64,000 bases of DNA from Octopus vulgaris (Eukaryota): positions 45,012,001 through 45,076,000 of the forward strand of contig OX597835.1 in assembly GCA_951406725.2 (NCBI GenBank), read 5' to 3'. Shown piece after piece: positions 1-64,000 of the stretch. Under the pieces are notes generated by a model. The model searched no databases. It saw only the letters and a list, made by a program, of their open reading frames with translations, and was not told the DNA's origin. Made by a program: the position numbers and the translations under genes. Positions within the stretch are counted from its first letter, which is position 1. Each line of letters starts with the position of its first letter.

Positions 1-151
1 TGTGTGCAAGCGTGTGTGTGCGTGTGTATGTGTGTATGTATGTACGTGAGTGCATCTGTGTGTGCAAGCGTATGTGTGTGTGTGTTTGTGTGTATGTGTG
101 TATGTGTGTACGTGTGTATGTGTGTACGTGTGTGCATCAGTGTGTGCAAGC

Positions 152-182
<31 letters not shown>

Positions 183-208
183 TGTGTGTGTGAGCGTGCG
201 TGTGTGTA
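1..208. repeat. Degenerate (TG)n microsatellite
   Basis: Alternating TG with interruptions; the overlapping VC-rich ORF is an artefact. Confidence 0.95.
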
Positions 209-691
209 TCGAGGATATGTGAATAAAAATGTATGTGAAAAAGGAAACGGAATGTTTGAAATAAAAGGAAATGACTTAAGGGTTGTGAAATGAGACAAAA
301 TGTAGGAATTTAATGAAACCTTTATAAAATATTCGAGGTGTAAGAAACAGCAAACTGGAAAATCGTTTGCATGCCGTACGAAATACTTAATGGCATTTCG
401 TCCGTCTTTATATCAATTTTGTCTTTCGTTTCTTTTCTGGATTATATAAATTAAGTACCAGCTAAACTCTAGGTTCGATTTGTCCCCATCCCCCGATTCT
501 GCTGGCATCATGCCAAAATGTGAAACCATTATTAGTGATGAAGATTCGGGAGATAATAAAGATATGCATATGAGGCAAAACTGTTTGTAAAGAGATCAAA
601 TGGATTTGACTAATCCAGATTAATGACATTCACGATTGCAGTACTGAATTATTCAATTTCAAATAGGTAGATGTATTAGAACATGCTAAAT

Positions 692-854
692 CAGTGGTAC
701 ACAACCTGTGTTTCGCTGACCTCTGCTGGTCCACAAAGGTAGAACTGGGATCCGTGAACATCATAAGCTGATAGACCTTTCAATATCCTGGGTTGGTGGG
801 AAAACTCATTTAAATAAAAGGGGTCCTCGGTAGTGAAGAGTCTGGGAACCTCTG
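692..854. mobile_element. Degenerate hAT (Charlie/Tip100-like) MITE
   Basis: Begins CAGTGGTACACAACC and ends GGGAACCTCTG (imperfect TIRs); flanked by 8-bp near-duplication TGCTAAAT (684-691) / TGCTAAAG (855-862). Confidence 0.6.
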
Positions 855-929
855 TGCTAAAGTAAAGAGGCTAGTTAGTAATATGTCAAAACATAAATCC
901 AAACAGAGCTTAAATTGGAGAGTGTTTAT

Positions 930-1312
930 GGAAGCACTCCGTCGGTTACGACGACAAGGGTTCCGGTTGATCCGATCAACGGAACAGCCTGCTCGTGAAA
1001 TTAACGTGTAAGTGGCTGAGCACTCCACAGACACGTGCACCCTTAATGTAGTTCTCGGGGATATTCAGCGTGACACAGAGAGTGACAAGGCCGGCCCTTT
1101 GAAATACAGGTACAACAGAAACAGGAAGTAAGAGTGAGAGAAAGTTGTGGTGAAAGAGTACAGCAGGGATCACCACCATCCCCTGCCGGAGCCTCGTGGA
1201 GCTTTAGGTGTTTCCGCTCAATAAACACTCACAACGCCCGGTCTGGGAATCGAAACCGCGATCCTATGACCGCGAGTCCGCTGCCCTAACCACTGGGCCA
1301 TTGCGCCTCCAC
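930..1312 (-). mobile_element. tRNA-derived SINE family A, tail type 1, full length
   Basis: Minus strand reads GGAGGCGCAATGGCCCAGTGGTTAGG (A box) ... GGTTTCGATTCCC (B box); near-identical to 26220-26603. Confidence 0.92.
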
Positions 1313-1929
1313 TGAGCTTCAATTACAACAATAACAACAATATTACAAATATTACAGACATTGATAAATAACGGTATTTATCTGGATAGTGGTTTGGTCC
1401 TCGAGTGTTAAAGATTGATTGAAAGGAGATGAAAATACTGAAGCAAAATAGGGGAAGTTTAATTATTTTGTATATCAGCATATACCAGCGGAGATACGTT
1501 TAGCTCCATTAACATTAACTTTGTGTTCGAACCATGAAGCCTGTCAGTTTAAATAATGTTTTTTTCAGAATGTGTTTTCCAAGGAGAAAACCTTCGAGAA
1601 TATTTACTTAAATGCTAGGCAAGCGGTGATGAGACTTTCGAAGACATGAGAAAGGATATTTGGATAAATTGATATTTGTGACTGTATGTTGATAAAAGGG
1701 GCACTAACGATCTGAGTGACGTATTTGTTAGTCAATATTCTGATCATTTATTCATGACAGAAACACAAAGAGCCCTGTGCTGCAATAAGCGATTATTATT
1801 TTAGACTCTGCAACTGTGGCTAAATACATTTTCCTTAATATTTTCAGAACTTTTATCAAAATGCAAGAGTTCTAATTATCATGCTTCTTATTATTATCAT
1901 GTTTATAATTATCAAGTTTACTATTCTTA

Positions 1930-2600
1930 TCAGCAACTCCCTTTCAGTATTTGGCGATGATTAAACGCTTTCTACAGTAACTTAAGCAGCATTCGGTTTG
2001 TCGGTGGCTAAACAGGTACCACCGTTAGGGTAGCCTGCTAAGGAGGGTTGCTACAAACTCAGCAAGACTATCAAGAATTGTCAAAAGAACGGATAAACTA
2101 CTGAAGGTCCAACGATTATCTAGCAATGGTAGAAATTTCGGCGTGCTGGATGACCACTAGGAGTGAGCCATCCCTTAGGCTTTGCTAAAGCGTGCCTCGA
2201 AGAGAAGGTCGCTCTGTTATTAAACCACATGTGTATGGAGTGCCACTGAACATTTCGGTGAGTATTTGCTTGCATTTGAGATCATTGTGCCCCGATATTC
2301 CTGAGCCTGCGTTCCAAATTGGTTATGGATATCTTACCCTGGTTTGTTTCTGGATCATGTCAGTACGGCGGGGAGTATATGTGAGGTACTACGCAAGACT
2401 TAGTGATTTGTGCCAGGCGACTACCCGATGCCCAGTCTAGTAGGAAGGTGCCAGAGCGTGGGTAGAAGCTGCAGAATGAACTTTGCCCAAGCCGACTGCT
2501 GGTGCAATAACCTCATACACGGGAATTGCTGGCAGGTTGCATGGCCAACGGTCAGTGACGGCCTTGCTCGGTTACGAGTTGTCAGCCATCGTCGTCATTA
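1930..2600 (+). mobile_element. Probable decayed LINE-derived (RTE-like) fragment
   Basis: GC-richer island with an RTE-like 5'UTR motif (AAACTACTGAAGGTCCAA) and a 3' end with short CGT/CAT repeats; no intact ORF; family assignment is tentative. Confidence 0.35.
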
Positions 2601-2626
2601 GCATCATAATATATGCATACATATAT

Positions 2627-2858
2627 ATTTCTTTATTGCCCACAAGGGGTCAAACATAGAGTGGACAAACAATGACAAACAAAGGGATTAAGTTGATTAC
2701 ATCAACTCAGTGCGAAACTGGTACTTAATTTATCGACCCCGAAAGGATGAAAGGCAAAGTCGACCTCAGCGGAATTTGAACTCAGAACGTATCGACAGAC
2801 GAAATACCGCTAAGCATTTCGCCCGGTACACTAACATGTCTGCCAGCTCGCCGCCTTA
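2627..2858 (-). mobile_element. SINE family C, monomer
   Basis: Minus strand reads AAGGCGGCGAGCTGGCAGA ... GAGTTCAAATTCC (B box) ... TGTGGGCAATAAAGAAA; matches 40902-41137. Confidence 0.9.
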
Positions 2859-3589
2859 TATAGGAGATCAGTGAACACAACGACTTCTTCCACACCTAGT
2901 AAGTGAATAATTGGAAAAAGAAAAACGACATGTTAACGTTCGGTGTATATTGAACAGAAAGAAAAAGCAATTAAGGTGAAGAGAGAACAGGAGTGCATAC
3001 CTGCAACAGGAAGAAAAAGGACGTAAGTGTCGGTAACCAAGAGAAAGAAGGTATGAAACAAAACTAGTTATTTCATAGGACGCCTTCGCAAGCGATAGAA
3101 AAAAGAAGCAGGCAGACTTCAGGAGTGCCTCTAAGATTTAGGAGAAGAAATGCATTTGTGAATCACTCCTTGCTTAATCAAGCAGCGTTTATATCACATT
3201 TGCTTGCTTTGTACGATTCTGCTGCGCATAGCAACTGCATAATGACAGATAATACTGAAGAATGGTATCGCTTTGAGAGATTCTAATTAGTTTTATAGAG
3301 AGAGTTAATAACATGCTTGCATCGATGTTAGGACAGTGATGGAAGCATATTTCTGCTTCACACTGAGATATGAATGAAAGAGGAAAAGAATAAGAAACCG
3401 GGATAAAGATATTTACATGGAAATCCTGCGGAAACAGTCGTTTTCTCCTCATTTATAAGTATTAATATTCATTATGACAATTCTCATTACTAACACGTCT
3501 GTATCTGTCAGAAGAGATTTCCAATGTTGCATTCCGAATAGCAACATCATCTACGCCTAAATGTTATATCACTCATGAGCATATGGCTG

Positions 3590-3752
3590 TATACAAACAT
3601 ACATACATACAAACATACATACATACATTCATACATACATATATACATGCATACATACATAGATATATACATGCGCAAAACATATATACATATACACATA
3701 CATGCAAAATAACATCATCTAAATCTATATAAGTATATAAGCACATATCTAT

Positions 3753-3802
<50 letters not shown>

Positions 3803-4270
3803 CTTATATATTACATATATTTGCACATATGTACGTATGCATATATGATGCATACATATGTACATGTAAATATATTAATGAAAATTTATACACAAAGATA
3901 CAAGTATACACATATATATTTATTTATACTTATGTATGTATCTCTCTCTCTATCTATCTATGTATGTATATCGCTATATATATATATGTATGTTTATATA
4001 AGTGCATAGAAACATACATTCAAAGAGAGATATAAATACTATTGTTGTACAGGTGTGTACATCCATCCACGCATTCATCCGTCGATTCATATATACATAC
4101 ATACCAACATACATACATATATGCATACATACATACATACATACATACATACATACACACATACATATATGCATATATACATACCATACATACATACATG
4201 TCATACGTACATACATATATACCTGCATACATAGATACATACATACATACGTACATACATACATACATTT
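3590..4270. repeat. Compound (CATA)n/(TA)n microsatellite
   Basis: Direct inspection. Confidence 0.9.
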
Positions 4271-4850
4271 GAGAACCTTACTTCACAGACGATCCACTGC
4301 ATGGCATCTTCAAGAATTTTCGTTTACCCAATGCTTGAACCAATCCTGGTCGTGCGAGTGGAAGGATACAGACATGTACTGTGTGAAGCCTGTTTAGTTG
4401 ACAAGTACAATATATTCAAATGTTCATCAGACTTGTCACGCCGTATTGTTGCTGCTTGTATCTGACAATTATATTTCTGGACAGCTGCCTCGAGGCTACT
4501 GTTCCACTTGAATAAGCAACAACTTTGATCATTACAAATGAATTCATCTCGTCGCATCTGACAAATATACAGTTGCTTAAATGCAGACAGGAAATACTAA
4601 AACTATCTTGTCGAGTAAATAACAGCATTAATTCAAAATTGAAACCATATAACTCGATCGCCTCGAGCCTGACTTACAAAGATGGTAATAATCCAAAATG
4701 GAGACTAACATCTACGGTCCATGTGGATAGGCTTCGTAGCACTTCAGGCATTGTTGAACATCAAACCATTCTTAGCCTAAAGACACAAATAAAGAATCTT
4801 TATCTACCAACGCAATGTTTAGCACTCGCTCTCATTGTTCAATATTACGT

Positions 4851-5317
<467 letters not shown>

Positions 5318-5490
5318 CAGTGCCCTCGCTCGCTGTGGAGCAGATAACTCCCCTATCAGTACATAGTCTTGTGCTATGTCTGTAAGTGTAGGATTCTGTA
5401 ACTCTTATTTCTAGCAATATCGCTGCTTCAATGGTGCCTTAGTCACAATTTGTGACAACTGAATTCTTCCTTTTTGGTTTTACGTTGCGT

Positions 5491-5755
5491 AACGATAAAA
5501 ACATTGCCCTTTTCAAGACTAGCCAGGCTCATGTGCCCGGTTTCTCGGTTTCTGTGGCGTATGTGTCCCCCCCCCCAGTAGGACGGGACGCCAGTCCATC
5601 GCAGCGTTACTCATTTTTGCCAGCTGAGTGGACTGCAGCAACGTGAAATGAAGTGTTTTGCTCAAGAACACAACGCGTCGCCCGGTCCAGGAATCGAAAC
5701 CACCATCTTACGATCATGATGCTGACACCCTAACCACTAAGCCACGAGCCCCCAC
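5491..5755 (-). mobile_element. tRNA-derived SINE family D with conserved-domain-like body
   Basis: A box GTGGCTTAGTGGTTAGG, B box GGTTTCGATTCC; body GCGATGGACTGGCGTCCCGTCC; 12-bp TSD TTTACGTTGCGT (5479-5490) / TTTATGTTGCGT (5756-5767). Confidence 0.85.
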
Positions 5756-6344
5756 TTTATGTTGCGTCTAGTCTCCTACATATACGTTTCGGGTTTCCAT
5801 GAACGATAGAGTTCAGACGAATTTTTCCAGCTCTTGCATTTAGAATCTAAATTTTGCCAGAATCATTTTTGATTTTCCCCGGTATGGGCCAACAAACACC
5901 ACTGAAACCGGTTGGTCTTGTACCTAATAAGAAACACTCATCTTTTCCTATTCATTACCTTCTCTCCACAAGTACGAAGCCCAGCTTGCGTTTTGATACC
6001 TCCGGGGTGGATGAGTAGCAACGCTAGCAGAATCGATTGCTATCGCCTATTCTTTAGGCTTCAATTCCTTGATGTCATATCTCTGCTATAAACAATATAT
6101 CTGAGTTGGTGAGTGGAATTACCCGGCACTGCCGGTCCGAACATGTAGAAGTCTGGGAACCTGCTGTGTGGCATGACATGTAAGTCCTTTGCAGGCCTTC
6201 AGATCAATATGTGACGGAACTGGAAGTAAGGACAGCAAAGGCGGTGTGTTTCTTTGGATGAAATGTATTTAGGAAGTGGTCTTTCTCGATCACGAGTCGC
6301 ATTACACCAATCATTTATACATTCATGGCATCATCTTTCTCTCC

Positions 6345-6380
<36 letters not shown>

Positions 6381-6383
<3 letters not shown>

Positions 6384-6492
6384 TCTTTGATAGGTTTCGG
6401 TCAGTATTGGCCCAGACCATGTCTAACTTAATAGCACCACGTTGTAGAGTCATTCAAATCACGAATCCGACAACATGGCCCACTCAAGTAGA
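6381..6492 (-). mobile_element. 3' tail of CR1-group LINE, related to 59288-59826
   Basis: Minus strand shares GGTGCTATTAAGTTAGACATGG...GAAAC with 59771-59816 and encodes ...SLLEWA. Confidence 0.7.
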
Positions 6493-6519
6493 GATGTGTA
6501 TATGTATATATGCATATAT

Positions 6520-6596
<77 letters not shown>

Positions 6597-7826
6597 TATA
6601 GACACAATGTCGTCAGGATATAGTCAAATACCTCGTTGAAGCGAAGTCGTATGGCACCCATTTCAAAGAAATTCCCAAAGGTGGGTGAAAACTGATGAAA
6701 TAGATGCGATATTGTTACGGTAAATATTACTCTTGAACGAAGAGGTTCGGTGTGGTAAGGGGGAATATCTTTTCAATGTGCTGGACTGTCTCTAAAAGGG
6801 ACCTGTATAACATTTTCTTATGTTAGAAATAGGGAGAAATATATATAGATATGTAGAAGGCACACACTATGAAATTGCTCTTTCCATGTATGGGACACGC
6901 GCGCGTACATATACATGCATACATGCAAAGATGTACAAATGCAAACATGTATACATGCATACACCCACACACATACATGTGACTACAAATGGATCTCGAG
7001 CATCGCCGTTGCTTGGTTACTCCCTTAAAGTAGGGTGGCTTTTTAGTCCTACAAGGGACTACACACTTTTACATAGATTTGAAAACGGTCAATACCTCTT
7101 GCAGATTCGTGTAGGTTGATTACCACCGACACAGAAACATGCCTTCATTCCATCATCGAATTTTTCATTGAGGATTTTGTCTTTGTAACTACGACAGTTC
7201 ATACAATGCAACACATAATCAAGATGATATGAATGCGATTATATACACGAATAAATCTATATGCATACACAGAAAAATTATGTCCGAATGTGTACATGCC
7301 TGGAATGTAGTCAATGGTAGATCTTGAAATTAACGAGTGAGAATAGACTATTGGCGTGCAACCGAGTACGAAATATTCAAATTAATCGTTCAGTCGTAAA
7401 AATATTCTTGGTTTTAAACCAACATATTTACGTCTCACGTCTGAATAAATTTCTCATCATTCCTGGCTATGAATTATTGAATTCTGGATTTGGCAGGAAG
7501 CTACCATCACACAGAAATCGTTTGCAGTAGATTCTATCTTATCAGGTACACTTATTGAACTACCCAGCCGTCAGCCACTCATTATAATAAATAAGGCGAT
7601 GCGTATATACTTTCGCCAGCACTGAACGTCTAAGACGTTGGGGGAACTTGCAAGAATTTACAGTCCTCTCTCAAAAATACTTTATAAATAATAGAAACCC
7701 TAAATAAACATATCTGAAATAAATTATATCTGACAATGGAATTGCTGTAGGTAGGAATGTATTTGAAAGTATGTTTGTTTCATTATGACTAACCAGGGAA
7801 TAAGTTACGATAATATGCACATGGGA

Positions 7827-8113
7827 GGAAGCACTTCTTCTAGCACTCCGTCGGTTACGACGAGGGTTTCGGTTGATCCGAATCAACGGAACAGCCTGCT
7901 CGTGAAATTAACGTGTAAGTGGCTGAGCACTCCACAGACACGTATACCCTTAACGTAGTTCTCGTGTATATTCAGCGTGACACAGAGAGTGACAAGGCCG
8001 GCCCCTTGAAATACAGGTACAACAGAAACAGGAAGTAAGACTGAGAGAAAGTTGTGGTGAAAGAGTACAGCAGGGATCACCACCATCCCTGCCACTGGGC
8101 CATTGCGCCTCCA
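7827..8113 (-). mobile_element. SINE family A, tail 1, internally deleted
   Basis: Matches 930-1312 but lacks the B-box segment; flanked by AATATGCACATG / AATATACACATG duplication. Confidence 0.88.
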
Positions 8114-8844
8114 CAATATACACATGAATATTATAATCAATAGTGTGAACATGAAGGATAAATATAAAACTGGCTGTTATATTTTATTTCACTTAATTAT
8201 AAAACGTCTGTTAAGTTTATGTCTGTTCTTTTGTTTATATGTGTGTTCTCTTGTCAATGATAGCACATGTTAATGGGAACAGGTTAAAACAGAATACCGC
8301 TTTTTGTGATTTAGGCACAGAATGGAGATGTTAGTCTTAGTCCATTACACAGACGGACGTGCTTCACCGGTACTTTAATGTATCGAATACACACCCACAA
8401 GGTGTGTGCGTGTGGTGTTAGTTCGTGGGTCGGCGGCATTTTAGGCGCAAGAGAATATATTCTCAATAAACCTGGTGTTAACAACAACTGAAATTAAGCC
8501 AGAGGCGAGCGAGACGACTCACATCGGTTTACTTCTCGGAGCGACAGACAGATGTTGCGTCATTTTGAATGCCGCGTACCGAACAAGGTAAAGATTCAGT
8601 TACCTTCAGCTGTTTCTAATTCACATTTGTTTTTTTTTCCGTGGCATGAAACGTTGGGAAAATCCTACAGATGGGTCTTAGGCCATTTGTTATATAGTCA
8701 TAGCTGCAAAAGGCCTTACGACCCGATCCAGAAATTTATGCTCACAGATGCAACACCTTAACCGCCAAGCCTTTTTTGCATTACATATACACACACATGT
8801 ATATGCATTACATATACATACACGCACATGAAGACACAGACACA

Positions 8845-8914
<70 letters not shown>

Positions 8915-9251
8915 TGTGTGTGTGTGTATATGTATATATATATACGTGAACAAGGGTACAAAAATAATACCAGCATTGCTAGAAATAAGAGTAAAAAAAT
9001 GACTCGACAGCCTCACAGAGCACTAATCTCATGAGTCCGACGAAAAACGAGGGAGCGAGCAAAGCACCTTTCTATGGTGAGTTAGACTCACAAAACGAAG
9101 TACGAGTTCTTTGACTCTTATTTCTAGAAATAATGGAACTCTTTTTGTACCGTTGTTTATTAATTTGCCTTTAGGTTTTAATTGCTAACGGGCCACATAC
9201 ATTATTATATATTTGATACATTATATTATTTTATTTATACTATACACTTCG

Positions 9252-9370
9252 ACCGTTTACCAAATCCACTCACAAGTCTTTGGTCGGCCCAAGGTGCCAC
9301 GCAGTAGGACTGTAGCCGGAACCATGTGGTTGGGAAGCAAGCTCCTTACCACACAGTAACTCTGCACCTA
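9252..9370 (-). mobile_element. SINE family B, 5' fragment with deletion
   Basis: Matches the head of 9820-10228 in reverse orientation. Confidence 0.8.
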
Positions 9371-9819
9371 TATATGTATATATATACAGAGAGAAAGAGA
9401 TAGAGAGAGAAAGAGGGTGAGAGAGAGAGTTGAAATAAGACATACAAGATTTCACATGCAACATATTTTCTTTGTTCCCTACGTTGACAAACTAGTTACA
9501 CGCCATTAATTCTTTTATACTCTAAATTATTTTGTCTTTCCAAACTTTGCAACACGTTTCAAACATCGTTTAGAGCCTCAGTCCCTCCTCTTTACGCCAA
9601 AGAAAATATAGATATAATCCTCTTACAATTTCGAAACAATATCCAAAAGCAATAAGCATCGAACGACTATATAGAAGCTATTGAGACTTCTGGACGTTTA
9701 TCCTGGGTGTATGGCAATTATTAACCCCAGTAAAAAGAAAACATTCTTAGATTAGATTTGAACATAATGCCATGCATATTAACATAATATTCGAATCATA
9801 TTTAACAAACAAAAAAAAA

Positions 9820-10228
9820 AGGAGTGGCTGTCTGGTAATTAGCTTACTTAGGAACCACATGGTTCCGGGTTCAGTCCCACTGCGTTGCACCTTGGGCAGG
9901 TGTCTTCTACTATAGCCTCGGGCCGACAAAAGCTTTGTGAGTGGATTTGGCAGAAGGAAACTGAAAGAAGCCCGTCGTATATGTGTATATATATATATAT
10001 ATGTGTGTGTGTGTTGTGTTTGTCCCTCCCCCAACATCGCTTGATAGCCGATGCTGGTGTGTTTATGTCCCCGTAACTTAGCAGTTCGGCAAAAAGAGAC
10101 CGATAGAATAAGTACTAGGGCTTACAAAGAATAAGTCCTGGGGTCGACTTGCTCGACTAAAGGCAGTGCTCCAGCATGGCCACAGTCACTTGACTGAAAC
10201 AAGTAAAAGAGTAAAAGAGTAAAAGAGA
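9820..10228 (+). mobile_element. SINE family B (tRNA head, CORE-like segment, internal TA/TG tract, (TAAAAGAG)n tail)
   Basis: GGAGTGGCTGTCTGGTAA ... GGTTCAGTCCC ... CCTTGGGCAGGTG ... GACTGAAACAAGTAAAAGAGTAAAAGAG; about 10 copies in the window. Confidence 0.92.
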
Positions 10229-10679
10229 GAGCGAGAGATTGCGTGTAAAAAGAGGGATAAAGAAAGGATGAAGGGCTAAAATCAAACGTCTTTTTGACTC
10301 AGGTTTCAAAAAAAAAAATTAATAAATATGGCTGCATCATTTTCCAACTCCTGCCATTCATTTGTTTCTGGGTCAGTTCATTTCTTTCTTCAAAAAATAC
10401 ATTTTTCTTGTTTCTTGATCGTAATCTCGAAAATTTTGAAGCAAAACCACTATTTTTAACGTGGCGTTACGTAACTCAAATCAGAAATAATTCAACAAAT
10501 GTGAGACTAGTTATTCCGTATGCAGCATAGAGAAACCATTCTCGGCTGTGATAGCCGAACTGTCGTGGATATAAGCTGGTCTTTCGCATTGAATTATTAT
10601 GAGAGCATTTCTTTCTAGAGTAATTTTCATTTAATCTGACTCGGTATAACTCTCGGTCTCTGTCGTAGTCTGCTTCTGT

Positions 10680-10699
10680 CTATTTTTCTCTCGCTTTCT

Positions 10700-10766
<67 letters not shown>

Positions 10767-10867
10767 GCCTCTAACTCGCCTACACACTCTTTCCTAACAC
10801 ACATCACACACAGCCACACAGAAACACATATGTGTCTTTATATACATAAATAGATAAATAAATATTT

Positions 10868-10901
<34 letters not shown>

Positions 10902-10930
10902 CTAAGTATGGATTCATATGTATATATATG

Positions 10931-11014
<84 letters not shown>

Positions 11015-11218
11015 ATGTATATATGTATATATGTATGTATATAAACACACACACATGTATATATAAATATATATATGAGAGGAAAAATACTAAATAAGTG
11101 TCGAATATTCTATTCATCTATTCTAGCCTCAGGCTTCAATTTGTCGATATTCGAAATCCCAGTGACTAGCCCCGGGGCGATTCCAACGTGTATATATATA
11201 TACATACATATATATATG

Positions 11219-11286
<68 letters not shown>

Positions 11287-11404
11287 TGTGTGTGTCTGTA
11301 TATTTGTATATACATGTTTGTATTTGAAAGTGTATACATATATATGGATATACACATATATATATTATGTGTGTGCATATGTATGTACATATATGCATGT
11401 ACGC

Positions 11405-11454
<50 letters not shown>

Positions 11455-11485
11455 GTAAGTGTGTGTGCGCGCATGTGTGTGTATC
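10680..11485. repeat. Compound (CT)n/(CA)n/(TA)n/(TG)n microsatellite cluster
   Basis: Direct inspection. Confidence 0.9.
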
Positions 11486-12269
11486 CTTTTGCTTCGACAA
11501 TCATTCCTCCGTTTTTCAACCAAATGAATTACCTTTCCATTGCGTCAACCACTTAAGTGGCCGAATATTCCGCACATACACAATGAGGGGTGTATCCTTA
11601 ACGGGATAATCAAACGAAATTAATGATGGAGCAATGTAAAAAGATTGGACCTTAATTTGCTGTTACAATAATTTCTATAGATTTCCACATCATTTCTTTC
11701 TATGCAGTTTCACACACATATTCAGGTCGACCGAATTTGTGTTAAAAGAGTTTTCGCTCTGGACGCCACAGAATTGGCTCGAACTGGAGCCTCAGTTTTG
11801 CAGTATAAGCTTGATTCCTATTTGGTTATGCAGAACATGTAACCACCTACGATGTAGACACAGTTATGTCTAGTAGCAAAAAACGAAAAGCCTCTGGCTA
11901 GAATATATGATTAAAGAAAGTCTAATAGTGTTTAGAAGAGTTCTTCTCACGTCTGTAGAGAAATGATGGGCGTATGTCTGGGGAAGTGTGTTTGCGTGGA
12001 TGCGGCTGCATTTGTTGTGTTGAGAAGCGGAGAAGATAAGTGTGGAACAACTCTAGACATGCAAATGCAGAATATTTACGTACATGTATAAATATGTGCA
12101 CACACAGAGAAGCGTGTGTGAGCGCACGGACACACATACACACACATATATGATGGGAGAGAGAGAAAGAGAAAGACAGACAGAGAAACAGAGATATAAG
12201 ATATAGATGTATACATCAAGAGGTAGATGGAGTACATAGATAGCTAAATATATATATATATATAGATGA

Positions 12270-12381
12270 ATAAATGTGTGTGTATTTATATATATGCATG
12301 TATATGCGTGTGTATATATATGTATGTATTTATACACACACATATATGATATATATATGTATATACCATATATGTAGAATA

Positions 12382-12450
<69 letters not shown>

Positions 12451-12493
12451 CTCTATCCATCTATCTATCTAGGTATACAGATATATAAATACC

Positions 12494-12567
<74 letters not shown>

Positions 12568-13160
12568 CATGAAACGCTTACATCTGCAACAATGCAATGT
12601 AACGCTTTCAAACTAGTTGAAACCTGCACTAATTTCTCAAAATTTTCGTCTTGCAACATTTTCAATTTTCTTGACTGTCCATTATTTACACTGCGTTCCT
12701 TTTGTTTGTTTGTGCGCATGTGTGTGTGTGATCGTGAGTGTGTGCCTATGTATGCATGCATGTACATATGTATGTGTGTATGTATGCATGCATATATATG
12801 TAAGTATATATGTGTGTGTGTGCATCTGTATGTATGCATCCTGTATATTCACGTGCTTGCATGTCCGTGTTTGTGTATTTTCTATGTATGTGTGTGTGAG
12901 CGTCTGTTTGTATATGTGTGTACCTCTGTCTCCTTGTGTGAGCATATCTGTGTTTGTGTGTGTTATGCAACTATGTACCATCTTTGTATGTATGGATGGA
13001 TGTGCATCTCTATATGTGTGGACCCGTGTCTCCATATGTGTCCTTGTGTGGAGTAAAGTGTGTGTGTATATATGGTCATGTGTGTCAGTCTCCATTTGCG
13101 TATGTGTGCTTGTATGTTCTTATAACCTATGTACCTATCCGTCTGTATGTTGATCTGTTT
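12270..13160. repeat. (TATC)n and (GATA)n inverted arrays plus degenerate (TG/TA) tract
   Basis: (TATC)n at ~12382-12470 and (GATA)n at ~12495-12567. Confidence 0.9.
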
Positions 13161-14912
13161 ATTTTCATATCCATATGCTTACATATGCCAAAGAAAATTT
13201 TAGGAAAATAAAAATAAGAAATAAGTGGAAATGTTATCGGTGAGTGTGTTACATTATACGGCAAAAAAGGAAAATGACTCTCTCCAAACACAACGGAATT
13301 TGCTTCAACACACGAACTCATATAAAGAATCTTGCAAACCAAATTCGAAAACGAAATATCTATAAATGGTTTTCCTTTTTCTTTCTTAATTTTTGCGCAC
13401 TCCGATTTTGTAGGATCTATACAAGTTTTCATCAAACTATTTTTTTTTCAAACCAAGAGCAATAAACGGAGCCAGTTTAATTAAATGTGTATACACTCCA
13501 TGGGTAGGTGAATTCCCTGTGGTCCTATTACAGTTAGGAAAACGTTGAGAATGGATGCAACGATTAGGTAAAAAGAATAATAGGTAGAAATAAGAGTAGA
13601 AAATATACCAAGAAAAAGCAATATATATGCTGAAAGCATAAGACAAACACAGTAACGTCTCTGTCTCTCTATATATAATGAGCATTTAGAAACGTCGGGA
13701 GATATAGAATAGATTATTCTTAACAACGTTGAAACTCAAAGAGGATAGCATTTAGAATAGCAGGTTAAAATAGACTTATCTACTTCATACTTCGCGAAGT
13801 TTGAAACAACACTTCTTAAGTGGATGGATACATTGAAATTGTTAAGTTGATTTACACGTTAATACACCCGGCTTATGTAGCGAAGATGTGCGTTCGAATA
13901 ACTCGTGTAGCATTTTTTCTATTCAATATTTTAAATTCCGTATTATATATGGAACTATTATTAGCTTCAAATTATAAATTTATAACTGCATCTAAATTGA
14001 GTTCCACCAATAAACATTATTCACCACGCAGACACTCGTATTTGCACACACACATACACACACACACATAAATGTGTGTGTGCACGTGTGTATGTGTTTG
14101 TCTGATACTGGTAGTTCCATTTTTTTGTTTCAATGTTATAAATACATTTTTGATAGTTTTTGTTGTTTAATATATCACGTCTTGAGCAGACGATTAGGGT
14201 CTGAACAAAAGTTATTCTTTTCTGTTCTAAGGAGCAAAATTTCGAAAAGAAAATACTTCTTTTCGAAATGTTGAAAAAAAAAAATTATTATGGTATTGTC
14301 TTTGTCACCGAACCAAGAGAAGAAGAAGGTGGGAAACGGTTTTGAAGGCGAAATTCACTTTCGCAGTCAATCTCAAGCAGCCAATCTATGGAACATGGCA
14401 AGAGACAAGTAGCAGCAGAATCAGTAGCAACGATAAAAACAGCAGCAACAACAACATCAACACCAACAAGACCAACAGAAGCAAGGCCGACCAAAGCAAT
14501 GACAAGAACGAACAAGAAAAACTGGGAAAAGAAAAGCAAAATCTTTAGACATAACGTGAAAATCTAGCCACCATCAGCACCATTATCTGCATTAACGCCA
14601 TTACAGTTCAGTGACTGACAACGACAAAAGGCACAGATTAAATGCTGGCAGCTCTGTAGCTGCGCTGCGTCAAGCAGAAGAAGATATAAAGATGCCAATG
14701 AATATGCAAGAATCCTGTTAAAATATGCAAGAATCATGTTAAAAAGAAATGTAAGAAGCGCTCCTCTTCACAACCCTGAAATTATTGGAAAGGACACGCA
14801 CAGAAAGGCAATAATATGAAAACGATAAGAATAATAAATGTGTTGTAGATAACAACAGGTGACAAGGCAAGAAATTGAGAAACGAGGAAGTCTTGTGTGA
14901 GACAGGTAACCT

Positions 14913-15340
14913 TACTCTTTACTCTCTTTTACTCTTTTACTCGTTTCAGTCATTTGACTGCGGCCATGCTGAAGCACCGCCTTTAATCGAGAAACTCTAC
15001 CCCGGGACTTATTCTTTTGTAAGCCCAGTACTTATTCTATCGGTCACTTTTGCCGAACCGCTAGGTGACGGGTACGTAAACACACCAGCTTCGGTTGTCA
15101 AGCAATGCTAGGGGGCCAAACATAGACACACAAACGTATACACACACATACATATACATATATATATACATATATACGACAGGCTTCTTTCAGTTTCCGT
15201 CTACCAAATCCACTCACAAGGCTTTGGTCGGCCCGAGGCTATAGTAGAAGACACTTGCCCAAGGTGCCACGCAGTGGGACTGAACCCGGAACCATGTGGT
15301 TGGTAAGCAATCTACTTACCACACAGCCACTCCTGCACCT
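14913..15340 (-). mobile_element. SINE family B, full length
   Basis: Reverse complement of 9820-10228 and 28470-28889. Confidence 0.92.
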
Positions 15341-15661
15341 ACATGGCAAAGAAGAAATAGCTCTGTAAAAGAGCGATTTGCCACATAGGAAGAGACAGGG
15401 AAAGCTTGCTTTCCACTTTGACTCTTAAAAATGACTTTTAAAAGATTTTGACTGATTCTGGTTCCTATATATTAATACTTGGGAGAATGAGTAGCGGAAG
15501 TTAAAATTGGAGACATACCATCAGAGAGATACATCTAATGTCTAGTGGCCAATATCCTGCAGTTACGGAATGGCGATGAACTTAGCAAAATTATTAGGAC
15601 TTTGGACAAAATGCATCAAGGCATTCCGTCCAGCGCTTCGTGTACTGGTTTCAAATAATCT

Positions 15662-16062
15662 TTTCTACTCTAGGCACAAGGCCTGAAATGTGGGGGAGGG
15701 GACTGGTTGATTACATAGAGCCAGGTGTTTCGCCGGTACTTAATATATCCCCCGAAAAGTTGAAAGGCAAAGTCGACCTCCGCGGAATTTGAACTCACAA
15801 CATAGCGACAGACGAAATACCACAAAGCATTTCACTCGGCGTGCTAACATTTCTCATTTCTTTATTGCCCACAAGGGGCTATAGAGGGGACAAACGAGGA
15901 CAAACAAGGACATCGACCCCAGTGCGTAACTGGTACGTAATTTATCGACTCCGAAAGGATGAAAAGTAAAGTCGACCTCGGCAGAATTTGAACTCGGAAA
16001 GTAACGGCAGACAGCTAAGCATTTCGTCCGGCATACTAACGTTTCTGCCAGCTCGCCGCCTT
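15662..16062 (-). mobile_element. Two abutting SINE family C units (tail 2 at 15662-15852, tail 1 at 15856-16062)
   Basis: Two copies of the GTCGACCTC..GAATTTGAACTC body; plus-strand tails CTAGGCACAAGGCCTGAAA versus TTTATTGCCCACAAGGGG. Confidence 0.85.
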
Positions 16063-16273
16063 AGGGGTTTCAAATAATGCGATGCTGACATTTCTCTTCA
16101 TCGTTTTTAGTGAAGATAAAATGATCATCGCTTGATCAGTGGAGTCGAAGTAATTAGCTGTACTCTCGTCTAGAATTGCTGACTTTGCGTCAAAATTTGA
16201 GATTACGTTTTTCATTTGTTACGTTCTGACTTCACATTCCAACAACGTCGATAATTCTTTCATTCGTTTAGAG

Positions 16274-16491
16274 CAGTGGTTTTCAACCAGGGTTCCGCAG
16301 AACCTTGGATTCCGCCGGTACAGTGCAGGGGTTCCGCAAGAAGTTACAAAACTGCTAAAATCGGCAGTAATTTTTAAGTCTCCTGTGCAGATATGTGAGC
16401 ATAAGACTATTAAATGATTGCACAGGGGTTCCTCGAGCCAGTGGAATGTTTCCTTGGGGTTCCGCTCAAGCAAACAGTTTGAAAAGCACTG
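16274..16491. mobile_element. hAT-superfamily MITE
   Basis: TIRs CAGTGGTTTTCAA / TTGAAAAGCACTG; perfect 8-bp TSD GTTTAGAG (16266-16273 and 16492-16499); recurring internal GGGTTCC motifs. Confidence 0.9.
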
Positions 16492-17205
16492 GTTTAGAGA
16501 GTCGATGTGTACAATTTGGGCATTACGGTTGAGGTAATTCACTTACCACTCCAGCTAAAATACTAGCTTCGTAACAAAATTTGAAACAAAAACTTTTTAT
16601 TATTATTTTAATAATATCTGGATTTGATTTTCTGTATTTAGCCTCATTCGACTCTTTCTTGGACTATTTCCTTAAAAAAGTACACACACACACACACACA
16701 CGCATATATATATATATAGCTATTTTCAATTTGCGATTCCATTATTCAGTCTCGAATCGAAGTATTTTGTTTATTGGCTTCTAATTTTAGAGCCTAAATG
16801 TAAGAGACTTTTCATATTTTACAAAATTGCAAACTTATTTTTCAGTTGAGATTAAATCTATAAGAAAAATGATAGAAATAGTTTTGCTTATCCTTAAACA
16901 TTTTATTTTGTTCTGCTTTTTTTGAAAGCCTTTTTGATTTAATTTTGTTTGAGATGAAAAAGTATTCTTAAATTTAATTGGAATTGAAATATATATATTT
17001 TTTTCGGATTCGATAGTGCTTCTTTAATTTTCATTTTCCGTCTTTATAATGTCTATCAATTGTTAGTAATTTAAGATATCATTTTAAAATACCGAGGTTT
17101 TTAAGTCGAAGAAATTGTTGAAAAAGTTATTATCCTATTCAAGTATTTCTAAATTTGGACAATTATCGTGCATTTGAATGCTGACCCAATAAGATTTCAA
17201 TCTAC

Positions 17206-17530
<325 letters not shown>

Positions 17531-19011
17531 TAAAGAGCTTCTGTATTGTTTTCAGCAACAAAAATCGATTTGCAAAAATTGAACCACAAAAAGCAAGGTT
17601 CGATCTCCCATACCGGAGTTTTTTCCTGCTCAATGGCCTCTAAGTGAGTCTTTGAACGCCATATCCATATCAGCGCCATTTCTAACTGAAATATAGCTTA
17701 CAGAGATTTTGAGGCGAGAACCGTTAAATTATTATCTTTCTGCCTTATTTTACTGTTGCTTAATGGCGGCTTTGATTTCAATTACTGTTTCATTATTTAC
17801 TTTGAAAATATTGCTGTCATCAATGGGCATGAAGGCATTTTATTTCACGAGACGGTGAGGCAGCAGTAAACTTGTTGCATGGTCTATATATTCCAATTCT
17901 TTGTTAAGACTGCAAGGTGTAGTTTGTGGGGGAATTAAGCTTGTAAGTGCAGCGGCCTCGAAGAAGATCAATAATATCTAAGCGAAATAGCGTACATCAT
18001 TTCAGGTGGTTCCTTTCCCCTATGTTAGGTTAGCAGTTGAGTGATGTATGCGGCTTCCTTTCCCTTCACCTTTATCATGATGCTTGGTTGGTTGGCTGGA
18101 TGAAATTGCACGTTGCCTTAGATGACACTTGCAAAGTATGGGCTATTGTTTTTATGGGTGTTCTGTACTAAACGAGGAATAATTCTATTTCAAAGAGAGA
18201 GAATCAAATACGTTTGTATTGAATGCGTTATCGCTCCCTTTTTTATTGTCATCTTTTATCTTCCATTCATCAATTGTTTCTGCTGGACAAAGATCCTCAA
18301 TGGTATAAAAGGTGTTAATCAGGTTGGATTTTCATTAACAAAAATGACATCCCTGTTGGGTTCCGTATTCCCTTATTGACAATCTTTGCTGAAAATTTAA
18401 TGCCGTCATTTCACTCTTCTCGGATGGAAGACTGATGAGAACTTGCAATATTCTATTATTCATTGCAGTTGTGTTATGAAATTTGTGAGAAAATCTCTCC
18501 TTCGGTTTTATCGTTTCTTCAATATTTCGAGCCAATTGGTCTCCTTATTTAGTAAAACTTCGTGTGTCTTCTTCTAACCATACACATTTATCATTCAGTG
18601 TGCTTCTTCGCAGGAACTGTTGAACTACTCTAGTGGCAGTCCAATGGAAAAGTTATGTCTTAAGTAAATTAGGAATGACAAGTTGAATGACCCATCTTAG
18701 GATAACCTAGGTTGCTGAGTATAATTAGAGGATAACCTGTCATCTTAAGACAGAAGATCTGATCCCGTTTCAAAGTTTGAAGTAGATTACTTGAAAGATT
18801 TTCATCGGTTTACTCCAATAAGCTTGTTTGCAAGGTTTCACGATGCTGTTTCACAAAATTCTAAAGAAATGGAGCTAAATGTTCATTATATCATATTCTG
18901 AAATCTTAAGCAAAATATATTTGCGCATAATCATGCAAACACACATTTACATTAACATACATATACTATATATATATATATAATAAATCTCGGAGCGAGA
19001 TATACTTCACG

Positions 19012-19049
<38 letters not shown>

Positions 19050-19054
19050 TTATA

Positions 19055-19277
19055 CGAGGGAGCGTTAAAAAGTTCAGGGATTTACGGGTGTCGTGAATGT
19101 CCTCGTGGGAGGCTTCCCCTTGCAAACTCTTTTACAGTGCTTAAGTGCTTAGAAAGCCTGAAGGACGGGTGTGATAAGTGTGTCAAACTGTGAGACGAAT
19201 ATGTTAATAAAATGATAATTAACTGATTTTCGTGTATTTTGTTTTACCAAAAGCCAGGAAATTTTCAGCAACCCATG
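19055..19277 (+). mobile_element. Mariner-derived MITE with transposase C-terminal remnant
   Basis: TA-flanked degenerate TIRs (CGAGGGAGCGTTAAAAAGTTC / GAAATTTTCAGCAACCCATG); internal LESLKDGCDKCVKL*DEYVNK resembles the mariner C-terminal 'W.KC....GEYVEK'. Confidence 0.7.
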
Positions 19278-19489
19278 TATATATATATATTAGTGTTCTG
19301 TCTTGCCTTCGAAACATGCTTGAGTCTACTGGCGACAGCTGATGACGGGCTTTTTTTCCTTGTGTAGCACGTCCTGTAACTGTTTTTTTCGTTTTCTTGT
19401 TTTTTGTTTTTCCCGTTTCTACGTCTTATTGTGGTGTCCTGTACTCACGTATAATTATTTATATGTGCATGTATATATACATGTAGATG

Positions 19490-19865
<376 letters not shown>

Positions 19866-20328
19866 AGGATGAGATACTTATTGCTGGAAATATATTGAAC
19901 GTACGTCTGCTTCTGTGCACTTGGCAGCTCATTTGACATTTTCGCATTGTTTCGTTGCCTGTAAGGACTTCATTTCTGATTTGTAATCGCAGAGAAATAT
20001 CAGAAATAATATGCTAGATGCTGGTACCTCTCAGAATTTCCAATCGGTGTTCGTATTATTTTTGGTATGTTTTTCTTTGAAAAAAATGTCATCACTAACC
20101 GTTTTCCGACGGAAGATCCTAGAAGTTTCTGTATTCTTCGTATCAGAAAAATCGTCCATTCAAACCCATTTCTACTCGTCAGGTACTTTTTATGTGTCCC
20201 ATTTTTTTTTTATTCTCCTACGCATCTCGATTTCAACCCACAACAGTATCCTCAGCGTCATCATGATCACCATCGCTAGCAGCAACAACACCATTGACAG
20301 CAGCAGCAGCTCAGTGACAGCAGCAGTA

Positions 20329-20600
20329 GAGGTGCAATGGCCCAGTGGTTAGGGCAGCGGACTCGCCGTCGGAGGATCGCATTTTCGATTCCCAGACCGG
20401 GCGTTGTGTGTGTTTATTGAGCGAAAACACATAAAGCTCCACGATGCTCCGATAGGAGGTGGTGGCGACCCCTGTAGTACTCTTTCGCTCCAACTTTCTC
20501 TCACTCATTCTTCCTGTTTCTTGTCCCCGACTTCCTACGCAACCGCTGAGCCTGGACCACGTTTCGAACTTCTCCCACGAAAACCGCTTCGCTCAACAGC
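20329..20600 (+). mobile_element. SINE family A head/body with a third 3' tail type
   Basis: Head and body match family A to ~20520, then diverge (CTTCCTACGCAACCGCTGAGCCTGG); sits in a CAG/CAA repeat. Confidence 0.8.
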
Positions 20601-23599
20601 AACAGTAACAGTAACAGCAACAACAAACAAGATGGGGACAAATATCCGTCCAATGTAAATAATGTAAATAATTCCTCATCGCTTAGATATAGAACTCTTC
20701 TTACCTCTTCGAGCAAATCGCTCTTAACTACAGTAATTTCGTGACGCTAGTCATAATTTGAGAACTGCCGACGGTTTACAAAATAGCAGCAGATGATCTG
20801 ATGGATTAATTTTTTTTCAAGTCGGACTGTAGACGCGTCCTTGGTTCACTTTCGCCCCACTGCAGCTCCTTTATCTCAAATCAGTGCTAAATTCTCACCC
20901 TTGACGAAAGAGCTCGTTGAAGTAAAACATTTGATGCACCTGATTTTACCAGCAGGTATATCACCAAAAGGTAACACAGTATTTACTTTTGTGGTGCATG
21001 AACGAAAGAAATTATTCATAAAATGTAGAATTTGTCTGTCAATATATTTTTGCATCTTACTCTACTAATACTGTGTACGTTATTTGTTGACAGTTCCATT
21101 CTCTGTGCCCTCTTATGGTTCAACATTTACTGAAGATCTAGCCTTGAGTGTATTAAATTTTGGCATCCTTCAGTTACAACTATATCTCGCATTGATTAAA
21201 ACTGACTACACGCATTGTAATGATATAGAACCTGTCGAATTCCTCTGCGAGCAAACGAAACGTGAACGCCATTCTTCATTAGAAGCATTTACTGTTGAAG
21301 TTTTTATAAAATCATAACAAAACGACTGAAATATTGGATTTCCGCCTGCAAAGTATAATAAAAAAAATTATGACAATGGTACTTAAAGCAATATTCAGGC
21401 GAAACGTTGGCAAAAATAGTAATGAGTGAGAGAAAAATGAGGATATTCAAAATTCATGAGACCGTAGGTGTCAGTATTAATATCCTCATTACTGTCATGT
21501 ATCGTTGTATGGAATAATTATTCCGGGCATTGATTGTCATCAGTCTCCTCCATTGAGAACATGAGCTGCATCTATTCATTTACATGCAGCTCTATCTTCT
21601 GATGTGCAGTTGGCTTGCTGCTGTAATGCTCGCATATATAGGAAATGCATCTGCATATTTATTTCCTTGCACGTCTATTTCTTCTGATATGCAGTTAACT
21701 AGCAATGGTAATCTGAAAGGAGAAATACGTCTACATGTATATTGCTGTGTGGAGTTGTTCGTTCTGGCAGGCAGTTAGTTCTCAGTAATATATATTTTAT
21801 TGTTTACGGTCTTTTTGAAAGTGACTATGTTATGACACTGACTTCAAGAGGAGAGCCGATTAAATCGATACCAATATTTACTCGTATTTCCAATTATGGA
21901 GCTGGCAAGTGTATAATTTCTGAAGTCAAAGAAACGGATCTGGATATGTTTGCAAAGAATGCAAAGGAATGTTGCAACTAAACGCGATAAATATTCTGTC
22001 AGACGAATTAACATTTCTGCTATCCAGTTGTTGCATCAATTTGGTAGTTTAGACTATAGTCTGAAATAATAAACTTCTGCGCACATTTCCTCACATACAG
22101 CAATAACTTATAACTCATTTATCTTTGTGCGAGGAACACAAAAAAAACAGGTACAGACTATATTTGTACGCTTTCCTCTAATAGGCACAAGAGACGACAT
22201 TGGGGGCATATAACAGCCGATTGGTTTCATTTCATTGCTACTGGAACCATATTTTATCACCCTCGGAAAAATGAAAGGCAACGTTAAATTAGCTGGATCT
22301 GAACACAAAACCTAAATAACTAAAATAAATGCCTCGAGGTATATGTGCGATGATCTGACGATTCTGCCAATCCATTAACCTTGCTCTCGCTCTTATGATA
22401 GAAATATTTTTTATTTTAGTAACATGAATTATAATACAGCTACCAATGTAAATATGGAAGCTTCAACTCGCATATTGAGTGTTGTGGCACGCATTGGAAA
22501 ATGGGCTTTTTGTTGTTTAATTGCGTGTTTTTTGTTATGTTTTCTGAAGGCCTTTGAACCCTTTGCGCTTCAGCAGTTTAACATTAGTCGTGTAAATAGC
22601 AGGACATTTCGTGGTTTGATATAAATGACTTTCTTTATACTCTAAATATTTGCCTTCGTAAATTTGTGAAAAATATGTAGTCTCTTAAGAGAGCAAAAAG
22701 AGAATAGCATGCCAGGATGTGTAAAGCTCCCGATAAAATACATTGCGACATTGAATTACGTCAAGGCAGGGAGTGGCTGGGTTGTTAGTACGTCGGACAA
22801 AATGCTAAGCAGCATTTCTTCCGGGTATTTACGTTCCAAGTTCAGTTCCTGACGATGTCATCGTTGCGTTTTAGCCCTTCAGACTCCATAAAATAAAGTT
22901 TAAGTCATGCAGCTCCTCCACTCAAAATTGTTGGCCTTGAATTCTTAGAGGGACCGGCGTCCTGTTCAAGGGGCTGTTGTGGTCTGTCACTGAGACCGAG
23001 TTACCGGGCTTATGGGACCTCAGAGGAAAGAGGAAAATGTCCGTTATGTTATTTAACATGTGAAGTTCGAATTTAAGCGGGGTTACGTTTCTTTAATTAA
23101 TTATCAGTTCTGTTACACACTAAAACTGCGACGTACAATTGTTAAATATAACGATTTTACAAAAATAATAAAGAAAGAATTATCAGAATGTGTAGGGCTT
23201 TGTTCAAAGTACGTTGAGATAATCTGTTGCATAACTTTTGACTTTAAGTTCAAATCCTACCAACGTCAGCTTTGTATTATATTAAACAAGTACAGATGTA
23301 GTCTTTAGCCTCTCAGTTCAATGTTAACCGTCATTTGTTTAGACTTACAGTCTGGAAGATTAAAGAAAATATTATATTGTGATCTCTTGTCTAACCCAGA
23401 TTCCTTATACCTTTCATACACCCAGGGGTATTAAGAGAAGATAGGAATCAATAATACGGGTAGGTGTAATTATTACGTCCATTGAAATTGCCTGCGAGAA
23501 GAAACGTATGGTGCTGAGCTTAAGTTGCAAAACTTTGTTTATTTCGTAAGAGTAGTTTAAAACTGAAAATAAACAAAAAATAAATAAATATTCACACAC

Positions 23600-23648
<49 letters not shown>

Positions 23649-23695
23649 TATGTATATATATATATCTCTATATATATATATGTATGTATACATAT

Positions 23696-23775
<80 letters not shown>

Positions 23776-23776
23776 G
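23600..23776. repeat. (TA)n/(CA)n microsatellite
   Basis: Direct inspection. Confidence 0.9.
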
Positions 23777-24604
23777 TAATAAATTTGTTTTACCATCTTA
23801 CAGCCGGGAGATAGCATAGAATATTAGAAAATAAAATATAAACAAGGCACAAGTGTTCACGTAATTATTTATGTGAACATTAAATGAAGACACCGAATGA
23901 CTATAAAAAAATATATACAATAAATACACAAATACAAAAAATAAAATCCAAAGCGAAGTTAAAAACACATAAATGTTATTCTGATTTTTCACTGAAATTG
24001 TTTATCCATTATAAATTATAATGTTTCTGAAATTGTTCCATTATAAGAAAAGCGAAAGAAAATATATGCTTTAGAAAAATGAGAAAATTGAAGAAAAAAC
24101 AACGAACCGATTCTTACAAGAATCCATCCTAAGGCTGTCTGTCACGTGTGCTGCTGGCGTTAGAATATAGTGATTGATTTGTTTCTGGTTTGTTTTTCGA
24201 TAATTTTTTAGTTATTTTCCCCCACCGGTCTTTAATGTTGTTTAACATCCTCGCTGAAACATAACGCTCTGTTTATCTATTCGTGTCGCCCACATATCCT
24301 CACGTCTCAAAAAGACACTCTTCCTTGTTAATCCCCATTAAGTGAGGGCGCAATTATGTTGATTCATATCTATACACATACAGTCACACATACATTTATA
24401 TATGCACAGATGGGTGTAGCCATGCACTGTACGGAGGGTGGAGTTGTCAATTATTAAAATAGATCCAACATTAGCCGCCTAATTTACATGAAACAGTGTT
24501 ACAGTGAAGACCAAATAGCAATTATATTTGCACAGAGAGGCGGAACGGGGATATTATCAGAATCAGTTGAAATGATTCACACATATATATATACACACAC
24601 CCAT

Positions 24605-24642
<38 letters not shown>

Positions 24643-24657
24643 AATACGCTTAATGTA

Positions 24658-24722
24658 AAAAATATATAGTACGTGTTTTATTGGCTAGACTGGCAACATG
24701 ACCATCCCTAAATACAAGAATA
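24658..24722 (-). mobile_element. Degenerate fragment of repeat family P2 (see 31800-32178)
   Basis: ATATAGTACGTGTTTTTATTGGCTAGACTGGCAACATGACCATCCCTAAATACAA aligns to 32117-32173. Confidence 0.7.
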
Positions 24723-25373
24723 TATATACATACATACTTAAATATATATATATATATGCTAATATGTATGCACGCACATATTTATTTAAATGCATATGTA
24801 TAAACATATATATTTATATGTTTGTGTATAATGCCGTATCGATGTGTTGAGAGAAACAAGGCTACTTTGATATACTGGTGAATAGACATATATCGATAGT
24901 GATTAAGAAAAAGTTTGCAAATATATAAATACCGATAGAAACATAGTTGCAGAATCAAGTGGTCCTAAGAATATATTTTACGTACAAGGTGACCATTGAA
25001 TATAGAATTGTGAGTATCCCAACTCGAAACAAAGTGTATTTTCTGCGTGATACACACGCAAGTTCCTGACTAATCGACTTAATCTCCAGAGAATTTCCGT
25101 TTAAACCATTATATTCAATAATGCTTTACAGAATCGTATGAATCTGTCAAAGCTTGGTTAATTGATGTATGTCAAGGTTAATTTCTTTCACAATGCTTGC
25201 AGGAAACATACGGTTGATTTGTTCATGGATATCAAAGAAGAATCTCTTATGGTATAACCAGCCGAGAGAGAATCACGCACACACACGAACACGAACACAT
25301 ACACACGCACATGTATACATACATAGATACGTAAATACATGGGTGTGTATACATATATTTACTTTTGCATGCA

Positions 25374-25412
<39 letters not shown>

Positions 25413-26219
25413 AGGTGTGTGTAGGTGTGTGATTGTTTATATATACATATGGATAATGATAGCTTGTACTGGTTTGGAATACAAGTTAATTACATTCAGA
25501 TATTGGTTGTAACGTGAAATAATGAGCGAAATTACATGCCATTCATTCTTGATATACACGAATCTGTTTTAGTTTGTATAATAATTGCAATTATGAATGG
25601 AATGTACAATACATGAAAAGAGATAAATACGACAATTGGTAATTGCCATAGAGTTACCTATCGATAACAAATACCTGAGACTAGAAGAAAAATGACGATA
25701 ATTGTGAACGTGGCGTATGTCTTTGTAAAGTAATGATTTCTGCATGGCTGGTCTTTGTGAAAATTCGAGCATTAGTATTAGGGTTTATAAAGTATATAAA
25801 TAGAACTTCAGTGAAATCATTCAAAATGTACAGGAAAGCAATTTGTATACCTGCGCGCTTGTATAATGCGTTTGCTACGATACTTTGATATTGGCAATGC
25901 ATAATGGAATATCGCAATTAGACTTGTGTTTGTATATTATTCAAATTTGGTTGTTGTCATTCTGTGACGAATGACATGGGAAGTAATTTCAGTTGAGGAA
26001 TATATGCATTTAAGGGATAGTTTCTGTTTGTGTTATGTTAAAATTGATTTATGCTGTGTGTATTAGATATGTATTTAGCAGACGACAGTCGAGAATCCAA
26101 CGAACACATTTCAAAATAAGGAATCGAATATCGCTGGTAAAAGTCGCACTTGAACCTGAACACGCACACATAAACGCACAGAAATATCTCTCTTTCCCCG
26201 ACTCTGTTTTACAAACACA

Positions 26220-26603
26220 GGAGGCGCAATGGTCCAGTGGTTAGGGCAGCGGACTCGCGGTCATAGGATCGCGGTTTCGATTCCCAGACCGGGCGTTGTG
26301 AGTGTTTATTGAGCGAAAACACCTAAAAAGCTCCACGAGGCTCCGGCAGGGGATGGTGGTGATCCCTGCTGTACTCTTTCACCACAACTTTCTCTCACTC
26401 TTACTTCCTGTTTCTGTTGTACCAGTATTTCAAAGGGCCGGCCTTGTCACTCTCTGTGTCACGCTGAATATCACCGAGAAATACGTTAAGGGTACACGTG
26501 TCTGTGGAGTGCTCAGCCGCTTACACGTTAATTTCACGAGCAGGCTGTTCCGTTGATTCGGATTAACCGGAACTCTCATCGTCGTAACCGACGGAGTGCT
26601 TCC
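26220..26603 (+). mobile_element. SINE family A, tail 1, full length
   Basis: A and B boxes; perfect 12-bp TSD TTTACAAACACA (26208-26219 and 26605-26616). Confidence 0.95.
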
Positions 26604-26641
26604 ATTTACAAACACAAACACGCATACACCCCACATCCACG

Positions 26642-26676
<35 letters not shown>

Positions 26677-27011
26677 TTGTGTGAGCAAGAATATATCAAC
26701 ATACACACATAGAAATAGTAATGTAAACAAAATCAAAATAGGCAGATTTGCACGCAAAGAAACTAAGAAACGTAGGTGCATAAACGCCATTTTATTATCC
26801 TTGGAAACACCGAAACAACATAGATTTAAAGTAAAAGAAGTAAAGAGAGTGTGTCGTTTAGTAGAGAGTGCGAGAAGAAATGTAAGATCGAGGTAGCTGG
26901 ACAAAATCTAGACAAGCACAAAGGTTAATGTCCTAAAAAAGTATAAATATTCATAAGGGAAAACTAACAATGTAATTCACGTTATATGTGAATATATATA
27001 GAGATAGATAG

Positions 27012-27310
27012 ATAAGTTTCTTTATTGGCCACACAGGGCTGCACACAGATGGGACAAGTTACAAGGCAGAGCTTTTCTTTTGGGGAATGAAAAAAACAAA
27101 AAACAAAAGAAACCAAAAAAAGGGGTGTCGTAGGTTTTCGATCAAGAGGGATCGTAAAAGGGAAGAACAAAAAAATAAATAAATAAATAAAATAAAAAAT
27201 TTAAAAAATTAAAATAAAAAAAAGAAGAAAAGGAAAAGGAACAAAAGAAAAGAGAAATGAAAAAAGAAGAAAAAAGGGGAAAAAAGGGGAAGAGGAAAAA
27301 ACGATCAAGA
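27012..27310 (-). mobile_element. 3' UTR of Tx1-like LINE (5'-truncated), embedded in GATA repeats
   Basis: Reverse complement matches 47070-47272 (TTTACGATCCC..TTGATCGAAA; TGTGCAGCCC.GTGTGGC.AATAAAGAAAC); GATA repeats on both sides. Confidence 0.8.
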
Positions 27311-28169
27311 TAGATAGATAGATAGATAGATAGATATCATGGAGGTATATTTAGCGGATGAAGTACTAAGTTGGAAACGCAATGTTAGAGAAAATGTGAG
27401 AGATTGTGTGAGTGAAAGCTTAAAATACGCAAAAAAACGGGAGTTTTGGTACCTGAGCAATATTTAATTGATGAGTCGTGGGTGTAATACAAAAAGTGTC
27501 AGATGTAGCAACAGGATCAAATTTAAACAAATGCAAATTGTTGAAAATTGTAGAAAAAATCTGAGAAATTTTGGTTCCTAAAAATTCCAGTTTCAAATTC
27601 AGGTTCAGACAAAGACTGACACAACAGGTTTAGAACAAACGGAGTATACATATGTTTCATTCTTAACTATTTTTTTTCTTTGGAGTGGGACAGTCCAGCC
27701 GACAGGAGATGAGAGAAAAGAACCATTTACCTTAGTAACTGTGTATTTGTGTACGAATGCTGTAAAGTCGCTGTGATCGACCAAATTTTTCCTCGCTTTC
27801 TTTAAGACTAAGGTCTCCATATGACATTTATCTTTTTTCGCAGCTATAGTAATGCTTTGATAAGAATCTGACGTATTCTTTGTCTGGAATCTTCATCAGA
27901 TGGTAAATTCGTTTTCTTTTAGCTATTTCGCAACGTGATTCAATTAAAAATATATCGGAATCGAATATGAATATTTTCCAAATTAATCTAAAGAGTAATT
28001 TGAAAATAAAATTAATGAAGTTAAAATTTAATGAAGATTACAGTCAAAGGCCGTTAGACCTTGTTTTGATTAGTGAACAAAGATTGAATTGATTGGATGT
28101 TTGAGCACGGAATAACATCCGGGTAAGTCCAGCGCTTTTAACACACACACAGACGCAGGTACACACATG

Positions 28170-28460
28170 CACATATACACACTAGCATACACAGACGGGC
28201 TTCCATATATAATAATACCAAAACCCATATATATATGTAAATGTTCATGTGTCTGTATTTGTACCCCCACCATCGCTTGACAACCGATGTTGGTGTGTTT
28301 GTGTCCCCGTAACTTAGCGGTTCGGGTAAACAAGATAGAATAAGTACTAGGCTTACAAAGAATAAGTCCTGAAGTCGATTTGTTCCACTAAAAGGCAATG
28401 CTCCAGCAAGGCCGGAGTGAAATGACTACAACAAATAAAAGAAAAAAGAATAAAAGAATA
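28170..28460 (+). mobile_element. SINE family B, 3' half (with short inverted internal piece)
   Basis: CATCGCTTGACAACCGATG ... AAAGAATAAGTCC ... tail. Confidence 0.8.
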
Positions 28461-28469
28461 TAAATATAT

Positions 28470-28889
28470 AGGCGCAGGAGTGGCTGTGTGGTAAGTAGCT
28501 TGTTTACCAACCACATGGTTCCGTGTTCAGTCCCACTGCGTGGCATCTTGGGCAAGTGTCTTCTACTATAGCCTCAGGTCGACCAATGCCTTGTGAGTGA
28601 ATTTGGTAGACGGAAACTGAAAGAAGCCCGTCCTATATTTGTATATATATGTGTGTGTGTATGCGTGTGTATGCGTTTGTGTGTCTGTGTTTGTCCCCCT
28701 AGCATTGCTTGACAACCGATACTGGTGTGTTTACGTCGCCATCACTTAGTGGTTCGGCAAAAAGAAACCGATAGAATAAGTACTGGGCTTACAAAGAATA
28801 AGTCCCGGGGTCGATTTGCTCGACTAAAGGCGGTGCTCCAGCATGGCCGCAGTCAAATGACTGAAACAAGTAAAAGAGTATAAAGAGTA
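28470..28889 (+). mobile_element. SINE family B, full length
   Basis: GGCGCAGGAGTGGCTGTGTGGTAAG ... AAGTAAAAGAG. Confidence 0.93.
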
Positions 28890-29467
28890 TATATGTGCTT
28901 GTAAGTAACCTCTATATATATTTACATATATATGAGTATGTATGTATGTTTATATACACACAATACGATTCAAAATTGATAATTTTCCATTAATTCCCAT
29001 ATCTAAGATAATAAAGGCCCTACATGAATAGTTCAGAAAAATATTATATTCGATATAAGAAAACGGTAAAGAACTTATAAATCTGCATGTCAGTTCTTCT
29101 TTCTATTCGATATGAGACAATTGAAACAGATAATTTTGATATATTTAAAATACCTTATACGTTTTTTTTTTTTTTTCCAATTCTTGTACAATACAATGCA
29201 GTGAAATGATACAGGTGTTCAAAGTTTGTGAAAGCATTGGCGCCGAAGATGTAGTAAATTGGCGAAACAGTTACGTAGAGAGATTAATCTGCTATATATG
29301 AAGTTTAATTAAATGTGAAAAATAATTAATGCAGCATGTTTATTTTTGTTTACCTTAAATTATCTTTCGCTTGGTTGATAAAAACTATCCGTAAGGCTTC
29401 CGCGCATGGCAAAATGTAAATAGGAAAAGTAAATTGAAAACGAGCTTGCAACAACTCTTTCTCTCTA

Positions 29468-29503
<36 letters not shown>

Positions 29504-29544
29504 TCTCTCTCTCTCTGTATACATTGAGGCATACAGATATACAT

Positions 29545-29598
<54 letters not shown>

Positions 29599-29716
29599 GT
29601 ATATAGGTATTATATGCATACATATATCTACCTATAGGTCGGTGCATGCATAGTTTTATATACATATATATATTAATAGATAAATAGATAGATATGTACA
29701 TAAATACATATGTATG

Positions 29717-29804
<88 letters not shown>

Positions 29805-29807
29805 TAT

Positions 29808-29844
<37 letters not shown>

Positions 29845-30005
29845 CATATATATATACACACATATATATACATATGTATATATACACACATGTATATACA
29901 TACTCACACATATATTATGTATATGTTTGTATATAACTGTTTATGTATAGATTTGCATATATGACTATATATGCATGTGAATACGTGCCGATACATATAT
30001 GCATC
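29468..30005. repeat. Compound (CA)n/(TA)n microsatellite
   Basis: Direct inspection. Confidence 0.9.
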
Positions 30006-30976
30006 TAATCTTGTGTTAATTAGTGCAGTAAATATCAAGTGCAGTTGTCATATGTCACTATGTTTCAGGTTTAGCGTGGAAATCCTGATTGCACCTCGCT
30101 AATTCATGACTACCGAACTGCCGATAAATCAAGCGAGAGCGAAGTGAAGGTTATAGGTTAAAATAAATGCAGGTAGGCAAATTTAACGGAGAATTTGCAT
30201 GCAAAAAGATAGAAGCAGCGGCAAGAGAACCATAACACGTTCCACAAATTGGTAGTGTGCTGCCTGGATGTCAAAATTGATATATTCTATGTTCGCTGTT
30301 CCTAGCTGGAGTACAGGTGCGTGCGCACGTGTGTGTACGTGTCTGTGTGTGTGTTAATATTTTGTCTCTGGCAAATTGGGCTTTTGTGCATATGTAGTTA
30401 TAACCTGCTTTTAACATTGTTCTTGTATAACATTACTGCACATGCTTTTCATATAAATATTATTATCGTATGTGCATATCTGTGAGTATGTACATGAATG
30501 CATGAGCGTGAATTGATGCATGTATACATACACACATACATACATATACACATACATCTATCTCCCTATTTTTAAGAAGATTGGGCCAACAGGCTTTTGG
30601 GACCTGACGATACGCAATAAAGCTACACCTTTATGGACAGGAAAACTAAGGTAATTCCATAAACCGACCTATATATATATGTATATATAACTTACAAAAA
30701 TACAAAAATAAGGGCAAAAGAAAAATTTTAATGCCAAATATGCCGAAAAAAAGACAAAATTATCAATAACCATTATAATTTATGCGTCTCGAAACAAACC
30801 GATAGAAATTTCTAAAAAATTCCATTATAACCGTATTAACACCAAAATTGGGACCAATACGGTAATAACGGATTTTTGTAAATAATTTATAAATTTAACC
30901 TTTAAAGGTATTTTTTGATTTGCTGGCCATTGATAAAATTTTTTTGTCGAATAAAAATTTATCCTACATTAGTTAA

Positions 30977-31045
<69 letters not shown>

Positions 31046-31634
31046 CATATATATACATATATAAGTATATATATATGTGTGTGTGTATAGATATATAATA
31101 TAGAGAAAGAGAGTGAGAGAGAGAGAGATAGCAAGAGAGAAAATATGAAGGGTTTAGTTCACTGGTGATCTAAACGAATATGGACGCTGAGAAGATGCTA
31201 TTATTTCTCGTAAGTGACCGTTCGGGGTGAAAGGTCAGACGTCAAGGTTTTGGGTAAGGGGAGAAGGAGGAAGGCATTTCTGTGCATTAATTGAATAGAT
31301 AAATTCTAGGTTAGGTGTGGTCAAGTAGAATATTTAGCTCAGTGATCAATAGGGATAGCTAAATATAGATGCCTAGCTTAAGTGGGTGTATGTTGGATAA
31401 AACTATAATCATGCGTTTAATTATATACTGTGCACCATCATACTGTTTGGATTTACCTTCTGAGAGGTATAACTTCACTGAAGTACGGACCAACTTCAAT
31501 TCCCTCTGGAAAAAGATGAGCTGTGAACTTTATCCTCCTGTCTGTATTCTATCTAATCTTGCTCTTTATTCTTCTATTTTATTTCTTATAAATTGTCAAC
31601 TTCCCTGTCTAGAACTTTCATACATACTCAGCTC

Positions 31635-31710
31635 GTCTCTGATGATGGTATACTGAATGTAAGGACATGCTCGCCTATCACTTGGGATACCCCAGAAACA
31701 GCGGCAAGAC
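31635..31710 (+). ncRNA. Degenerate type I hammerhead motif in a probable Penelope pLTR
   Basis: GUCU-CUGAUGA-(long stem II)-GAAA-CAGCGGCA-AGAC; stem I GUCU/AGAC; stem III and cleavage triplet mutated relative to the ACAGCUGUA seen at 51806-51814. Confidence 0.45.
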
Positions 31711-31799
31711 TTGAGATTTCCTCTAATTAAATTATTCTATATTACTTGAGATACACGTCCCACTTTGGCTTGTGTTATCCTTTTCCACCTAATATAGTA

Positions 31800-32178
31800 T
31801 ATATACGTTTAAATATTTGTTGTGCAAGATTTTTTTATGTGAAGTTGTGTGTTGAAACAGGTATTGTTGTATTTAGGAATGGTCATTTTGCCAGTTTAGC
31901 CAATAAAAACACACGCACTATATATTTGGTGTTACTTTGCTTCAGTGTTATAGAAATACAAAATGGCTGACGGTTAGTAAGGAGAGACACAAATAAGAAA
32001 GAAGAAAACAAAGGACCACTGATGCGGTCACAGGAGTGTGACGAAAGAAATCTGGCCGAAATGAGATTAAGATTAATGTAAAAAATAAATAACACTGAAG
32101 CAAAGTAACACCAAATATATAGTGCGTGTGTTTTTATTGGCTAAACTGGCAAAATGACCATTCCTAAATACAACAATA
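31800..32178. mobile_element. Repeat family P2 with perfect 90-bp inverted arms (Penelope inverted-pLTR-like)
   Basis: 31862-31951 is the exact reverse complement of 32089-32178; the spacer has hammerhead-like CCA-CUGAUGC-G-GUCAC..GUGAC-GAAA-GAAAUC-UGG. Confidence 0.7.
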
Positions 32179-32221
<43 letters not shown>

Positions 32222-32225
<4 letters not shown>

Positions 32226-32630
32226 TTTGTGGTAAGTAGCTTGCTTACCAACCACATGGTTCTTGGTTCAGTCCCACTGCGTGGCACCTTGAGCAAGTGT
32301 CTTCTACTATATCTTGGAGCCGATCAAAGCCTTGTGAGTGGATTTGGTAGACGGAAACTGAAAGATGCCCATCGTATATATATATATGTGTATGTATGTA
32401 TGTGTGTGTATGTTTGCGTGTCTGTTTGTCCCCCCCCCCCAACATCGCTTGACAACCGATGCTGGCGTGTTTACGTCCCTGTAACATAGCAGTTCGGCAA
32501 AAAAAAACGATAGAATAAGTACTAGGCTTACAAAGAATAAGTCCTGAGGTCGATTTCCTCGACGAAAGGCGGTGGTCCAACATGGCCACAGTGAAATGGC
32601 TGAAACAAGCAGAAGAGAGTAAAAGAGAGT
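32222..32630 (+). mobile_element. SINE family B
   Basis: Matches 28470-28889. Confidence 0.9.
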
Positions 32631-32934
32631 AAATAAAGATAAGATCGTTATTTAAATACCGATCATATCAGGTGGCCAGCATGGGAATAGAAACCTTCAA
32701 AGGTAATAACTATTATTAAAATTATAATTTAGGGTATCTAAGAGATACTACAACGCTGAAAATAGCAGCCAAAGCTTGACTCTAAAGGCACATTAAATGT
32801 TCATACCGCACAAGAGAGAAGACAAAGAAACAAAATAAACTAGGAAAAAAAAATTCCAGATCCCGCATTTGTGGCTCTGCATAAGAAATGCTCTGCCTTC
32901 ATCAGTGGAATATACTCAGCACATACATAGACAC

Positions 32935-32992
<58 letters not shown>

Positions 32993-34237
32993 TTATTTAT
33001 ATATATATAATATATAAAACATACGAATAGTTACATATGCGAACTTTATATATATATATATATATCCAGTAACAGCGACAAACATAATGAAAAGATAGAG
33101 CTACATATACACATATATATATTATATTCATGCTAGTGTTACCCGTCATGTGCTGGGTAACTTTGAATACATATTCTGCCATCGTGATTAGTTGATAAAA
33201 GTTAAATCTCAACTATTGTATGTATCCTGTATTTTCTGACATAACGCAAAAAATGTGTTAATATTATTGTAACACAATTGTAGCGATATACTTGTATAAA
33301 GCGGTTTGTTATATATTTGAAAGTTAGTAAATACCCTTGTGATTAATATATAAAAATATTTCTGTTAACGAATAGCTTACTCGAAAATCATCTAAAGAAA
33401 AGTTTCATCTCAATACATAGATATTAATTCTTGTAGAAGGTTTTTTTCTTTACAGACAACTACACACGCGTATGGAAAACTACTGTTTCTCTACCTCCCC
33501 TACGAACTGCTTGTCAAGTTTACCATTTTACTAAAACTACTGTTATTTCCTCTGCCAATGTGTGTGTGTGTGTTTGATGGACACGAGTTTCCGTATTTGT
33601 GACGGTCTGCAACAAATATTTGGCATCAATGGACTATAGATGATATCATCTTTGCCCACCCTCCTCTGCCACTATTTGTCTATTTCCATGTTCCTATCTC
33701 GACTCTGACCTCTCGTGTTAACTCTCTGATTCTCTTTGTTATTTTCGCCCACTCTTTGTTTATACGATATAAAGCCTGGCTGCCGAAAGCTACCAACCAA
33801 CGAAGCAACGCACATACACACCAGCCAATTAAGAATTATATTTGCTATTATTGAGATCTGTGTTTTTGTGTATTTGTTTTTAGGCGCTCTATTGCAGAGT
33901 TTTTGAGAAGATCACTTCAGTATATTGACGTCCTGGTTTCGAATCGACTCTCAGGGATCTGTAGCATCAGTTGGCCAATACTTTGCGATTGAGACTAGCT
34001 ATAGGGAAGTTATGTACAAAAGTCCACCGTTTAGATTGCATTTGTAAATTGAAAGCTGTAAGCTTGTGAATATACACTCACTGTCTCAGTCAATGTTATT
34101 TTAAGATAGTACACAGCCTCTTAAACAACGACAGTTCAGTGTGCTATTTTGCTTCTTTGATAGGAAAGCAGAAAACACATTATTTTTCATCTTTCTTTCA
34201 TTCCGAATGAAGCTATATCTGCAGTATGCAAAACTTA

Positions 34238-35094
34238 CGAGGACTGATCAATAAGTATCCGGACTATTGCCATTGTAATGACACTAAACCACGTAAAGGG
34301 AAAATGCTTGATACAGATTGACCTTGATCTCTGCTATGCATGTGTACTAAGTTCTAACATTCTAGCTCGCTTCCGATGTTTACAGCAGTGCTTAGAAGGA
34401 AGGTACGTAGCGTGTGATCATCGCATTCACCATAACAGAGAAAGCTGTTATAGCGATACCTGTTAAGAGGTTTACGCAAATTTGCAGAAAGTCTATGGAG
34501 AGGAGTGTATAAGACATGCTCAATTGTACGAGTTGTTTAGACGTTTCCAAGGTGGCCGAAAAAATGTCGATATTGAAGAAAGTTCTGGGAGAAAAACATG
34601 GTAGATGTGCGTGCAGCTGTGAAGGGAAAACGTCGAATCACCATCCGTGAGTTATCAGAAGATGTGCAGATTAGCTACGGTTCAGTTCAGTCCATCATCA
34701 CTGAAGATTTGGGCATGAGACGCTTGTCTGCCAAGTTTGTGCCAATACTGATTTCAGCCGACCAAAAAGAGACGCGGGTGCTACTGGCACAAAATCTCCT
34801 TCACTGTGTTGAGAACAATGAAAAGTTTTAGAAAAATTTGCATAGGCTTCTGAGCAGGTATCGCCAAGCTTTTGGCAAATTTGATGCAGATTCTCTACTT
34901 AACGTTCTCTGCCACGGTGAATGTGACAAACACACGCTACACAAGTTATTTCCAAGCACTGCTGTAAACAGCGGAAAGGAGCTAGGGCGCTAAAACGTAA
35001 TGCGCATGAACAACAGAGTCCAATCTGCGCCAAGCGGCTTCACGCTGCATGCTTTAGGTTCGTTACAGTCCGGATTCTTATTGATCATACCACG
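34238..35094 (+). mobile_element. Internally deleted mariner (Tc1/mariner) element
   Basis: 28-bp TIRs CGAGGACTGATCAATAAGTATCCGGACT / AGTCCGGATTCTTATTGATCATACCACG; TA TSD; long imperfect subterminal inverted repeats. Confidence 0.92.
34455..34831 (+). pseudogene. Mariner transposase N-terminal (double HTH) remnant, frameshifted, lacking the DDD domain
   Basis: EVYANLQKVYGEECIRHAQLYELFRRFQGGRKNVD..SGR / RRITIRELSEDVQISYGSVQSIITEDLGMRRLSAKFVP; FVP corresponds to the WVPHEL linker of Mos1/Hsmar-type transposases. Confidence 0.88.
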
Positions 35095-35169
35095 TATAAT
35101 TGAAACTGCGACAAGTTGCTAGTATGTCGTTGTAGCAAATTTAATCTGCTAATTTATGGTCTCATACGT

Positions 35170-35298
35170 TCCTCTCCATACACCTTCTGAAACTTTGCGT
35201 AAGCCTCTTAACAGGTACCGCTATAACAGCTTTCGCTGTTATGGTGAATGCGATGATCACACGCTACGTACCTTCCTTCTAAGCACTGCTGTAAACAT
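35170..35298 (-). mobile_element. Second, inverted fragment of the same mariner
   Basis: Reverse complement of ~34377-34503. Confidence 0.85.
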
Positions 35299-35684
35299 AG
35301 CAAGTTGATATAGTATTTAGCAAATGGATGTAGTTTGCAGTAGATGTATAATTCGGAATTTGAAGGCGATTTTGAAATATTATATAGGTTAAAATGTTTT
35401 TAGTTGGGACCTAGGACTTTTAAAGCGGGTTTGCCAGTTTACCTGGTGGAATAACTGACACAACCTTTCAACTAAACATGAAACCCGTCCGTTACAGTTT
35501 TCCTGGCCAGGGAATATAGGGGCGAGGTACGGGTTAATTATATAGATCCCTGTACTTGTCCCCGAAAGGATAAATGACGTCGGGATTTCAAGATGCGAAC
35601 GTAAAGGGGCTGAAACAAATCCTGCTGGGCATTTTCTCCGACGTGCGACCTATCTGCTAGCTCGTCCCTGTGTTTTATATTAAA

Positions 35685-35984
35685 CTAGCAGTATCGCCCG
35701 GAGTTGCTCGGGTTTGTAAGGGAAATAACTATATAAGCATTTTTAGAGAGTTATAGCCAAAAAATAGCAAAAAAATGCATTAAAAATGGAAAAAGAATTA
35801 TGGTAAATTTTTTAAAAATCGTTGACTCATCGTAGACGCGCGCTAATACCCAGACGGGCTCGATATGAATCACGACTATAAGATATCCGAATTTGGTTAA
35901 ACTGCACCGCAAAATGTGGGAGTAGTTAGGAATCTAAATCGAAGGGGACAGACACTCACACAACTACAGTTTTATATATATAGA
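35685..35984 (-). mobile_element. Non-autonomous Helitron
   Basis: Minus strand starts TC(TATATATATAAAAC); ends with hairpin CCCGAGCAACTCCGGG then ..CTAG; inserted between A and T with no TSD. Confidence 0.85.
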
Positions 35985-36978
35985 TATTTACATTAAAATG
36001 TACGCATTGAATTGTTTGGGATGGAGTTCCTCGCTGAAACATCATGTTTATGCCATTGTTGCCACATTGTTTAAGGTTACAAATTTAATAATTTAGACGG
36101 CGAAGATTTGTAAAGTCACTTTGATGTTGTGGTTAGCATGGCTGTATGATTTGCAAGTAGACTCAGCGTTGAAATACAGTAGACGATTACAACACTTTCC
36201 ACTTCACTGTCACACACATTATGCGCGTGTGTTTGTATGCGTGTAGCCGTGTTAGACTGCGTCGACCTTCACCTTGTACAATAACAATCAACTACAAGTT
36301 TCGAGTACCCTTTCATTTTAATGTTAATTTGTATTTATAACATGAGATAAATACAGGCATCAATATACCCATGTGATATTCGAACGTGCAATGGAATAAT
36401 ACGAACCTGCCAACGGGGATCTCAATTCACACACTATATTATATATCTCTAATGTCGTTATTCCTTTGTATCTCTCTCTGCCTGGATGTGTGTGTGTGTA
36501 CGTGTACAGACAGCTAGATAGATACATAGACACACACACTCACACACATTCACACACATGTGCGTGTGTGTAGAGAAATAAAGAGAGAGAGAGGAGGAGG
36601 ACAGACAGACAAACAGAGGAAGAGAGAGAAAGATAGAATTAGAGACAAATTAGTGTGAATATTTATTTATATAACTGAGGGTAACGTTCCAGGTTATTTG
36701 CAAATTGTGTACGGAAGTATTTCTGTCGTATGTAGGAAAAAAAACCCGTAACAGGTGAAATGTTTCTGACAGACGAATATGTTATGATGAAACCTTGTTT
36801 GCAAAGATCAACGAGTTCAGAAACGTGGATTTAAACATATTTATCATGAAAAAATAATGCTTGTGCAAATTTGGAGTGTAAGATATCATATTTATTTCAA
36901 CTGCAAGCCAGCGTGTTTATTCCCAACGGTCCTTAATAATTTTATGGCTTCATTGGAATCGTACCAAATACTATAACT

Positions 36979-37397
36979 ACCTATTTCTTTACTACCCACA
37001 AGGGGCTAAACACAGAAAGGTCGAACAAGGACAGACAAACGGATTAAGTCGATTATATCGACCCCGGTGCGTAGCTGTACTTATTTAATCGACCCCGAAA
37101 TGATGAAAGGCAAAGTCGACCTCGGCGGAATTTGAACTCAGAACGTAACGCCAGACGAAATACCTACTTCTTTACTACCCACAAGGGGATAAACACAGAG
37201 GGGACAAACAAGGACAGACACATGGATTAAATTGATTACATCGACCCCAGTGCGTAACTGGTGCTTATTTAATCGACCCTGAAAGGATGAAAGGCAAAGT
37301 CGACCTCGGCGGAATTTGAACTCAGAACATAACGGCAGACGAAATACGGCTACGCATTTCGCCCGGCGTGCTAACCTTTCTGCCAGCTCGCCGCCTT
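36979..37397 (-). mobile_element. SINE family C head-to-tail dimer
   Basis: One head followed by two body+tail-1 units; whole dimer flanked by AAATACTATAAC (36966-36977 and 37400-37411). Confidence 0.9.
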
Positions 37398-38121
37398 CGA
37401 AATACTATAACCACCACTAATAACATGCAGCCACGAGGTGGAGGGTTAGGTGGAGCATATCTCAGTTTGACTCCTGACTTGCTAGAAATGTCTTTTTAAT
37501 CGTAGAACGATCACACTCTACTCTCTTTCACAACTAGCAAAAAAGAACCAAAAAATTTACAACAGTAAATTTAATCTCAAATACAATAGACTGAATGGCC
37601 ACGGCTGGGTGGTTTTGGATGTTAATGATGGCACGTGTTTGATTTTATGTCTTCACTACCATTCTCGATCAGGGGACTCAGTAAGGAAATAAAAGGTTGG
37701 ACGAATAAACGAGATGGAGTCTATGTGCAAGTTTGACATGCTGCAAGTAGCAGTTAAAACTTAGGTACACTTCGTTAGAAATGAAACGTCTTTGATTATA
37801 GATTTGTAAATAATTTGTCATAAAAGAACCTGCCTTGACGCGCACAGACACGAACACACTCATAAAACAAATACACACACACACACATATATGTTTAAGT
37901 ATATATATATAGCAATAATAATTCTCTAAACGAGGTATATACAGTAACTGCTCCATAACATAAGGGACGTTAGCCATCCGAATATGGCTAGGGACAGGGC
38001 AGGGCGGTGGGGGTGTTACTGATGCATTTAGCCCCAGGCGATCATCAACGTCACCAGGAGGGCTGACGCCATCACGGCGTCCTCTAGCCTGCAAAGGGAG
38101 ATCATTCCCCGAAGAAGCGGA

Positions 38122-38179
38122 TGCCACACACGGACCCAGGTTTCAAGGTGTTTGCCTCTCGTCAACGTATGGTAGGCAC
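38122..38179 (-). ncRNA. Type I hammerhead ribozyme motif, copy 1
   Basis: Reverse-complement copy of the motif at 38444-38500. Confidence 0.65.
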
Positions 38180-38443
38180 CGCCCCTCGACGAACGACTCT
38201 CTGCCCTCCTGGTGACGTTGATGATCGCCTGGGGCTAAATGCATCAGTAACACCCCCACCGCCCTGCCCTGTCCCTAGCCACATTCAGATGGCTAACGTC
38301 CCTTATGTTATGCAGCAGTTACTGTCTATACCTCGTTTAGAGAATTATTATTGCTGTCGAACAGATTTTCTACATCAGTAAATGTATTTACTGTGAAAAT
38401 CTTTATATATAGCCTGCACAGAGAGTCGTTCGTCGAGGGGCGG

Positions 38444-38500
38444 TGCCTGCCATACGTTGACGAGAGGCAAACACCTTGAAACCTGGGTCCGTGTGGGGCA
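38444..38500 (+). ncRNA. Type I hammerhead ribozyme motif, copy 2
   Basis: Stem I CCAUACG/CGUGUGG; core UUGACGA; stem II GAGG(CAAACA)CCUU; GAAA; short stem III ACC..GGU; GUC triplet; stem I extends (UGCC/GGCA) past a bulge. Confidence 0.7.
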
Positions 38501-38658
38501 TCCGCTTCTTCGGGGAATGATCTCCCTTTGCAGGCTAGAGGACGCCGTGATGGCGTCAGCCCTCCTGGTGACGTTGATGATCGCCTGGGGCTAAATGCAT
38601 CAGTAACACCCCCACCCCCTGCCCTGTCCCTAGCCATATTCGGATGGCTAACGTCCCT

Positions 38659-38691
<33 letters not shown>

Positions 38692-38699
<8 letters not shown>

Positions 38700-38993
38700 A
38701 TCACGTGACCGACCAGACCATCAGATGTTGTTACACACCGCTGGTCACAATGCGTTCGCATTGTTTTAGCCTTCGAATGACGCCACCCCGCTGGCTAAGC
38801 AGGCCAACAGAAGAAAGAGTGGGAGAAAGTGTGGTGAAAGAGTACAGCAGGGATCACCACCCCCTGCCGGAGCCTCGTGGAGCTTTTTAGGTGTTTTCGC
38901 TCAATAAACACTCACAACGCCCGGTCTGGGAATCGAAACCGCAATCCTACGACCGCGAGTCCGCTGCCCTAACCACTAGGCCATTACGCCTTC
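38692..38993 (-). mobile_element. SINE family A, tail type 2
   Basis: Family A head; tail ends ..GGTCGGTCACGTGATCACGTGA followed by (TA)n. Confidence 0.9.
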
Positions 38994-39001
38994 ACACACA
39001 G

Positions 39002-39037
<36 letters not shown>

Positions 39038-39094
39038 CAAAAGTCATGCACCAAAACAGTTGATATTTTATTCCTATTATGTTATTCTTATTTG

Positions 39095-39990
39095 ACAGAG
39101 CTGCAGCCATGGGTCAAACGTAGGCCAAGGTTGGGTGTTTGACAGCTAGAATGTTGCCTGGCACTCCCTGTATTGTACCAGCTGCCCAGAACCGTTAGCG
39201 GGAAAGCATCCCAAGATTTCTATAGGGGTCTAGTTGAATGTATGAGGGATGATCGCCTAGGATTGAATCTAGGCATCGATGAGAACAGTCTGAGTAGTTT
39301 CTTCCAGAGGAGCTTCGGGTCGAAGATCATAGACAATTTCTAAACGTTTTAGTCTTGGCAGTGCTACAGAGGGTTATTACCCGTTTGAAACAACCTCTTC
39401 AGTTATGGAAGTGCCAACAGCCGAACCTGCCCGAAATGCTTGCAGGGGGACGAAACGGTCCTGCATTCAATAAATCAGTGTCCGTGAATTAGAGAGTTAT
39501 GAGATTGTGTGCAGCTGCTGTTGTCGCGTGAAGACGAATGCGGCTGTCTGACGAGTGTATAGCGAAGATCGATGCACCACTTTTCATTAGCAGAGATGGA
39601 AGGCAGCTCTTAGCCTGATTGGTGGCTGTTGCAAAAGAGGCTATGTGGTGGACCTGCCCGAAAGGTTTGAAGACAGGTACAAGCCCTCATCAATTTCTTC
39701 AAATAACATTTGTAGAGGAAGGTGAAGGTAGAGAGGGAGGTGCTGCCTTCTAGTGTGTTTATCAAAAGATGGTCGACAGTGGCAAGACTGGTGCGACTGA
39801 ATGGATCTACTCTGAATATGCTTTTCTAAGAAGGAGGAAAGAAACTGCAAGAGGGCACAGGGATAACTCTGCCTTGGAGATTGCAGAGTTATCCCTGATT
39901 TTTGTGTGGGGATTACCCCTATTACCCTAAGTGGACTACTTCGCTATTGCGGATTCTATTTATCTATTTATTATTTCTTTCTCTACTTCC
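39095..39990 (+). mobile_element. Decayed Tx1/L1-like LINE, ORF2 C-terminus and 3' UTR (older subfamily)
   Basis: Zinc-finger region WQCYRGLLPV..RTCPKCLQGDETVLH; LVAVAKEAMWW..LINFFK*HL*RKVKVEREVL..KRW is homologous to 46662-46886; many stops and frameshifts. Confidence 0.8.
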
Positions 39991-40124
39991 TATTATATAA
40001 ACCTGTGGTACATCCTTTAATGTTGATTGATGTTAACCGCACATTATTTTGTAATTCGTTTTTCGTGTAATAACTCGTCCTTCAATATTGTCCTTCGTGT
40101 TTTGAGCTCCTGTGAACAATAAAA

Positions 40125-40126
<2 letters not shown>

Positions 40127-40160
<34 letters not shown>

Positions 40161-40287
40161 TTTTTTTTCTTCTTTCAAATTTGCTTCCATTTCTTGCCGA
40201 GTGTCTTCCCGACTCCTAGGGCAAAGAAACTCATAGTATACATTGGTAGGCCATTAAACCAAACTCAATAGTTCGTTCATTTTTTAA

Positions 40288-40357
<70 letters not shown>

Positions 40358-40412
40358 CTAGAAAGGATTATTACTATTATAATCATTATTATTAATAGTA
40401 GTAGTAGTAGTG
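40127..40412 (-). mobile_element. Probable R4/Dong-like LINE 3' end (40160-40285) inside a (TAA)n array
   Basis: Unique ~125 bp flanked on both sides by (TTA)n; minus-strand CCCTAGGAGTCGGGAAGACACTCG resembles Dong/R4 3' UTR motifs as recalled. Confidence 0.45.
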
Positions 40413-40901
40413 GTGGTGGTGGTGGTGGTAGTATTCATTCTGTTCATTATGTACAAGTGCGCATTGTCTTCATCATTTTGTTTTATTCAATTTTACAAAT
40501 AAAAATTAATCATATTTTTGAGAATTCCGGAGGGGCGTATTGTGCATACATTGTGCGTGACGTTTCGCCCACCCTTTGTGTTTGTCTGCATATGTATATA
40601 TGTATACTTGATATACACAGGAAGAAGAATTAAGAAAAAAAGCAAACGCTGATAATAAATTGATTAAAATATCGGGTGTTGATAGAGAAAGCGGGACACT
40701 GACTAACACATAAACGTTGGCAGAGGGAAAGCAACTTGCTAAGTGAGCGAGATGGAATATAGAAAGATAGATATCTCAGGTAGTATAAATATTCAGAAAA
40801 AGAAAAAGTTTCCCATAATCAGCTACGGTATAAAGGCCATCATCGTCTTCTAAAAACGGACTTCTGACGCAGCCAGAAGCCGCAAAACATGGCGGTTGTA
40901 T

Positions 40902-41137
40902 TAAGGTGGCGAGCTGGCAGAAGCGTTAGCAAGCCGGGCGAAATGCTTTGCGGTATTTCGTCTGTCGTTACGTTCTGAGTTCAAATTCCGTCAAGGTCGA
41001 CTTTGCCTTTCATCCTTTTGGGGTCGATAAATTAAGTACCAGTTACGCACTAGGGTCGATGTAATCGACTTAATACCTATGTCTGTCCTTGTTTGTCCCC
41101 TCTGTGTTTAGCCCCTTGTGGGTAATAAAGAAATAGG
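40902..41137 (+). mobile_element. SINE family C, monomer
   Basis: A and B boxes; TSD GGTTGTATTAA (40894-40904 and 41136-41146). Confidence 0.92.
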
Positions 41138-41839
41138 TTGTATTAAATCGATCAAGTCATGGCTTTTTCATGACTAGTATTTTATCGACTCTGGACGGAT
41201 GAAATCGATGTTGAACTAACTCAGATTTGAACTCCAATTGAAAATAACTGTAAATAACTTCCTAAGCCATTTCCATCGAAGATCTCATCTAACTTTCAGT
41301 CACATAACCGGGTGACATAACACGGAATACATATTAGCAAGAAAAATGAAAGAAAAACATATTAGCATAGCTTGAATTTCTCCTAGGTTTTTGCTTGATT
41401 TTAATTTATCTTTCAAATTGTGTACATGCGCACACACAGATACAATCGTACTCACTCACTCACACCTCCCTCTCATATATTTTAGTACCTGCTCAATAAC
41501 TAGAATAACATGTGAATAAGAAATATATGGTAGAGTGGTTATATTTTGGTATGAGTGTGTATATGTGTGTTCACGTGCATGTATGCGTTTATGTGTGTAT
41601 GTGTGTGCGTGTGTGTGTGTGTGTGTGTGTCTGCTACGAAATGCGTCCCCTATTTCTCTTTTCTTTCCTCTTCTTATGAGTCTTTTTATTCCCCCTTTTG
41701 AAGAAAGTTTGACAACAGAAACGTTAAGACGTTTTACACTCAAATATGTCAAGCGTTAACTTAATAAGATATGCATCAAATTTTGAATATTTGTGATATC
41801 GTTCTAGTGTTAATTGATCTAACAATATATGCGTGGGGA

Positions 41840-42330
<491 letters not shown>

Positions 42331-43096
42331 AAGCTTTATTCATGAATGCATCTTAGTATGCATGTAGGCGTGTATATGCGTGTGTATGTTTGTATGCTTT
42401 AATGATTTGTGTGCATATGTTTAGAAAACAGATCTTTTTTAGATTATCTTATTCCGCACAGACTCAAACATCCGATATATATACATACAGTGAAAGCGAA
42501 AAGAAAAGGGGAAAATATATAACACTCGAAAATGCATAAATAGTATCAGAACCGTCCACCGAACGACAAGGGTTATAAATTATTTATATAAAGGGATACT
42601 GTTCTTTTTTCATCTTGTTTTTCGAAATATTTATGCAATGACATGTTTATAGAAAACATCAGAACCTATACGTATAAGAAACAGGCTTACCTAACTATGA
42701 ATATAGATTTCTAATACACACCGAACCTATTTAGATCTGTTGTCATTCATTCGTATATAATTTGATAGGGAAACGAGGCAATGCAGATGTAGAAGCGGTC
42801 ATATAATAATTCAACATTATTGCAGTTGAAATGCAGTTTAACCCAATTGAGATTTTGAAAAGATGTAACTTCGGATGATGAAAATGGCTGACGCGTAAAA
42901 GAGACCACCTCCTTATCTCAGAATTTCATTTCTGAATCATATATAGATTCCTTTGTGCATTCTGCTTAGCGTTTATCAAATCTTTTCTTCATTTTATGTA
43001 CTTATGTGCGTTTGTTCGACTTATTAAGATGAAGGCACAAATGACTATAATCATGAGATCATTCCATATTTCAAGAATATTAACGTATACTTAATT

Positions 43097-43195
<99 letters not shown>

Positions 43196-43318
43196 CGCGT
43201 GTGTGTACAGAGAGAGTTATACATACAGACAGAGAAAGAAGAACAAGCTAGCTAGATTGATAAATAAACAGATCGATAGAAAAAAAAATACATATTTTTT
43301 AAATGCATATATATATTA

Positions 43319-43683
43319 TAGCGTAGAAGTGGCTGTGTGGTAAGTAGCTTGTTTACCAACCACATGGTTCCGGGTTCAGTACCACTGCGTGGCACGTTGG
43401 GCAAGTGTCTACTACTATAGCCTCGAGCCGAGGCTATATATATGTATATATATATATATGCGTGTGTGTGTTTGTATATCTGTATTTGTCCCCCTAGCAT
43501 TGCTTGACAACCGATGCTGGTGTGTTTATGTCCCCGTTACTTAGCGGTTCGGCAAAAGAGACGGATAAAATAAGTACTGGGCTTACAAAATAATAAGTCC
43601 CGGGGTCGAGTTGCTCGATTAAAGGCGGTGCTCCAGCATGGCCGCAGTCAAATGACTGAAACAAGTAAAAGAGTAAAAGAGTA
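43319..43683 (+). mobile_element. SINE family B with internal deletion
   Basis: Closely similar to 49886-50308 but lacks the segment after GCCTCGAGCCGA. Confidence 0.9.
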
Positions 43684-43730
43684 TATCTGTCTACCTATCT
43701 AGCTCTTTCTCTCTATCTCTGTTTGTCTGT

Positions 43731-43985
43731 CAGACAGGGCGCTGTGAGTGTTTATTGAGCAAAAGCACTACGAGGCTCCGGCAGGGGAAGGCGAACCCTG
43801 CTGTACTATTTCACCACAACTTTCTCTCACACATTCTTCCTGTTTCTCTTGTACCTGTATTTCAAAGGGTCAGCCTTGTCACACTCTGTGGAGTGCTCAG
43901 CCACATGCACGTTAGTTTCACGAGCTGGCTATTCAGCTGATCTTATAAGCTAGAACCCTCGTCGTCGTAACCGACGGAGTGCCAC
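43731..43985 (+). mobile_element. SINE family A, tail 1, 5'-truncated and deleted
   Basis: Aligns piecewise to 26286-26600. Confidence 0.8.
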
Positions 43986-44158
43986 AGCTATATTTTGGAA
44001 AGCGAAATTCTCCCCTATGTAGTGTTGTTTCCTTTCATATTGACATTGTTGTTCCTTCCAGACGTTGTTCGTTCCATCAGAACGAGTTGCCCCGCAGAGG
44101 CAGTTCGGTTTTGGAGCATCGTCCATTGTTTCAAATGGAATTCTCAACCTTTCTGTAG

Positions 44159-44572
44159 TCTTTTATTCTTTTGCTTGCTTCAGACATTTTGACTGTGGCC
44201 ATGCTGAAGCACTGCCTTAAAGAGTTTTTAGTCGTAGCAGTCTACCCCAGGACTAATTCTTTGTACGCCTAGAACTTATGCTATCGGCCACTCTTGAGGA
44301 ACCGCTATGTTACGGGGAGGTAAACACACCAGCAGCGGTTGTCAAACGATGGTGAGAGACAAACACGGACACAAACACGCACGCACACGCACACACACAC
44401 ACACACACACACATTATACAACGATCTTCTTTCAGTTTCCGTCCTTCACACTCACTCAGAGTGTTTTGGTCAGCTCGAGGTTATAGCAGAAAACAGTTGC
44501 CAAAGGTGCCACGCAGTGGGACTGAACCTGGAATCATCTGGTTGCGAAGCAGGCTTCTTACCCCACAGCCAC
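44159..44572 (-). mobile_element. SINE family B, diverged copy
   Basis: Reverse-complement match to family B. Confidence 0.8.
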
Positions 44573-44727
44573 ATCAACAACATTTCACTCGTGGTTTCGG
44601 CGGTTTTGCGTGTAGGGTTGCATCTGTCAGCATGGTTTTGCGTCTCTGTAATAATTACGGTCGTATTTTAATGTTAGTGATTTTTTTTTATGCGCTAAGA
44701 ATGTTGTTCATCTTTGGATCCTTATTG

Positions 44728-44728
44728 A

Positions 44729-44775
<47 letters not shown>

Positions 44776-44962
44776 ATTTGGCTCAAAAGCAAATAGCAAG
44801 GCCATGTAGGGGGACATGGAGTTAAGTACAGGGTGGTGTTCATGTAAAGAGTTCAGGCCACTTGAGGTCAAGGGAGGCTTTGCACAAAGCGGTCGTCGGC
44901 ATCTTCACCATCTCGTCTGGCAGCTTGTTCCACGGATTCGCAACCCGGACGGAGAAAGCGGA
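44728..44962 (-). mobile_element. CR1-type LINE 3' end with (TAAC)n tail
   Basis: Minus strand encodes FSVRVANPWNKLPDEMVKMPTTALCKASLDLKWPELFT*, the typical CR1 'F..RV.N.WN.LP' C-terminus; short UTR then (TAAC)n. Confidence 0.85.
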
Positions 44963-46421
44963 TTATTAGAAGAATTATATGCCTTTTTGTTTCTCGGATT
45001 GTTGGTAGAAATGACGGGTAATATAAAATGATACTGTAATTCGCCGGAAGCATTGTCTGTTGTTTCTGAAATATAACGTGTCTGGAATGGCACGACAATA
45101 CAGAGTAGACTCTACCAACCGATATAAATATTTTAATCATTCATAGTCTAATATAATATTTCGGAATATAAAAATTCTTCAGATATTGCTAGGAATTAAT
45201 GGATTCACTGTTATAATCCGTTTTCCAACGGTTACTGAAATTTGCCAGAAACGTCCATGCAGTGGACTCACGAAGCTCCTTCCGGAATTCCTCATGGGAA
45301 TTGCGTGAGGGTGGTCATGTCTCGAGCTCGTGTGTGTGTTCGTATATCCGCAGCGCTGCTTCCAAGTCATTTATTACATGTGTATTTCGTTTTTATACAT
45401 GTGCATGTTACAATGGTGCATGTAGAGTGTCGATGTTAAATAACATAGCGATTGTTAATTTCCAACCTTCTGTTATTTTGGGGCTCTAGTCTGTCTTTGA
45501 GGAGAGCTTCCTTAATTCTTAAGTTTCCTAAATTTCTATAATTGGCCTCAATTGTGACTATTATGTTTTTTAGGTGTTCTGGCATCTGTCTCGATGTTTT
45601 CTAAAGGTGGAGTCTCGTGTGTTTAGATGTTCTTTGATGTGAATGTGTAATGATATTGTTGTGCCAACCACAAAGAAATTGTTGCCTTTGTTAAATTGGA
45701 TTTGAATATCGAATCCAAAATAACAAATGCGTGTTATTTGGTTTTTACTTCTCTTAGTATCGGATTTGAATTATGTGTTGTGTTTTATCCCACCTTCTGT
45801 TAGTGGGAATGGGTAATATCAATCGACGAGTATTTTTTAATGTTCCTCAAGGCGTATTTTCATAAAATCCAACCGTTCAAAACAACTTTGCTAAATTGAA
45901 AGGATATTCATTTTCATGCATTTACGATAAATATGCGTTAAAGTGTATGTATACCTTGGAATCAATTTGTTTATGGTGTCTGTTTCAATTCGGTTATTGA
46001 CTTTTTTCCGAAGATATATAGAAACAGAAGTTGACCTTTCCTGTATTCCATAGTGTTTGCAACACAGAACTGTGTTTCCTTTCGTGTAATTTTTCCTTAT
46101 CTTTCATTCCATAGAATGAAGCAATCATCTAAATACCTGTTTCAATTCTCTCTTATGTATAGTTAAACGGAGTTGCCATATTTTTGCAGTTATTCTTCTA
46201 ATTACTACATTACTAGCTTTGCAAGGACACCGGCTGCGTTTACTCCCATCGCAATTTGAGATTTGTATCTCTAGTAATTAACATCAAACGTGGAGTAATT
46301 AATTTTGAAGATAGGTTTTAGTACATGAATTATAAATTCTTTGTGAACAGTTTTCCTATCAAGGTTTTATTGCTTCCGTTCCATATTCGTAGGAGATATT
46401 GGTATACAAGTTCACCACATA

Positions 46422-46422
46422 A

Positions 46423-46489
<67 letters not shown>

Positions 46490-46576
46490 GATATATCTAT
46501 CTGTCTATCTATCTATTTGTCCATTCAACCATCCATCTATCTTTCTACCTACCTACCTACCTACCTACCTACCTAC

Positions 46577-46648
<72 letters not shown>

Positions 46649-47271
46649 TTTCATCATCCTTGTGGCTATGGCGAAAGAATGTATCTGGTGGACGCGTCTG
46701 AAAGGATTGGAGACAAACACTTTCCTCTCTGGTCAATCTCTCATCAACTTCTTCAAGTACCACTTGAAAAGGAAAGTGAGAGTAGAGAGGCAAGTTTTGT
46801 CTAGCGAATGTTTTAAAAAAAGATGGGTGAATGTAGCAAGAATGGCACGTATGAATGAGGAAGCCACCTTGAGCATAGTCCTATGAACCCAGAAATCGAA
46901 AACAGAGAGTTGCTTATTTGCAAAAAGAAAAAAAAAAAAAAAAGAAATACAAAATGTGACTTCATTGACCGAGGTTACCGTGGTCTTTTCCGTAGGCTTT
47001 TCTTTCCACGGGTAAACCTCACCTGTCCTCCCCTTTAAACTTCATATTGACATTTCTGTGATAACGATCCCTATTGATCAATTTTTTTCCTCCCCCCTTT
47101 TTTTTAACCCCCCTTTTTTTGTCCTCTTTCTCTCCTTTTACGATCCCTTTTGATCGAAACTCCCCCTTCCTTTTTTTTTTTTTTTTTTTTTTTTCTAACC
47201 CTTCAAAAGAAAAGCTCTACATTGTAATTTGTTCTATCTGTGTGCAGCCCGGTGTGGCTAATAAAGAAACA

Positions 47272-47310
<39 letters not shown>

Positions 47311-47337
47311 TTAACTATCTATCAATCTATCTGTCTA

Positions 47338-47436
<99 letters not shown>

Positions 47437-47441
47437 GTCTG

Positions 47442-47511
<70 letters not shown>

Positions 47512-47594
47512 GATATATCTATCTGTCTATCTATCTATTTATCCATTCAACCATCCATCTATCTTTCTACCTATCTACCTACTTACCTACCTAC

Positions 47595-47638
<44 letters not shown>

Positions 47639-47653
47639 TTAACTATCTATCTA

Positions 47654-47718
<65 letters not shown>

Positions 47719-47743
47719 ATATATATATATATCTATCTGTCTG

Positions 47744-47782
<39 letters not shown>

Positions 47783-47787
47783 GTCTG

Positions 47788-47820
<33 letters not shown>

Positions 47821-47885
47821 ATATGTATATCTATCTGTATCTGTCTATCTATATCTGTCTTTCTGCCTATTTATATCTGTCTGTC
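46422..47885. repeat. Large compound (TATC)n/(CTAC)n array interrupted by a LINE
   Basis: Block 46480-46647 is repeated at ~47500-47640. Confidence 0.9.
46648..47272 (+). mobile_element. 5'-truncated Tx1/L1-like LINE: ORF2 C-terminus plus 3' UTR
   Basis: Open frame [19 protein letters not shown]...[26 protein letters not shown]...SIVL* (ORF 46662-46886); UTR ends AATAAAGAAACA directly in (TATC)n. Confidence 0.82.
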
Positions 47886-48960
47886 TCTCATGGCTGCTTG
47901 GCCACAGCCAGCCCTATGGCGGTCAGCGACATTGAGGTGACTGTCCACTGCAAGGAGGCCCACAGTCATCGCTATGGCGCCATTGGAGTCACTATCACTC
48001 TTGTCTTGTCTTGTCTTGTCTTGTCTTGTCCTGCCTTGTCCTGTCCGCTCTGTTCCGTTCCGTTCTCAAAAAGAAAATAGACTTCGTGTCATAAGAACTG
48101 ATTGAATATGCGTTAGAGGACCAAAGTTTGGTGAAGTGGAGGTGAGATGTTGAAGTGTGTAAGTAGTAATGGAAAATGCGGCAAAGACACTGAGCCACCA
48201 CGTGGATATAATCCTTCTGCCCACATACCTGGGACAGAGAGAGTCCTGCATAAGGGTTGGAGGCATACTGCCTGAAATAGACGTGGTGCGGATAGCGGCT
48301 GCCATCTTAGCAGAAAATGAGGAAAACATAACTGTTACAGGCCACGACGGAGGACTGTACAATACGGAAGGGACAGGTCCTCAACATGACAATACAAGCA
48401 TCAAGAGAAATCATGGAATAGATGGTGGAGTCGGTGAAGGTTGGAGATACTGTGATGAACGTATAGGTGGAGGAAAGAATTCACCGCTGTTACAAGTGTA
48501 GAAAAAATGGCAGATAAGTGCGAAATGCCCTACGCCGGAAGGAAAAGTGGAAGAACTACTGGAGGTAATTGTGGAGGACAAGGCAGAGGAAAAGTCACAG
48601 GAAGAGATGGTACAGAAGGAAGACGGGGAAGAAAAGAGAGAGAAAAGAAAAAGGAAGAAAAGAGACAAGGAACTTTACACCCAAGACCCACCGATACCCT
48701 CATCGTCCCACCCTCGTCCTGCAGATACTAACACCTCCCAGTCCCCTCCATCTCAAATACAAAAGAAAACACGCGAACACAATGATTCACAGACATCCCC
48801 CCTCCCGTATTCTTACGCTTGTTTCATTGATGACGACAATTTGTTTGGAAAGGTAAGCAGAAAGAGAAATGTAGTATATGTATAAGATGGGGAGGATAGT
48901 GATGCAGATATTGTTATCGGAAATGCAAAAGAAGGAATTAGAGGGTTATGAGGAAGACGA
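47885..48960 (+). mobile_element. 5' UTR and decayed ORF1 (gag-like, zinc knuckle) of a Tx1/L1-like LINE
   Basis: IILLPTYLGQRESCIRVGGILPEIDV.. then RCYKCRK..(frameshift)..ISAKC CCHC-like knuckle at ~48485-48530, followed by a charged/Pro-rich region. Confidence 0.7.
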
Positions 48961-49015
48961 TATAAATATAAATACATATATATATATATATGTATATACA
49001 TACATACATACATAT

Positions 49016-49094
<79 letters not shown>

Positions 49095-49097
49095 CAA

Positions 49098-49128
<31 letters not shown>

Positions 49129-49132
49129 GGAG

Positions 49133-49468
49133 GAGACCCCCTTCGGTCATGAATGACCATGGGATTGCACCTAGAAAGTTACCCTCCGAGGCACAAGTCT
49201 GAGCAAGGTTGTTTTACGGAAGGCCAGCAGTCGCCCATGCACACCAGCCTCTCCTCTCCACACCACTGATGTTATCCAAGGGAAAGGCAAAGGGACCGAT
49301 ACAGCTTGGCACCAGTGATGTCGCAACTCATTTCTACAGCTGAGTGAACTGGGGCAACGTGAAATAAAGTGTCTTGCTCAAGAACACAATATGCAGCCCA
49401 GTCCGGGAGTCGAACTCACAACCTCAACATCGTAAGCTCGATGGTCTAACCACTGAGCCATGCGCCTT

Positions 49469-49470
<2 letters not shown>
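49133..49470 (-). mobile_element. tRNA-derived SINE family E (head and core shared with family D, different tail)
   Basis: GGCGCATGGCTCAGTGGTTAG; B box GAGTTCGACTCCC; TGTGTTCTTGAGCAA..CACTT.ATTTCACGTTG..CACTCAGCTG shared with 5491-5755. Confidence 0.85.
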
Positions 49471-49504
<34 letters not shown>

Positions 49505-49885
49505 CTTACATATATATATATATGTGTGTGTGTGTGTGTATATATGTGTGTGTGTATTTTGGGGGAAAGAAGAAAATAGAGCAATAATGGATGTATGAAT
49601 AATTTATTTGTATGTTATAAAAAGATGAACATTTATTCCAAAGAACATAATACAAATATATTGATTAAAACTTGTAAATCTCTAACAATAGAATAATAGA
49701 ATATATTTTTCTGTACTATCAGAGAGTTGATGAGAAATTCCAGGCATTTGGTTAACTGCTACGAAACGTAAAATGTTCTAACTTTGTGGTGTTCTGACTT
49801 TTTGAGGGTCAGAACCCATGGAAATTAGGCTATCATTTTTCTTTTGAAGTATTTTACAGCGTATGTTTGGAAATTCTGAACAAAT

Positions 49886-50308
49886 AGGCTCAGGAGTGGC
49901 TATGTGGTAAGTAGCTTGTTTACCAACCACATGGTTCCGGGTTCAGTCCCACTGCGTGGTACCTTGGGCAAGTGTTTTCTACTATAGCCTCAGGTTGACC
50001 AAAGCCTTGTGAGTGGATTTGGTAGACGGAAACTGAAAGAAGCCCGTCGTATATATGTATATATATATATATATATGCGTGTGTGTGTTTGTATATCTGT
50101 ATTTGTCCCCCTAGCATTGCTTGACAACCGATGCTGGTGTGTTTATGTCCCCGTTACTTAGCGGTTCGGCAAAAGAGACCGATAAAATAAGTACTTGGCT
50201 TACAAAATAGTAAGTCCCGGGGTCGACTTGCTCGATTAAAGGCGGTGCTCCAGCATGACCGCAGTCAAATGACTGAAACAAGTAAAAGAGTAAAAGAGTA
50301 AAAGAGTA
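49886..50308 (+). mobile_element. SINE family B, full length
   Basis: Matches other copies; (TAAAAGAG)3 tail. Confidence 0.93.
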
Positions 50309-50610
50309 ACTAGGTGATACGACTGAAACATATATGTAGGTTCTGTTATTTTACTGTTAGAGATTCACAACGTGTAATCAATTTATTGGTACTGTTGTTT
50401 TTAAACAAATTTTTATCTTTTTATAACATACAAATTAATTATTCAAACATACATCATTTCTCAATTTTCTTTTTTTCCCTCATTATTGGTAATATATAGA
50501 TTCAACAATCCCTAACATATACCAACGACGTTCGCATTATATAATAGGGATTTATCAGTGCAATACCTTTGATGATTTAATCCCTAATGCGGATATAACC
50601 TCTTCAAAGT

Positions 50611-50665
<55 letters not shown>

Positions 50666-50667
<2 letters not shown>

Positions 50668-50799
50668 TAATCTAAACAAGAAAACACAAAAAAACACAAC
50701 AACGCGAGGACGTGGAATAAATATATATTATTGGACGCTCAGGAAAGAAGGGAAGAAGGAGGGTTTAACGTTTCGAGGGGAGCTCTTCGTCGGAGAAGG

Positions 50800-50800
<1 letters not shown>
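50666..50800 (-). mobile_element. Family P1 copy (truncated), in (TA)n
   Basis: Matches 5062-5200. Confidence 0.75.
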
Positions 50801-50849
<49 letters not shown>

Positions 50850-50904
50850 GTAGATATAAATATGGGTTTTATTTGTACGTATGAGTGCGCAGATATATAT
50901 ATTA

Positions 50905-50937
<33 letters not shown>

Positions 50938-51691
50938 CGAAAGTTCCCTGACACAGTATAGGAAAGTGTTAATATTTATGCGTATATGCGGATGTGCGTG
51001 TGAGTGTGTGTGTTAGTGTTAGACACTGCTGCCTGTACTGATATGTCTATAAGCCATACGATGACAGATAAGCACTTTCCAATTAATTGTAGAGGTGTGT
51101 CGGGGTGTGTGTACATGTGTGTGTGAGTCTCTGTGTGGATGTATGGGTTTAGGGTTAGATGTGGATGTGTGTGTTTTACTTGTACGGTGTGGTTGAGGTC
51201 GGACGGTTCACAATTGACCAACTGTGAGGAAGATAATGATAATTTTAAATTCAAATCCAATAGTGTATTTATGCCATAAAGAAAATTATTAACTGTAACA
51301 CGGACATACATATATTCCGCTCTGGATCATAATGTAAGAGTTATTAATAATATTTTGAATGATAACAATGATAACATTAATGGTATTGACACTTTAGAAA
51401 CTATTATGAAGTAATATAATGTACTATTGACTATGTATATTTGCATCTAGGTATTAATTTGTGTATGTTTATTATCACAATACTAAGTCGAAAAACTGAG
51501 ACATTGAGTGTGGAACACATATATATGTTTACTAATTTATATTATTTATTTATATCATTATGTAAATGTATATTTTTATATATATAGGAGTGTGAGTATA
51601 TGCACTCATATGTATATATATGTATATGTTGTATTGTGGGGAAGCACCCACACCCATGTGGGTATATATGTAGACTGAGTTATATTACATA

Positions 51692-51818
51692 ATCTCCGAA
51701 GAGGCCTTGCGATATTTTTGTTAATGTCTCATTTATATCTATATATTGACCAACCATAAAGGGCTAATATTGGTAAAATGAGACATAATTATCGACATGG
51801 CCGAAACAGCTGTAAGAT
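51692..51818 (+). ncRNA. Type I hammerhead motif with very long stem II (probable Penelope pLTR)
   Basis: AUCU-CCGAAGA-GGCC..[AUGUCUCAUUU..AAAUGAGACAU]..GGCC-GAAA-CAGCUGUA-AGAU; palindromic stem III ACAGCUGU; GUA triplet. Confidence 0.6.
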
Positions 51819-52058
51819 CAAATTTATACTTATATTTATATTTACTTGTATTTATATTCTCTTTTATATATATTCTACTTATTATACAACATTACTCTTT
51901 TATGTACACTTTTTTATGTACATTCCTTTATGTACACTGATTTGTTCTGCTTTTATATTTAACCCTACAGTCTCTTATGTGGTGGTTTAATAAAGTATGT
52001 GATTGAGTATTATCTGATAATTGATATTTGATTTAGATATATTTGTCCATTTTCTTAT

Positions 52059-52274
<216 letters not shown>

Positions 52275-52289
52275 TGTGTGTGTATGTGA

Positions 52290-52516
52290 GTGTGTGTGTG
52301 TCTGTTCGTGTGTATGTTTGCCAGCCCTCATCATCGCTAGACAACACATGCTGGTGAGTTTACGTTACAGTAACTCAGCGGTTCGGCAAAGGAGTCGATA
52401 TAAGAATTACTAAGCCTACAAAGAATAAGCCCTTGGGTCGATTTGGTCGACTAAAGGCAGTGCTGAAGTATGGCCGCTGTCAAATGACTGACCCAATTAA
52501 AAAAATTAAAAGAATA
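52290..52516 (+). mobile_element. SINE family B, 3' half, diverged
   Basis: Aligns to the family B 3' region. Confidence 0.75.
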
Positions 52517-52572
52517 AACGATATATATATATGTGTGTGTATGTGTGTGTATGTATGTATATATATATATAT

Positions 52573-52770
52573 AGTTAATCCAAACAAGAAAACACAAACA
52601 AAACACACCAACGCGTGGACGTGGAACAAATGAAGTATTATTGGACGCTCAGGAAAGAAGGGAAGAAGGAGGGTTTAACGTTTCGAGCGGAGCTCTTCGT
52701 CGGAAACAAAGGAGAAGGAAAGATCCGAGAAGGGACGACGGAGGAAAAAAAATTGCTGACGGTACTAGGT
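52573..52770 (-). mobile_element. Family P1 copy with hammerhead-like motif (52673-52707)
   Basis: Matches 5062-5262; cleavage triplet is GUU. Confidence 0.75.
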
Positions 52771-52772
52771 CC

Positions 52773-52804
<32 letters not shown>

Positions 52805-53397
52805 CAACAATTGAGGTAAAATTAATTAATTAATCAATTTCACCAAGTATTCAGTATACAAAGGGACCATTTAAGGCGAATTCAAATTATTACATTATAT
52901 AAAGGGCTTAGTAAAATAAATTACTTTGCCGCATACTGAACTCATTAGAAATAGCAGCTAAAAAACTTTTAAAACTATCTCCAATACTTAAAGAAAATCT
53001 CTCTCGTATAGTGTTTGCTCAATTCAACTCACGAAAGTATGAGGGTAGAGACATTAAAAAATCAAATGCAAAGGTTATTTGAGAACGTACGTTTCAAGAT
53101 TAGTCAAATCGACACTTCTATCATCAGCTCAGAACTCCCTGGTTTGGATTTGAAAACACTGAAAGCTGGAGCATACCCTTTCGGCCTGTTATCGCTTCTG
53201 AAGATCTGCTCAAAACTAACAGTGTTAGCAAATTCAAATATGCAAACGAAGAATTTCTGCTCTCCCTTTCCACCAGCGTGGATATGGATGGATGGATGGA
53301 TATATCATGAAATCAATGTGAATCTGTTTTATTAACAATATCACTTAGAGTAAAGGTTTGATTTATACATTTATATAGTTATATAAAACCATATACG

Positions 53398-53463
<66 letters not shown>

Positions 53464-53572
53464 GCCATCGCCTTAAGATAGCTATTTGACACACAAACTG
53501 TATCCATTATAACCTTCGAACAAGGGATCAGCCGCTTCACACTGCCTGTCAGACAGCTACAGACGCGTTTCA

Positions 53573-53867
53573 GGGCAATGGCCTAGTGGTTAGGGCAGCG
53601 GTCTCAGGATCGCGGTTTCGATTCCCAGACCGGGCGTTGTGAATGTTTATTGAGCGAAAACACCTAAAAAAGCTCCACGAGGCTCCGACAGGGGGGGGGT
53701 GATCCCTGCTGTACTATTTCACCACTCTTTCTCTCACTCTTTCTCCTGTTGGCCTGCTCGCTTAGTCAGCGGGGTGGCGTCATTCGAAGGCTAAAACAAT
53801 GCGAACGCATTGTGACCAGCGATGTGTAACAACATCTGATGGTCGGGTCGGTCACGTGATCACGTGA
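53573..53867 (+). mobile_element. SINE family A, tail 2
   Basis: Same tail as 62372-62674. Confidence 0.9.
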
Positions 53868-54068
53868 TATATATATAGGGGTAAAACATGAAAAATCAAC
53901 GAAAATGCACACTGCAAATAAAAAAAAGGCTATTTGTGACAGGTAACTACAAATATATTCATTTAGATTGACTGAGGTAGTAATACGAGTCATAAAAGTC
54001 ATTATTATGAGATGATTAAAAGATGAAAATAAAGTAAGGGAACAAAACGGACCATGGTTTACGCAAAG

Positions 54069-54145
<77 letters not shown>

Positions 54146-54594
54146 CACTCACACTTTCACACATAATATGATTGTCATTGAAAAGGTCCAATGAATGAGC
54201 TCCCTCCTTGGTCTGCCTTTCTTAATATATTCCTCATCTCATCTCTCAATGGACAGCATTCAATGACAATTTCAAGACATCGCCTTTTGAATAGATTGAA
54301 AATAAGGATGCAAATAATTATAAGCTCCTATTCGAGTGTTAGTGTGGATGTGGGAGTAGCGAAAAAATTCATAAAAGGACTAGAACAGAAACAGCAACAA
54401 CAATAAGAACAACAATGCTGCCTCAAGTAAATCTATAAGAATTCGCTAATCGCTTCAATGGAAGTTCTTAATGATTTGGATTTTATTCTCAGTGATTTTA
54501 GTGTTTTTTTAAATTGTCGTAGAATGATTAACAATTGACAAAATGGTTGCTATGGTTACCGAGATTATAATGATTTTATAAAATTCCCTAATGC

Positions 54595-55105
54595 TTGTTA
54601 TTGTTGTTGTTGTTGTTGTTGCTGATTTTCTCTATAATTGCAGGTTTTTGCGTATTCGTTTATATATTTCTACAAATTCCTGGGAACGACTGATGTTTCT
54701 TGTTAATTTACGAGTGTGTCGTTTTTCCTTTTGATGTTCCTCCATTTGGCTTTCTTTTTGTTGTCGTTTTCTCCACATGTGGTTGCTGTTATTGTTGTTG
54801 TAACTGTCGTTGCTGCACTTGTTCTTTTTGTTATTGTTGTTGTTGTTGTTCTGCTTGTGATTACTGCTTTTATTGTGTCTTTTATTGTCCGCGTTCATTA
54901 TTGCTATTGTTTTTAATGTCAGCACTCTCATCGTTTCTATTGTTGTTGTCTTTCTCATTGCCTCAGTTGCTGTCATTCTCATTGCTTTCATTGTTGTTGT
55001 TGTCATTGCTTTCATTGTTGTTGTTGTTGTCATTACTTTAATTGTTGTTGTTGTTATTATTCCAGATGGCATTGTTGTGATGACTCTTGCAATTGTTGCT
55101 GCTGA
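54595..55105. repeat. Degenerate (TTG)n low-complexity tract
   Basis: Direct inspection. Confidence 0.8.
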
Positions 55106-55333
55106 ATATATATATATGTGTATTTGTGTGTCTATGTGTGTGTGTGTGTGTATATATATAGAGAGAGAGATAGATGGATGGATGGAAGGCTGGGTGGATG
55201 GATGGATAGATATATCATAAAATCAATGTGAATCTGTTTTATTAACAATATCACTTACAGTAAAGGATATATACATATATATACTTATATAAAACCAATC
55301 TGATATGCGTACAAACTTAAACACACATATATG

Positions 55334-55368
<35 letters not shown>

Positions 55369-55401
55369 TAATCGTGTTCGTTCTATAGTTGTTCTAAATT
55401 C

Positions 55402-55800
55402 TTTTCTCTTCTAGGCACAAGGCCTGAAATTCCCGGGGGCAGGGGGCCAGTCGATTAGATCGACCCCAGTACGCAACTCGTACTTAATTTATCGACCCTG
55501 AAAGGATGAATGAAAAAGTCGACCTCCGCAGGATTTGAACTCAGAACCTAAAAACAGACGAAATACCTATTTCTTTACTACCCACAAGGGGCTAAACACA
55601 GAGAGGACAAACAAAGACAGACAAACGGATTAAGTCGATTACATCGACCCTAGTGCGTAACTGGTGCTTAATTTATCGACTCCGAAAGGATGAAAGGCAA
55701 AGTCGACCTCGGCGGAATTTGATTTCAGAACCTAGCGGCAGACGAAATACCACTAAGCATTTCATCCGGCGTGCTAACGTTTCTGCCAGCTCGCCGCCTT
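55402..55800 (-). mobile_element. SINE family C heterodimer (head+body+tail1, then body+tail2)
   Basis: Junction AAAGAAATAGGTATTTCGTC as in the 36979-37397 dimer; second unit ends with the tail-2 sequence. Confidence 0.88.
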
Positions 55801-56018
55801 TGAAATGTTCTACATTCATGGACTTTGTGGTTATTGTTGTTGTCCTAATTCTTTTCATTGCTGTTACTGCTACTGGTACTCACAGTCCAAGTTTTTCAAT
55901 AATAATTTTTTTCAAGGGCGGTTCTAATCCAGTAAGTCTATAAACAAAAGACATTCCAACACAGACAAACAACTCTTTTTTTTGTTTACTGCTATTCTCT
56001 ATCTAACCTCAAATTAAT

Positions 56019-56209
56019 GTCGCCATGATAGATCGTTAGCCACTACACACATTTTTTTCTCTCCTTGTTTTTTTCTGCGCCCCTTTCTGTAGAAGAGGGT
56101 AGGCTCGAAACGTAACAGACTTTTTCTATTCCTGAGCGTTATACTAATACATCTATTTGTTTTGTACATCACCTGTCTTCGTCTTTTGTTTTTTCGTAAA
56201 CTCTCCCTA
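56019..56209 (+). mobile_element. P1-related pLTR-like repeat with hammerhead-like motif (56083-56118)
   Basis: CUGUAGA-AGAG..CUC-GAAA-CGUA; shares CCTGAGCGT..AATAC..TATTTGTT with P1; 10-bp TSD TCAAATTAAT (56009-56018 and 56210-56219). Confidence 0.65.
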
Positions 56210-56912
56210 TCAAATTAATTAGATTAGCATAATGATTTTTTAATGACAATTATGTGATTTGAGGGACATTCGGCTGCTGTTTCTAACAGGTTAAAAAACC
56301 AAGTGGGCGCCCTCTTTCACGCTACATTTTAACGTGTTTCTACTTATATGCGGTTATTAACCTTTTCTTACGCTATACCACTAATCTTATTCCCAGAAAT
56401 ATGTGTTTTGGCTGCAGGTTTTATATATTGTTTTTGTGTTGTGTTTTTTTAATGCTTGCAATTCAGTCGTGCATAATGTTATCATTATAAATACACCAAC
56501 CAGAGAATCGATCCCAAATAATGACAGCTTCTTGTAAACACCTCGTGATGGGCATTCGACTCATGACGTAATTAGTTTCGCTTCAGAAAATACAAATTAC
56601 ATGCAAAAACTCAAACCCAAACCAAACGCACACACACACACACACATAGGCACACACGCACACATACACACACACACACGCGCGCGAACACTCTCATAAT
56701 TACACGCGCGCTTTCACTTAGATGCAATTTTACTGACATATATATATATGCCTGTGTGTGTATGCATAAATATACATATATATATACTCTCTCTCTCTTT
56801 CTCTCTCTCTATCTATATATCTATATGTATATATATATATGTCTGTAGGTGTATGCATAAATATACATATATATATATACCTTCTCTTTCTCTCTCTCTA
56901 TCTACATATCTA

Positions 56913-56947
<35 letters not shown>

Positions 56948-57199
56948 GTGTGTGTGTGTGTGGCGTGCTTGCATATAAGTAGTAGAAAATGGGTGAGTAG
57001 AAGGAGGATGTGGAGGGAGAGTTAGGATCCATGTGGCGTAGATAAGAATGATTCCATTTCTTTGCTGACCCTTCATTCTAAAGTTCCCGTAACCTTTAAA
57101 TCATTCCGTTCCATCACTAATTAATGGAGGGAGGTTTCTATCACAATAGCTGTGTGTTCTTTAAAACATGACATGCGGCAGACATTCACAGAGACAACA

Positions 57200-58110
57200 G
57201 GAAGCTTCTCCTCTTCTCTCCCTTTCTATTTCGCTCTTTTTTTGCATGTTTTCGCTCGGTTCCTTCTCCTCTTCCTTTCATTGTTTACATCTTCCTTTCA
57301 TACTCTCCCGCCTTCTTATTTTTCTCCTTTCTCTTCTTTCTTTAATTCTTTGTTTTATTTTTGAATTTTTTTTCTGTCATTTTTGTTGTTGTTGTTGTTG
57401 TTGTTATTTCTTGTTGCGTGTTGTTCTTCTTTGGTCATTTATTTCCATCATCTATTTTACCTTTATTCTTCCTTAACGTCCATTTTCTTTTCTTCAGGTC
57501 ATCCTTCATCCGTATTCTGCTTTCTTTCAATCTTTCTTCTTCCTTTCTATTTTCTTCCTTTTCTCTCTTTTTAATTTTTGTCATTCACCTTCTTTTCAGT
57601 TGTTTTAATTTTCTCTTTCTGAACATCTCTCTTGCATTCCTTCTTTTCGTTTTCTTTCTTTCTTTTCTTTTTTCTTCCTCCCTTCCTTTTCTTCTTTGTT
57701 CCTTTCTTTCTTTCTTCTTTGTTTGTTTCTTTGTTTCTTTGAATCTTTCTTCCTTCCTTTCTTTTCTTCTTTCTTCCTTTCTTTCTTTTCTTCTTTCTTC
57801 CTTCTTAACTTCCTTTCTTCCTTTCCTTCTTTCTTTCTTTTCTTCCTCCCTCCCTCCCTTCCTTCCTTCATTTTATTTCTATCATTCTTTCTTGCTTCAT
57901 CACTTTTCTTCTTTGTTCCTTTCTTTCTTTTCTTCTTCCTTCCTTCCTTTCTTCTTTCTTCCTTCCTTCCTTTCTTTCATTCTTTGTTTGCTTACTTGTT
58001 AATTTCCTTCTTTCTTTTCTTCCTTCATTCCTTCATTTTCTTTCTTTCTTTCCTATCATTTCAAGTCTAAATTCACTTCCTTCTTACCTTACTTCTTTTA
58101 CACTTTTAGT
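57200..58110. repeat. Long polypyrimidine (CTT/CTTT/CCTT) tract
   Basis: About 900 bp dominated by C/T on the + strand. Confidence 0.9.
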
Positions 58111-58526
58111 CTAACTTCCCTACTTTCATCCTACATAATTTCTGTCTGTAATTTATATATTTCCCTATTTTCCTAGTATTCTTTTTTTTTTTCCTTCTTA
58201 TTTTGCGTTTTGGCCATTCTTTGTCCTTTAGCTTTAAAACCCATTTTTTAAGGATTTAATTCAAATTTTCAAAATTAAATGAGAAATTTCAACTACGGAT
58301 CAACTAAGGGTTTTTTGTTCCTGGAATTAGTCGTTGCTAGCCAAGCTTAGCTCTAATCTCTCTGAGAAAAGAATAGCGTGGCTCACTATTGTTTGTACAA
58401 GTTCAGTCAGGTCTGTATGGGCGGAGCGGTCGCCACAAAGACCAAAGCGAAATATCAAACGCTATCCTCACAGGCGCCTTGTTAGCAACGCAGCGTTATG
58501 AGCCTTACTAACTTACTAACAAACTT

Positions 58527-58560
<34 letters not shown>

Positions 58561-58949
58561 TACTACTTCTACTACTACTGCTACTACTACTGCTACTGCG
58601 GCGTCGACATCGATGACCCATTTCTTCGTCTCCGATTTATTCTTAAGAATTTATGGTCGATATTTTAAGCCAGCATCGTAATTAATTAATTAATTTAAAA
58701 AAGGGCTGGATTTTTAAGGAAAGCGTGGATAGACGAATGGATTGTAAAGATGTGGTATAGAGAATGATATGAATGAGACATTTGGTATTGATGGGTGAAT
58801 AATGGAAAAGACGGATGAATGAGATGGGTGGATGATGCTTGGGTTTGTGTGAATTGTAACAGGGGAAATGAAAATCTAGGAATTATTTTATAAGGCATAT
58901 TAAATACTTATTGCAGATAAAACCCTATCAAATTCGGAATAGTTTTGTT

Positions 58950-59260
58950 AACATGGTGAAACACCGCATTTCAGTTAGGTTAGAGTCCTTGACTCATCAC
59001 AGAAACGTTTCTTCGTTGAGGATTTTCTATTTGAGCTTCCATGGTCGTAGCTCTGATCAACTTTCTAGTTTGTACCCTCATCTTTAAAAATGTCTCCCGC
59101 TTTTCTTCTCAGGCGCATCTTTACTCTATTGTACTTTCTGTTACTTGTAAGTTATTTTATACTAATAGATTCTTTCCTCGAACTGCTCGTCTCTGGAACT
59201 CATTGACATCGAATTGTTTTCAAGAACACTATGATATTCAGTGCGTTACGTTACAGAGCC
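58950..59260 (+). mobile_element. Decayed LINE ORF2 C-terminal fragment (CR1/L2/Jockey group)
   Basis: LESLTHHRNVSSLRIFY ... FFPRTARLWNSL motifs. Confidence 0.65.
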
Positions 59261-59287
59261 CTCCATTTTGTTTGAATCTATATATAG

Positions 59288-59825
59288 TCACCCCAGAGGG
59301 CACTCACTAAACGGATTGAAGGCATGGCTGCTCTCGATTATTGGGATGGCCTTAAAGCCTTGAAACTTTACTCCCTCCAGCGTCGCCGTGAGCGGTACAT
59401 CATTTGTACGATGTGGAGAATATACCGCCAACTTTGCCCAAACGACCTTAACATTAGCTTCAAGGTCCATCCAAGACTGGGACCACGGACAATACGTCCC
59501 CTGCCCAATTCAAGATCACAACATACATGTACACTGCAACATAATTTCTTTTCCTCAACAGACCCTGCCCTATTTAACATTGTCCCGAGGGAGATCAAAG
59601 AGGAAAAGGATCCCATCAACTTTAAACGGAGTCTGGATAGATTCCTTCAAAGAATACCAGATAAGCCACCCATAATTGGATACAACTCACCCAACAAGAA
59701 CTCACTACTTGAACAAAACTTGACTGAAGCAAAACCTGACTTAAACAGGATTCGAATAATCCTATCAGGTGGTGCTATTAAGTTAGACATGGCCTGGACC
59801 AATCTTTGGTCGAAACATATCTAAG

Positions 59826-59826
<1 letters not shown>
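59288..59826 (+). mobile_element. 5'-truncated CR1-group LINE, ORF2 C-terminus and 3' UTR
   Basis: QRALTKRIEGMAALDYWDGLKALKLYSLQRRRERY...LFNIVPREI...FKRSLDRFLQRIPD.P...NSLLE (ORF 59324-59824), a typical post-RT region. Confidence 0.88.
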
Positions 59827-59861
<35 letters not shown>

Positions 59862-61250
59862 GTGTGTATGCATGTATGTATGTATATATGTATGTATGTA
59901 TGTATGTGAATGGACGAACAGAATATCTGTCATAAAAGTAAAATTATGTGAGCTTTCATTGCTTTACAGTCTACGTTACACGGAGTATACCATGGAGAGA
60001 TTTTTTGGATCACCATTTATGAATGTAATCGACGATTTTTCATTCCTCTGGAAATCCAAACGAAAAAAAAGTGTACGATCATCTGTTGTAGAAATTAATT
60101 TTCTGGAAATACAGAATGAATTGGAAAATATCGTGCTGAAGACTGTAATGGTTCTACCAAACCTCCGCTCTGAACTGGTTATTTTATTCTGTAGCGTTCG
60201 GAATCATTAAAGTCGATCTTGGCAAGATTTCAACGAAGTAGGTAGAGCGCCGGAACAAATACTGCAATGTGGTTTATCTTTCACTCAATCTATGACGTTT
60301 AGCCTCCTTTCAAATATTGCCCCAGTATTGAATATCTGACGGGTTTAGATTTACTTAAACCTTGTCAATGACTTGTAACTCATCGTTACATGATTAAATG
60401 AAATTCCTGACATTTTGATGCCCTTTTGGAATGAATGATATTTTTACATTCTTAACAGAATATTTTTCTGCTATCCTTGAGACAATTATCAGTGAATTTG
60501 TTGTCCGTTCCTACATGCAAAACTAAATTATCCAAAGCCGGTATCGAGGGATCTTTGACGAAAATATTGTTAGATTCTGTAGAAAGCGAGATCTTCCAAC
60601 ACATAAAAAAGAAGAAACAAACTTAATCTTCCCGATAGAAATTCTGTCCACTTTGGATGCATGGTTAGTCGCAGGGTGATTATTTCATTTTGCCAGAAGA
60701 AATATATTATTTGTTTCTCACAGAACGTGCGACAAGTCGTATATCTTTGTAGAATTACGCAACAGAACATGAGTAAGGAGATAAGGATAGTTCCATTGGT
60801 CAAACAATATTAGGAACAAATAAGGAAATTTGGTTATGACACCTGAGTTCATATATGATCAATTTTGTTAGCGCAGATACTTTGCTACATTTTTAGAAGT
60901 TAGTTGAAAATTGTTTGCGAGTGTAATTTGAAGACATGATTCCATAAGCAAGTTGCATATCTTCTAAACGGCAAGAAAGATTTACGATAGATTCTCGAAG
61001 AATCATTGTCTTCAGAGAGAAACAATGGACTACAAAGGTAATATTGTTCGTTCAATCCTAAACCATGAATAACTACTCACTTTGGTTTAGATTCCATTAC
61101 CTATTTTTCTTAAAACTGCTCGAAATTCAGATTAGGATTTAGATATTCACCAAGATATTTGTGGAGTTGCGCTGAAACGCATTAACGCACAATGTATTTC
61201 TGTGGGTATAAACACACACATATATACATACATATATATATATATATATG

Positions 61251-61336
<86 letters not shown>

Positions 61337-61888
61337 AGTGTGTGTGTGTGTGAGTGTGTTTAAATTATCAAATATTTAAATAAAAGAGATAGAAGCGTTC
61401 GGAGACTACATTCGGTTCGATAGCTCATCGGATTGTACGTTATGCAACATTACGAATGTCCTGCAACTGTGTTTTATCGTCAGGTCCAGGCACGATTCAC
61501 CGTAGAAAATAATCCAACGCAAATTAGATTACAAAAGCTTGGAAAACAGAACAAATAAAACAAAACAAACGGGAGGAGGTATTGGAATCGGTAAAGAACC
61601 AGATTCGATTATCGCATTATAATAGCTGTCATCTTAGCGGTATTTTCTGTCTAATCGCGATGTCGAATGAACCGCATATGGCGATTTCATTAAAAAATCT
61701 ATTGTTTAATTATCGAATCATTTCTGTTCTCTGTACACAGAGTTACTGTTAAAGACTAACAAGTTGCATTTTACTACGATTCCTCGGCCAATCCTTTAAC
61801 ATTTTATTAATATACACACATACACACAGGGACACATGTCTGTATATGTATGCATGTATATCTATATATATCATATATGTATATATCT

Positions 61889-62264
61889 ATGGTAAGTAGC
61901 TTGCTTACGGACCACTTGGTTCCGAGTTCGGTCCAACTGCCTGGCAACTTGGGCGTCTTCTACTATAGCCTTGGGCCCGACCAAAGCCTTGTGAGTGGAT
62001 TTGGTAGACGGAAAGCGAAAGAAGCCTATCGTATATAGGTATATATATATGTGTGTGTGTGTGCGTATATGTGTGTATATATTTGCGTGCCTGTGTTTGT
62101 CCCCCACCAACATCACTTGACAACCGATTCTGGTGTGTTTACGTCCCCGTAACCTAGCGGCTCGGCAAAAATACTGATAGAATAATCACTAGGCTTATAA
62201 AGAATAAGTCCCGGAGTCGATTTGCTCGACTAAAGGCAGTGCTCCAACACGGCCACAGTCAAAT
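61889..62264 (+). mobile_element. SINE family B, diverged
   Basis: Aligns to family B. Confidence 0.85.
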
Positions 62265-62371
62265 TATTGATTACTAGTTAATTAATGTTGTCCTTTGTTA
62301 TTATATATATATATATATATATATAATAACAAAGGATAAAATTAATTAACTAGTGATCAATATATATATAT

Positions 62372-62674
62372 GAGGCGCAATGGCCTAGTGGTTAGGGCAG
62401 CGAACTCGCGGTCGAAGGATCGCGGTTTCGATTCCCAGACCGGGCGTTGTGTGTGTTTATTGAGCGAAAACACCTTAAAGTTCCACGAGGCTCCGGCAGG
62501 GGATGGTGATCCCTGCTGTACTCTTTCACCACTCTTTCTCTCACTCTTTCTTCTGTTGGCCTGCTCGCTTAGCCAGCGGGGTGGCGTCATTCGAAGGCTA
62601 AAACAATGCGAACGCATTGTGACCATCGATGTGTAACAACATCTGATGGTCTGGTCGGTCACATGATCACGTGA
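62372..62674 (+). mobile_element. SINE family A, tail 2, full length
   Basis: A and B boxes plus tail ending GGTCACATGATCACGTGA; (TA)n on both sides. Confidence 0.92.
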
Positions 62675-63232
62675 TATATATATATATATATATATACGCA
62701 CACTCTCACATACAGGTATTTCTATATCAAGCTAAGCTTTTCAATATATTCTTGGAGTTTTTCTAACATGATCGTCTTTTCTCCTCATATTCTTCCTATA
62801 TTTCTTTCTCCCATCGACATTTTGCCTTTATTACTCTCTTTCTTTCTGCTACCTTCCTACACAGGTGTTTATTTCCGTTGCTTCACACTACGCAATAGCA
62901 ATTCGTGATGTATGGCTCTTTGCGTTCCTTCCGCTGTATATAAAATTAATATTTTTCTATATTCGTATCTATAATCTCCGCTTCTGTGCATCATATACTC
63001 GTAGCTGCATGAATAAACATTTTGTGTGCTTGTGTGCGCGATATAACTGTTTTGATATTTACCAATAAACTTTACATGCATAATGGCGATATATTTATTT
63101 TTTAGTACACGTTTGTAAACTAGTGTTCACACGCAAGCACATAATGCATATCGTATATCTAAAAAGTATATGTTATATATTTTTTAGTTATATTTCAAAT
63201 ATATATTTCGTGTTTGCAAGCACCTGTATATA

Positions 63233-63284
<52 letters not shown>

Positions 63285-63286
63285 TA

Positions 63287-63350
<64 letters not shown>

Positions 63351-63436
63351 AAGGGTGAAAAGGAACACACGAGTTGATATATATGAAAAAACAAGTCAAA
63401 ATAGAAAATGCTAAAATAATTTTATAAAGAACATAT

Positions 63437-63474
63437 CAGTACCGGTTTCGGTCATTTTGAGACCTTTTCAACTG
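63437..63474 (-). ncRNA. Minimal hammerhead-like motif with variant core (Penelope pLTR-like)
   Basis: CAG-UUGAAAA-GGUC(UCAAAAU)GACC-GAAA-CCGGUA-CUG; palindromic stem III ACCGGU; GUA triplet. Confidence 0.45.
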
Positions 63475-64000
63475 TAACGATTAAATAATTAAATTTAGAA
63501 AATATATATATATATATATATTTATGTATGCATGTATTTGTGTATGAATACATATCCCTGTGAGTGTGTGTGTGGGGGGTGGGTGAGCGTTTGAGGGTGC
63601 GTTGCGTAACCAGTAATCTATCGTACGTCATTTTATGGTATATTTTACGCAAACAACTGATTAAAAAAAATTTTTGCTAGTATTATTGTAATAATATTTT
63701 GCCATTTTTGCGTGACTAAACAAAAAATTAGGAAATGAAAAACGTCGGCCACTTATATCATCGTGACCCCCACATTTTTATAAATGTGTTTTCTTTAACA
63801 TTAAGTCAAAGAATGCCAAAGAATGCCAAAGAATTTGAAATGGGTGTAATATTCCGTGATTTTTCTATGCCTAATCAAATCAATGCGACACTTACAAAAC
63901 GTCCAAATATTGGAATATTGAAAATATGACTAAAACTCAGCGAAATGCGAAATACCATGCTTTCGGTACATACCTATATACACGCAAGTATACACAGACA

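Follow-up and report, generated by a model that had tools for sequence, protein, structure and literature searches.

The window, by which is meant the whole 64,000-nt stretch of Octopus vulgaris DNA analysed here, is AT-rich, microsatellite-rich DNA of animal type. At positions 37911-38663 it holds repeat copies in inverted orientation, with a hammerhead ribozyme motif on each strand. The locus raises the questions of what kind of element was inserted, how the inverted arrangement arose, and whether the motif could act as a ribozyme.

Repeat unit and layout of the insertion

A BLAST search of the region against the window gave three related pieces at this locus and no further copy in the 64 kb. 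The sequence 38419-38663 is matched in inverted orientation by 37958-38203, with 243 of 246 positions identical. Likewise inverted is the match between 38200-38355 and 37911-38066 (151/156, a count that takes in 4 nt before the junction). In addition, 38556-38663 is a second, direct copy of 38200-38308, with 105 of 109 positions identical. The spacing of this direct repeat gives a period of 356 nt, and the GC content of the unit is 50.6%. Mismatches from arm to arm are found at 3 of 246 and 4 of 152 positions, and the three copies of segment a differ mutually at fixed positions. The nested inverted copies with few mismatches that were described in an initial annotation of this DNA are thus borne out, and the low arm-to-arm divergence agrees with its view of a young element. 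The unit itself has to be redrawn. It had been given as about 290 bp long and with a separate spacer; the unit is 356 nt long when the 63 nt of the supposed spacer, which contigs bridge on both sides, are included.

For this comparison contigs of four public sequencing runs (X1, X2, X4 and X11) were aligned to one repeat-free unit, 38309-38663, at 82% or more. Bridging was counted among 28 pieces of 1620, with 31 nt or more on either side. Four contigs cross the tail-to-spacer edge (38355/38356), five the spacer-to-ribozyme edge (38418/38419) and four the ribozyme-to-a edge (38559/38560). Because contigs bridge both of its edges, and because the passage from segment a to the tail is continuous in the window, 38356-38418 belongs to the element, and the end of the unit leads back to its start. 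No contig spanning the whole unit was present among these 28 pieces of 1620 from the four runs, hence no tandem of two full ribozyme units was seen.

The coordinates of the features are collected in Table 1. The 3′ ends of the arms lie 174 nt (right) and 222 nt (left) downstream of the predicted cut site, and thus the left arm carries a short 3′ extension.

Table 1. Features of the locus and its immediate flanks, in window positions
Feature	Position	Strand	Remarks
Left (TA)6 tract, putative target	37900-37911		Base 37911 fits tract and element alike
Left arm, 293-nt 5′-truncated unit copy	37911-38203	- (ribozyme sense)	5′ end 38203 corresponds to unit position 38419
3′ extension of left arm, absent from right end	37911-37957	-	47 nt, equals 38309-38355; putatively PLE tail-like (compare PMC8557442)
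Type I hammerhead motif, - copy, with extended stem I	38113-38186	-	U3 at 38165
Head-to-head inversion junction of two 5′-truncated arms	38203-38204		G38203 fits both arms
Right arm	38204-38663	+	460 nt, 1.29 head-to-tail units of the 356-nt repeat
AT-rich part of unit (earlier "spacer")	38356-38418	+	63 nt; hairpin 38363-38402; internal (TA)4 38404-38411
Predicted rod prolonging stem I	38410-38537	+	Closed by a 9-bp inverted repeat, 38410-38418 being the exact reverse complement of 38529-38537
Type I hammerhead motif, + copy	38436-38509	+	Descriptor and fold
Stem I, + copy	38450-38456/38490-38496	+	Plus bulged extension; descriptor
Core U3-A9, + copy	38457-38463	+	Descriptor
Stem II with 6-nt loop, + copy	38464-38477	+	4-bp stem
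GAAA, + copy	38478-38481	+	Descriptor
Self-complementary stretch, + copy	38481-38488	+	Pairs with itself over 8 bp
Right (TA)15 tract, putative target	38663-38692		Base 38663 fits tract and element alike

The AT-rich target of a PLE-type insertion is found on both sides, as (TA)6 on the left and (TA)15 on the right, where a target duplication is indistinguishable from the tract. It should be noted that the internal (TA)4 lies just ahead of the start of the rod, and that the contigs show variants there. This tract might serve as a self-target from which tandems are seeded, or act like a TATA box.

Hammerhead motif and predicted fold of the unit

A descriptor for type I hammerheads (NUGANGA core, stems I and II, minimal stem III) finds exactly two sites in 64 kb, one per strand as claimed initially, with position 3 at 38457 (+) and 38165 (-). 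At a stricter setting, which the + copy passes, shuffle controls gave no match in 40 shuffles of the window and none in 5000 shuffles of the unit. The predicted cut is after C17, which is C38489 on the + strand and C38133 on the - strand. A three-way junction opening at stem I is present, with pairs at 1.1-2.1, 10.1-11.1 and A15.1-U16.1, and stem III has only 2-3 bp.

The consensus core is C3 U4 G5 A6 N7 G8 A9, G12 A13 A14 A15 and U16 H17 (PMC3088659). Twelve of 13 positions agree with it here; the exception, in both copies, is U3 in place of C3, with G8 unchanged. This substitution has a direct bearing on activity and had not been remarked on initially. Thus the description as a complete type I hammerhead holds for the motif and its three-way junction but not for a canonical core, in view of U3 with G8, a G·U pair at 10.1-11.1 in both copies and the minimal stem III, which that description omitted. 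Similarly, the 7-bp stem I claimed for the element exists in the + copy only, for the - copy has T in place of G38496, as does all contig depth of the four runs. With C demanded at position 3 the descriptor has no match at all in the 64 kb. The Rfam search that had been proposed as a check found no hammerhead: the whole window has no match at gathering score, and 37800-39900, at E up to 10, has 12 matches, none of them a hammerhead and all far below gathering score. No variant at or above the 4% listing threshold occurs in the four runs at U3, G8, 10.1 or 11.1. The motif is therefore classed as a core variant that would likely work like a hammerhead, rather than as a canonical one.

C3 pairs with G8, and in the common natural U3 form the change is compensated by A8 (PMC4209133, PMC3088659). 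A natural variant reported from halophiles has a U3...G8 core with a 2-nt insertion (PMC7151607). U at position 3 is common to these variants and to the octopus motif, which however keeps G8, has no insertion at 2a/2b and belongs to an animal repeat family. In a table of PLE hammerheads, which lists canonical motifs, 34 of 34 rows begin with C3 (PMC8557442). One survey rejected any hit failing the consensus, for example at C3, and regards most of what it rejected as cryptic, mutated hammerheads located in repeats (PMC3088659). A U3·G8 core without insertion was not found described in the literature, nor was a retrozyme from octopus or other cephalopods, but PMC5785218 and the supplements of PMC7229834 may list such cores or such an element. 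The class of element and the inverted layout are already published, and the U3·G8 core is the feature of the putative ribozyme for which no description was found. If this family-wide core is active, standard descriptors would miss some animal hammerhead families.

In computed folds the circular unit reaches -121.6 kcal/mol with 63% of positions paired (z -3.9; 0 of 100 shuffles as low). The active fold of the monomer lies 5.3 kcal/mol above its minimum. With two copies the double hammerhead is the minimum-energy fold, at -68.0 kcal/mol vs -63.0 kcal/mol for two monomers. Because stem III is short and self-complementary, the predicted active form is a dimer, and the predicted fold of the unit agrees with the dimer model put forward for animal type I hammerheads (PMC4209133, PMC7229834, PMC6765202). 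A family variant, G38485A, makes the stem III palindrome perfect (-9.8 to -11.4 kcal/mol) and accounts for 20-51% of the depth in X1, X2 and X4.

Substitutions among the family copies were compared with this fold. Of 30 listed, 12 are at unpaired positions, 11 leave a pair intact, 2 are mutually compensating and 5 disrupt a pair. The same changes placed at random are expected to break 12.6 (P 0.00065). The compensating change, from G38412-C38535 to U-A, occurs at comparable frequencies in three runs, where the two positions are unphased. Significance is reached neither by the number of compensated sites (P 0.14) nor by the absence of variants in 14 core positions (chance 0.29). The comparison used the fold of the window's own sequence and the copies are related, and for these reasons the evidence for selection on the RNA structure of the unit is moderate. 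By eye, the hairpin of the AT-rich part is kept through a change from A-U to C-G in X2 and X4, and at 38544/38554 a G-C pair is replaced by A-U in one X11 contig of depth 4.8.

Transcripts of the locus and copies of the family

It had also been proposed that RNA transcribed from either strand would be self-cleaving, in competition with long duplexes. In computed folds, limited to nested structures, pairing of stems I and II is 0 in both full-length transcripts, and also 0 in nascent - strand RNA whose start is at 38470 or lies farther outwards. What is left of the proposal concerns nascent + strand RNA and RNA started internally. In the + strand RNA from 37911 the antisense is caught in the loop of the first hairpin, so that stem I stays at 0.99 up to the synthesis of the last segment; in RNA started between the two copies stem I is kept partly or fully, at 0.43-0.99 (again nested structures only). 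Even there the active fold of the monomer would call for a second ribozyme, which is present on neither strand. The two hammerhead copies point outwards, so that in a read-through transcript the antisense is synthesised ahead of the ribozyme. Within the complete read-through RNA the ribozyme is predicted to be buried, and the long duplexes look like a by-product of the inversion. With only one ribozyme motif per strand, unit-length RNA cannot be released from the locus. Thus the locus is a dispersed derivative, and not an "active" retrozyme array in the sense of Li et al. 2026.

The stretch is present in 20 of 24 listed runs, from 11 studies, and no RNA run holding it is among the 24. Half or more of the sampled words are found in 8 of the 24 runs, under four organism labels, with 0.64 in the best run. 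In X1, X2, X4 and X11, respectively, 848, 367, 389 and 3 contigs fit the unit, most of them less than 99% alike, and no copy number can be read from these counts. The summed contig depth along the unit, likewise not a copy number, is uneven and is lowest at 38405-38440. Contigs that run on into unlike sequence make up a share of 0, 0 and 0.01 in X1, X2 and X4, where these contigs are short. The inversion junction 38203/38204 is not among the contig joints of the four runs, as aligned to the single unit 38309-38663. Both arms have G at 38493, where 61-100% of the contig depth is A. This shared G, together with the few arm mismatches, agrees with a single recent event that drew on a single source. 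Two exact-pattern scans of metagenome contigs gave 0 and 0 matches.

Two sets of contigs stand apart. An 845-nt contig of X4 fits the unit over only 66 nt (38314-38379), and the rest could be flank, a divergent subfamily or a longer parent. The three contigs of X11 have depths of 2.3-4.8, and two low-depth ones, of 201 and 188 nt, jointly cover the whole unit and break near 38479-38481; that this run is of RNA nature is a guess.

The frames of the window were scanned for a coding partner. No Pfam match was found in the 150 longest of 409 complexity-filtered open frames (67 aa or more), a scan that decayed remnants could escape, and the reverse transcriptase (RT) plus GIY-YIG reading frame of an autonomous Penelope-like element (PLE) was not found in these scanned frames. 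Those of the element's own open frames that are among the 150 have no Pfam match, and no coding capacity was seen in them, in line with the non-autonomous character suggested at the outset. The multi-copy element of retrozyme or Penelope type that had been suspected is supported by the hundreds of contigs in three of the runs, and by a layout of the kind that PLE insertions have (PMC8557442). That layout had been presented as a special nested design, and it follows the standard pattern of PLE insertions as given in the legend of Fig. 2 of the same paper.

Origin of the insertion

Animal non-LTR retrozymes are described as 150-450-bp repeats with type I hammerheads, some of them active mainly as dimers (PMC7229834). 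Reported unit lengths are 350-390 bp in mussel and 331 and 353 bp in axolotl (PMC7229834; Li, Clavereau and Pollet 2026, 10.64898/2026.07.22.740005). The octopus repeat resembles these elements (Cervera and de la Peña 2020, PMC7229834) in its 356-nt non-coding unit, its many divergent copies, its type I hammerhead with a 4-bp stem II and a short, self-complementary stem III, and its highly self-paired predicted circle. It differs from them in the U3·G8 core, in G10.1·U11.1, in the inverted 5′ copy, and in having only 1.29 units with one ribozyme per strand; its GC content of 50.6% compares with under 50% in the metazoan retrozymes, and its cleavage and its circular RNA are predictions. With the insertions of endonuclease-bearing PLEs (Craig et al. 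2021, PMC8557442; Frangieh et al. 2024, PMC11167929) it shares a partial tandem with an adjacent inverted 5′-truncated copy, a tail-like extension at one end, a (TA)n target and a hammerhead upstream of the 3′ ends. Unlike these PLEs it has no RT/GIY-YIG frame found in the window, a unit of 356 nt vs kilobases, and a tail of 47 nt.

The reading that we prefer, to which a probability of about 0.6 is given, is that a non-coding 356-nt repeat, present in many copies and carrying a type I hammerhead motif, was inserted here in one event, that the inserted copy is likely a dispersed daughter of a non-LTR retrozyme family, and that it was likely reverse-transcribed into (TA)n by PLE enzymes. The partial tandem, the adjacent inverted 5′-truncated copy, the one-sided tail and the preference for (TA)n are all reported traits of PLE insertions (PMC8557442), and the partial tandem with its inverted neighbour is present at this locus. 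The tail of 47 nt, seen here in a single insertion, compares with reported PLE tails of 30-40 bp at one end that recur among copies (PMC8557442). A purified PLE protein is reported to cut AT-rich DNA and to extend both strands, with initiation at two sites on the RNA that delimit the tail (PMC11167929). Naiad and Hydra PLEs that target (TA)n are listed for the octopus genus (PMC8557442), and recently active Penelope-like families are reported from O. vulgaris (PMC13282606). Seven short motifs of the element were compared with the PLE library of PMC8557442; six had no match and one had a 10-nt match in unrelated sequence. A likeness by eye between segment a and the start of Naiad_Ovul was set aside as too short.

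In the proposed mechanism tandem source arrays would be transcribed and cleave slowly as double hammerheads, paired via the self-complementary stem III, and cleavage would release 356-nt monomers able to circularise. Since the right arm is longer than one unit, the template of the present copy is taken to have been a multimeric or circular RNA of the unit. A PLE endonuclease would have cut both strands of the AT-rich target, and the PLE reverse transcriptase would have extended both target ends from start points that lie 174 and 222 nt downstream of where the ribozyme is predicted to cut. The two 5′-truncated cDNAs would then have joined at 38203/38204. The resulting copy, with one ribozyme per strand, releases no monomer and is probably a dead end.

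It has been proposed that PLEs mobilise animal retrozymes, and the identity of the enzyme is still a hypothesis (10.64898/2026.07.22.740005, PMC7229834). The combination of inversion, one-sided tail and (TA)n target is a putative PLE footprint that can be tested genome-wide. A stronger version of the preferred reading, which is offered tentatively, is that the family has a functional hammerhead with a fixed U3·G8 wobble, which would cut only as a dimer and be missed by consensus searches and by Rfam, in an octopus lineage for which no described retrozyme was found, and that its insertions carry the whole Penelope signature on more-than-unit-length cDNA. If true, that signature would count as direct evidence, at the genome level, for the mobilisation of animal retrozymes by PLE enzymes.

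The same PLE-mobilised, non-autonomous repeat may instead have a hammerhead that no longer cuts, with U3·G8 and G10.1·U11.1 fixed and the element spread as uncut multimeric RNA. In both arms position 3 is uncompensated, with no variant listed there in the four runs. Inactivation of the hammerhead did not affect insertion by the PLE protein in vitro (PMC11167929), and of nine predicted retrozyme dimers of Xenopus one cleaved and eight did not (10.64898/2026.07.22.740005). However the stems survive in the family variants, which also bring stem III closer to a perfect palindrome; U and G can still pair; and the halophile core shows that U3 with G8 occurs naturally, there with an insertion (PMC7151607). 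Loss of cleavage is regarded as unlikely. An autonomous PLE truncated ahead of its reading frame, with the arms as its terminal repeats (pLTRs), is an improbable source, because both the right arm and contigs show the tail leading through 63 nt directly to the ribozyme again, and such a 356-nt cycle has no room for a frame. Contigs continuing into unlike sequence are almost absent, though the contigs are short, and a 4-bp stem II with a bulged stem I is of retrozyme type, vs the long stem II of minimal PLE motifs (PMC4209133, PMC7229834). A protein search for a longer relative of the left-arm open frame, a weak test, found 0 among 61 candidates. The pLTR explanation draws on Penelope-13_HM, which is listed with the same layout and a hammerhead on each strand (PMC8557442), on truncated PLEs with dual hammerheads on opposite strands 100-700 bp apart (PMC4209133), and on the 845-nt contig with its short fit to the unit.

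An origin at the DNA level, either as a plain tandem insertion later rearranged by fold-back or template switch or as a foldback/MITE-like DNA element, would account for the terminal inverted repeats 37958-38203 and 38419-38663, for flanks that fit a TA target and for one base of microhomology at the junction. It is nevertheless highly improbable: with the left end exceeding the right by 47 nt, the two ends do not correspond as matched terminal repeats do; 38309-38355 and 38419-38663 are contiguous in the left arm, an order absent from the right arm; and the pattern agrees with the PLE scheme (PMC8557442). Assemblies are said to have trouble with tandem plus inverted PLE structures (PMC8557442), and the junction was missing from the contig joints, but an assembly or chimeric-read artefact of a high-copy repeat is scarcely credible. 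The fixed differences among the three segment a copies are not expected from a fold-back read. With the best run at only 0.64 of sampled words, no run need carry the locus, and contigs drop rare forms.

Several other repeats lie near the insertion. One at 38694-38990, which we presume to be SINE-like, begins directly after the right (TA)15, and 38671-38720 matches 62696-62647 at 98%; the element may have inserted into the TA tail of this repeat. Another interspersed repeat has partial tandem copies 183-184 nt apart at 36975-37397 and an inverted copy 3.5 kb away, at 40903-41000. A 21-nt likeness to segment a, of 81%, is seen at 39248-39268 and was not recovered by BLAST. The stretch 39200-40160 is higher in GC, ends in an (ATT)n run and is possibly a decayed retroelement. 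Further downstream, a 178-aa open frame at 59288-59821 (+) has 24 relatives, the best of 70% identity, and no Pfam match; we take it to be the end of a LINE reading frame.
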